DNA from: Raja brachyura
Lineage: Eukaryota
Reading direction: 5' to 3'
NCBI GenBank assembly: GCA_963514005.1
Contig: OY740783.1
Span: forward strand, 27,652,001-27,716,000
DNA length: 64,000 nt
A model generated the notes under the pieces. It did no database searches, was not told the origin of the DNA, and was given only the letters and a program-made list of their open reading frames with translations. Below, piece by piece: positions 1 through 64,000 of the stretch. Position numbers and translations under genes: made by a program. Numbering within the stretch: the stretch's first letter is position 1; each line of letters starts with the position of its first letter.

Positions 1-1086
1 TGCAAGTTTGCAGCAATTATACACCAGAACAATAATAAATATGAATGAATTATCAGATATTCGGATAGTGCAAAAAACAATGATAGTGCAAAAACCGAAG
101 TACTTAGAATAACTGTAGTAGTGCAAAGTCCATTATGGTCTGGTAGGATTGGGTTGGTTGAGGTAGAGTTGTGGTTAATGCTGTGCACGGTTGTACAAAA
201 ACCTGATGGTTGAAGGGAAATAGCTGTTCTCTTGCCGCTCCTGGGAAAATCTCCATTCCAGGGCAAACAGACCCAATATTTTCCAGACTCTCCTCATAAT
301 TGACATGTTCTATCACCAAATAACAGCCTAATAAATCTCCTTTGTATATTCTTCAACAGGAAGTTGAGAATGTTTGAACATTCCTATTCCAAGTTGCTGT
401 GGGTGATCAATCGATGAGTATATTCAAGGCTGAGCTCAATAGATTTTGCCCACTAAAAAGATCATGGGACATTGAGATCTGGTGGCAAATTAGAGTCAGC
501 CATGATCATGTGTCTGGCTTGATCATGATTTGTGATCATGATTTCCATGGTGGAGTAAGTTCAAGGAATTATATGGCCTACTCCTGCTGTGTTTCTTATA
601 CGTTCATTGTTTAAAAAAAATATTTAAAGAAGGAATTGTTTCAACTGTTTGGAAAATGAGCTGTGAAGGATGTGGCAAATTATGACATGAGTGAGTGAGT
701 TGTGTGTCTTTTTCTACAAAGGAAGTGGTTAGGGAGATAGTGACTGCATTTGTTGTCATCTTCCAAAATTCTAAAATTGTTCCTACACTGTGCAAGGTTG
801 TAAATGTAACAATTCCTATTTAATAAAGAAAGTGAGATAGAACACAGAAAATGTAGACTAATGATCCTGACTTTAATGGACCTGACTAACGCGCCTGCTC
901 TGGACATTGCTGGAATCTATGTTAAGGAAGTGGTAACAAGGCATTAAGAAAGTTATCCTTGATATTCTCCACCTATTAAAACTTTGACAAATCATTTACT
1001 GAACATTTTCTAACTACGATCAATTGATTTTTGATATTAAGCTAATCAAGGGATACAGGGTTAGTAGAGGAAAGTAGTGAAGTAAT

Positions 1087-1305
1087 AGAAGATAGACACA
1101 AAAAGCTGGAGTAATTTAACGAGTCAGACAGCATCTCAGGAGAAAAGGAATAGGTAACATTTTGGGTCGATACCCTTCTTCAGACCTCTCGACATGAAAC
1201 GTCACCTATTATTTTTTCCAGGAATGTTGCCCGACCCTCTGTGTTACTCCATCTTTTTGTGTCTATCTTCGATTTAAACCAGCATCTGCACTTATTTCCT
1301 ACACA
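1087..1305. mobile_element. Penelope-derived inverted (hairpin) short repeat
   Basis: gaagatagacacaaaaagctggagtaa... and its reverse complement ...ttactccatctttttgtgtctatcttc flank a centre with a degenerate CTGAAGAAGGG..GACCC..AAA motif on the - strand; the same sequence ends the GIY-YIG-bearing copy at 27070-27617. Confidence 0.75.
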
Positions 1306-3639
1306 TAACGAGGTAATAGATCAGTTTTGTTACAACAGCCAAATGGCTTACCCTGCTTCTACTTTTTGTGGAAGCTCTCATATTAAATCTTTTATTTTTC
1401 TTCTTCCTATTTTCTCTTTAATCTCCAATGCTGAAAGAAATAGCTTGATTGTTTTGTAGGTAATGAGAATCCTCAGAGGTTCAAAGTGGAGTCTTGAGGA
1501 CTTGTGAATGCTTAAAAACCATTGCCGCAGATACCACAATTATTGTCTGAGCACTGATCACTGCTTGAAAATGTAATGTGAACTGACCAGGATATTCAAT
1601 AGGGTGCAATAGGGTGCAATAATACCTCAGCACCACAACTAACTGCATTCATTTAATTGACGATCATTGAACCTGAATTCCACAGCAGGAAAATCCTCCA
1701 CCATCGCTATTAATAGGATTCAACCACTTACAAGCAGCTTGCTGACTAAAGGAGAGCTCCTAATATTCCTGCCAATCAAAAATTATTTTAAACTTATTCT
1801 TTTCACATTGTTTCTCCTGTAATTACCATTAATGGCTGGGCAGGGCATATTTCGTATGCGTTCTGCCCATTTATTTGTCACTGTTGCTCGGGTTCTATTT
1901 ATGTTCCTCTGCAATTCTTCCCAATTTACCGCAATGTGATTTTAAGCAATGAACAGGAATGTTTGACTGACTTTAGACATGCAACATTCTCTGTTCTCTT
2001 GGGGAAGTTGATCGCCCTGCTATTTATACACAAAACAACATGGCATTATAGCAGGAGTTGATATCATTTTTTGCCACAGTATGACTACATTAAATCATTG
2101 AGCGCAATTATATCCATGAAATGACATGTTCATGTAAAACAGGGAAGTTTAGCTTTGTAAGTGCTTTAATGTACAAAGTCTGCTCATCACTAGACCATGC
2201 AATATACTTGGTGTTGCACAGCCATAAACAAGTACAAACAACCAACTTGAAAGACAATGACAGTATAACAGAATAATGTATGCAAGTAGCTGATGCACTT
2301 TTAAAACAAATACAATGTTATTCTTACATTATTTTCTCAGCTGGAATTGGAACACTGATATAATTTCCATGAGAATCTGTCCAGTATCTGTGTTTACTAA
2401 AAATATGCAGAATAACAAAGATTGCAAACCTTGCAAGATTTTTTTTAGAAGTAAATAATATTTATTAATATGGTAAATTACCACTAAAAGATTCTTGGCC
2501 AAATTTATATTCTTGCATCATGCTCCCTTTTTCAGCACCAAACTAGTGACAATCAATGTTTTTCGAGTAAAAATTGATGGCATTGTTTATTTTGCCACCA
2601 CTATGCCACTCCAATAATAAACTGGGAACTTTCATTCATAAAGTGCGCTAGTTTAAATATCTTGATTGTTGTGTATGAGAGATGCAGAGTGAAATCACTC
2701 CTCGCCAAAGTTTCATTTAAAGCTTTGAAGAAAGAAATTGGAAGACATTACAAATGTGATTAGTTGATGGGCAGTCACAACAAAGTCATGCTTAATAGTG
2801 AGATATTTTGATAGTGCAACTAACTCATGCAAACTTCTGCAGTCCACTGCAGAATATTTTGGAGGCAGACAGTTCTCTATGAAACCTGCTCCTATTCACG
2901 GGAGAGACTAGATGAAATCCATGACCATTTCCACAGTTTAACTTGGGTACCAAGGGTGATGTGCACAAAGCTTATCTCACAGAGTATACATGTACCCACG
3001 GTCCTATCTTAGCATCTCTAATTAAATTTCCCTAAATCAGTGTTTACAGATATCTATGACCTTCTGCACCGTCACCTGAACTTCCTAACATTGAGATCTC
3101 CAACATATCTCAGAGTTTGCTGTTCACCATACTAGTAAGAAACTACGTACACTCACTACAATTTGACTCTTAGGGCTTCCCTTCAGCTCCTAGGGCTTGA
3201 AGTGAATCACAAGTTTAGGAATGAACACTTCCTGGTCAACAGCTTCCTAACCCTTAGACCACAATCAACGAGGGTAAGTCTATGAACTACGAACTGCCTT
3301 GATTGCTTGAGGTTGGACCTTGGGCTTTGTTATTATATTGGTTTTTTTTTAATTTATTGAACATTTTGTTGTTTATTATGGTATCTACTGTGTACTGTGT
3401 TTACCAACCTGCCGCGCTGCTGCGTAAGAATTTCATTGTTTTGTTTCGGGACATATGTCAATAATGCACATGTGACTTGTGAATTGACTTATTCAGCAAA
3501 ACGTCCTCCATGTTAATTCTCAACATTGATGTCATGCAAGGATGTTTACTCATCTCCTTAGTATACTCCCAATGAACCCACAAGCCAAAATTTGCTCTAA
3601 CTCCATTTAAAAGTTTACAGATTATACCATTATAGTGGG

Positions 3640-4595
3640 CTGGATCTCAAATGATAAACAGAGTACAGGAAGAATATGGTGAGCTGAGGAATATGGTGTC
3701 AAGATAACAACCCCTTCCTCGATGTCAGCAAGACGAATGAGCTAGTAATTGATTTCAGGAATTAAGTTGGTGCACATTAATGTTGCCAAAATGTCAGCAT
3801 TAATGTTGCCAAAAGTGAAGATGGTCAAGAGTTTAAATTTCCTATGAGTAAATATCACCTACAATCTGTTCTACACCAACCACATTGAAGCCTCAATGAA
3901 GAAAGCAGGTGGGAAGAATGTCCAGGAGCGGAAAAGACTGCAAAAAGTTATGAACACTGCCCAGTCCATCACTGGTTCTGACCTCCCCACTATCAAAGGC
4001 ATCTATTAAAGTCGCTGCCTCAAAAAGGCAGCCAACATCATCAAAGACCCACACCATCCTGGACATACACTCATTTCACAATTGCCATAAGGAAGAAGGT
4101 ACATGAGCCTGAAAACTGTAATAGAAACATAGAAACATAGAAAATAGGTGCAGGAGTAGGCCATTCGGCCCTTCGAGCCTGCACCGCCATTCAATGTGAT
4201 CATGGCTGATCATCCAACTCAGTATCCCGTACCTGCCTTCTCTCCATACCCCCTGATCCCTTTAGCCACAAGTGCCACATCTAACGCCCTCTTAAATATA
4301 GCACGCCCTCTTAAATATAGCATTAAATATAGTAATGTCCAGGTTCAGGAACAGCTTCTTCCCTACTGCCGTCAGGCAATTAAACACAACAACAAATAAT
4401 TTCTGAACTACAACAGGCTTTTATTATTATTGCACTATATTTATTTATTTATTGAGTATGCATGTATGTGTGTATATATACACTGGACTTTTTGTCTCCA
4501 TTATGTAATATGTTTACATATTCTGTTGTGCTGCAGCAAGTAAGAATTTCATTGTCCTATCTGGGACATATGATAATAAAACTCTCTTGACTCTT
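3640..4595 (+). mobile_element. Rex/Babar-like LINE 3' fragment interrupted by a CR1 tail
   Basis: Similar to the RT-bearing copy at 13915-15822 (WCQDNNL.LNVSKTKE-type coding remnants); ends aataaaactctcttgactcttg. Confidence 0.65.
4122..4318 (-). mobile_element. CR1 LINE 3' tail
   Basis: (CATAGAAA)n tail plus ggtgcaggagtaggccattcggcc...catggctgatcatccaactcagtatcc, matching the 3' end of the long CR1 at 62704-62912. Confidence 0.85.
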
Positions 4596-5194
4596 GCCTT
4601 TCCTTCTCAGAAGATTGAGGAAGTGTAGTATCCAATGACTCTTATTAAACTTTACAGAAGTACCATAGAAAACATCCTATCTAAATGCATCAAAAGCATG
4701 AAAGCACACACCACCAGATTGAAGAACAGCTTCTTCCCCACTGTTATCATTCTCCTGATCGGACCTTACATGATCTAAGTGTATTGTATTGATCACCCAA
4801 CCTACTATATTGCAGCCCTTGCAATATTTTTTAAGCTGCATTTTCCCCATAACTGTAACAATAAGATGCCGTAACACTATACTCTGCACTCTGGTAATAC
4901 CTGCTGTACTTGTGTATGCCTTGATTGCACTCATGTATAGTATGATTTGACTGGGTAACACACACAAAGTTTTTCATTGTATCTCGATACACATGATAAT
5001 AATAAAAGAATATCTATACTAATACCATAAAGACACAGTTCTTGTGGTTAGCACTATGCATCTGTGAACACACATGATACACATAGTCTTAAGGTGAGAT
5101 GGGCAATGTTTAAAGGATACATTTTATACAGAGGATGTGTGCTTGGAATGCACTTCTAGGGATGTTGGTTAAGGTCATAATGTTGTAAGGTGGT

Positions 5195-5391
5195 AAGGAA
5201 TAGGAATAGAATTAGGCCATTCGGCCCATCAAGTCCATTCCATATAATCATGGCTGATCTACCTCTCCCTCCTAACCCAATTCTCCCGCCTTCTCCCCAT
5301 AACCTCTGATACCCATACTAATCAAGATTGTATCTATCTCTACCTTAAAAATATCCACTGATGGCCTCCACAGCCTTCTGTGGCAAAGAAT
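5195..5391 (-). mobile_element. CR1 LINE 3' end, target of DIRS copy 1 (5' stub at 10720-10737)
   Basis: The - strand reads ATTctttgccacagaaggctgtggaggcc...ggccgaatggcctaattc; it continues across the DIRS as gatgaatctgtgga. Confidence 0.85.
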
Positions 5392-5864
5392 AGTAAGATT
5401 GAACGAGAACTTACCAGTTCGAAGGTTGATCTTTATTTCATGAGGAGTCGAAGTGAGGGATTTCGTGAAGAGCCCGCCGGCGCGCATGCTCGACATACTT
5501 CAAAGTAGCGGCGTGGAATCACAGAACCAACAATAGAAATGACTTCGCATAGTATGATTGAATTGACTAAGATTACCAGATGAAGGTGATTGAGGGTTGG
5601 GCGAGGAGGGCACGAAATCCCTCACTTCGACTCCTCATGAAATAAAGATCAACCTTCGAACTGGTAAGTTCTCGTTCAATCTTACTATTTCATTTCGGAG
5701 TCACGTGAGTGACTTCGTGAAGACTTCAAAGCTTCTGTGATTACATGCCCTGGACCACGTCCATGCTGACACACCACTACCAGGGATGGATGGGAGGAAC
5801 AAACTTGCTCAATAGTTCATACTGCAAAACAAGAGCAGAGTTATTAACAACAAAACAAAACCCC

Positions 5865-6942
5865 TCATGCGGGGACATCTCCACGTTCGTGACCTGCATT
5901 CAGCACGGCTTCTGCGAACCGTAGAGGAGCAGCAACAGGCTTGTTATAAAAACGCTGGAACACAGCTTCATTAGCCCATCCTGCTGTGGCGAGAATTTGG
6001 TCCATGGGCACCTCCATGACCCTCGCCCTTGACGTCGATGCAGCCCTGGTGGAAAGAGACTTGAACACATTAGTGTCGATACCTGACTTACCCAAGACGA
6101 CTGGAAGCCACATGGATATCGTCTGGACTGTCACTCGATGATGAGGTCTCTTGTGAGTGACAAGCAGGTATCTCTCCATTCCTCTGATGCGTGCCGTCAC
6201 TTTGACATAGTGGCGGATATGTGAGACTAAACATAGCCTAGCATCTGCGGGGTATGCCGGGAACTTCAGCTGCAGCCCTGTGCACCCAGGTGTATGCTGC
6301 TTTAGTAGCTCGTCAACGAAAAAGACTACTTCTGTAGGGTAGCTGTCATTTTGTCGACACGCAGTTTGTGTAGTGTCTGTACCCTCTGAGCTGAAGTCAG
6401 CGCTAGTAACATCACCAGCTTCATGGTGAGTTGGTCCAGTTGGAGCCCTTCCATGGGAGACCACGTCCTGAGCAGGGTTAATACGCCCCTGACATCCCAG
6501 GTGATATTATAGCGTGGTATAGGTGGATTCATATTGAATATACCCCGCATGAGTCTGGACACTAGCCTGTTGGATCCTACCTCCAACTGAGGTAGACCGA
6601 TAGCGCACTTCTGGCGCTGTTGATGGCACTGTAACTTAAGTGTTCATCATGGTGCAACCCCGCGAGGGATTCCAGGACGTCGGTTGTTGTCACGTCATCG
6701 TACGTGATGCGAGAGCGGCTGCAGTAGGCTTCCCACTTCTTAATATGCAAGCGGTATCTTTGCCTTGTAGACTCTCGACACGACGCCCTGGTGGTATCCA
6801 TGGTCCGAGCCGAGAGGCCGTATTGGACTAACGGCCTGTTCAGAACCTGCAAGCCAACAAATTTAAATAGCCATGGCAGGGATGCGGCTCCCCTGAGACA
6901 GGGTGAGTAACCAATTGTGGGCAACCCTTCAAAAGGACCCAA
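5865..6942 (-). pseudogene. DIRS tyrosine recombinase, frameshifted
   Basis: Split into ORFs 6577-6942, 6326-6586 and 5865-6464 by two single-base losses relative to copy 2; catalytic HSTR is changed to LSTR. Confidence 0.92.
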
Positions 6943-8849
6943 GGTTCGTTGAGCATGTCAAAGACCACCGGATACCAAGGCTGTGTGGGCCAGTCGGGTA
7001 TAATAAGGATGCCCTTGGCAGCATCTGCCTGAATCTTTCCCAATACCCGACTGATGAGGCAAAACGGAGGGAAGGCATAGAAAACCCAATTCCCCCAGTC
7101 CAGCGAGAATGCATCTAGCGCTATTGCCCCAGGATCTGGTTCCCATGAAACGTAGGCTGGTACCTGATGGTTTAACCGTGACGCAAAAAGGTCAATGTCC
7201 GGTTTACCAAATTTGGCTGTGACTTTAGAAAAAATCTCAGGATGCAACATCCATTCAATGTTGTCATTAAATTTGCGTGACCTGGTGTCCGCCACAGTAT
7301 TAAGCTCACCTGGCAAATAGGTAGCTGAAATCCAAATGTCTCTTTGAACACACCAGAGCCAAATTGAGTTAGCCAATTTGTCACACGAAACTGACCTGGT
7401 ACCACCCATATGGTTTAAATATGCCACAGCTGTGGTGTTGTCTATTTGGAGACGGACGTGTGCTCCAACAAGCTTGGAACAATATGCACGAAGTCCGTGG
7501 AATGCTGCCAGCAACTCCAAATAGTTAATCCCTTGAGTCAACAACATCGATGCCTCAAGGGTGTCCCATCTGCCCCCACAACTAGAGCAATTATCAGTAG
7601 CTCCCCAGCCATTGGAGCTTGCATCAGTCTGTAAATATACCACCGGATTAGCCTCCCTAACAGGCTTAAATGAGTTGCTAATGTGACACACCCACCATTG
7701 CAACTCAGTTATCGCTTCGGACGGCAGCTGCATTGATCGATCGTAATGACCAGCGTTCCGTTTTAACGCAATAATTTTAGCTCTTTGCAAATTCTGATAA
7801 TGCAAAGGCCCATATCGTGCTGCCGGAAACAAAGCCACTAGCTTGCCAATTACTGTGGCTGTATGCCGAATCGATGGTATATTGGTGCCAATTAAATCTC
7901 TGCACACCTGAGTGACTTCCTCAATTTTGTTAATTGGTATAGTTATTCTCATACTCATTGAGTTCACCGTGAACCCTAGGTAATTAATTACCTGGGCAGG
8001 GCAGAACTTCGATTTCTCTGGATGGACAATGAATCCTAATTGTTGAAATATATTGACAGCAGCTGCAACACCCTGTTCAGCCAAATGCAGGGTGTGGCCC
8101 ACAATAAAGACATCATCTAAATAGGCCATAACTATATGATGTCTTTGTCTCAAATAAGCCATGATTGGCTTCACCAATTTAGTGAACAATCTAGGGGCTG
8201 TAGTGAGCCCATTAGGCAAAGCCTTATACTGCCAAAGCTGCTCCATCCAGATAAATTTCAAAAACCTTCTATCATATTTCTGGATGGATACTGAATAATA
8301 TGCATCCCTTAAATCAATGCATGCCATAAAGCAGCCATGAGAAATCAATGATTTGGCTGTTTCAAACGTATCCATTTTAAAATGAGTATATGTTACAAAC
8401 GTATTCAAACGGGTTAGATCAATGATGACACGACAGCCTCCATCCTTCTTAGGTCTAGTAAATATGTTCGAAACAAATTCAATTGGCTCATGCACCGTTT
8501 TCTCAATCACACCCTTCTGTTCCAGACTTAAAATTTCCTTATAACCTGCTGCCTGTTCTGCAGCAGACAATTTGAACGTACGACCAGGCATGTGCTGGGA
8601 TGGAGGAATGTCGCCATTAATAAACTCAATTTTATGCCCCTGAATATTCCGCAACACATACTCATCACCAATAAAATTACCCCATGCATCCAAAAACAAC
8701 CGTAAACGACCACCAACATGGGAAGTGAAACAGAGAGAAAAGAGAGAACCAGACCCCCTCACCTCCGTGGTTACCGGCGGTCCTTGACACGTGTGGGAGC
8801 CCGTGGAGGTGCTAGGTTGGCTTGAGGGCGCGGCGTCTTCGATTTCCAA
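6840..8849 (-). CDS. DIRS pol: reverse transcriptase + RNase H + adenine-methyltransferase-like domain
   Basis: 669-aa open frame with IDLRDAYYSV, LPNGLTTAPRLF, YLDD (RT); TDASSNGWGA, INYLELLA, IDNTTAV, NTVAD (RNase H); DLFAS...DAF...YAFPPF (MT). About 14 aa differences from copy 2. Confidence 0.95.
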   Translation of the reverse strand: MEIEDAAPSSQPSTSTGSHTCQGPPVTTEVRGSGSLFSLCFTSHVGGRLRLFLDAWGNFIGDEYVLRNIQGHKIEFINGDIPPSQHMPGRTFKLSAAEQAAGYKEILSLEQKGVIEKTVHEPIEFVSNIFTRPKKDGGCRVIIDLTRLNTFVTYTHFKMDTFETAKSLISHGCFMACIDLRDAYYSVSIQKYDRRFLKFIWMEQLWQYKALPNGLTTAPRLFTKLVKPIMAYLRQRHHIVMAYLDDVFIVGHTLHLAEQGVAAAVNIFQQLGFIVHPEKSKFCPAQVINYLGFTVNSMSMRITIPINKIEEVTQVCRDLIGTNIPSIRHTATVIGKLVALFPAARYGPLHYQNLQRAKIIALKRNAGHYDRSMQLPSEAITELQWWVCHISNSFKPVREANPVVYLQTDASSNGWGATDNCSSCGGRWDTLEASMLLTQGINYLELLAAFHGLRAYCSKLVGAHVRLQIDNTTAVAYLNHMGGTRSVSCDKLANSIWLWCVQRDIWISATYLPGELNTVADTRSRKFNDNIEWMLHPEIFSKVTAKFGKPDIDLFASRLNHQVPAYVSWEPDPGAIALDAFSLDWGNWVFYAFPPFCLISRVLGKIQADAAKGILIIPDWPTQPWYPVVFDMLNEPWVLLKGCPQLVTHPVSGEPHPCHGYLNLLACRF

Positions 8850-10543
8850 AAAGGTCTCTGCCGACCCTGTCCTAAAAAAGACCCTTGGTGCTGGTTCTGG
8901 TGTTGTTGTCGTTGTGGAGCTAGAGGGTGAGTCCTCGTCGAGGCCCTGGCCGACCCTCGTGAGCGAATGTATGGAGCTTTTGAGCCGGACGGTGTGGGGG
9001 CACTCTTAGAGCGCATGATCCCCACCGTTTTGGCTTGTTCGTCAAGCTCTTAGACTCTCTTCGAGAGGTCCTCACCAAAGAGCTGACGGGGCGGCGGCGG
9101 CGGCGGTGGTTTGCACAATCCTGCAAACTTCGGGTTGAGTGCTGGGCGGATGCTGTTTTTGCGAAACCCGTTGATTTCGTGCTGGGTCGCGCACAATAAG
9201 GCCAGAGCATCTTCCTGGTCCAAATTCAGCTCGTCCTCGTCCACCGACCGCGCAAAGGCGGTAATACCGGCCGTGAGGAGTTTCAGGATCCGCTGCAATT
9301 GTAGCTCTTGTTGACGGATAGCCGCACTGATGTTGCCCCATATTGGCGTATTGACCACAGGCACGTTGAGGGAGTTGCAGTTTGATGGAGCCTTGTGACG
9401 GCTCATAGCCTGGATAAGGACTTCTTCCTGCAGCACCTGATTATTAAGAAGTCCACTGTGGCTGCCAGCTTTGAGTTGAGAGGAAGACCAGCCGTATGTG
9501 GGGCCGCGAATTTGGTCGCCACATCCAAAAGTTCCTCCGCTGGCACCTCCACCGGAGGTGGTACGGGATCCACCAGAACCTCCTCCTCGTGCTGCTCCAG
9601 GCTGATAGTAGATGTTGGTGAAGACGCCCTGTGCCTGTTGCTGCCCTGCTGTTGTTGACGCTTTAGTAGCTCGTCATTGAAGCAGGAGCTCCAGCAGCCG
9701 CTCCATACGGTCAATACGCCCTTCACCCTGAACACTCAGGTGGTCGGAGTCCTCCGGCTCTGAAAAGAAAACCGGGCTCCTGTCATCGGCCCGCACCTCG
9801 TCGAGGCCCTGCCGGTGCCGGTAGTTGTCGCTAACAGCCGCCGAGGCGAAACTGCGCGATTCCTGCGCGGGCGTGTTTAATCGCCTCCGTTTAGCGAGAG
9901 CTGAAGCCGCTGCCCCTAAGGGCACATGCGGCGAGGTGTCGGCACCAGCCGAAGCATGGCTGCCTGGGGCCCGCGCAGTCTTGCCGGCTGCCCACATCGT
10001 GGACGTTGCCGACGCATGGTGCCGCCCACCCATCCATGGGGGGCTTGGCGACCGCGACGAGACCCGACTCAACCGACCCGTCCCGGCGTCGAGAGTCGGG
10101 GTGTGCCGGCTGGACCTCACAGCCGCCCCGGGTCTCGCCCTGGAACCTGACCGCTCCTCCGCGACAGGCAATGCCTTAGCCCTAACAGGGTTAGGCTTCT
10201 GGGCTCCTCCCCTCCCCCTTCTCGGAGGGCTGAGTGGAACAGGCCGTGCAACGGCACGCGCCCTGCTCGAGGTCGCCAGCGAGCCCGCTGACAACCTGAC
10301 TGCCATGGCAGTGTCCCCCTGCTCTGGCGGCACACCACACTCCTCCTCGTCGAACTCCTCCGAGCTGTGGTGTGCTGGCGGATCTGGACCTGTGAACACA
10401 GGGCTTACCCACATCTCCGCCTGAGTCCCGGCCTGCGCTGCAGGTACTGCCGATGGTAAAGGCCCCGGAACTGTTGACCGGCGAACTCGTCCTGATGTCC
10501 TCCGGCCCTTCGAACTCCCATCCATGTCCTTGCTGCAAGACAT
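8771..10543 (-). pseudogene. DIRS gag/ORF1, frameshifted
   Basis: Colinear with the intact 585-aa ORF at 57562-59319; broken by a 16-bp insertion (9661-9676) and a 1-bp deletion (~9450). Confidence 0.92.
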
Positions 10544-12889
10544 AATCAGACAACAAGGACCACCAACTAAAGGTGGAATACTCACCTCCGTGGCCCCTTA
10601 TGAAGGGCTGGCGAGGAGCGCGCTCCACCGCCAGCCGTCGCAGCAACGCGTTACGATGATATGTCGAGCATGCGCGCCGGCGGGCTCTTCACGAAGTCAC
10701 TCACGTGACTCCGAAATGAAATTCCACAGATTCATCATTGTCATTTGTGTGCCATTTGTCAGAGTGTAAAATAATGGAGCCGTGGTCAAATTGAAGTCAA
10801 TGGGCACAAAGAGAAAAAAAACATCCAATGGTTCATACATCATATGAAGAAGGATTGTTTGGTGGTTGGTTAGCCCAGTTACAAAACATCACTTCAGGAG
10901 TTCCTTGGACATTGTCCTAAGCCCACTCATCTTCATCAACCCTTACATCATTGGATCTGAAGCAAGGATATTCATTTATGATTTCCCAGTGTTCATTTCA
11001 TTCATAGTCCTTCACAAAATGAAGTCACCCATACCTGCATGCAGCTAGACCCCAACAATATTCAGTCATGTTTTAAAAAATGCCAATAACAGCCGTGCAA
11101 CAAAGTTGACAGGCAACAAGAGAAAGCCTATCCACATACCATGATATTCAATTGGATTCCTTACTTTGCAAGGAAAATAATTTCGTTGTGCACATATGTG
11201 CCAATAAAAAGCACTATTGGCTGTTGACGAGTGCAGAGTCACCTGTTGACAATATTCTGGGTGTCACCATTGGCCAGAAACTCAACTACAGCTGGGTTAA
11301 CCTAAATATGAACATATCCGAGCAACAGGCCACTTGTCCCCTTGAACATGCTCTGCTATTCAACAAGATCATGCTGATCAGATTCTAACTCAACTGCATA
11401 TTCTTGCCTATTCCCTGTATCCTATCAACCCTTTATCAATCATGTGCCTAACTCACTATTAAAAATATTTAATGACTGTTTTATCTTACCTTTGAGAATG
11501 TGGCTTCCAAAAACACCTGATTATCCGAGACAGAGAAACAAAAATCACCTAAATATTTGTCGTAAAGTTGCCCCTTGTTCTAGCTTCTACCACAAGAGCA
11601 ACCATTCTCTCAACATCCACTCATCCCTTGTTGCCCCTCATATCTTATTACATCTCAATCAAATCTCTTCTGAACTCCAGTGGATACAATCCTCACTTGT
11701 TACCTTTAGGACAACCCAGCCATTTCCATTACCATAAGACAACCCAGCTGTACCAGCTAATTTTCTAATAAATCTTCTCTGAAAAGATTCCATTTACATG
11801 GATTTTTAATAAAGAAAATGAACACTGTATACTGCACTCCAGATTTGAACTCACCTGTTCCCTATGTAACAAGCATATTATCCCTACTTTTCTATTCAAC
11901 TTTCCCAGCAATAATATTGTCATTTGGTTACCTTAATTAATTGCTCATTGCAATTTCAAGGTAATATTTTACATTTCACACATCTTAGAGCTGTGAAATT
12001 TTTCACCACAAATAAATTGGTCCTTTATTTTCCTGCCAAAAAATTAAAAAAATCATCCACATTTTCCTAACTTGCACATCATTTGCTTGATCTTTGCCAT
12101 ACATTTAATGTACATATGTATCTGTTTATGGCCTCCTGTTTACCATCTTTGTAGCAACATATATAACTAGAATATGCTTGGTCGGTCCTCGATCTTCCCA
12201 ATCGTTCACATAAATTATTAAAGTTTGAGGCACTGGTTCCAAATCCTGTGACACACTCTTTGTTGCATCTTCCCAATCATAAAAAAAGACCCATTTATGA
12301 CTACTCTATGCTTCCTATTAGCCAGCCAATCCTCCATGTACTCCAGCACATTGCCTCCCACACCATGTGCTTTTATTGTTCACGATAACCCTTGAAAGGG
12401 CACAGTATTTAATGCTTTTTGGAAATCTCAGTATACTGCTTTCACAGTTTCCTCCTTAACCACCGCACATTAGTTCTACCAGAGAATGTTGGCATGAGAC
12501 AAAGCACATAGTAATTGAAGTCAGATGTACATCACCTAGTGAGGAGGAGTATGGTGTATTCATTGGCTTTTCTTTATCCACAGAGCATGTTATTCCTTCA
12601 AAAATATCCAATAGATTTGTCAAGCATGACTTCCTTTTGCCTGACTACCACAGATTTTTGCAAGGGCCCTGTGGTGAATGACTCAACCCTGGCACGAGAT
12701 AGTCCTTCCAACAGACGCATGGCATACGCAAGGCAAGTGGTAAAGTTATTCTCCTCTTTCCTGCATGAGTACAGCTCTAACCACATCAAGAAGTTCGACA
12801 CCATATGGGAGAAACTTGCTTGATTGGCAACCTATCCACCATCCTGACCATTCATTACCTCCACCACAGTTTCCAGGGATGAAAGAGAG

Positions 12890-13228
12890 AGGGAATGCAG
12901 GGGTTACTTGAAGTTATATAAATCAATATTCGCTCCATCCCTCCCCCACCCAAGTTCTCGTTCTCACCCAACAACCAGCTAGCAATGGCCTATTTCCTTT
13001 ATCATCATTACTTTTTTGCATATCTTTGATTCATTATTCTATATCTTTCCACATCTTCGTCTATATCTCTTGTCTTCCTTTCCTGTGACTTTCAGACTGA
13101 AGAAGGGTCTCGACCGGAAATGTCACCCATTCCTTCTCTCCAGGGATGCTGCCTGTCCCGCTGAGTAACTCCGGCTTTTTATTGTCTATCTTCAGTTTAA
13201 AACAGCATCTGCAGTTTCATCCTACACA
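12890..13228 (+). mobile_element. Penelope-derived repeat with hammerhead-like core
   Basis: cagaCTGAAGAagggtctcgaccgGAAAtgtcacc at ~13093-13127, followed by gatgctgcctgtcccgctgagtaactcc...cagcatctgcag. Confidence 0.7.
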
Positions 13229-13403
13229 TAATCCTTCATTGTCACCGGATCTAGATAATAATCCTCCTCCACAACAGCATGAAGGACTGCAACAGTTAAA
13301 AAGGTGTCTCACAACCATCTCAAGCACAATTAGGGATGGGTGATGCATACTAACCTTGCCAGTGATGTATAGTGAGAAATCCATAAGCTAAAGAAAAGCT
13401 TTA

Positions 13404-13720
13404 GGCATAGTGGTGCAGTAGACGGCATAGTGGTAGAGGTGGAGTAGTGGTAGAGGTGCTGCCTCCCAGCACCAGAAACTTGGGTTCTCTCCTTTCTACG
13501 GGTGCTGTCCATATGGAGTTTATACATTCTCTCTGTGACCAGGTGGGCTTTCTCTGGCTTTGGTTTCCTCCCACATCCCATAGATATGCAGGTTTGTAGG
13601 TTAATTGGCTTTGGTAATTTGTTCTTCATGTCTAGGATTAAGCTAGTGTATGGCTGATCATTGGTTGGCACAGACCCGGTAGGCCAAAGGCTGTATGCTT
13701 ACTGCATACAGTCCACACTG
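13404..13720 (+). mobile_element. V-SINE (HE1-like)
   Basis: tRNA-like head, central ggtttcctcccacatccc V-domain, CR1-like tail. Confidence 0.75.
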
Positions 13721-14681
13721 TATGCAGTAAGCAAGATGCAGTACAGAACGCCTCCGGAGATCCATCTTCCCAATGGCTATCAAACTGTACAACTCCTCCC
13801 ATTTCTGTTGTGGGGTAGACTGACAGGTAATGTGGCACATCATAATTCTATGATTCAAGCATATAATCTAGACTAACAGTTCACTGTAATACCATGTTAT
13901 GTGTATTATATCTGTGTACTCCATAAGAGGAAGTACAGACTTATCACCAAACTCGCAGGAATTGGATTTAGCACTCGTCTCTGCAACTGGACCCTCGACT
14001 TCCTGACCAACAGACCTCAATCAGTGAGGATTGGGGACAAATCATCCTCTACAATAATCCTCAACACGGGGGCTGCGCAAGGTTGCATTCTCAGTCCCCT
14101 TCTTTACTCCTTTTACAGCCACGGCTGTGCAGCCATGCAAAAAATCTAATTCAATTTTGAAATTTGCCGATGACAATGTGAGCCGGATATCAAATAATGA
14201 AGAGACAGAGTACAGGAAGGAGTACAGAAACCTCATGTCCTGGTGTTGAAACAATAACCTTTCTCTCAATGTCAACAAGACAACGTGAAAAGGAGATAGC
14301 GATCGACTTCGGGAAGTGAAGAAGTACACATACCCCAGTTTGCATTGATGATGCAATGTAGAGATGGTCAAAAACTTTAAATTCCTAGAAGTCAATATCA
14401 CCAACAACCTCTCCTGGACCACCCATATTAAAGCAACGACCAAGAAGGCACAACAACACCTCTACTTCTTAAGGCTTAGGAAGTTTGGCATGTCCCTTAC
14501 AACTCTCACCAACCTCTACAGATGCACCATAGAAAGCATTTTATCAGGATGCATCACACCTTGGTTTGTGAACAGTTCCATTCATCCCAGGCCATCAAAC
14601 AAACCAACCTCCCTTCTATTGATTCCATTTATACCTCACGCTGCCTTGGTAAGGCTAGCAGCATAATCAAAGACGAGTCAC

Positions 14682-15462
14682 TTATACTTTTGAAAAATTA
14701 CAGCTATACCAATGCTTAAAATGTGGATTTCAAACATGTTGGACACTGCACATCTTGAGGAAATGCGATTCCGCCTAATAGATAAATCAGGCCAATTTTT
14801 AACGAGTTGGTCTCCATTTGTCGATTTTTTGGAAGCATATGGTGCAACAAAACCGTAGAAGCGAACTGTTTCAGGATTGAGTGAGGGATGGTGAAGAATA
14901 TAGATTACGATCTCCTTAATCTCTTACTTTCTACTCTTTTTCTTTCTTTTTTCTTTTTCTTTCTCAACTTTCTTCTTTCACACTTTTTTTCTTTCTCACA
15001 CACTTTACACACATGTTTCTCTATCCTTATCTTAAGGGACAGAAGTTTAGGGGTGACATGAGGGGGAACTTCTTTACTCAGAGAGTGGTGGCTGTGTGGA
15101 ATCTTCCTGCAGAAGTGGTGGAGGCAGGATCGATTTTAACATTTAAAAGTAAAGTGGATGGGCATATGGACGGGAAGGGAATGGAGGGGTATGGTCTGAG
15201 TGCAGGTAGATGGGACTAGGGGAAAATAAATGGTCGATACGGACTGGAAGGGCCGAGAAGGCCTGTTTCCGTGCTGTAATTGTTATATAGTTATATGGTT
15301 ATATCTTTTATTATCTATTCTCTCTTTCTTTTTCATTATTAAAAAAAATAAAAATAAGAAGCTGTACATAAAATGTAATATGTCAATATATATTAGCACC
15401 TTGGTGCCATATTCCTGTACTTACTTCTAGTAAAATAAAAAAAATAAAAAATAATTTTAAAA
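14682..15462 (+). mobile_element. L1-clade LINE 3' fragment
   Basis: Matches the ORF2 C-terminus at 26880-27040 (KMWISNM..T.HLEEMRF); pyrimidine-rich UTR and A-rich tail. Confidence 0.75.
15030..15305 (+). mobile_element. HER1/CR1 3' tail
   Basis: KGQKFRGDMRGNFFTQRVVAVWN...EGYG..AGRWD, as at 49566-49750; (GTTATATG)n tail. Confidence 0.85.
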
Positions 15463-16191
15463 AAAGATGAGTCACATCCTGGCCACTCCCTCTTATCTCA
15501 TCTCCTATCAGGCAAAATGTACAAAAGTATGAAAATGCACACCTCCAGATTCAGGGACAGTTTCTTCCTAACTGTTATCAGGCAACTGAATCATCCTACC
15601 ACATCCAGACAGCAGTGCTGAACTACTATCTACCTCTTTGATGACCCTTGGACTATCCTTGGTTGGCTTTACCTTGCACTAAACGTTATTCCCTTATCAT
15701 GAATCTATACATTGAAAATGATCGATTGTAATCATGTGTTGTCTTTCTGCTGACTGGTTAGAACGCAACAAAAGCTTTTCACTGTACCTCGGTACACGTG
15801 ACAATAAACTAAACTGACTGACGGAGTCTTTAAACATACTCTAGATTGTTTCTTGAACCAATGCTGTATGTGGAAATATCACTAAATTAGCACTAGTGTC
15901 AGAGAATCTAATTCAAAAGTATTCACTCTTTTATCCTGAACAAGCAACATGAGAGTCAGTGCAGCAATCCTAGAGTAGGCATTAATTATTTTTGTCAGAG
16001 CTTAGACTACAGTAAACATATTGGATATTGTGATGTATGTAATATAATTAGCATATGTTATGTCTTATGCGAGGGGACGCATACGCTGGGGGAGACTCAA
16101 GGTGGCGTCCTGGAATAAAGAAGCTTGTTAGTTTACTCCTGTATCTGAGTGTTATTTTAAGTCAGTTCCAAGCACCCAAATACACTACAAT

Positions 16192-16209
16192 TGGCGACGA
16201 GGATGGGAT
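16192..16209 (+). promoter_or_regulatory. Primer binding site, tRNA-Ser(GCU)-type
   Basis: TGGCGACGAGGATGGGAT, 2 nt after the 5' LTR; complementary to the vertebrate tRNA-Ser 3' end ...ATCCCATCCTCGTCGCCA. Confidence 0.85.
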
Positions 16210-17376
16210 GGAGTTTGTGAACTCACCCGCAGGACTGTTTTGCAACACGCAGGATTGGTTGCCAGTTTAAACAGTAGATACGGAGTTGTGTCGCAGTTGT
16301 TTGCGAGCTGGACATGAGAGGCCTGCAGATCCCTCTAAGCATGGGACTGTAGTTTAAAACATCAGCTGTACAAGTCAGGCTATCTCTATGTTGTGTCTAC
16401 GTGGCAAGATGTCGGCCTTCGGATTGTTACATATTTTAGACTGAGTTTTTTTTTTGTCGAATTCCTCAAGCTGAATAATCTTTGTACAGTTAAGTTTTAG
16501 GTGAATTGTTACACCAACACACACAACAAGGATAACGAGGCAACGAGGATAAAAGAACAGAAAAGGAAAGAAGAAGGGCTGTCAAGAGAAAAAAAAGTTA
16601 AAAAGAAGAGGTTATGTTTGGAAACAAAGTGGTACGGCACCAAGCAAAAAGATTTGGCGCCAAATGGTTTTGAATTGGCGCCAAAGAAAAGAAAGGTCGG
16701 AACATGAAGCAAGGAAAACAAGTGGGGTAGTAAGTGTCACCGAAGAACGCAGCCGAAAGCTGGAAGCCTAACCAGCAGGACAACGACAGTGTCAACTTAT
16801 CTGGAACGCTTTCCAGGGCCGTGCAGCCACAGCAAAGGTGCAGCCGCCACTGACTTTGGGTGAGTTCCAGGGCCGTGTACCGTGTAGGCCATGGACAGGT
16901 CTGGTGACTGCCACCGATTTTGGATGTTTTCCAGGGCTGTGTAGCCCACAGCCAGGCCCAGGAGCTGCCACCGACGTCGAGTGAGGGCCTAGTACCGGGT
17001 AGGCCATGGACAGGTCCGGAGAAGCCACCGACAAAAACGGAGTCAACCCGGCCAGGAGCAGAGATAGCCCGGTCGTGAGAGAAAGCCCGGTCGCAGGAGA
17101 CGACCGCGAGCTGAGAAAGCCCAGCTGCAGGAGACGACCGTGTGCAGAGAAAGCCCGGTCGGGAGCAGTCAGCCCAACCGTGAGCAGAAAAGAGAAGCCG
17201 ACTGCGAGAGAGAAGCGGAACCGGCCGAGTGAAAGAGCCGACCGCGTGAGAGAAGCGGACCAGGCCCCGTGAGAAAAGCGAGAGAAGCGGACCAGGCCTC
17301 GCGAGAAAAGCGGAACACAGCACTTGGGCCGAGTGAGAAAGTGAGAGAAGCGGACAAAAGCCAAAGCCGAGAGTCA

Positions 17377-17793
17377 AGACAAGCAGTCATTTCGATCCAG
17401 AGATGGTACAAAGCATGCAAAATAGGGCATTCCCAGTTTGTGCAATATCAGTCAATGAGGTATCGAACCATTACCGTTCAGGCTGTCTACAAGGGTATGG
17501 TGGTTAGGCAGTGGATTAAGCAAAAGAGGGCTACTGCAAAAGTTCAGTCAGTACTTCGTATGAGTTGGAATAGGAAAGACCTAAGGGGACAAATAGCTGC
17601 ACAACAGAAAAGGCTGAAATGATACAAAAGGCTTAAACAATATAGGAAAGACTTCCTCAAACTGAAATATACAACAGTTATAGTGCAGTCTCACTACCGT
17701 GCTTGTGTAGTAAGAAAACTATACAGAGCACAAATCAAAGCCACTGTTGTATTGCAAAGACAATATAGATCCTACTTCTTGATGAATAACCAG
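17377..17793 (+). pseudogene. Captured ASPM-like IQ-repeat fragment
   Basis: IQRWYKA, VQAVYKG..VR, VQSVLRM, VQSHYRA, LQRQYRS in one frame; Q-to-Q spacing 27/22/23/23 aa once a 72-bp insert is removed; one in-frame TGA at 17620 lies within that insert. Confidence 0.75.
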
Positions 17794-18535
17794 AAAGGTG
17801 ATTTAAGAAGGCAAGTAAATGAACAACAGAAAAGGCTTAAACAATACAAAGAACGGTTAAATAAATGTGTGACGATGAGCAAAAAGCTGTTAATAGAAAA
17901 GTCTAAATAAGAGAGGCTTGTCGGTTGAGACAAAAGTATGCAGGACCGATTGCGATTAGGACACTTCACTATAGTCCAGCATGGAGCAATGGACAAATGG
18001 TTATGCATTGCAGAATGTTATTATACAACAAGAGCAGATAAATTCACCAGGAAATTGAGCAACAGAGGAAGCTGCTAGAAAACGAATACCTGCAGTCATG
18101 TGTCAGATCCCACCTACAAATAAGGAACAGAAACAAATGGAGCCGAGATGGAAAGGTTAACTTTAGCAGAATATTAAGAACAGGAAGAAATCTGCAAATT
18201 GGATTAGGATATTTAAAAAGGGAAGAGGCAGAGATACAGGTAGAGATAGAGTGATTAGAAAGAGTGCACAATTTACACAGAAGGGAACGGAAAAGGATAA
18301 CACATAAAGCAAGGGGTTTAAGGAAGATGAGTGGAATGAAAAATGATAAGTGCTAAGTTTAGATACGATTATTACAGTTATGAGGATGTAATGTAAGATG
18401 ACTGTAAAAATGTAATTTTGCAACAATGTGTTAATCAATTATATTTACGTAATAGAAATGGTATTATCCACCTCCAAGTTAAAGGGGGAGCAGTGTAATG
18501 TATATAATGTAAATGGTGTTACCTGCCTCCAAGTT

Positions 18536-18548
18536 AAAGGGGGAGCAG
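18536..18548 (+). promoter_or_regulatory. Polypurine tract
   Basis: aaagggggagcag directly before the 3' LTR TG; a duplicate lies at 18481-18493. Confidence 0.8.
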
Positions 18549-18747
18549 TGTGATTTATGTAATATAATTAGCATATGTTATGTCTTGTGCGAGGGGACGC
18601 ATGCGCTGGGGGACACACAAGGTGGTGTCCTGGACTAAAGAAGCTTGTTAGTTTACTCCTGTATCTGAGTGTTATTTTAAGTCAGTTCCAAGCACCCAAA
18701 TACCCTACAGATATACAATAGGAATGCCAATTGAGAAGTCCTTTAAA

Positions 18748-18987
18748 ACATGCTCACCGAGTCCACGCCGACCAGCGATCCCCTAGGGACAATCTTTACC
18801 AAAGCAAATTAACCTACAAACCTGTACATCTTCGAAGTGTGGGAGGAAACCAGATAACCCAGGGAAAACCTACGTGGTCACGGAGAGAACATACAAACTT
18901 TGTACAGAGAGCACCCGTAGTCAGAATCGAACCAGGGTCACTGGTGCAGTAAGGCAGCAACTCTACCGCTACGCCACCGTGCCACCA
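18748..18987 (-). mobile_element. V-SINE (HE1-like)
   Basis: gtaaggcagcaactctaccgctacgccaccgtgcc head on the - strand; V-domain present. Confidence 0.8.
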
Positions 18988-19947
18988 CAAATCATCTTAA
19001 TCTCAGTTCAATTCAGTTTAGTTTATTGTTATGTGTACCGAGGTACAGTGAAAAGCTTTTTGTTGCCTGCTAACCAGTCACCAGAAAGATAATACCTGAT
19101 TACAATCGATCCATTTACAGTGTATAGTCTCATGATAATAGAATAGAGTTTAGTGCAAGGTAAAACCAGCAAGTCCGATCAAGGTTAGTCTGAGGGATAA
19201 TCTCCAGAGTTCTTCAATCGTTACCCTAGACATCCTCTTCTTTAACATCCTGAGTCAAAGTTAACTTGTAAAGCTTTCTGTCAGACATTTCTAATGCATT
19301 TAAAGCACTTGTTTGTGTTGGCAAGCACAGGACCTATTTATCTGTTACAGAATGATAGGCGCAAGCATTTAGATCAGAAGCACCTCTTCCTGTAGAAGTG
19401 AAGGTTATCACAGCATGAAGCTTTCATTCGACTGGATCTTTCTAAGTCACCCAGGAGAAATGTGTCACATCAGGCAACTTATAGTGTACATATTTATCAA
19501 GCTAATAACAAATGCCATGTTCAGAGGGGCAGCACCTTCATCTCCTCCTTTCAACAGATGCAGCAGCTGGAGAGGATGTAAGCCTTCCCTAGGAGTCTGT
19601 TTTTCTCCATGGACAAGGGCAAAGATTTCCCCTGTGTACATTAATCTTCTCCATATCAACTAAGTAACGTGTTGTGCCATTTGTAATATTGATTGTGCTC
19701 CAGGGATTAAGAATTTAAAGATTGTGCAAAATGTTTGAGGTGAAAAACAAACTGCTGAAGGAACTCCGCAGGTCAGGTGGCATCTGTGGAGATAGATGGA
19801 AGTCCAACATTTCGGGTTGAGATTCTGCATCAGCATCTCAGCTGGAAACATTGACTATTCCTCCGTCTCCACAGATGCTGCCTCACCCATTAAGTTTCCT
19901 CTTGCAGTTTGTTTTTTTTTTGCTCCACATTCCAGCATATGTCTAGT

Positions 19948-20226
19948 TACGGTGGCGCAGCAGTATATTTGCTGCCTTACAATGAATGCAGCGCCAGAGA
20001 CTCAGGTCCGATCCCGATTACAGGTGCCGCCTGTACGGAATTTTTAAGTTCTCCCCATGACCTGCGTGGGTTTTCGCCCACATTTCAAAGACATACAGGT
20101 TTGCAGGTTCATTGGCTTGGTAAATGTAAAAATTGTCCCTAGAGGATAGTGTTAATGTGCGGGGTTCGCTGGACGGCGCAGTCCTAGTGGGCCGAAGGGT
20201 CTGTTTCCGGGCTGTAACGCTAAACA
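19948..20226 (+). mobile_element. V-SINE (HE1-like)
   Basis: acggtggcgcagcag...gttctccccatgacctgcgtgggtttt...gtgggccgaagggtctgtttcc. Confidence 0.8.
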
Positions 20227-20569
20227 AGTCTGCAGCATGATGTGTCTCAACTTTAGGGGAGAAGTTTCCAGGAGTTCATAGTTCATTTGTCTATGTTGAG
20301 GGAGAAAATGGTAAAAGTGTAGGTACCTTTGTACATATTATACTTTCAATGATTAATTTATCACATATCTGTCAAAGCCTCAGTCCAGGTGGGACACAGT
20401 GGAGTTGTGGAGACAGGGCAATGGGAGGGGGATGGGGGGGGAGGGGGTCGAGTTGCCTTAAAGGGGAAGCAGGGAGAAGAGGAGGCCACATCGAACATTT
20501 GCATCAGATTTGCATCACGATATCTCCGGGCTAATCTTTCCTGAGCCATCATTGCCAGAGAGGGATCAC

Positions 20570-21230
20570 ACACAAACTGCAGGAACAAAACCTCACATAC
20601 CACTTGGTAGCTTACATTGGCATGAACATTCAATTCTCCAATTTTAGGTAACTACAATACCGTTCATCTCTCCCTTCAAACACCCCCCCCCCCCCCCCCC
20701 CCGCGTCACCCAGACATACCTATTTCTCACCTCTCCATCCCCTTCTACCTATTCGTAACTCTTCAATCCATTTGTCTCACACCTTTAGACTTGATGGGAC
20801 GAATGGTCTAATTCTACTCCTATCACATGACCTTATAACCTTCTGACCTTCTGTCATTTTATTTTTGGCCTTTGTTCACCACAGGCCTATTAAAGCCCCC
20901 TCACCTGTGTCAAGTTATTATATGCCAGGAATAGAGAAGAGAAGGATTGGGTGACATTTCGGGTCAAGGCAATTGTTTCTCTCCAGAGATGCTGCCTGTC
21001 CCGCTGAGTCACTCCAGCATTTTGTGTCTACCTTCGATTTAAACCAGCATCTGCAGTTCTTTCCTCCACATATTATATGACTGGCATTGTCCCACCCCTC
21101 CTCTCTTCTAACTTTCTTCTCCAACCTCTACAATCACTCCAAAGAAGGGTCCCAACCCGAAACACCACCATCCATATTCTCCAGATTTGCTGCCTGACCT
21201 GTACTCCAGTACTTTGTACCTTTTTTCCAA
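20570..21230. mobile_element. Penelope-derived fragments
   Basis: aaacctcacataccacttggtagctta...ggcatgaacattcaattctcc (GIY-YIG C-terminal region) plus two gatgctgcc-type terminal repeats. Confidence 0.65.
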
Positions 21231-21372
21231 CATTTTAACAGTTGGTGAGTTATGGCGAGTTACTTTTCAGACTTTCATATCTCCTGAATTATTTGAGAAT
21301 GAAGAAACTGCTTTAATAATTCTTAAAGTAGGACTGTCCTCCCTATAGCCACATTGAGAAATTACCTAATAG

Positions 21373-21688
21373 TGGGCGGCACAGAGGCGCAGCAATAACT
21401 TTGCTGCCTTACACGTCAGGGACCCAGGTTTTATCCTGACTGGGTGCTGTCTGTAATGAGTTTATACATTCTCCCTGTGACTGTGTGCGTTTCCTCTGTG
21501 TTTTCCTCCCACTTCCCAAAGGCATATAGATTTTTTGGTTATTTGGCTTTGGTGACAATATAAGTTATCGGCAGTATGTAGAATATTGCTAATGTATGGG
21601 GTGATTGCTGGTCAATGCAGACTTTGTGGGCGGAAGGGCCTGTTTCCACACTGTATCTCCAAAGTCCAAAGTAAAATCTAAAGTCTAA
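21373..21688 (+). mobile_element. V-SINE (HE1-like)
   Basis: gggcggcacagaggcgcagc head, V-domain, (TAAAGTC)n-like tail. Confidence 0.8.
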
Positions 21689-21729
21689 ATTCACATTATA
21701 CTGAATGCCTCAGCAACTGTTTGAAGTGA

Positions 21730-22012
21730 GCATACAGTGCGGAAACAGGCCCTTTGGCCCACTGAATCCACGCTGACTAACGATCCCCGCACATTAACAC
21801 TGTCCTACACACTTTCGGGGCAATTAACAATTATACCAAGCCAATTAACCTACAAATCTGTACGTCTTCAGAGTGTGCGAGGAAACCGGAGCACCTGGAG
21901 TAAATCACGCAGGTCACAGGAAGAACATACAAACTCCGTATAGACAGCACCCAAAGTCAGAATCAAACCCGGGTCTTTGGCGCTGTAAGACAGCAACTAT
22001 ACCATTGTGCCA
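21730..22012 (-). mobile_element. V-SINE (HE1-like), tail-to-tail with the previous copy
   Basis: gcggaaacaggccctttggcccac...ggaaaccggagcacc...gcgctgtaagacagcaact. Confidence 0.8.
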
Positions 22013-23549
22013 ACAGAACTGTTTATTTAATATTCAGACTCAATAAATAGATGCATGAAAAAAAATGTTAATTGTTCTCAGTGCTTTAGATGGTACTAGC
22101 CAGTTAGAGTACATACAGCCAACTCAGGCTTCAGCATCATCTGGTGAGTTCCACAATTGTGTGCAAACATTAGGTGTATGATTGCATTAAATACCTGCAC
22201 ACAATGTCATTATTTGCACAAGTTCTCAGGAAATTACATTGCTCAGCGTGTAACTTTATTCCATTTGGCAAGACCTTTTCTTGAGATGGCATTCTACAAC
22301 AAGTAAACTCTTCTCCCTTAATGCTCCTCCTGCATTAGGCGATTCTAACTGTGCATCAAAAAGCCAAGTTGGTCTTATTGCTCTTCCCCACAATTGCAAG
22401 AAATTCAGCACTTTTCTGACATCATTTTTCACTGAGCAGTGTAAGCTGCAGAGTTTTAATGGTTGCTGCCTTAACATTTATCATGCACTTCTAACTAATA
22501 GTGCTGTTGGACTGATTTGAGAACAAGCGTTCCCTGTATAAATAGCTATGTAATATTTAAAAAAATAGAACATTGGCATTTGGACAGGTACATGGATAGG
22601 ACACGTTTAGAGGAATTTGGGCCAAATGCAGGCAGGTGGGACTAGTGTAGATGGGACATGTTGTTCGGTGTATGCAAGGTGGGCCGAAGGGCCTGTTTCC
22701 ACACTATATGTCTCTATGACTCTATAAGTATAGTTCAGAGGCATGGACTATCATTGCAAATCTCAACATACCTTGTTGTGCTGCTCACAGAGCTGCTGAC
22801 AAAGGCCATGGAAAGTAAAAGCACACCGTCGGTTTATCAGATTGGCGAGAACGAGCGCGCTTTAACTCCTCTCACATACTGCATAATTTATCGATTAAAA
22901 AATGAAGTGCAGACAAAACAGCAATTCAGCTCCAAAACACAGCATAGTCAGAGCCATGACAGTTTTGATCTGTCTCGGTTTTCCAATGTGAATCCTTCAG
23001 CCATTGTCACATTTTTCTCAGTTATTGCAGTTGTTCAGGCATCAAAGTGAATTATCAAATAGCTCCTAAACTCACCCCCCCCCCCCCCCCTCCCGGGAGT
23101 TAGATTAGTGAAAAACCGAAGGTGTGAGACACTTTTGGGCTCCACTGGAAGCATTAATTAATAACTGCTGCAGAGAGCCAGGTGTATTCTTGGACTTGGA
23201 AAAACCTGAGGCAGTTTCCAAGTCCACTATTTTCAACACTAGCGACTATAACGGATACTGTTCATTGCTTTCTTACTGTTTCTGGTGGCTTACTGGGAGT
23301 AAATTACGTGCTGTGATTTTTATATACAACAACATGTTGGACTTCGAAAGTAATTCAATAACTATAAAATACTTTGAGGACATGTAAGGTTGTGAAAGAT
23401 GCCTTAAAAGTATGTCTTCCCTTTGTTAGTACTGTTACCATTGTGCAGAGTGAGCATGAGCATGAGCATGAGCATTTACCTGTTACTACTGAGCAAAAGC
23501 AAAGTGATTAATATAGAAAACATATGATAATGTCAGCATGAAAACATTA

Positions 23550-23852
23550 ACTTTACTTTAGACTTTAGAGACAGAGCGTGGAAACAGGTCCTTCTGCCCA
23601 CTGAATCTTCGACGACCAGCGATCACCCCGACACACTAGCACTATGCTACACACTTGGGACAATTTACAATTTTACCAAAGCCAATAAACCTACAAACCT
23701 GTGAATGTCTTTCGGTGGAAGGAAACCAGAGCATGCGGAGAAAACCCACACAATCACAGGGAGAACGTACCATCTCCGTACAAGCAGCACCCGTAGTCAG
23801 GATTAAATCGGGGTCTCCGGTGCTGTAAGGCTGCAACTGCACTGTGACGCCC
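23550..23852 (-). mobile_element. V-SINE (HE1-like)
   Basis: (ACTTTAG)n tail, ggagaaaacccacacaatcacagggagaacgtac V-domain. Confidence 0.8.
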
Positions 23853-24584
23853 CAAATCCACGATCCAACTATTAAAATTGCTTATGTATCGAGCATATGA
23901 AGGAATGTTCCAAGATTGACATTTCTTTTGGAGCAGGATGGACGAAAAATGCCTAAAGTTTTAGAGTTTTAAAAAAAGATTTTGGATGTATTTATTCTTC
24001 TTATAATTATCACCCTACATTGACCCTAAACGTTATGTCATCAGGAGATATAGCATCACATAAAGTTGACAAGTTAAGGAGTAAAGTTCATATAAAAAAA
24101 GTAATCTCCTGGTCCATCTATCCGACAAAAATTAAAATAAATAGAAGTACAGCTAACAAAACAACTTGAAAGGAACTGGGAATTGAAGAAGTTATCATAT
24201 CACTGCATAGGAAAAGAATACTTTGATCCTTTGTGCAGGGCCTGTGCAGCAAATAGAGAAGTGAATGAACACAAGTGAATTCATTGCCTGTGAAGATAGA
24301 AAATCAAACAAATTCCTGGGGATGTGCAATCATCTTTGTGGAAGTTTTGTTTCTTTTCTGTCCAAAATTAAACCATAGCACTCATATGCAGGAACTAGTA
24401 GTCTTCCACATATCCCACGATAAAAGAACAATGTTGAAATGGGTGATATCATCATATTGCATCCCCTTGTAATATTAAAAATGTTGTTCAATTTCAATAA
24501 CTAATTACAGATTTTGATGGAACTTGCGACGTACTCTAAACTACTCCTCCAAAGAAGTTTAATTTTCTTACAGGCATTCTTGTC

Positions 24585-24890
24585 GTTTAGTTTAGTTTAG
24601 TTTAGTGATGCAGTTTGCTAACAGGCCGTTGGGCCCACCGAGACCGCGCCGACCAGCAATCCCTGTACACTAGCACTATCTTACACACTGCGGACAATTT
24701 ACAATTCTTATCGAAGCCAAATTAACCGACAAACCTGTACGTCTTTGGAGTGTTGGAGGAAACCATAGCTCCCGGAGAAACCCCTCCTGGTCACATGGAG
24801 AATGTACAAGCTCCATACAGACAGTACCCATAGTCAGGATTGAACCCAGGTCTCTAGCATTGTAAGGCAGCAACTCTACCGCTGCGCCAT
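24585..24890 (-). mobile_element. V-SINE (HE1-like), interrupted at its 5' tip by the ERV
   Basis: ...gcaactctaccgctgcgccat | cgtgctaccc resumes at 32580. Confidence 0.85.
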
Positions 24891-25984
24891 TGTTAATATT
24901 GACCAAATTAAAGACACTATAAAACGGCGAATCCCTGCATTTGTTAGAATTGCTTAACCTTTGTCAGTGGAAAGTTGCAGGCTGGGGATGGCGCCGGCCA
25001 GTCTGAGCCTCAGTTTGATATGCAGCATGGTGAACAATTCAGGTGTTCTCCTAACATCCTCCACAAAAAATAACTAGAGGTTCGAGGCCCTGCCCAGATC
25101 GGGTATCCGATTGACTGGATATTTAAAGAAGAACTGGGTGTAACAGTGCTGAGAGACAAAGTACTGCGTCATTGCTCGGGGCACAGATTGGAAGAGCACT
25201 CCAAAAATTGGCATAGACTGCCAGCGTGAAGAAATTACGTGCTGACTTCCGGTTTTGTATAAAGTGTATTTCAGACTGCCATTGTTGCATTGTGTTTACT
25301 GTGTATTGCCTTTGATTTAAATTTCGAATGTTAGACACACTGTTGTAAAAATAGTTTAAATCGGCTGTATAAAAATATAGTTTGATTGGGACTGTTGTTA
25401 TAATCGGAGTACGACTCGTGATTGTTCGGCCAGGGGTTCGTATCCTTCCAATCACTGTGTCTGGGAAGGGATTGTTCCGTTGACCGAGCACACCATGAGG
25501 AGGGATTAAAATATACTGTGATTTGCTTTTGGAGCTGTACAGTTAACGAATGCGATATTAGACAAATGATTGTGGTTAAAATAGGAGTGTGGATGCGCAT
25601 GATAATAATAAGTGGTGTAATTTCTCGTCTGTGTACGGTTTTGCTTGCGTGTTTGGAGCTCATTTGCATGTGTTTGGATTGAGGTTGCTCTGGATATAGG
25701 AAAGGGGCTGCGAGAACGTGTTTGATTGTTCCCTGGAGCACCTTAATCTTTGGATGATTGAGGATTGTTAAAATTGTAGAGTTGAAATTGTGTGGATTTG
25801 TGGGAGACAGTAGAAGAATTTGGATAGTAAATTGGAAAGATTGATTGTGCGATTGTATTGAAAGAGGTGCGAGACTGCTGGTGCTTCAGAGCCATCGTTC
25901 GGCAACGAGCTTGGTAGTCTCTGAGATTGAGAGAGGGGGGTGAATCGTTAAGAAGGTGTGAATGGCTTAGGAGTTGCTTCTATT

Positions 25985-28022
25985 GTCCCCTTTTAATGTA
26001 GGAGCGATCCTTCTCTCACCAATAAAACTGAATAATACAATAATTACAAGAAAAATCCAATTATTCATAGTACTATTAGAATTTGGAAACAAATAAAATT
26101 AACCCTCACATTAAGAAACCTATCGCTTCTCTCTCCTATAGTTAATAATCCGTTGCTTAAACCATCCATTATTGATAAATAATTTGCCCATTGGGAAAGA
26201 ATAGGGATTAAAATGCTTGGAGACATGTATGAAACTGGAAAAATTTTTATCATTCCAACAACTGCAACTCAAATACAACCTGAGAAGTAATCAATATTTT
26301 AAATACCTTCAAATCTGTGATTATTTGAAAAAACATCCACAAGAATACCAAACTTTGACTCCAGACCTATTAGATGAAGCTATGAACAGAAAGGCAGACT
26401 CAACTAACTTAATATCATTCTTGTATAATATCATCCTAAATATAGAAATACCATCATCTGATGGAATTAGAAGAGATTGGGGACAAGAACTATCTATAAA
26501 AATCTCGAAAGAGAGTTGGGATAAATACTTGCTATATGTAAATAAATGTTCAACCAATGTAAGACATATTTTAATCCAATTCAAAATCCTACATAGATTA
26601 TATTATTCGAAAACTAAACTAAATAAAATCTTTCCGAATGTTCCCCCCCCCTTGTGATAAATGTTAATCTCAAGATGCAACAATAGCACATTCCTTTGTT
26701 TTTTGCATAAAAATCCAAACATTTTGGAAATAAATTTTTGAAATTTTTACAAAATTATTTAAAATAAAATTGAAACCTAATGAAGAATTGATTATTTTTG
26801 GAACAATGGACATCGGCTTTGGGCTGACTTTGTTCCAAAATAGTTTCCTTCATTATGGCTTAATAACGGCAAAAATACGTATATTTGAATTTTGGAAAAA
26901 TGCACCCACACTAACGATAAAAATGTGGATTTCGAATATGTCCGAAATGTCACACCCCGAAGACATGAGATTCGTCCTAGGAGGAAAATCAGACCAATTC
27001 TTAAAGATTTGGTCTCCATTTATCGATTTATTACAAGCATAATGTGCAACATAACTCTGGAAATAAACTATTAAAGAAGGAACTGCAGATGCTGGAAAAT
27101 CGAGGGTATACAAAAGTAACAGAAGGAAGAAAAAGAGAAATAAAGAAAGTTAGATATGATAGTGAGTATGTGAAAAAGTGAAAAGAAAGAGCCCGTGATC
27201 GAGACTTGGCAATCGAGACTTGGCGATCGTTTCGCCGAACACCTCCGCTCGGTCCGCAATAACCAACCCGACCTCCCGGTGGCTGAGCACTTCAACTCCC
27301 CCTCCCATTCCGTATCCGACCTCTCTGACCTGGGCCTCCTCCACGGTCAGAGTGAGCAACACCGCAAATTGGAGGAACAGCACCTCATATTCCGCTTGGG
27401 GAGTGCATCCTCTTGGCATGAACATTGAATTCTCTCAATTCTGTTAACCCTTGCTGTCTCCGCCGCTTCCCCCCTCTGCCCCAGCCCTTGGGCTCCTCCT
27501 CCTCCTTTTTCCTTTCTTCCCCCTGCCTCCCCCCACCCCCACCAGCCCGAAACGTTGCCTATCTCCTTCGCTCCATAGATGCTGCTGCACCCGCTGAGTT
27601 TCTTTAGCATTTTGTGTACTCTGGAAATAAACTGTTTCAGGATTTGGTGAGGGGTGTGTAAAGATATAAATTAGGTACATCCCTTTTATCTTATCTTATT
27701 TTCTTATATTTTCCTTTTTTTCTTTTTCTTTTTTTTTCCTTTTATTCATCCTCGTGCTCTACGTCTTTACGGGCTCTTTCTTTTCATTTTTTCACGTACT
27801 CACTATCTTATCTATAACATATAACAATTACAGCACGGAAACAGGCCATCTCGGCCCTTCAAGTCCGTGCCGAACAACTTTCCCTATTTCTCTTTTTCTT
27901 CCTTCTGTTACTTTCCTATTATTAAAGTTTAAAACAAGAAGTGGTACATGATATGTATTATGTTATTCTTGGCTTATACTATTGTATATTACTTCTAATT
28001 TAAAAAAAATTAAAACAAAATA
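25985..28022 (+). mobile_element. L1-clade LINE 3' fragment nested in the ERV leader
   Basis: FLSFQQLQLKYNL...FKYLQI, IQFKILHRLYY, and CDKC..QDATIAHSFVFC (CCHC domain of L1 ORF2); A-rich tail near 28000. Confidence 0.85.
27070..27617 (+). mobile_element. Penelope-like element 3' fragment with GIY-YIG endonuclease remnant
   Basis: SRLGDRFAEHLRSVRNNQPDLPVAEHFNSPSHS...LGLLH...RKLEEQHLIFRLG; 16-bp TSD actctggaaataaact (27054-27069 and 27618-27633). Confidence 0.9.
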
Positions 28023-28316
28023 ATAAGAAACATTATTTTGAGGAACGGAAGGCGAGTAGAGGCGCTGAAAGAATGGTAAGTTGGAAGGAAGAAACTCTGA
28101 AGTGAGGAATAGAATTGGAGGATACTGAAGCATACCAACCTCGAGGCATCTTGAGAGAGGAGCACAGATGTATTAAAGATAACGGGAGAAGGAAATCTTC
28201 CACAGGGAAACTGGCACCAGTAGGTCTCGAATTTGAGGACCCGATGGTTGGCGTCAGTTTTGAGGGGTCGACGATGAGTACTTAAAAGATTAGGAAAGTG
28301 TTAGAAGTAGAAATCC

Positions 28317-29280
28317 ATGGCCACCATCTTATTCCTCTTGCAATCCTCGCCCTTCAGTGTAGCTTGTGAACGGAATAGACAATCAGATTCTGTAGCACAT
28401 GATTCCTTAAACCTGACCGTTCCATTAATAATAGATAGTCCGAGATTTCACGGTACCAGAAGCCCAACAAAAAAGAAAACTCAAGTATTTAAGGACAAAG
28501 AAGGTAGAGGGTATTCTTGCAAGCTTAAACCTAGACGGGTTGGACGAGTAGCGAGAGAGGAAAGGGAGTCATTTAGAAAGTACCGTGAACCCCCTAGTGA
28601 AGGGGAAGATACATCTGGAGGTGAGACAACAATTGAAGAAACCGAGATAGATCTTGATATGGCAGAAAGTGCAAAAACTAAACAAGCAACCCGCAGACAG
28701 TTCCCTGTCAGGGAAATGCTCAATCCTTCCTTTGATCCGGCCAATGCAGTTAGTGCAAATAACCCATGTACAATAAGAGTTTATACCCCATGGAAACCCA
28801 ATGAGATGATGGCCATTTAAAGTCAAATACACGATCATAGAAAATCACCTGCTTCCTTTGTGGATCACCTAAGAACTGCAATATTACGCAGATTCCCGAG
28901 ATCCATGGGCAGTGACCCTGCAAATAATTACCCCAAGCGAACACACCAGGTTCCTAACAATTCTGGGACATCCGTCGCATGAAGATCTAGTGAATATAAT
29001 AGCGGACAATAGTGCAAAAGTAAAGGCTGTTTTAATGGCCCTTGCAAACACTCTTCAAAAGCCGATTAACTTAGCCAGAATCCTAGATATAAGACCATAT
29101 AAAGGAGTGGGTGGAATAAAGAGATGGAAGCCTTCTTTAAACCACATGAAGGACAGGATTGGGAGGTGGAAGTGTTGGCACTACTTGAAGGAAAAGAGGG
29201 AGCTGCTGAATATAATAAAATACCAGCACAACAATGGAAATAAACTGCAGGAGTTGCTCCTCGCATTACCTGAAAGATGA
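28317..29280 (+). pseudogene. ERV gag remnant
   Basis: Located between leader and pol; QFPVREM...VYTPWKPNEM resembles the retroviral capsid start; broken by stops and frameshifts. Confidence 0.6.
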
Positions 29281-29479
29281 ACTACCCGGCAATAGCCAAA
29301 GACCTAGGAACAATGGTAAGAAAGGCAATCACCATGGCAGACCCGAATAATTACCAAAATCAAAATTTGTCTAATCAATATGTTGTTGCATTTTATCAGG
29401 CCCCAAGGACAGTTGTTACCCGCTTACATCATCATCTGGTGAATGAGGTATGCGAGTATGTGAACCCTCAAGTGTGGGC

Positions 29480-31532
29480 GGCGAACACAGCTCAGGTAGG
29501 ATATATGAACATCAATCCCATCCGTGTAGCTCTCCAGCCACTTCCTTCAATACAACAATATCCACTAAAATTACAGGCCGTGAGCAGCATTGACAAATTA
29601 ATTTGGACTAGAAGGGCCGAGATGGCCTGTTTCCATGCTGTAATTTTTATATGGTTATATGGTTATATGGTTTGCTGGAACAAGGAATACTGGTGAAGTG
29701 CCAATCGATTTGTAACACCCCTATTCTTGCTGTTCCAAAACCTGGAAAGGAGGGCCAATATAGACTTGTGCAATATCTGAAAGAAATCAACTCTGTTTGT
29801 GGAACAAATCCATGCCCTAGTGCCTTCTTCTTCTTTCGTGTGGTGTGCACAGCCTAAATTTGTTGGACAACTTGTTCTATTTGATCTTCCGTTTGTGCAC
29901 ATCGAGTTGATGGCATTAGTCAAAACAGGGCGGACCACATGAAGGTTGCAATCTTCCACCCTGCCCTAGTGCCAAACCCTGACCATATCCGAGCCCAAAT
30001 AATGGCTGAAGCAAAAATATTTTCGATAGTTGACTTGCAACATGCATTCTTTTCTCTGCCTCTTCACGAAGACAGCCTATATTTGTTTGCTTTCACATAT
30101 AGGGGCCAACAATACACCTGGACCAGATTGCCTCAAGGGTTTATTAATTTGCCTACTTTATTTTCCAGGTGTCTACAAGACCAATTGAGTACTTTAAAAT
30201 TCAAAATAAATTCAACATTAGGGCAGTATGTCGATGATTTATTAGTGGCCAGCAGAAACAAATCCAGTAATCGGAAAGTTACTTCACAACTACTAAACTG
30301 TCTAGCTGATTTAGCATATGTAGTCTCCCAGTCAAAAGTACTGCTGGCCTAGGAGAAATTAACATTTTTAGGGATTATAATTTCGGCAACTGAAAGAAGT
30401 CTTGAGAAAAGCAGACTTGAATCCATCTGCGAATTCCCAATTCCAAAAGAAGCCAAACAAATGAGGCAATGGCTTGGCATGGTCAATTATTGTAGACCTT
30501 GGATCCCTAACATAGCTCTAGAAACCAAGGCGCTAACACCCTATACCAGCAAGGAGGGTGAATTTAAATTAACAAAGAAAGCACAAGAGGCCTTTGAAAA
30601 CTTAAAAAGATCACTGATGCAAGCCCTGGCATTGGGAAGACCATTATGCGACCGACCTTTCCAGCTCTATTGCATCATTTTATCTGAATGTGCAACTTCG
30701 GTTCTGACTCAAAAACATGGGGATAGACATAGACCAGTTGTTTATTACTCCTCTAAATTAAATCCGATAGCCAGGGGACATCCTTGCACTCAAATTTTAA
30801 CTGAGTTTAAATTTCACCTTCCAGCATGAGATTGTGGTATATAGCTCATATTCATTTCACTGCACTTTATGTGCATGTGACGAATAAAACTTGACTTGAC
30901 TTGACTTGACGAGATTCGGTATCGGCATGTTGGGGTAGCTTCAAACTCAGCACTTAACAATGGCCCGCCAAAATAAGTATGAGATCTATCTTTTGAACAA
31001 CCCAAAACTCCAATTCAGACATTGTACATTGATTAGCCCAGACTCTTTTCTTGTTTCACCCCCAGAAGTGCAAGAAGCAGGACATGACTGTCTATTTGTC
31101 ATGGAGGAGGTAGCATCTGTCAGAGAGGACTTGAGGCATGCACCCATAGAGGACTCTGATGTAACAATATATGTGGACAGGAGCGCTTCTATTGGATCGT
31201 GGGGTGAGAGATTGCCTGGGTATGCAATTGTTAATCAGAAAGTGGAATTTGTAGAAGCAGCTGCCTTTGAGTCACCTTATTCAGCACTGCAAGCTGAATT
31301 TGTTGCTTTAATTCAGGCTTGTATTATTGGGGGAAATTTAAAAGTGAATATTGACACTGTTTCTCAGTATGCATTTGGAGTGGTGCATGATTTTCGACAT
31401 TTATACAAAAACAGGGAATTTCTAACTTCTGCAGGAACCCAAATCCCAAATAAAACATTGGTGCCAGATTTATTGGCCTTAATGTCACCCAGACAAATTT
31501 ATGTTACGAAATGTAGCGCCCACACTAAATGA
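29480..31532 (+). pseudogene. ERV pol remnant (RT, tether, RNase H)
   Basis: [108 protein letters not shown]. Confidence 0.92.
29825..29961 (-). mobile_element. 137-bp short retroposon with (GAA)n tail, inserted in the ERV RT
   Basis: 12-bp TSD tgccctagtgcc (29813-29824 and 29962-29973); removal restores [10 protein letters not shown]. Confidence 0.85.
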
Positions 31533-33435
31533 CAGACTATGGATCAAGCATAGATAAACTATCAAAATTGATGGATGGGATTCGCGCCCACGAAAACTCG
31601 GGAGGTGAAGGCTCGTCAGATGTGAATCATGAAGCTACGCCCATGAAAACTCGGGAAGCTTGATGGAGTTCTGGGAAAATACATCAGCATCATTTTGTTA
31701 GGACATTTGTTAGAGTGTAGTCATTCTAACAATGTAGTCATTATTGTATTTTGGTTATCATTCATGATGAGATTTATCATAAATGATAAAATGGGGGAAT
31801 GTTAATATGACCAAATTAAAGACACTATAAAATGGAGAATTCCTGCAGTTGTCACAATTGCTTAACCTTTGTCAGTGGAATATTACAGGCTGTGAATGGC
31901 ACCAGCCAGTCTGAGCCTCAGATTAATATGCAGCATGGTGAAAGATCCAGGTGTTCTCCTAACTTCCGCCTAATTGATAATATATATTAAAAGTCTGCAA
32001 AAAAGCTTAAATGCATTGCTATGATTGGATTGCTGCAAAGGAATTGTAAATAATGTAAATAACAGTGCAAGACAGTTACCTTCCTGTTTGTTGATTGGCC
32101 AAAGTGTTAAGCCCTGGCAGAATTGTTTTGTGTTCCAGGGTAAATGTTGCATTAATCAGTTAAATAACTTCCTTCCAGAAGCTTCTGTAAGAAACATTGT
32201 TTAAGACTCTCTGAAATTGGGTTGGGGAACTGTCCATAATGTATTGATGTAATTGATGTTTATGATTGGATTGTTTGGGGAACCACCCCTATGTAGTTCA
32301 GCCCATCAAGGTTCATGGACCTATGAAAGGTAGTCCCCATTTAGATCGGTGTCGAACTTCTGGAAGGGAGCTTGGGACTGTGTGATCTTTTGGTCTGCTT
32401 GTACGAGGCTGAAGGGCTTGGCCAAGCAGAGACAAGGATCAAACCCATGGTAATTTAGGTATCGTATAAGGGAAATTTTGTTTGTTCTAAAAATAAAAAT
32501 TAGCTGGTCCAGTGCTTTAGTCAGTGTTTTTACTGAACTAGACACGAGGGGGTCAGCTTTAGGAGCGTATTTACACCATCGTGCTACCCCTTGTTCGTTT
32601 GAGGGGCAAGGTCCATCAAATTGAGGCACCAGTTTTATTCCACAGCTCGGTGACATTCTAATATTGTTGTTCCAGTGCTTGGCTGAATCTGCAATGCAAC
32701 ACTAAAGGCACATTGTCAGAGTTGTAAAGAACAGAAATTTGGTCTTTAATCCATTATCTCCTTGCTGACCTTTTGCCCAGTTACACAAACCCTATTTGCC
32801 CGCAAAAGGCCTGTGTCCTCTTTGACTCTCCTACTTATCAGCCGAAATGTCTCTTAAACATAGTGATTATATCTGACTCTACCACCCGGTTGCCAAAGTG
32901 ACAATCTACACACACATTATTCATCCCTCTGGTTTCAGGCTGAATTTGCTGCCGGTCCCATAAAATTAAGCTGATATTAAAAGCTTGCTGCAATAGGCTT
33001 GGTATTGGTGGTATGCTTTGGGCACCAGCAAGAGCAGATGGCACAAACTGGCATTGTTGATTTGCCAGTATTCTACCCAGTCACAGGTACCTGGCAGTGT
33101 GTAAAGAGCACTGTCTCAGAGGCTCAGGTTTAACAGGGCGCAGCAGCAGAGTGGTGCCATCTGCTTCCAAAAGGCCTGCACACAAACAGAACCATAGGGA
33201 TGGGAGTGGCTCTGGTTGCCAAGGTAACGGAAGTTCTCACTTGTTGTGCGTCTGGCTCCTTCCATCAAACACAGAGAACATCAATAGAACCATCAAACAG
33301 GTAGCCGAGGTGTTAGCATAGAGGATCCAAAATGTCACCTCTTTTCCCATGTAACTGCAATATTCTGTACCTGGATAGTCCATCTCCAAAAGGCTGCTGC
33401 GTTTCTGGTGCTGAATAAGATCAAAGGCACCCATG

Positions 33436-33725
33436 AGGGTGGCATAGTGGTGCAGCAGTGGAGTTGTTGCCTTACCACGCCAGAGACCTGGGTTTGAACA
33501 TGACTACGGGTACTGTCTGTACCGAGTTTGTACGTTCTCCCCGCGACTACAGTATATGGGATTTCTCCGGTGCTCCAAATTTCCTCTCACACTCTATAAA
33601 TGTGTGCAGGTTAATTGGCTTCTGTTAATTGTCCCCAGTGTGTAGGATAATGCTTGTGTATGGGCGATTGCTGGTCGGCACGGACCCGGTGGGTCGAAGG
33701 ACCTGTTTCCATGCTGCATCTCTAA
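33436..33725 (+). mobile_element. V-SINE (HE1-like)
   Basis: gggtggcatagtggtgcagcagtggagttgttgcctta...gtttgtacgttctcccc...gtgggtcgaaggacctgtttcc. Confidence 0.8.
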
Positions 33726-34540
33726 CGTCCAGAGGAGCTACAGCTTAATGCAACAGCAGAAATTAGTAGTAATGAAATGACAGTGAGAATACATAGATGT
33801 AACACAAAATCTTTATGGCAAATATGATTGGAATGTGGAATCGTCTGCCTTTAAGTACTCAGAAATGAAAATTAAATTGTTGCACAAAGAGAGGAATATT
33901 AAAGAAGCCGTAAAAAAATAATAATTTACAGTGCGAGGCTTCAACAGTTTAATGAAATATGTGGACATGTCCCAAATGTAATGTCATAGAAAAATGCAAA
34001 GTGGTACATTCAGTGGGAAGAACGGAGAGGCCATTTTAAGTGACTTTTTTGCAGCCTGTCAGTTCACCCTAATCATTTTGTCCCAAATGTCTTTTACACT
34101 GTTATAATGAGATCCAATACATGTTTGAGGAACAGAAACTATTTTTTTGCCTGGGTTGTAGGTTGCTGCCTTTTAAACTCCATATCTCATTCTACAAATT
34201 CAGGTAAATACAGTACTTCCTCTACTGACATCAGAACTGGCCAATTCTGCTTTGAGCCATCCATCTTCATTTTCATACTCTTTTCATGAGTATGCTCAGA
34301 CCCGCTGTGTTTGGCCACAGTGTTGCAATCACAACTTTTTAATGCACCTTCCTTTGTATTCACACGCTAATTGGTCCCAGTAACCCATCAACCAATTGAT
34401 CTCTACATTTAATTCCCATGCATTCCATGCCCAGCCTATCAGACATCACCTTGATTCTGTCCATCAAATTCATGAGACATGACCTCCCATGTACAAAACC
34501 ATACTGACTATCACTTATCAACCCCAATCGTTCCAAATGA

Positions 34541-34801
34541 ATGTGTTGACAGAATGGCAGATGCTGGTTTATACCAAAGATAGACACAAAGTGTTGGAGT
34601 AACTCAGTGGGTCAGGCAGCATCTCTGGATAAAGGATGAGTGACGTTTTGTGTTGATACCCTTCTTCAGACTTTTTCGGGTCAAAATCCTTCTTCAGATG
34701 TGGGGTTCTAAAGAAGGGTTCCGACCCGACGGATCACCCTTTCTTTTTCTCCAAAGATGCTGCCTGGCCTGTTGCGTTAATCCAGCACTTTGTGTCTATC
34801 T
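34541..34801. mobile_element. Penelope-derived hairpin repeat inserted in an old CR1
   Basis: Inverted arms aaagatagacacaaagtg... / ...cactttgtgtctatcttt; TSD ttccaaatga. Confidence 0.8.
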
Positions 34802-36784
34802 TTCCAAATGATTTATCTCTTATACTTCAAAAATAGTCTCTTGTAACTTTCCTACCACATATATTAGGCTTATTGGTCTATAGTTTGCAGATTTTTCTTT
34901 GCAGCTTTTCGTAAGTAGAAGCATAACTTTATCCACCCTCCAATCCACCAGCTCTTCACCCATATCTAACGATAACTTATGTACAGTAACTACGCTAGAA
35001 CTCCTCCAATTTCTTCTCCAGCTTCCCACAGTATCCTTGGATATGTCTGATCAGGCCAAGGAGATTTAACTACCTTCATATGTCCTACTTATTTTGTAAA
35101 AGATTTTAAATGATCCATGGTTTTGGAAAAAAAATTGGACTACTCAGTTCTTGTAAAAAATGTATAAAAGAGACTTAGAAAAAACCACCAAATTTTCCAG
35201 ATAGATTGTTCTTGAAAATTGCATTTATGAAACCCAGGAAAGATAATTTTTAAAATTATATTGCATCAACCAATATTTGACAACTCCAGCAATCATTTGA
35301 ACTGAAATAAGATTTCAATTTTTTGTTCACAAGCAAGATTCGCGATGACACAATTCCTTGTTTTTTAACCATCAGTAAAAAAAAAATCGTCATTCTGTAC
35401 TTCTGCAGCCTTGTAAGGCTGCCAAAAGAAACATACAGCGATTCATAATGTCACGATGACTGAGTGCAAAATTGAACTAAATTACAGATTACAATATCAA
35501 CAATGAAGTCAGGATTGTAATGGAAGGTGCTCTGCCTAAAGTCCCTCCAACACTCCATGTAAAATGTGTTATTGCTGTCTATATGTTTCATTAAAGTCCG
35601 CTTTCTCCAAGCACAATACGATTTTGCTTCACTAAATCAAATCCTGCGCAGATCAGATCATTTATTTTCCTTCATTTTTCAGCAGAATACATCACAAGGA
35701 AAACTAGAAAATATAATGCCTACATATTTTATAGACAGCAACAATTTATACAAATAGCTTGGAGTAAGAATTGCTACACCATTTATGCATTTCACGCCTC
35801 AGATTGACAAGCAGAGACTATGCATGAAAAATGCATCAAATCAAGAGAATAGTGCTTAACCCTGTAATTTCTGATAAATAGTGTGAAACGCACTTGCCTG
35901 TTACAAAATTGATGCAGATCCTGAGATATTGGGCGTCGTACAATAATGCAAAAATCTATCTAATTCTTCTTCTGCCATTTTTGTAATTGCATAATACAAT
36001 AATGGTTCTTTATTATTTATAGCAACAAATTATTGATTGACAAGGATGACTAATAGTCAAAAATGGATATAAACTTTCTGCTGAATGGTGAATTGCAATA
36101 TGGAGTCATAGGGTTACACAGCGAGGTAACACTTCAACTCTTCCATGTTGACCAAGAGGCCTACCTGGGCTAGTCCCTTTTGTCTGAATTAGGCCCATAT
36201 CACTTGTACCTTCAATTTAAACAAGCACCCGCTGTTCTTTCTTACACATCACTTGTACCTTTCCTATACATGAACTTGTCCAAATGAATTTGTAATGTTG
36301 TAATTATACCCTCTTCTGCCACTTCTTCCAGAAGCCGTTCCAAATACTCACCACCTCTTTGTATGAAAAAGCTGCGCCCCACAGATCCACAGATCTTTCC
36401 CCTCTACCTTAAGCCAATACCTTCTGGTCATAGAAGTTAAATTTATTGGCATGATTTTCCATGCACAAAGCCATCCCTAATTAGTCCTTGCCTTTCCAAA
36501 TGCAGATAGATCCTATCTCTCTAGAATAGCTTCCAGCAACTTATCCACCGCTGAAGTTGAGCTCATTGGATTGTAGTTCCCTGCCTTGTACATACAGACC
36601 TTCTTAAATAAATAGACCACATTAGCCAACTTCAAGTCTTCTAGTACCTCACAAGTAACTAAGGAAAATACAAAAATCTCCTCCAGGGCCCCAGCATTTT
36701 TTTCCTTGCTTTCCAAGGATGGACAGTCATGCTTATGTCCTGTGATCAAATATGAATAAAAGGAAATGCAGGTCATATCAGAAG

Positions 36785-37022
36785 TCAATAGACAATAGAC
36801 AATAGACAATAGACAATAGGTGCAGGAATAGGCCATTTGGCCCTTCGAGCCAGCACCGCCATTCAATGTGATCATGGCTGATCATCCCCAATCAGTACCC
36901 CGTTCCTGTCTTCTCGCCATATCCCCTGACTCCGCTATTTTAAAGAGCCCTATCTAGCTCTCCCTTGAAAGGACCCAGAGAACCTGCTTCCACCGCCCTC
37001 TGAGGCAGAGAATTCCACAGAC
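36785..37022 (-). mobile_element. CR1 3' tail with an empty DIRS-type target site
   Basis: (CAATAGA)n tail; on the - strand it begins tctgtggaATTctctgcctcagagg. Confidence 0.85.
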
Positions 37023-37871
37023 ATGGGCCTCACTTGGTAAAACCTGACCGAACATCTTCAAGGATGAGGGCTAAAGACATCCTAGTATATATTTGGTCAG
37101 GCCCTAATGATTTATAGTAATAGAATGATACAGTATGGAAACAGGCCCTTTGGCCCAACTTGCCCACGCCGACCAATATGTTCCATCCATACTAGTCTCA
37201 CCTGCCTGCATTTGGCCCATATCCCTTCTAACTGTCCTATCCATGTACCTCTCTATTTGTTTTTTGAATGTTGCAACAGTCCCTGCCTCAACTACCTCCT
37301 CTGGCACCTCGTTCTATACACTCACCACCCTTTGTGTGAAGAATCTATAGTTTCAGATCAAAGTAGCATGGGAGTACAGATCATGTGCAGTTTAAAAGCA
37401 AGGAGTGGCTGAAGGCCAGGTCATTGTAATGGTTGAAGTGGCCGGGAGGTAAGTGAGAAGTAAGAGTGAGCCAAATGGTTTAGAAACAGCATTTAGCAAA
37501 ATGATGGGATTAACAGACAAATGGAAACAATTGATCGACAAATGCCACTGTGCCACCCAATGATCTTCCTTGCACTACCCCTATCTTCATCAGTAACCAC
37601 AAACTGCAAACTTCTGAGATCTTGTGTATGCGCAGTTATAATTGCCATGTTGTTGGAATGCAACCTTGGCCTACCTTCTGGATCTCTCTGCTCATAAATC
37701 TCTATCTCTCATCCTTGAAGAGGTTGGGCCAGGTTTTGCTGTGTGAGGCCCATTACTCCGGACATGGCCTGCATCTCCTTTCATTCATATTTGTTCACAT
37801 GACATGAGCATTGTTGACCGATCCTGCTTTTATTGCCCAACTCTTGTTGCCCAAGAACTGAAATACTGTAA

Positions 37872-40226
37872 TGGCCCTGTCTCATGGTGCGAGTCCACCC
37901 AAGAGTGACCCCAAGTGAAAGAAAAAAAACGGACTCGTGGTTATGCACGAGATTCAAAGTTTATGGTCAAGTGTTTAACCGAGTTCCCACAGGCATGTTA
38001 TTTATGCGATGTTCCAAGGTGCTCTCCCGAGATACCAAGTTCCTCTCCCGTTACACTTGAGCCAACCGTGAGTGAAGATATGTTTTAATAAAGCAGCAAT
38101 GTTAAAGAAAACATCTCCATCCTGCGGCTTTGAGTTAAAGATAGAAATCAGAGCGGCAGCATCTATTAATATGACCTACAGAGGGAAAATGCGCATCAGA
38201 TTGTTGGGAGACGGAGCTCAGGGTTCGCCTCGTGAGCTGCTTTGGTGCCCAGGCATGAGGGAGGTTGGGGAGGGGGGGGGGGGCGTCATTAATCTGTCTG
38301 GGGTGACAAGGCTCTTGGGTTAGGAGTGGTGTGCAAGGGAGTGGTGTGCAAGGGAGGCTTAATTCTCTCCGATCTCTCTGAAGCCCCGGATGAGAACTCA
38401 GCACCCGCTGAGTTTCTCTTAAGGAAGAAGGGTCTCGACCCGAAACGTCGCCTATCTCCTTCGCTCCTTAGATGCTGCTGCACCCGCTGAGTTTCTCCAG
38501 CTTTTTGTATACCCCCGTTGTATATAACTTTGCTGCTGACGCGCACAGGCACTCTCTCTCCCTCTCTCTCTCTCTGCTCTCTCTCACTGCAGTTCAGAGC
38601 CCAACCTCGCCATCCTATAGTGGTAACATTCACATCGGGTCCCCTCCACACCCACACCCCCTCTCTCTGACACACCCCCCCCCCCCCACAAGACAACAGG
38701 CAACTTGAGAGACAGAGAGTTTGTAGGGTGTGGTTTTGTATAAGGATTTATTTTTAAATTATTAGCCAAGGTCGGATTTACTTATTTTAAACGAAGTTTG
38801 GAGTGCTTGACAATACTTTTTTTTGCTCTTTGCGCTCGTTTTCAGAAAGGGTTCAGACCCCGCTTGGCTCGTTGCCCCCTTTGAACCAAGCCCTGCGAGA
38901 GGGAGGGAGGGAGGGAGAAACATAGAAACATAGAAATTAGGTGCAGGAGTAGGCCATTCAGCCCTTCGAGCCTGCACCGCCATTCAATATGATTATGGCT
39001 GATCATCCAACTCAGTATCCAGTACCTGCCTTCTCTCCATACCCTCTGATCCCAATAGCCACAAGGGCCACATCTAACTCCCTCTTAAATATAGCCAATG
39101 AACTGGCCTCAACTACCCTCTGTGGCAGAGAGTTCCAGAGACCCACCACTCTCTGTGTGAAAAAAGTCCTTCTCATCTCGGTCCTAAAGGATTTCCCTCT
39201 TATCCTTAAGCTGTGACCCCTTGTCCTGGACCTCCCGGGAGGGAAGGAAGGTGTGAGTGAACAAGAGCGCCGAGGAGGAGAGGGAAATAGGGGGGGTGGG
39301 GGAGTGGGTGGAGGAGAAATAGGGAAGAAGTAATGTTGTTCAGATCAGAAACCTGTAGGCTGGGAGCCATAATGGTGAAGAGCACACCCAGTTCTTCTGA
39401 AGAGTGCATAAGAGACATCGATCCGAAGCAATGTTCCTCTAGAACTATAACTGAAACCGTGTCCACATCACCCACTCTTAGCCGGACCGCAACACCAAAT
39501 CTACGCGTCAGGAAAATTCAATGTTCATTGATTCACCTCCATGGTTTCTATAGCTAATATTCCAATAAATAACTGCAGTAATCACCCCCCGAAAGGGTAG
39601 GATAGGGCTGGAGCCCAGTGTTTAGACGTTGAAATGTTTTTTTTTATCATTCTAATAGAATGATTTTCCACCTCCTGTGGTAATTAAACTTTTTTTTCAC
39701 TCCTAGTTTTTTAAACATATTTTTAGGATGTTAAATCTGAATAAAATAAACACTTACAAAATGAGTTCATTCATGTATTTTGCTCATGTGACGCAAATAC
39801 ATTATATATAAAATTGTACACATGGGAAAATAAGGCGAAAATGACCAAAAAAACAAAGAATATTTAGTCGAGGGTGAATTAAATTTTGTGATTAAGACAC
39901 GAGTGTGAATGGCAGTGAAATAATTTAAAGAGTTCCCACAGTAGACTCACGAATCACTAAGTTACACGCACGGGCCCTACGTTCTTACAACAAGTCTAAA
40001 TGTGTCAATTTTAAACTTGAACACTAAATTTGACTCATGTAAAAAGTCAAACATGTTTGACTTTTTTCACGAGTTCACAAGTTTCGCGGGTACCTGTCGT
40101 TAGCGCCACGAGTGGACAAGTTGATCGCGCGAGGTCCGACGTTCCCGCTACGTTGGCTGTACGTGATCACCACGAGTGAAAACTCGGGGTCACTCGTGGG
40201 CCAACTCGCACCGTGAGACAGGGGTT
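37872..40226. mobile_element. Non-autonomous TIR DNA transposon, PIF/Harbinger-like
   Basis: ~38-bp imperfect TIRs ccctgtctcatggtgcgagtccacccaagagtgacccc / ggggtcactcgtgggccaactcgcaccgtgagacaggg; TAA on both flanks; no transposase ORF. Confidence 0.7.
38916..39234 (-). mobile_element. CR1 3' fragment nested in the TIR element
   Basis: Colinear with the joined flanks of DIRS copy 2; the site reads tctctggaACTctctgccacag and is empty. Confidence 0.9.
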
Positions 40227-42360
40227 TAAGTGTGCTGAAATACTGTGAATATTAACTGTGCTTACTAACTCATTTCAGAGCACAGTTAAGAGTTGCACTT
40301 AAAAGCTAGACAAAATAAGCAGGACATTGGTAAACCTTTGTGTTTTTAACAATTATCCATGGTTCCATTATTGGACCAGCTCTGGTCTAGGGCACTTACC
40401 TACTTCTCCAACATGTGTTCCTGAATTGCCATGAACTTGGATGGTTCTGATCTTTTTGACCAGGTTTGTTTTCTGGAATTATCATGTACCTTGTGTGGTG
40501 TAGTTAGGTCACATCAACAGGCCAGAAAAAATCCTGCCCATGAAACTGCAAAGTAAACCTTTGACAGATGGCAAAGCCACATGCCCAGCTTTTCCATCTG
40601 CCAAAGCTGTCCTGCCTATGGACTGCTCCTAAATGTCTCTGACACACTAAAAACCTTCTAAATAATCAAAAGTATTTTTGTAGGCATAAATTATAAACAA
40701 AAATGTTAAAGTTTTATGTCTAATTTTCTTCTTCACTGCTATAAAACTTTTATTGAAGAGAAAAAGCTCATGGATCCAATATTTAGTCCAATCCCGAATT
40801 TATGAATTCTAGAAACCCTCTGGGTAAACAAAATTCTCTTTGGCTCAGTCCTACTGATTGACCAGTTATCCTGAGAACATAGCCCTGGGTTCTACACACC
40901 CCAGCCAAAGAAGACAACTTCTCACCATCTGTTCTGTTCATCCCTTGCAGAATTTAAAGCCTCATGACTCATTCTTCCAAACTCCAGTGACTGTAAATTA
41001 ATCCGATTCAAGCACCCTTCACTGAACAACCCACAGGTCTCAGCAATAGATCTTTTGCACCTAATGTCCAAGGTAAGTGTCGGGGGGTTAAACAGCACAC
41101 AGTATTTCACGTGTGTTTTCCCCCAAGCCTAAGATGAATGCAGCAAGATCTATTAGCAAGATAATTATTCAACAGACAAAATTATGGATGGCATCAATGT
41201 TGCATGAGATATACTAACCAATTGTAATCAAACTGATAGGAAAATTATTTTTTAAATATTTAATTAATTTTCTACTTTAGAATTATGAACTGGGATTTGT
41301 GTCCACAATAATCCATTGAACAAACAATACATACAAAGGCTATGTCTTTGCAATCTTCTACTTTAGCAGAGCTCTTTAAGTAGAAATTATTAATCAGCCT
41401 CTATATGTAGTACAAGCAGTTCATCCGGACTGCAGATAATTGAAGAGGAAACGTGTGGGAAGGAACTGCAGGTGCTGGTTTACACCGAAGATAGACACAA
41501 TATGCTGGAGTAACTCAGCGGGATGGGCAGCATCTCTGGTGAGGAGGATTAGGTAATGTTTTGGCTCGAGATCCTTCTTCAGATTCAAACAGGACACTCT
41601 ATTTTATCTTTGCACAACTGTTGCCAAATAGTCATTGCATTTTCCAAATAGAAAATAAAGAGGCAAGAGTGTTTTATTGTCATATTTCCCAGGAAGCATG
41701 AAATTCTTACTTACTGCAGCATTACAGAATATGTAAATGTTGGTTATCCTAAAATTTCCCAAATGTTGGTTATCCTAAAATATCTTAAAATGGTGGTTAT
41801 CCTAAAATTTCTCTTTCTTCAGAATACAAAATGAGAAAATGAATGTGCCTATTTTTATTTGCAGATAATCGCTGGCATTTTTGCAGCAATATTCAGTAAA
41901 CACCTCAAAGTTCCAGTAATTGGGTACTTCATGTTATGAAAGGGGCCAGAAACATTTGAAAATGACACCTTACTTGTAGACTCAGTGGGACAGGCAGCAT
42001 CTCTGGAGAGAAGGAATGGGTGAGAAAAGGTCTTGGCCCGAAATATCACCCATTCCTTCTCTCCAGAAATTCTCTAAAAAGTAATTGTTCTATCTGGGAC
42101 ATATGACAATAAAACACTCTTGACTCTTGATTTTCTATTTGGAAAGTGCAATGACTATTTAGCAACTGTTGTGCAAAGATAAAATAGAGTGTCCTCTTTG
42201 AACACTGCTTGGTTTTAATGAAGTTGATGTTTACCGATGAAAGTTTCAAATTTAAATATTGGTACTTTGAGGCTGACATTATCCAGAGTATACGTACATC
42301 ACAACTTATCTTGTCCTCTTTAAAAATAGTACATTAACCCTGCTAAAAATATAATGAATA

Positions 42361-43447
42361 CTAGACTAAGTGGGACCCGTTGGGTCCCATTCTCACACAA
42401 TATTTGGTTGCGTTGGGGGACCAGGTAGCCAATAGCCCCCAACTGAGCAGGTGCCGCTGACGGGCTCGTTGTGATGCTCTTGATCACTCACTCACTCAGC
42501 ATGGCTTGCGGGCTGACTCTCTCACTGAGCATGGCTTTCGGGCTCACTCACTCACTCACTCAGCACGGCTTGCGGGCTCACTCACTCAGCACAACAGAAT
42601 ATGTAAATGTTGGTTATCCTAAAATATCCTAAAATGTTGGTTATCCTAAAATTTATCTTTCTTCAGAATACAGAATGAGAAAATTATCATGCCTATTTTT
42701 ATTTGCAGATAATCTGCAATATTCAGTAAACTCAACTCAAAGTTCCAGTAATTGGGTACTTCATGTTATAAAAGGGGCCAGAAATATTTGAAAATTACAC
42801 CTTACTTTTAGACCCCAGTGGGACAGGCAGCATGTCTGGAGAGATCAGCACGGCTCACTCAGCATGACTTGCGGGCTCAGTCAGCACGGCTTGTGGACTC
42901 ACTCACTCAGCACAGCTTGCGGGCTCACTCAGCACGGCTTGTTAACTCACTCAGCATGGCTTGCGGACTCATTCAGCACGGCTTCTTGACTCACTCAGCA
43001 CGGCTTGTGGACAATCAACCCGGGCTTGTGGACTCAAACAGCATGGCTTGCGGACTCATTCAGCACAGCTTGCGGACTCATTCAGCACGGCTTGTGGATT
43101 CAATCAGCGTGGATTGGGGAATGACTCAGCGCAGCTCACGGACCCAGCCCTGCCTCTGGGGTTTAATCTCCTCACCCAGATGATTGACAGCCGGTGCCGG
43201 AAGGAGCTTTACATTCATGGTGACTGACAGGGGAGAAGACCAATCTGCTGATCACATGACATTTTAAACCTTCATAACTTTTGTAATATTCGACCGATCG
43301 GAACAAAACTTCTTGCGCTTGGAGCAGAGGAGAATGGTGAGTAAGGTGGTGAAAAAATCCTAGTGATATATGGTACAATTTTTGCACATATTTAAAAACA
43401 ATGCAAACCGGAAGAGGACAAGATGAGAGATTTTGTAATAGTATAGA
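42361..43447 (-). mobile_element. Non-autonomous Helitron
   Basis: The - strand begins TCTATACTATTAC and ends gggacccAACgggtcccacttagtCTAG (subterminal hairpin + CTAG); inserted between A and T with no TSD; internal minisatellite. Confidence 0.88.
42485..43140 (+). repeat. Minisatellite (ctcactcagcacggcttgcggg-type, ~22-26 bp units) inside the Helitron
   Basis: Many degenerate tandem units, interrupted at 42587-42844. Confidence 0.85.
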
Positions 43448-44609
43448 TAGGAAAAAGTACAAAGCACCAGAAATCTAAATTAAAAAAAAAGTGTGCTGAC
43501 AATATAAACAAAGTAATATAAATGATAATCTGTTCCAAAAAACAACTAATAGGAATATGATCCTCGTTCAGTCATGTAATTGCTTTCAGGCGCATTATTA
43601 GAACGTTTCAAATCGCTGTCATCCTTTCTAAGTTAGTTTCTCTGCTCAAGCATACCTGACACAGGAAAAATAATACAACAGTACACTAGAAGAACAGGCT
43701 CTTCGGCCCACAATGTCTGTGCCCAACATGATGCTAAGTCCAACTCTTATCTGTGTGAACATAGTCCACATCCCTCCATTCACTACATGCCCATGTGCCT
43801 ATCCAAAGGTCTCCTAAATGCCACTGTTGTATCTGCCTCATCTTCTCCGCAGCAGATGTTGGTATTGAATTGATTGGATAGATGATAAAATTTGCAACCA
43901 TTATCCGAAAACAAAAGAAATCCCTCATGCTTCAGTTGGAACTCCTCATCAAGGCAAAAATAAAAAGTTATTTTAATTGTTCATTCAGTACACGGATTGA
44001 TTAAAGACCAATACTAAAAAAAGTGGAAATTATTAAAAGCGAATTATAATTGCACATCTGAATGTTAAGATATTAGAGAAGGGTTAAAATAAATAATGTA
44101 AAAATAAAACAATGCAAATTGAAGTACACTTTTGCAGTATTTTGACCAAAGCTGGTCAAAGCTTTTGTAGAGCAGGTTCGCCACTCAAAGTTTCTCAGCA
44201 CAGAACTATGTGAGGCAGAATTTTTCTTTTTGCATCTTGTAAAGTAGGCGGCAATGAGTCAACCACCTGATTTCCAAACAATGTTCTATGTCTCTATTGC
44301 AAAATTGAAGTACAGTCTCTATTGTATGAATGGAAAATGTTAGTGCTTTCTTGATAGTAATGAAATAAGAAACTTTGGCACAGAATATCCCAGGACAGAT
44401 TTTAATTCATTAATTTGAAAACCAATTTGGACTATTTGACCATTCCTGACTTTTGTTGGTTCGCTAGACTACCGTAATACAATGAATACATTTCAGTATG
44501 CTAAGATTAACAAGGATGAATGAATTCATGAAAAAAATAAGCAAGATTATAACAATTGATTTGATAATAATTATTCCTCTGACTCAAGTATCCAGACCAT
44601 GGACACAAT

Positions 44610-45130
44610 TGTTTGGAGTATTGTATGGAGTTCTGGTCACCCCATTACAGAAAGGATGTGGAAGCTTTCGAAAGGGTGCAGAGCAGGTTTACCAGAAGGA
44701 TGCGTGGATTAGAGGGTCTTAACTATAGGGAGAGGTTGGACAGATTTGGATTGTTTTCTCTGGAAAGCCAGATGTTATTTTTATATTTATGCCTCACATA
44801 ATTTTATATAGTTTTATTTATAGAAGTCTCTAAACTTTTGAGAGACTTAAATAGGGTAGACAGTTAAAACCTATTTCCGAGGATGGAATATCATATACTA
44901 GAGGGCATAGCTTTAAGGTGAGAGGGGCAAAGTTTAAAGGAGGTGTGCAAGGCAACTTTTTTACACGATGAATGCACTGCCAGGAGTGGTGGTGGAGGCA
45001 GATACGATAGTGGCATTTAAGAAACTTTTGGACAAGCCCATGCTTATGCAGAGAATGGAGAGATATGGATTATGTGCAGGCAGATGAGGGCTGGCCTTGG
45101 CATTATGTTCGGCACAGACACTGTACGCCA
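44610..45130 (+). mobile_element. Old CR1 3' fragment
   Basis: EYCMEFWSPHYRKDVEAFERVQSRFTRRMRGLEGLNYRERLDRFGLFSLE. Confidence 0.8.
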
Positions 45131-47857
45131 AAGAGCCTAATCTTCTCTTCCATGAATATAATCTGTCCAGCTTGCACTCCACTCGAATGTTAACGTCTGT
45201 TTTCATAGCAAATAAACATTATGCTTGATTAGTATTGGTACATTGATATATAAAAGGAAAATATTCTAAAAATGCTTGTCTTCATCGTGGCCAGACATCA
45301 ATGGAATAATTATCTAGTCTGAGTTTAGTTTATTGTCACGTGTACCGAGGTACAGTGAAAAGCTTTTGTTGCGTGCTAACCAGTCAGCGGAAAGACAATA
45401 CATGATTGCAATCGAGCAGAGCACAGTGTGTGGATACATTATAAAGGGAATAATGTGAATAATGTTTAGTGCAAGATAAAGCTAGTAAAGTCCATTTAAG
45501 GATAGTCCAAGGGTCTTCAATGAGGTAGATAGTAGTTCAGGACTCCTCTCTAGTTGTTGTTAGGATGGTTTAGTTGCCTAATAACAGCATATGTTGTATA
45601 TGTTGTCATATTGCTTGTAGGACCTTGCTATGTACAAACTGTTGCCCCTGCTACTTACAATAAAACCATTGACCTCACACATAAGGCACAGTCAGGCACT
45701 GCAGTGGAACCTCATGAGATTGTGCAAGATGCTTGTCTTCGTCTTGGCCAGACATCTTAGGCAGTCCCTTGGGATCGACAATAACTTGCTTCCATTCCGA
45801 TTCTCTGGATTGCCTTTGCATGATTCCCTTACGCATAGTGGCCATTGTGACAGACTATATAAATGCAGTATTTTTAATCTGATCACTATCAAATCAATGT
45901 GTCTATAATTATTTGCTGGTGGACATTAAACTAGCCAGGACGTAGAGTCACCTTAAGATCAAATTCAACCACTGTCAACTATAATTTATAAAATAGATGT
46001 TAATGTATTTATAATATACTCAACCTCTTCCCCACTTAATAAAACATCAAGAACTTGCATTAATCCCTAAAGTATTCCAATGCCAAGAGAAGGTTATATG
46101 ATGGAAATTTTTGCAAGAACAGCTCAATCATTTACACAGGTAGAGGTTCTCTTTAGTATTTAAAAGTTCAGAATAGTAGTATTGAAACATGAGTCATTCA
46201 GACATTATTGAACAAGTACTCTGTCTTAAGTCCTTGGCAGCTACAATGTCCTCTTGATCCCATTCAAAAAGGACGTACAAACATGTCAGTTCCTTTATAC
46301 TTTTATTAACGGCTTCTGGACTAGCATTTAAATGCCCTTACTTGACCAGTGGGGATAATATTGAAAATGTATGTTACGTGTTTATCAGCTTGAAATAAAT
46401 ACTGCTAGTGCAATAATTATGAAGAAGAGTAAATCACAATATCCCAATCAAACAAACATTCTTGACTTCTCCACAATTCAACAAACTCCATGTACATAGC
46501 AGGGGAATTAAGAATCGAAGGTAATTTGCCTTCAACATGTGTTACGGTATCATTAATAATCATGACTGCAATAAATAACAACAATGGAATTTGTTCCTAA
46601 GAGATATACGACTGTAAATTGCAGCCACAAATCAGCAAGTACATGGAAGAGTCATTACTCCAGTGTATACAGAACTGATTTAACACCATTTTACTATAGT
46701 CTTCTTTGGGTAGTTCACCCTAATTAGCTTTGTGCATACCTTAGGGATCACCAGTATAAAGTTTGACATTGAAGCCTGACTCAGATAATATAAGCAAATG
46801 GGAGAATTTTTATAGTATATTTGTAATTGTGAAGTACACATTTAGGCAGAAACATTATTTTGTGCCATATAATAAAAACAAATTCAAATTTCCATTTGTC
46901 ATAGAATTAGATTTTATATTTTAAGATTAATTTCATACCATGTATTCATTGTTGGTCATTTTAATCTCATGAATCACAATCAATTCATGCAAATAAGGTC
47001 AAACATTAAACATTATTTTGCTTCATTTACAATTTCTTAGTAGACCAAACAATCCCTCTTCTCATTGTGCTCATCGCCTTTATTGAATTAGATGCCCTCA
47101 GATAAATGTTTTTCTATCTTTCCTCCATCCCTTACTAACTGGAGTTTTATATCTTTGAATGTAAGGGAAATGTGGTCAATGTCACAGAAGAAACAAAATT
47201 AGGTATCGTTAAAGGTTCACCACTGATGGAGTTTTAAATAAAGTTGCCTTAATATTTTACATGAATTATCGTTGAGTGAGCATGAGTTCATTCCACAGCA
47301 GATAGACACAGTCTTCTTTGTTTGCTCCCAGTGAATAATATCTTCCCTTCAATCGCATCTTTTAAAAATAACACAAATTTAGTAGTAGTCTTTGTGAAGG
47401 GTTTGGGCAAATAGTGCTGCAAATCTGTAGTGCTTCAGCCTCAAATCTTTGCCAGAAAGTAAGGTAGAAATATGCCCTTAAAACAAAAAATTACAAATAA
47501 TTTACAATTTTGCTTCAATCAAGTAAACCATACAGCTTACAATAAATTTAATGTCTGAATCCTCACTGCAAAAAGACACTTCAGTCAGCCTGTCTGTGTA
47601 ATTGTAATAAGATGCGCTGAATAACAATGCAACAGTGAGTCATGACTGTCAGAAACTGATTTCCCAATCCAATCAACAAGAGGAAGAGAGGGTAAATTGG
47701 ACTGTGTAACTGCACACCTTCAAGAAAAGCACAACAAGCAACATCAGCCTTGGATTTATTGTCCTTAAACAAAAATGTTCAACTCTGAGATGACTGAGAA
47801 TTTCAGGAATTCTCCTCTATTCTACATTTGCCAGATGATAAATGCAAACAATAGTTG

Positions 47858-48345
47858 TCTATGGAAAGGGTGCAGAGGAGGTTTGAAAGAATGATGCCTG
47901 GATTAGGTGGTATTAGTTACAGGGAGAAGTCAGACAGATCTAGATTGTTTTCTCTGGAACTGAGGAGGTTGCAGGGAGATCTGCGAGAAGGATACAAAAG
48001 TGAGAGAGGCATAGGTAGGTTAAACACCTATTACCCAGGATGGAAGTATTCAATACTAAAGGGCATAGCATTAAGGTGATAGGGATGAAGTTTAAAGGAC
48101 ATGCACGGAGCAGGTTTTTTCACACAGTCTGTAGTGAGTGCCTGGAATGCGCTGCTGGGGATGGTGGTGGAGGCACATACGATTGTGGCATTTAAGAGCC
48201 GTTTGGTTAGGCACATGGATGTGCAGGGAATGGAGGAATATGGATTAAATGCAGTCAGGTAAGGGTTAGTCTTAGCAACATGTTCAGCACAAACATTGTG
48301 GGCTGAAGGGCCTGTCCTTGTGTTGTCCTATTCGATGTTTTATGT
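47858..48345 (+). mobile_element. Old CR1 3' fragment
   Basis: MERVQRRFERMMPGLGGISYREKSDRSRLFSLELRRLQGDL. Confidence 0.8.
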
Positions 48346-49476
48346 TCTAATTGCAACCAATGGACTCTCGACAGATCCAATCCCACAGTAGACTGCAATT
48401 GAGCAAAGCTGTGTAATTTAACCAACTCTATTCTTAACACGCTATAACAGGATTCCAATTTATTTCAAACAGGTTTCACGCTGGATTGGAGTTTGTCAGC
48501 AGGTTTACAGGGAAACCTCTGTTATCTCCGCTCCAGAACCAAGGTTACTCCAAAGTCAGCCCACTGGTTGCGCTGCACATGTAGATAATGAGTTCCAAAC
48601 TAACATTGGCTTGTTCAATAGACTGCACCGGAGAACAGGTTTGCACAGTATATTTATAAGCAGAAGCTTTTTCTAAATTGGTTCTGCTGCAATTAATGTC
48701 TATGACATGACTCTGGAAAATGTAAATCATCTCAGGAACCCTCTCTCAGCGAAGGCTTTTGATGTTGCAAATATCTATAAACATTGTGTCTTAATTCTCT
48801 TCAGAATTATTGAACAATTCCCACGCTGGGTTGGTGAAGGTGTTTGTAACACCAAAATTGATCTTTCACAGTGTTTTCCTGAATATTTATGCAGATTGAA
48901 TCCCATTTGTTTCAAACTAAACAACAGCATAGCAGGCCACAATAGCAAGCAACAGATCCTTATTTCTGTTGAATAGAAAGTACAACATAGTTTCCTCAGC
49001 CGACTCGGATTGTATGGCTGAGCTCAACGGTCGTTTAGCACATACAGTTATAGCATCGTAGATTTGAACAGCACAGAAATGGGCTCTTCCTCCTACCATA
49101 CTCTTCCTAATATTATTTTTTCTAATCTACATTAATCCCTTTTGCCAGCGTTAACACCTTATCCTTCTATGCCTGACCCATAGACCAAAATCAGTGAGGA
49201 TAGGCGACAAAAGATCCTCTGCAATAATTATCAACACCAGCCCTTTGCAAATTTACGTTCATAGCTCCTTATTATACTCTTTATATATTCACGACCATGC
49301 AGCCAACTCCTGCTCCAACTCCATTTAGAAGTTTGCAGATGAAACAACAGTAATGGCCAGATCTCAAACCATTAACGATACAGTGTAGAGGAAGAAGATA
49401 TAGAACTTAGTAACATGATGTCAAGATAACAACCTCTCCCTCAATGTAGCAAAATTAATGAGTAGTTATTGACTTT

Positions 49477-51395
49477 AACCATATAACCATATAACCATAT
49501 AACAATTACAGCACGGAAACAGGCCATCTCGGCCCTTCAAGTCCATGCCGAACAACTTTTTTCCCTTAGTCCCACCTGCCTGCACTCATACCATAACCCT
49601 CCATACCCTTCTCATCCATATGCCTATCCAATTTATTTTTAAATGATACCAACGAACCTGCCGCCACCACTTCCACTGGAAGCTCATTCCACACCGCTAC
49701 CACTCTCTGAGTAAAGAAGTTCCCCCTCATGTTACCCCTAAACCTCTGTCCCTTAATTCTAAAGTCATGTCCTCGTGTTTGAATCCTCCCTACTCTCAAA
49801 GGGAAAAGCTTGTCCACATTAACTCTGTCTATCCCTCTCATCATTTTAAAGACCTCTATCAAGTCCCCCCTTAACCTTCTGCGCTCCAGAGAATAAAGAC
49901 CTAACTTATTTAACCTATCTCTGTAACTTAGCTGTTGAAACCCAGGCAACATTCTAATAAATCTCCTCTGTACCCTCTCTATTTTGTTGACATCCTTCCT
50001 ATAATTGGGCGACCAAAATTGTACACCATACTCCAGATTTGGTTTCACCAACGCCTTGTACAATTTTAACAATACATCCCAGCTTCTATACTCAATGCTC
50101 TGATTTATAAAGGCTAGCATACCAAAAGCTTTCTTTACCACCCTATCTATATGAGATTCCACCTTCAAGGAACTATGCACGGTTATTCCCAGATCCCTCT
50201 GTTCAACTGTATTCTTCAATTCCCTACCGTTTACCATGTACGTCCTATTTTGATTTGTCCTGCCAAGGTGTAGCACCTCACATTTATTAGCATTAAACTC
50301 CATCTGCCATCTTTCAGCCCATTTTTCCAACTGGCCTAAATCACTCTGTAGACTTTGGAAATCCTCTTCATTATCCACAACACCCCCTATCTTGGTATCA
50401 TCTGCATACTTACTAATCCAATTTACCACCCCTTCATCCAGATCATTGATGTACATGACAAACAACAAAGGACCCAACACAGATCCCTGAGGCACCCCAC
50501 TAGTCACCTGCCTCCAACCCGACAAACAGCCATCCACCATTACCCTCTGGCTTCTCCCATTCAGCCACTGTTGAATCCATCTTGCTATTCCTGCATTTAT
50601 ACCCAACAGTTGAACCTTCTTAACCAACCTTCCATGAGGAACCTTGTCAAAGGCCTTACTGAAGTCCATATAGACAACATCCACTGCTTTACCCTCGTCA
50701 ATTTCCCTAGTAACCTCTTCAAAAAATTAAAGAAGATTAGTCAAACATGACCTTCCAGGCATAAATCCATGTTGACTGTTCCTAATTAGACCCTCTTTAT
50801 CCAGATACTTATATATATTATCTCTAAGTATCTTTTCCATTAATTTGCCCACTACTGAAGTCAAACTAACCGGTCTATAATTGCTAGGTTTACCTTTAGA
50901 ACCCTTTTTAAACAATGGAACAACATGCGCAGTACGCCAATCCTCGGGGACTATTCCCGTTTCTAATGACATTTGAAATATTTCTGTCATAGCCCCGGCT
51001 ATTTCTACACTAACTTCCCTCAATGTCCTAGGGAATATCCTGTCAGGACCTGGAGACTTATCCACTTTTATATTTTTCAAAAGTGCCATTACTTCTTTTA
51101 CTTTGAAACTCATAGTATCCATAGCTACTCTACTAGTTTCCCTTACCTCACATAATTCAATATCCTTCTCCTTGGTGAATACCGAAGAAAAGAAATTGTT
51201 CAATATCTCCCCCATCTCTTTTGGCTCTGCAGATAGCTGTCCACTCGGTCTCTCCAATGGACCAATTTTATCCCTTGTTATCCTTTTGCTATTAATATAG
51301 CTGTAGAAACCCTTTGGATTTACTTTCACCTTACTTGCCAAAGCAACCTCATATCTTCTTTTAGCTTTTCTAATTTCTTTCTTAAGATTCTTTAG
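49477..51395 (-). mobile_element. Young 5'-truncated HER1/CR1 LINE inserted in a Rex/Babar fragment
   Basis: ORF2 remnants 50727-51431 and 49566-50684; (AACCATAT)n tail at 49477-49502; Rex-like sequence on both sides (49180-49476, 51425-51905). Confidence 0.95.
49566..51395 (-). pseudogene. CR1 ORF2 reverse transcriptase (one frameshift near 50725)
   Basis: KSPGPD, NYRPVSLTS, QHGF, YMDFSKAFDKV, SGVPQGSVLGPLLF, KYADD. Confidence 0.93.
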
Positions 51396-51956
51396 AAGGC
51401 GAGTTCTTTTAGAAAGCGAGATGGAGTACATGACCCAATCAGCATCAACGGTGCTGAAGTGGAGATAGTTGAGAGCTCCGGGTTCCTAGGTTTAAATATC
51501 GCCAGCAATTTGTCCTGCGCCAACCACTTTGAAGCCACAGTCAAAAAAACACGCTAATGTCTCTACTTCCTTAGAGGATTAAGGAAATCGTCATGCGTCC
51601 AATGAGTCTACAGATGCACCATTGAAAGCATCCTATTAGGATTGAAGAGATTGTGGATGTAACCCAGTCAATCACAAAGACAGACTTCCAAACAACGTAA
51701 TTGTGGAACTTGGACATTGTCTGTAACTGTAATGCTATACAGCTGTAATATTATATTCTGCATTGTGTTCATTTTTTCATTGTACTATCTCTGGTACTAG
51801 TGCATGATTCGTTTGTACTCATGTATAGTATGATTTGACTGGATAGCATGCAAACAAAGCTTTTCAGTGTATCTCATTACACATGACAGTAATAAACCTG
51901 TACCAGTATTTAAGCAACTCAGTGGGTCAGGCACCATCCCTGGAGAATATGGATAG

Positions 51957-52245
51957 ACTTTAAACTTTAGAGATACAGCGTGGAAACAGGTCCTTTAGCC
52001 CACCGAGTCTTCACCAACCAGTGATCAGCCCATACACTATCAGTATCCTGCTCACTAGAAATAATTCACAATTTACAGAAGCCAGTAAACCCACAAACCT
52101 GTATGTCTTTGGAGTGTGGGAGGAAACCAGAGCACCTGGAGTAAACCCACTGGGTCACAAAAAGAAGGTACAAACTCTGTGCAGACCAGCATTCATAGTC
52201 AGGATCGAACCTGGGTCTCTGGCGCTGTAGTGCAGCAACACCACT
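51957..52245 (-). mobile_element. V-SINE (HE1-like)
   Basis: ctttagagatacagcgtggaaacagg tail; tttggagtgtgggaggaaaccagagcacc V-domain. Confidence 0.8.
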
Positions 52246-52495
52246 GCCTTCTGTGGCAGAGAATTCTACAGAGTTAATCTGTGGAATTCTCTACCACAGA
52301 AGGCAGTGGAGGCCAATTCACTGGATGTTTTCAAGAGAAAGTTAGATTTAGCTCTTAGGACTAACGGAATCAAGGGATATGGGGAAAAAGCAGGAACGGG
52401 GTACTGATTTTAGCCATGATATTGAATGGTGGTGCTGGCTCGAAGGGCTGAATGGCCTACTCGTGCACCTATTTTTCTATGTTTCTATGTTTCTA
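52241..52495 (+). mobile_element. CR1 3' tail with 5' fold-back
   Basis: 32-bp inverted arms 52241-52272 and 52278-52309; (TTTCTATG)n tail. Confidence 0.85.
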
Positions 52496-53459
52496 CTGCA
52501 GTGCCACTGTGCTGTCTTATTATGGATAGGCGATGTTTCAAGTTGGAACCCTTCATCAGACTGAAGAAAGGATCTGAAGAGGGATTCCAACCAAAAAAAA
52601 ATTTAAATGAGCATTCCGACCCAAAATGTTGCATATCTATGTTCTCCAGGGAGGTTGCCTCACCCATTGAATTACTCCTGAATGTTGTGACTATCTTAGG
52701 TATAAACCAGCATCTGTAATTCCTTGTTATTACCAGTATTTTAGTGTCTGCCTAAATACCTCTGAAATACAGTATTGTATCTGATTCCACCACCTCATCA
52801 GTCAGCATGCCGCAGGCATTAACCACACTCTTGGTTAAATCACTTTCCTCAAATCCCCTTTATGATTCATTCCTCTTAAATTAAGGATTAAACCTATGCC
52901 CTCTTGTTTTTGATAAAATGTATGAAGGTATGTTTCTTTAAAATAAACAATGTTAGTGAGACTGAAGGAGATGTCAATATCATGTCGGCACAAAGCAACG
53001 CATTTTTTAGGTATAAACGAGTGATATGCCTTTCAGAGATTGGATGAGATGCATAAGGCAAGTTGACAATTCTTCACATGCCACGCCAGCCTAAAAAAAA
53101 AAGCCTCATTTAAGGATGCTGTGTAGAATCTGTGCGATTACTTCAATCTGAAGCCATTAAAAATAATTGAAAGCAGTAAGATTGGGACAAGAAGCCAGAA
53201 GCAGAGTGAAGCAATTAACAAGTATGTTGTTTCATTAAAGAATTTATTCTTGCATGGCAACTTTGGTCTCTTTTTAGATCATGCCTTTCCTGATGGGTTT
53301 GTACAGATGAATAACCTCAGTCAAAGCTATGGAGCATGCAAAGCCTAATATTTGCATGCAAATTGGTTGTGTTGAAGGGGTGCTGAAGAATTTTGTCCAC
53401 TGCAGGTAACTGGTACAGCATGAGTCCACATGTGCTGTATCAGAGTCTGAATCTTACTA

Positions 53460-53760
53460 AAAGAACCACAAATGGTGGTTTACAAAAAACGACACAAAGT
53501 GCTGGAGTAACTCATGGATTAGGCAGCATCTCTCGAGAACATGGATCGGTGACGTTTCGGGTCGGGACTCTTCTTCAGACTGATTGTAATGGGGAGGGAG
53601 CAAGCTGGAAGAAAGATGAGGATGGGATAAAGTCTGGCAAGCGATAGATGGATACAGGTGAGAGGGGGATTTTGCTAGGCAGATGGTTGGGCAAAGGCCA
53701 GAGATGAAAAGACAAAAAGTGTGAGGTAGATTGACAAGATTAGAAGAGGCACTAAATGTG
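53460..53760 (-). mobile_element. Penelope-derived repeat with intact hammerhead-like core
   Basis: The - strand reads cagtCTGAAGAagagtcccgacccGAAACGTCacc (53548-53582). Confidence 0.75.
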
Positions 53761-56700
53761 AGGTCAAACAAATGAACAGGATGAAATCATACTCGACAAC
53801 GGTTCCCCACAAATATGTGTTCTCAGCCCCTTACTATATTCCACGTACAATCATAACTACACCTTAAATTCTCCTCTAACTCCATTTACAAATTTGCAGA
53901 TGACAACACTGTAATAGGCCAGATTTCAAAAAAATGGGGTGATAAATAACGGAAAGGAGATAGAGAACATAATAGCATGCTCTCAAGAGTCAAGGGTGCT
54001 TAACTCATATGGAACTATAAACATTTTACTTGCAGCCCGTAAACTCAGTACTCTTGGAAAACATGATAAATGTTAAAAAATCAATAAATTAAAACCGCCA
54101 ATATTATTGCAAAAACCATGGTCTGTAGAACTACCAAGATAGTGCATAATTTATAGTTTAGTTCATGTTTTATAGTGTTCAAGAGCCTGATGAATGTTGT
54201 CAGGTCAGGGATGTCGCTAAATGGCTGCAGAACATTCTGGAGGGGGAGGAGGAGGATGAACAGCCAGTTGTCAAGGTGCACATTGGCACCAACGATATAG
54301 GTAAAAAACGGGATGAGGTCCTACAAGGTGAATTTAGGGAGCTAGCAGATAAACTTAAAAGTAGGACCTCAAAGGTAATAATCTCTGGATTACTACCAGT
54401 GCCACGAGCTAGTCAGAGTAGAAATAGGAGGATATTGCAGATGAATATGTGGCTTGAAAAATGGTGCAAGGGGGAGGGATTCCAATATCTAGGGCATTGG
54501 AACCAGTTTTGGGGGAGGTGGGACCAGTACAAACAGGACCGATCCCACCTGGGCTGCAATGGGACCAATGTCTTTGGGGGAGGTGTTTGCTAGTGCTGTC
54601 GGGGAGCATTTAAACTAATGTGGCATGGGGGGGTGGGAGCATGAGCAGAGGGGTGTAAAATGAGGGTATAAGCAATAGGTAGCAAGGTGAAAAGTAAAAG
54701 TGGTAGGCAGACAAATCCAGGCAAAAATCAAAAAGGGCCACCTTTCAACATAATTGTGTAAGGGATAGGAGTGTTGTAAAAACAAGCCTGAAGGCTTTGA
54801 GTCTCAATGCAAGGAGCATTCGTAATAAGGTGGATGAGTTGAATGTGCAGATAGTTATTAATGAATATGATATAGTTGGGATCACGGAGACATGGCTCCA
54901 GGGTGACCAAGGCTGGGAGCTGAACATCCAGGGATATTCAATATTCAGGAGGGATAGACAGAAAGGAAAACGAGGTGGGGTAGCGTTGCTGGTTAGAGAG
55001 GAGATTAACGCAATAGGAAGGGAGGACATTAGTTTGGAGGATGTGGAATCGATATGGGAAGAGCCACGAAACACTAAGGGGCAGAAAACGTTAGTGGGAG
55101 TTGTGCACAGCCACTTAACAGCAGCAGTGGAGTTGAGGATGGCATCAAACAGGAAATTAGAAATGCGTGCAACAAAGGTAAAACAGTTATAATGGATGAC
55201 TTCAATCTACGTATAGATTAGGTGAATCATATTGGCAGGGGTGCTGAGGAAGAGGATTTCTTGGAATGTATGCGGGAAAGTTTTCTAAACCAACATGCAG
55301 AGGAACCAACGAGAGAGCAGGCTATTCTAGACTGGGTATTGAGTAATGAGGAGGGTTAGTTAACAGTCTTGTTGTGCGTGGCCCCTTTGGCAAGAGTGAC
55401 CATAATATGGTTGAGTTCTTCATTAGGATGGAGAGTGACATGGTTAATTCAGAAGAAATGTAACTTTGAGGGTATGAGACGTGAATTGGCCAAGATAGAC
55501 TGGCAATTGATTCTTAAAGGGTTGATGGTGGATATACAATGGAAAACATTTAAAGACTGCATGGATGAACTACAACAATTGTTCCGTGGATCTGTGGATA
55601 ACAAGGGAAATCAGGGATAGTATCAAAACAAAAGATGAAGCATACAAATTAGCCAGAAAAAGCAGCCTACCAGAGGACTGGGAGAAATTCAGAGTCCAGC
55701 AGAGGAGGACAAAGGGCTTAATTAGGAAAGGGAAAATAGATTATGAAAGAAAACTTGCAGGGAACATAAAAACTGACTGCAACATTTTTATAGATATGTG
55801 AAGAGAAAAATATTAGTTAAAAACAAATGTAGGTCCCTTGCAGTCAGAAACAGGTGAATTGATCATGGGGTACAAGGACATGGCAGACCAATTGAATAAC
55901 TACTTTGGTTCTGTCTTCACTAAGGAAGACATAAATAATCTGCCGGAAATAGCAGGGGACCGGGGGTCAAATGAGATGGAGGAACTGAGTGAAATCCAGG
56001 TTAGCCGGGAAGTGGTGTAAGGTAAATTGAATGGATCAAAGGCCGATAAATCCCCAGGGCCAGATAGGCTGCATCCCAGAGTGCTTAAGGAAGTAGCCCC
56101 AGAAATAGTGGATGCATCAGTGATAATTTTTCAAAACTCTGTAGACTCTGGAGAAGTTCCTGAGGATTGAAGGGAGGGAGGGAGAAAACGGGGAATTACA
56201 GACCAGTTAGTCTAACATCGGTAGTGGGGAAACTGCTAGAGTCAGTTATTAAAGATGGGATAGCAGCACATTTGGAAAGTGGTGAAATCATTGGACAAAG
56301 TCAGCATGGATTTATGAAAGGTAAATCATGTCTGACGAATCTTATAGAATTTTTCGAGTATGTAACTAGTAGAGTGGATGAGGGAGAACCTGTGGATGTG
56401 TTATATCTGGACTTTCAGAAGGCTTTCGACAAGGTCCCACATAAGAAATTAGTATGCAAACTTAAAGCACATGGTATTGGGGGTTCAATATTGATGTGGA
56501 TAGAGAACTAGCTGGCAGACAGGAAGCAAAGAGTAGGAATAAACGGGTCCTTTTCAGAATGGCAGGCAGTGACTAGTGGGGTACCGCAAGGCTCAGTGCT
56601 GGGACCCCAGCTATTTACAATATATATTAATGAACTGGATGAGGGAATTGAATGCAACATCTCCAAGTTTGCGGATGACACGAAGCTGGGGGGCAGTGTT

Positions 56701-57409
56701 AGCTGTGAGGAGGATGCTAGGAGGCTGCAAGGTGACTTGGATAGGTTGGGTGAATGGGCAAATGCATGGCAGATGCAGTATGTGGATAAATGTGAGGTTA
56801 TCCACTTTGGTGGCAAAAACAGGAAAGTAGACTTTTATCTGAATGGCTGCCGATTAGGAAAAGGGGAGATGCAATGAGACCTGGGTGTCATGGTACACCA
56901 GTCATTGAAAGTAGGCATGCAGGTGCAGCAGGCAGTGAAGAAAGCGAATGGCATGTTAGCATTCATAGCAAAAGGATTTGAGTATAAGAGCAGGGAGGTT
57001 CTATTGCAGTTGTACAGGGTCTTGGTGAGACCACACCAGGAGTATTGCGTACAGTTTTGATCTCCTAATCTGAGGAAAGACATTCTTGCCTTATAGGGAG
57101 TACCGAGAACGTTCACCAGACTGATTCCTGGGATGGCAGGACTTTCAGATCAAGAAAGACTGGATAGACTTGGCATGTACCCGCTAGAATTTAGAAGATT
57201 AAGGGGGGATCTTATAGAAACTTACAAAATTCTCAAGGGATTGGACAGGCTATATGCAGGAATATTGTTCCTGATGTTGGGGAAGTCCAGAACAAGGGGT
57301 CACAGTTTAAGGATAAGGGGGAAGTCTTTTAGGACTGAGATGAGAAAAACATTTTTCACACAGAGAGTGGTGAATCTGTGGAATTTCATTTCGGAGTCAC
57401 GTGAGTGAC

Positions 57410-57445
57410 TTCGTGAAGAGCCCGCCGGCGCGCATGCTCGACATA
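57410..57445 (+). repeat. Left inverted terminal repeat of DIRS copy 2
   Basis: ttcgtgaagagcccgccggcgcgcatgctcgacata is the exact reverse complement of 62595-62630. Confidence 0.95.
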
Positions 57446-57561
57446 TCGTCGTAACGCGTTGCTGCGACGGCTGGCGGTGGAGCGCGCTCCTCGCCAGCCC
57501 TTCATAAGGGGCCACGGAGGTAAGTATTCTACCTTCAGTTGGTGGTCCTTGTTGTCTGATT

Positions 57562-59319
57562 ATGTCTTGCAGCAAGGACATGGATGGGATTTCGAAGGGC
57601 CGGAGGACGTCAGGACGAGTTCGCCGGTCAACAGTTCCGGGGACTTTACCATCGGCAGTACCTGCAGCACAGGCCGGGACTCAGGAAGAGATGTGGGTAA
57701 GCCCTGTGATTACAGGTCCAGATCCGCCAGCACACCACAGCTCGGAGGTGTTCGACGAGGAGGAGTGTGGTGTGCCGCCAGAGCAGGGGGACCCTGCCAT
57801 GGCAGTCAGGTCGTCAGCGGGCTCGCTGGCGACCTCGAGCAGGGCACGTGCCGTTGCACGGCCTGTTCCACTCAGCCCTCCGAGAAGGGGGAGGGCAGGA
57901 GCCCAGAAGCCTAACCCTGTTAGGGCTAAGGCATTGCCTGCCGCGGAGGAGCGGTCAGGTTCCAGGGCGAGACCCGGGGCGGCTGTGAGGTCCAGCCGGC
58001 ACACCCCGACTCTCGAGGCCGGGACGGGTCGGTCGAGTCGGGTCTCATCACGGTCGCCGAGCCCCCCATGGATGGGTGGGCGAGACCATGCGTCGGCAAG
58101 GTCCACGATGTGGGCAGCCGGCAAGACTGCGCGGGCCCCAGGCAGCCATGCTTCGGCTGGTGCTGACACCTCGCCGCAAGTGCCCTTAGTGGCAGCGGCT
58201 TCAGCTCCCGCTAAACGGAGGCGGTTGAACACGCCCGCACAGGAATCGCGCAGTTTCGCCTCGGCGGCTGTTAGCGACAACTACCGGCACCGGCAGGGCC
58301 TCGACGAGGTGCGGGCCGATGACAGGAGCCCGGTTTTCTTTTCAGAGCCGGAGGACTCCGACCACCTGAGTGTTCAGGGTGAAGGGCGTATTGACCGTAT
58401 GGAGCGGCTGCTGGAGCTCCTGCTTCAACGTCAACAACAGCAGGGCAGCAACAGGCACAGGGCGTCTTCACCAACATCTACTATCAGCCTGGAGCAGCAG
58501 GAGGAGGAGGTTCTGGTGGATCCCGTACCACCTCCGTTGGAGGTGCCAGCGGAGGAACTCTTGGATGTGGCGACCAAATTCGCGGCCCCACATACGGCTG
58601 GTCTTCCTCTAAATACAAAGCTGGCAGCCACAGTGGACTTTCTTAATAATCAGGTGCTGCAGGAAGAAGTCCTCATCCAGGCTATGAGCCGTCACAAGGC
58701 TCCATCAAACTGCAACTCCCTCAACGTGCCTGTGGTCAATACGCCAATATGGGGCAATATTAGTGCGGCTATCCGTCAACAGGAGCTAAAATTGCAGCGG
58801 ATCCTGAAACTCCTCACGGCCGGTATTACCGCCTTTGCGCGGTCGGTGGACGGGGACGAACTGAATTTGGACCAGGAAGATGCTCTGGCCTTATTGTGCG
58901 CGACCCAGCACGAAATCAACGGGTTTCGCAAAAACAGCATCCGCCCAGCACTCAACCCGAAGTTTGCAGGATTGTGCAAACCACCGCCGCCGCCGCCGCC
59001 CCGTCAGCTCTTTGGTGAGGACCTCTCGAAGAGAGTCAAAGAGCTTGACGAACAAGCCAAAACGGTGGGGATCATGCACTCTCAGAGTGCCCCCATACCG
59101 TCAGGCTCAAAAGCTCCATACATTCGCTCACGAGGGTCGGCCGGTGCCTCGACGAGGACTCGCCCTCTAGCTCCACAACGACAACAGCACCAGAACCAGC
59201 ACCAAGGGTCTTTTTTAGGACAGGGTCGGCAGAGAACTTTGTGGAAATCGAAGACGCCGCGCCCTCAAGCCAACCCAGCACCTCCACGGCCACCCACACG
59301 TGTCAAGGACCGCCGGTAA
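57562..59319 (+). CDS. DIRS gag/ORF1
   Basis: 585-aa ORF with a low-complexity R/S/P/A-rich N-terminus and a PSNCNSLNVPVVNTPIW...LFGEDL region; first ORF after the ITR. Confidence 0.85.
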   Translation: MSCSKDMDGISKGRRTSGRVRRSTVPGTLPSAVPAAQAGTQEEMWVSPVITGPDPPAHHSSEVFDEEECGVPPEQGDPAMAVRSSAGSLATSSRARAVARPVPLSPPRRGRAGAQKPNPVRAKALPAAEERSGSRARPGAAVRSSRHTPTLEAGTGRSSRVSSRSPSPPWMGGRDHASARSTMWAAGKTARAPGSHASAGADTSPQVPLVAAASAPAKRRRLNTPAQESRSFASAAVSDNYRHRQGLDEVRADDRSPVFFSEPEDSDHLSVQGEGRIDRMERLLELLLQRQQQQGSNRHRASSPTSTISLEQQEEEVLVDPVPPPLEVPAEELLDVATKFAAPHTAGLPLNTKLAATVDFLNNQVLQEEVLIQAMSRHKAPSNCNSLNVPVVNTPIWGNISAAIRQQELKLQRILKLLTAGITAFARSVDGDELNLDQEDALALLCATQHEINGFRKNSIRPALNPKFAGLCKPPPPPPPRQLFGEDLSKRVKELDEQAKTVGIMHSQSAPIPSGSKAPYIRSRGSAGASTRTRPLAPQRQQHQNQHQGSFLGQGRQRTLWKSKTPRPQANPAPPRPPTRVKDRR

Positions 59320-61250
59320 CCACGGAGGTGAGGGGGTCTGGTTCTCTTTTTTCTCTCTGTTTAACTTCCCATGTTGGTGGTCGTTTACGGTTGTTTTTGG
59401 ATGCATGGGGTAATTTTACTGGTGATGAGTATGTGTTGCGGAATATTCAGGGGCATAAAATTGAGTTTATTAATGGCGACATTCCTCCATCCCAGCACAT
59501 GCCTGGTCGTACGTTCAAATTGTCTGCTGCAGAACAGGCAGCAGGTTATAAGGAAATTTTAAGTCTGGAACAGAAGGGTGTGATTGAGAAAACGGTGCAT
59601 GAGCCAATTGAATTTGTTTCGAACATATTTACTAGACCTAAGAAGGATGGAGGCTGTCGTGTCATTATTGATCTAACCCGTTTGAATACGTTTGTAACAT
59701 ATACTCATTTTAAAATGGATACGTTTGAAACAGCCAAATCACTGATTTCTCATGGCTGCTTTATGGCATGCATTGATTTGAGGGATGCATATTATTCAGT
59801 ATCCATCCAGAAATATGATAGAAGGTTTTTGAAATTTATCTGGATGGGGCAACTTTGGCAGTATAAGGCTTTGCCTAATGGGCTCACTACAGCCCCTAGA
59901 TTGTTCACTAAATTGGTGAAGCCAATCATGGCTTATTTGAGACAACGACATCATATAGTTATGGCCTATTTAGATGATGTCTTTATTGTGGGCCACACCC
60001 TGCAATTGGCTGAACAGGGTGTTGCAGCTGCTGTCAATATATTTCAACAATTAGGATTCATTGTCCATCCAGAGAAATCGAAGTTCTGCCCTGCCCAGGT
60101 AATTAATTACCTAGGGTTCACGGTGAACTCAATGAGCATGAGGATAACTATACCAATTAACAAAATTGAGGAAGTCACTAAGGTGTGCAGAGATTTAATT
60201 GGCACCAATATACCATCGATTCGGCATACAGCCACAGTAATTGGCAAGCTAGTGGCTTTGTTTCCGGCAGCACGATATGGACCTTTGCATTATCAGAATT
60301 TGCAAAGAGCTAAAATTACTGCGTTAAAACGGAACGCTGGTCATTACGATCGATCAATGCAGCTGCCGTCCAAAGCGATAACTGAGTTGCAATGGTGGGT
60401 GTGTCACATTAGCAACTCATTTAAGCCTGTCAGGGAGGCTAATCCGGTGGTATATTTACAGACTGATGCAAGCTCCAATGGCTGGGGAGCTACTGATAAT
60501 TGCTCTAGTTGTGGGGGCAGATGGTACACCCTTGAGGCATCGATGTTGTTGACTCAAGGGATTAACTATTTGGAGTTGCTGGCAGCATTCCACGGACTTC
60601 GTGCATATTGTTCCAAGCTTGTTGGAGCACACGTCCGTCTCCAAATAGACAACACCACAGCTGTGGCATATTTAAACCATATGGGTGGTACCAGGTCAGT
60701 TTCGTGTGACAAATTGGCTAACTCAATTTGGCTCTGGTGTATTCAAAGAGACATTTGGATTTCAGCTACCTATTTGCCAGGTGAGCTTAATACTGTGGCG
60801 GACACCAGGTCACGCAAATTTAATGACAACATTGAATGGATGTTGCATCCTGAGATTTTTTCTAAAGTCACAGCCAAATTTGGTAAACCGGACATTGACC
60901 TTTTTGCGTCACGGTTGAACCATCAGGTACCAGCCTACGTTTCATGGGAACCAGATCCTGGGGCAATAGCGCTAGATGCATTCTCGCTGGACTGGGGGAA
61001 TTGGTTTTTCTATGCCTTCCCTCCGTTTTGCCTCATCAGTCGGGTATTGCGAAAGATTCAGGCAGATGCTGCCAAGGGCATCCTTATTATACCCGACTGG
61101 CCCACACAGCCTTGGTATCCGGCGGTCTTTGACATGCTCAACGAACCTTGGGTCCTTTTGAAGGGTTGCCCACAATTGGTTACTCACCCTGTCTCAGGGG
61201 AGCCACATCCCTGCCATGGCTATTTAAATTTGTTGGCTTGCAGGTTCTGA
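59241..61250 (+). CDS. DIRS pol: RT + RNase H + adenine-methyltransferase-like domain
   Basis: 669-aa open frame with YLDD, TDAS, ELLA, DNTTA and DLFAS/YAFPPF. True start uncertain (frame opens with GTG; first ATG ~59499). Confidence 0.95.
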   Translation: MEIEDAAPSSQPSTSTATHTCQGPPVTTEVRGSGSLFSLCLTSHVGGRLRLFLDAWGNFTGDEYVLRNIQGHKIEFINGDIPPSQHMPGRTFKLSAAEQAAGYKEILSLEQKGVIEKTVHEPIEFVSNIFTRPKKDGGCRVIIDLTRLNTFVTYTHFKMDTFETAKSLISHGCFMACIDLRDAYYSVSIQKYDRRFLKFIWMGQLWQYKALPNGLTTAPRLFTKLVKPIMAYLRQRHHIVMAYLDDVFIVGHTLQLAEQGVAAAVNIFQQLGFIVHPEKSKFCPAQVINYLGFTVNSMSMRITIPINKIEEVTKVCRDLIGTNIPSIRHTATVIGKLVALFPAARYGPLHYQNLQRAKITALKRNAGHYDRSMQLPSKAITELQWWVCHISNSFKPVREANPVVYLQTDASSNGWGATDNCSSCGGRWYTLEASMLLTQGINYLELLAAFHGLRAYCSKLVGAHVRLQIDNTTAVAYLNHMGGTRSVSCDKLANSIWLWCIQRDIWISATYLPGELNTVADTRSRKFNDNIEWMLHPEIFSKVTAKFGKPDIDLFASRLNHQVPAYVSWEPDPGAIALDAFSLDWGNWFFYAFPPFCLISRVLRKIQADAAKGILIIPDWPTQPWYPAVFDMLNEPWVLLKGCPQLVTHPVSGEPHPCHGYLNLLACRF

Positions 61251-62227
61251 ACAGGCCGTTAGTCCAATACGGCCTCTCGGCTCGGACCATGGATACCATC
61301 GGGGCGTCGTGTCGAGAGTCCACAAGGCGAAGATACCGCTCGCATATTAAGAAGTGGGAAGCCTACTGCAGCCGCTCTCGCATCACGTACGATGACGTGA
61401 CAATAACCGACGTCCTGGAATTCCTCGCGGGGTTGCACCATGATGAACACTTAAGTTACAGTGCCATCAACAGCGCCAGAAGTGCGCTATCATTCTACCT
61501 CAAGATTGGGGTAGGATCCAACAGGCTAGTGTCCAGACTCATGCGGGGTATATTCAATATGAATCCGCCTACACCACGCTATAATATCACCTGGGATGTC
61601 AGGGACGTATTAACCATGCTCAGGACGTGGTCTCCCATGGAAGGGCTCCAACTGGACCAACTCACCATGAAGCTGGTGATGTTACTAGCGCTGACTTCCG
61701 CTCAGAGGGTACAGACACTACACAAACTTCGTGTCGACAGAATGACATCTACCCCTACAGAAGTAGTCTTTTTCATTGACGAGCTACTAAAGCAGCATAG
61801 ACCTGGGTGCACAGGGCTGCAGCTGAAGTTCCTGGCATACCCCGCAGATGCTAGGCTATGTTTAGCCTCACATATCCGCCACTATGTCAAGGTGACGGCA
61901 CGCATCAGAGGAATGGAGAGATACCTGCTTGTCACTCATAAGAGACCTCATCATCGAGTGACAGTCCAGACGATATCCAGGTGGCTTCGAGTCGTCTTGG
62001 GTAAGTCAGGTATCGACATTAATGTGTTCAAGTCTCATTCCACCAGGGCTGCATCGACGTCAGCGGCGAGGGTCATGGAGGTGCCCATGGACCAAATTCT
62101 CGCCACAGCAGGATGGGCGAATGAAGCTGTGTTCCAGCGTTTTTATAACAAGCCTGTTGCTGCTCCTCTACAGTTCGCAGAAGCCGTGCTGAATGCAGGT
62201 CAAGAACGTGGAGATGTCCCTGCATGA
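61148..62227 (+). CDS. DIRS tyrosine recombinase (lambda integrase family)
   Basis: SAM-like N-terminal domain (YSAINSARSALS) and catalytic set SAQR...LK...HSTR...AGW...FY; first ATG at 61289. Confidence 0.95.
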   Translation: MGPFEGLPTIGYSPCLRGATSLPWLFKFVGLQVLNRPLVQYGLSARTMDTIGASCRESTRRRYRSHIKKWEAYCSRSRITYDDVTITDVLEFLAGLHHDEHLSYSAINSARSALSFYLKIGVGSNRLVSRLMRGIFNMNPPTPRYNITWDVRDVLTMLRTWSPMEGLQLDQLTMKLVMLLALTSAQRVQTLHKLRVDRMTSTPTEVVFFIDELLKQHRPGCTGLQLKFLAYPADARLCLASHIRHYVKVTARIRGMERYLLVTHKRPHHRVTVQTISRWLRVVLGKSGIDINVFKSHSTRAASTSAARVMEVPMDQILATAGWANEAVFQRFYNKPVAAPLQFAEAVLNAGQERGDVPA

Positions 62228-62368
62228 GGGGTTTTGATTTGTTATTAATAAATATGCTCTTGTTTTGCAGTATGAACTATTGAGCAAGTTTGTTCCTCCC
62301 ATCCATCCCTGGTAGTGGTGTGTCAGCATGGACGTGGTCCAGGGCGTGTAATCACAGAAGCTTTGAAG

Positions 62369-62481
62369 TCTTCACGAAGTCACTCACGTGACTCCGAAAT
62401 GAAATAGTAAGATTGAACGAGAACTTACCAGTTCGAAGGTTGATCTTTATTTTATGAGGAGTCGAAGTGAGGGATTTCGTG
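62369..62481 (+). repeat. Internal complementary region (ICR)
   Basis: Reverse complement of the element's 5' end joined through AAT (62403-62405) to the reverse complement of its 3' end, i.e. the circle junction cttactATTtcatttc. Confidence 0.95.
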
Positions 62482-63289
62482 CCCTCCTCGCCCAACCCTC
62501 AATCACCTTCATCTGGTAATCTTAGTCAATTCAATCATACTATGCAAAGTCATTTCTATTGTTGGTTCTGTGATTCCACGCCGCTACTTTGAAGTATGTC
62601 GAGCATGCGCGCCGGCGGGCTCTTCACGAAATCCCTCACTTCGACTCCTCATAAAATAAAGATCAACCTTCGAACTGGTAAGTTCTCGTTCAATCTTACT
62701 ATTCTCTGCCACAGAAGGTAGTTGAGGCCAATTCATTGTCTATATTTAAGAGGGAGTTAGATGTGGCCCTTGTGGCAAAGGGATCAGGGGTATGGAGATA
62801 AGGCAGGTACAGGATACTGAGTTGGATGATCAGCCATGATCATATTGAATGGCGATGTAGGCTCAAAGGGCCCGAATGGCTACTCCTGCACCTATTTTCT
62901 ATGTTTCTATGTTGGGAAGAAGCTGTTCTTGAACTTGGAGGCCACGATTTTCATACCTTTATAACATTACCTTCTTCCCAATAATGGTAGGAGTGAAATG
63001 CGAGTGCTACCAGGGCGGTGTGGTTCTTTGATGATTCTGTCTGCCTCTCTGAGTCAGCTCTTCCTAAACATCCCTTCATAGTGGGGAGTTCAGTACCCGT
63101 GATGGACTAGCGGTGTCCATCACATGTAATCTCCTTCGTTCCTGGGCATACGAGTTGCCGAACAAGGCAATGATACAACCAGTCAATATGCTCTCTATTA
63201 TATACCTATAGAGGTTCAAGACAGTATTCACCAAATTCTCTCATAAACGCAATGTCAGCAAAACGAAGGAGCTGGTCAGCAACTTCAGG

Positions 63290-63990
63290 AATGCTGGATG
63301 GTGTACACACTCCAGTCTGCCACAATGGTGCTGGTCAAAATGGTCAAAAGCTTCATGTTCCAAAATGGTCCAAAGCTTCATGTTTTGACCATGTAAACAT
63401 CACCAACAATTTGCCTTGGTCCAAAACATTGACACCACAGTCATGTAATCTACCAACACTCCTTCTTCTCAGAGGACTCAGGCAATGTGGCATATCTCAA
63501 ATAACATTTACCAATATCTACAGAAGCACCATCGAAAGCATCCTATCCGGATGCTACCAGGTGCATATTTGCTTGGCATGACAACTGATCTTCCCAAGAT
63601 CGGAAAGGATTGCAGAGTGTTGTGAACACAGCTCAGTCCATCACCAGCATCCTACCCATCAACTCCACCTATACATCACACTGCTTCAGGAGAGCAGCCA
63701 AGATAATCAAGGACTAGTCACATCTCTCTTCTCCCCTCTCCGTTTGGGCAGCAGACTTGGTGGTATATGCTTGAATGCACGTAGCTCAAAATTCATGAAC
63801 AGCATGAACAGCTTCATCGCCATTATGAATAGACTGTTGGACACATCTCTCATAAACCGAGGATGAATTTCCAATCTTCCAATCTATGTCTTTGTAGCCT
63901 TTGCAATTTTTAACTGTGCCTACTCTGTAGGAGCAACACTTTACTTATTTTCTCTTTTGCAGCACTAGATGTACTTATGTTAGAGATGAT
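63290..63990 (+). mobile_element. Old Rex/Babar-like LINE 3' fragment
   Basis: VNITNNLPWS...YRSTIESILSGC, homologous to 14364-14666. Confidence 0.65.
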
Positions 63991-64000
63991 TTCATCAGGA

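Follow-up and report, generated by a model that had tools for sequence, protein, structure and literature searches.

The window analysed here is a stretch of 64,000 nucleotides from Raja brachyura (OY740783.1; C3:27652001-27716000 of a 2.7-Gb genome), and it contains a complete LTR insertion at 16029-18709 (Table 1). The whole set of cis signals that had been predicted, i.e. 161-bp LTRs of about 95% identity, a primer binding site (PBS) for tRNA-Ser, a polypurine tract (PPT) and the target-site duplication (TSD) GATAT, was found again. The LTRs have TG...CA ends and agree at 153 of 161 positions (95%, 8 mismatches), and together with the PBS, the PPT and a TSD within the usual 4-6 bp they mark the insertion as an LTR retrotransposon. 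With the PBS pattern, 26 matches to the 3' end of tRNA-Ser(GCT) were obtained in the genome and 0 with the control, and the loci that were scanned turned out to be tRNA-Ser(gct) in 3/3 cases. On either side of the element, two short interspersed repeats in inverted orientation (84-96%; window 15664-15817 and 19013-19168) probably represent unrelated SINE-like copies, and tandem arrays with units of 22 bp and 26-34 bp occupy window positions 42484-43130.

Table 1. Coordinates of the LTR element and its captured pieces, numbered from the first nucleotide of the window.
Feature	Position	Strand	Basis
Target-site duplication, left copy, 5 bp GATAT	16024..16028	.	Flank comparison
5' LTR, 161 bp	16029..16189	+	Repeat comparison within window
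PBS for tRNA-Ser(GCT), 18 nt	16192..16209	+	Complementarity to tRNA 3' end
5' leader, G+C-rich degenerate repeats (units 57-58, 34, 32-40 bp)	16210..17340	+	Window self-comparison
Junction of private ~2-kb deletion	17341..17377	+	Alignment to full copies; left end approximate (within repeats)
Captured ASPM IQ-exon piece A, 3 IQ motifs	17378..17580	+	90.1%/203 bp, ungapped, to L075 3753-3551
72-bp in-frame insert (one 11-bp repeat counted): TLK2 51 bp + short duplication	17578..17640	+	82% to TLK2 exon L083 5919-5969
Captured ASPM piece B, 2 IQ motifs	17641..17803	+	90.2%/163 bp to L075 3562-3400
Captured spliced TLK2 mRNA piece, five exons, intronless	17798..18304	+	80-90% to host exons; GT/AG ends; protein matches
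3' UTR with 55-bp tandem duplication	18305..18548	+	Homologous to 3' end of gag-pol relative L105
Polypurine tract	18536..18545	+	Sequence
3' LTR	18549..18709	+	Repeat comparison within window
Target-site duplication, right copy, GATAT	18710..18714	.	Flank comparison

The leader is non-coding in full copies of the element and is shared in part with gag-pol relatives. Further downstream, the five expected IQ-like motifs are present (17395, 17476, 17542, 17683 and 17752) with spacings of 27, 22, 47 and 23 residues, and the Pfam IQ profile scores 26 bits in one frame (above the cut-off) and 18.8 in the other (below it). As also predicted, no gag or pol family was detected in the five frames of the window copy that were scanned against profiles. 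The 72-bp segment between two 11-bp repeats (17570 and 17642) is real: the alignment to host ASPM is interrupted exactly there, and removing its 24 residues reduces the spacing of 47 to 23, in agreement with the host IQ spacing of 23, 27, 22, 23 and 23.

The proposed ASPM origin of the IQ DNA could be substantiated. A search with the ASH domain led to one host ASPM locus with a 1999-codon IQ-rich frame about 30 kb downstream, and the IQ DNA is 87-90% identical at the nucleotide level to this large IQ exon; in the protein search, too, relatives of the IQ part carry the name ASPM. Pieces A and B are adjacent in the host exon and both align without gaps at about 90%, and full copies of the element hold about 1.03 kb of it at 87-89%. 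The ASPM cargo falls within one host exon, and for this piece an RNA route is presumed. The host IQ exon itself (L075 6401-3551) contains at least four internal repeats about 657 bp apart, which are 83-87% identical to the cargo.

The frame that follows the IQ motifs matches tousled-like kinases (up to 89% in the protein search), and the host TLK2 locus was located via its kinase domain. Five consecutive TLK2 exons, which in the host span 10 kb (C34:11395917-11406084), are directly joined in the element; they encode the coiled coil upstream of the kinase domain, which itself was not captured. Since the four introns are gone, this cargo passed through spliced mRNA. TLK1 was rejected as donor (68-77% compared with 80-90% for TLK2). 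Thus, the suspected second captured piece at 18045-18250 is indeed captured, although it extends farther than assumed and its TLK2 identity had not been foreseen. One of the captured TLK2 exons also supplied 51 bp of the insert within ASPM. Among 77 measurable copies, this insert is of identical length in 52 and missing from three. These three group with the host row at an SH-aLRT of only 82, a weak hint that the insert arrived after the ASPM capture; it may also have been lost through the 11-bp repeat.

The window copy itself is dead. A deletion of about 2 kb eliminated the remaining leader, the start of gag, the 21-bp repeat and about 0.68 kb of the ASPM sequence, and its junction (17340-17378 region) occurs once in the genome even with up to 3 mismatches allowed. 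This deletion accounts for two parts of the original prediction that had to be abandoned: the element is not miniature, as full copies measure about 4.5 kb, and the R/E/K-rich repeats running into the IQ motifs belong to a frame of 129 aa (17233-17622) that the private deletion created, which is why we rejected this frame as a product. Nor is a calmodulin-binding product to be expected from the window copy, because its gag start is deleted and stops occur at 17620 and 17908.

At the genomic level, the LTR query gave 644 first-look candidates, of which the best 40 were scored (95-100%), and the IQ segment gave 245, again with the best 40 scored; the scored LTR and IQ sets lie at 92-100%. A 23-mer spanning the ASPM-TLK2 junction is found at 95 sites with at most 1 mismatch (control 0), and the junction's presence at 95 or more sites identifies the cargo as mobile and not as a post-insertion event. 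Among 40 loci selected by gag alone, 39 carry ASPM and 33 have both genes within 3.3 kb. The near-duplicate loci L050, L043 and L104 were removed before counting, and L098, L099, L100 and L103 are without cargo. A typical copy of about 4.5 kb consists of leader, gag start, a variable number of 21-bp repeats, ASPM, TLK2 and 3' UTR, with the cargo in sense orientation. In 29 two-LTR elements, a set that includes one helper row and two near-duplicates, the two LTRs are between 88.5 and 99.4% identical (median 95%), and exact 5-bp TSDs are present in 11. Most two-LTR copies measure 3.4-5.6 kb and have a gag-derived frame inside, and LTRs that are 73-98% alike divide the family into several subfamilies. 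Segmental duplication was dismissed as the source of the copy number, as flanks and TSDs differ. TRIM elements are short (under about 1.5 kb) and non-coding in their interior; with a usual length of 3.4-5.6 kb and a gag-derived frame, the family does not belong to this class.

Some loci show further rearrangements. In L098 (C109:63000-71000), the 21-bp gag linker repeat has grown behind the gag start into an array exceeding 4.5 kb, a satellite derived from the element. Additional units of 48 bp TLK2 and 132 bp ASPM inside the element (L115, L139, L135, L106, L118, L093) probably arose via crossover between the two TLK2 starts, and the chimeric copy in L088 contains, nested at 4224-5063 (minus strand), an integrase-like piece that stems from another element. 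The tRNA-Ser(GCT) 3'-end matches are clustered at C38 14.03-14.43 Mb and C39 1.5-4.7 Mb, and several chimeric copies are also located on C39.

Four helper-like loci without a cargo match (L099, L100, L103, L105) have the LTR (73-76%), the leader and the 5' part of gag in common with the chimera, and together they encode gag, zinc knuckle, protease, RT and integrase (Pfam gag, protease, RVT_1 and rve). These gag-pol relatives display the Ty3/Gypsy domain order, with RT upstream of integrase in L103, and through their LTR, leader, gag and 3' UTR the chimera is, judged from sequence, a Ty3/Gypsy element as well; we take the autonomous relatives to be perhaps Mag-like. With cis signals present, pol absent and a helper family in the same genome, the predicted non-autonomous LTR family is confirmed. 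The gag-pol relatives would have supplied the proteins, and the LTR similarity of 73-76% suggests that the actual helper copies were not the gag-pol loci examined. A search with RT returned a few dozen close matches, many of them partial. Helper-family RT fragments recur every 20 kb at C55:14868297-14989469 and 15583149-15659714, forming a large tandem array.

The architecture of the chimera also allows insights into the capture. The first 85 Gag residues are retained (59% identical), followed by a jump to a stretch near residue 209, and the capsid C-terminal part and the zinc knuckle are deleted. The match to L105 resumes in the 3' UTR where TLK2 ends, hence the cargo replaced the interior of the element. 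At the switches, both sides have 14 nt in common for repeat/ASPM and 5 and 4 nt for ASPM/TLK2, and at the 3' switch the TLK2 and element matches overlap by 8 nt. These shared letters are compatible with the template-switch model as set out in PMC5131818. As in known LTR-mediated retrocopies, the cargo i) derives from mRNA without introns (as judged from TLK2), ii) replaces internal ORFs with microsimilarity at the switches and iii) underwent secondary retroposition with common switch points. We therefore envisage that a Ty3/Gypsy-type element co-packaged host mRNAs and that template switches at short common sequences would have exchanged most of gag and all of pol for about 1 kb of ASPM and 0.5 kb of spliced TLK2. 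The chimera, which retained LTRs, PBS and PPT, would then have been copied by related gag-pol proteins to at least 95 sites. We regard capture and spread as practically certain. The two genes may have been caught because both mRNAs are plausibly abundant in germ cells.

The family extends beyond Raja brachyura. The Leucoraja erinacea protein XP_055489032.1, annotated in RefSeq as 'ASPM homolog isoform X1', consists of the gag start, 7-residue repeats and then ASPM, and is 72% identical over 288 aa to a Raja brachyura copy, being the sole match at that length among 338 candidates. As a gag-ASPM element product, it places the family in Leucoraja erinacea and shows that the annotation was misled. 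Four sequencing runs of uncertain kind were assembled to contigs. A spliced TLK1 junction was found in X15 and X16, and contigs bridge the ASPM-TLK2 junction in X14, X16 and X17, where the kind of run is a guess and the contigs may be of intronic or DNA origin; they do not enter our evidence.

For the question of whether the chimeric frame was under selection, 91 copies were compared with host ASPM and TLK2. The spacers are multiples of three in 63/77 measurable copies for ASPM/insert/ASPM, in 67/78 for ASPM/TLK2 and in 41/71 for gag/ASPM, the last being out of frame in 30/71. The junctions are mostly in frame. None of 62 copies possesses an intact frame (starting from gag, the longest runs for 318 codons and the median is 84.5), and 5-15 breaks are present in each of 35 well-covered copies. 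Private changes are neutral, with an omega of 1.04 and 98 stops where 88 are expected. That the gag ATG is retained (62/64) was discarded as evidence, because it is biased by alignment ends.

The pattern of shared changes differs from this neutral decay. Counting as shared the indels common to three or more copies, the first 1509 bp of the frame (gag, ASPM and TLK2 codons 1-97) have 1 shared versus 193 private non-triplet indels, whereas the non-coding parts have 19 versus 130 (p 8e-7). When element copies serve as the reference, the contrast persists in weaker form (p 7e-5 and 0.002), now with 3-5 shared frameshifts in place of 1, and 39 young copies compared in this way give p 0.013 and 0.059. 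Shared substitutions are not commoner in the non-coding parts. Among subfamily-diagnostic cargo substitutions (74 copies), the counts of nonsynonymous, synonymous and stop changes are 38/27/0 compared with 908/284/84 among private ones (p 0.003, with clades defined on the same columns as those tested); p is 0.02 with larger clades and 0.03-0.05 on transitions alone. In the two other frames, 10/61 and 3/58 diagnostic changes are stops. The diagnostic N/S is about half of the private one, most strongly in TLK2 codons 1-97 (8 N, 13 S, p 0.0002), and a CpG artefact behind this synonymous excess was ruled out by the persistence of the signal without CpG-creating changes. Diagnostic gag changes comprise 12 N and 4 S. 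In frequency bins from 6 copies to 80%, omega is 1.01 for ASPM and 1.19 for gag, i.e. there is no clear constraint on either in this dN/dS measure, which is diluted by recurrent changes; near-fixed differences from the host number 55 N versus 24 S.

Farther downstream in TLK2, the frame is shifted across the family near codons 99, 120 or 130, and 145, followed by a stop at codon 163 in 41/60 copies, and foreign reading frames cover about 46 codons of TLK2. In the frame entered by these shifts, two stop triplets of the host persist in 0/57 and 2/56 copies, while a third is sense in 11/13 reading copies and deleted in 22, compared with a stop in 15/22 non-reading copies (p 0.0045). Shifted-frame stops were lost in 2/3 cases versus 8/65 elsewhere (p 0.054); in all these stop statistics the copies are not independent events. 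The tree is star-like (terminal branches 3.10, internal 0.32). On balance, we consider selection on the open frame probable.

The explanation that we favour, and hold to be probably correct, is a non-autonomous Ty3/Gypsy family resembling maize Bs1, whose chimeric frame was selected in cis under mild amino-acid constraint. According to the statistical evidence, lineages in which one long frame stayed open from the start of gag almost to the 3' UTR would have done better during the spread, and each copy would have decayed neutrally after insertion. A product shared in trans benefits its own element little, and we therefore read selection on inner branches as a sign of an effect in cis. The likeliest cause would be a cis benefit of translation, by which the RNA escapes premature-stop decay or the Gag N-terminus engages its own RNA during translation, with the cargo mainly filling the frame with sequence that is free of stops and weakly constrained. 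Foreign-frame stretches, a loose linker and tolerated residue changes in combination with avoided stops fit a requirement for translation as such. For the cis mechanism we infer by analogy from IAP and Ty1: the IAP 1delta1 fusion protein is described to work in cis (PMC6466679), and the stability of Ty1 RNA may need some translation, although defective Ty1 is reported to be efficiently mobilised in trans (PMC3945221). Since, in addition, bovine D-type ERVs are described to have spread without any intact ORF (PMC10924933), such a need is not general.

Alternatively, the cargo could have been a neutral passenger, captured in frame by chance and carried along in a burst too brief to break the source frames, with no frame selection at all. 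The star-like tree, the private omega of about 1.0 and the weak p values in the young set would agree with this, as would the report that young LTR retrocopies are often in frame (14/17; PMC5131818). However, divergence from the host on the shared branch amounts to about 8%, and the 65 diagnostic changes in the cargo include 0 stops, while other frames take stops; the non-coding parts accumulated 19 shared non-triplet indels, and the same stops were avoided via different changes in different subfamilies. This makes pure chance improbable. A further reading assigns a function to the fusion protein itself: its Gag N-terminal domain would enter helper particles, and the IQ array or the TLK2 coiled coil would steer them in germ cells via calmodulin, spindle or chromatin partners. 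The reduced diagnostic N/S with its focus in TLK2 codons 1-97, the 78 bits reached by the IQ motifs in one copy and the cis-acting IAP 1delta1 fusion protein (PMC6466679) speak for it. The missing capsid C-terminal part and zinc knuckle, the roughly 46 TLK2 codons in foreign frames, the many family-wide residue changes where the host region is 93-100% conserved to ray protein, the 24-residue insert that disrupts the IQ register and a linker that varies freely in 21-bp steps argue against it, and we judge it unlikely. Likewise doubtful is the broader proposal that a new host-derived fusion of capsid N-terminus, ASPM IQ array and TLK2 coiled coil, beyond mere translation, drove germline spread in skates in the manner of a gag-onc capture for selfish transposition.

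Domestication, finally, would mean one host-selected source locus, or a small-RNA regulator of ASPM/TLK2, that sheds copies. It could invoke the gag-ASPM frame annotated as RefSeq protein in Leucoraja erinacea and the occurrence of family sequence in sequencing runs of several organisms. Against this stand the lack of intact copies (0/62, at most 318 codons from the gag start), the 5-15 breaks in each of the 35 copies, the presence of several subfamilies with LTRs 73-98% alike and, as a weak point, 0 long fusions among 33 protein matches of 509-2000 aa, leaving it very improbable. We therefore adhere to the Bs1-like family with a frame selected in cis.

What is new about this family lies in degree and testability: a vertebrate two-gene chimera became a multi-subfamily family with a footprint of frame selection. 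LTR gene capture as such is already known, the animal cases described in the literature consulted for comparison being single loci or few copies, and about 90 copies permit a test that is impossible with single cases, namely of selection on captured coding sequence during transposition. As the frame stays open while its residues are only weakly conserved, we suggest that elements may pass through a filter for in-frame captures ahead of any host selection, which would preload genomes with translatable chimeras. In practice, skate genomes can be expected to yield false ASPM/TLK2 paralogues and mismapped RNA-seq reads, and one RefSeq 'ASPM homolog' is already such a product.

In the literature searched, with repeat databases and subscription papers outside its scope, we found no paper that brings together ASPM, TLK2 and a retrotransposon, and related literature listings contained no comparable element. 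Acutely transforming retroviruses such as E26 are helper-dependent and carry gag-onc fusions of two host genes. The chimera resembles this type in joining a Gag N-terminus to two spliced host pieces under helper dependence, and differs from it in that env or infection is not seen here, amplification took place in the germline, the TLK2 kinase domain is absent and the cargo has decayed. Maize Bs1 is, as described, likewise an LTR element with unlinked host-gene fragments in one hybrid frame, common switch points and secondary retroposition (PMC13317346, PMC5131818, PMC7264820). In contrast, Bs1 is reported with 1-5 copies in Zea (PMC5131818), compared with at least 95 copies and several subfamilies in a vertebrate; it is also reported to be transcribed and translated, whereas every copy examined here is broken, and the population-level sign of frame selection sets our family apart from Bs1 as described. 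The animal LTR-mediated retrocopies of Tan et al. 2016 share partial mRNAs in place of internal ORFs, microsimilarity, sense orientation and further retroposition, and include multi-gene chimeras, e.g. a four-gene mouse locus (PMC5131818). Unlike our large family with subfamilies, the cases described there are single loci or few insertions (5/7 in zebrafish), and they include no cartilaginous fish (PMC5131818). A parallel for the frame itself is mouse IAP 1delta1, which is non-autonomous with an in-frame fusion ORF that, as reported, aids its own retrotransposition in cis, and which exceeds its helper in new insertions (PMC6466679). However, IAP 1delta1 fuses its own gag and pol (PMC6466679) and IAP is an ERV, whereas the Ty3/Gypsy-type chimera described here has filled its frame with host mitotic-gene sequence.
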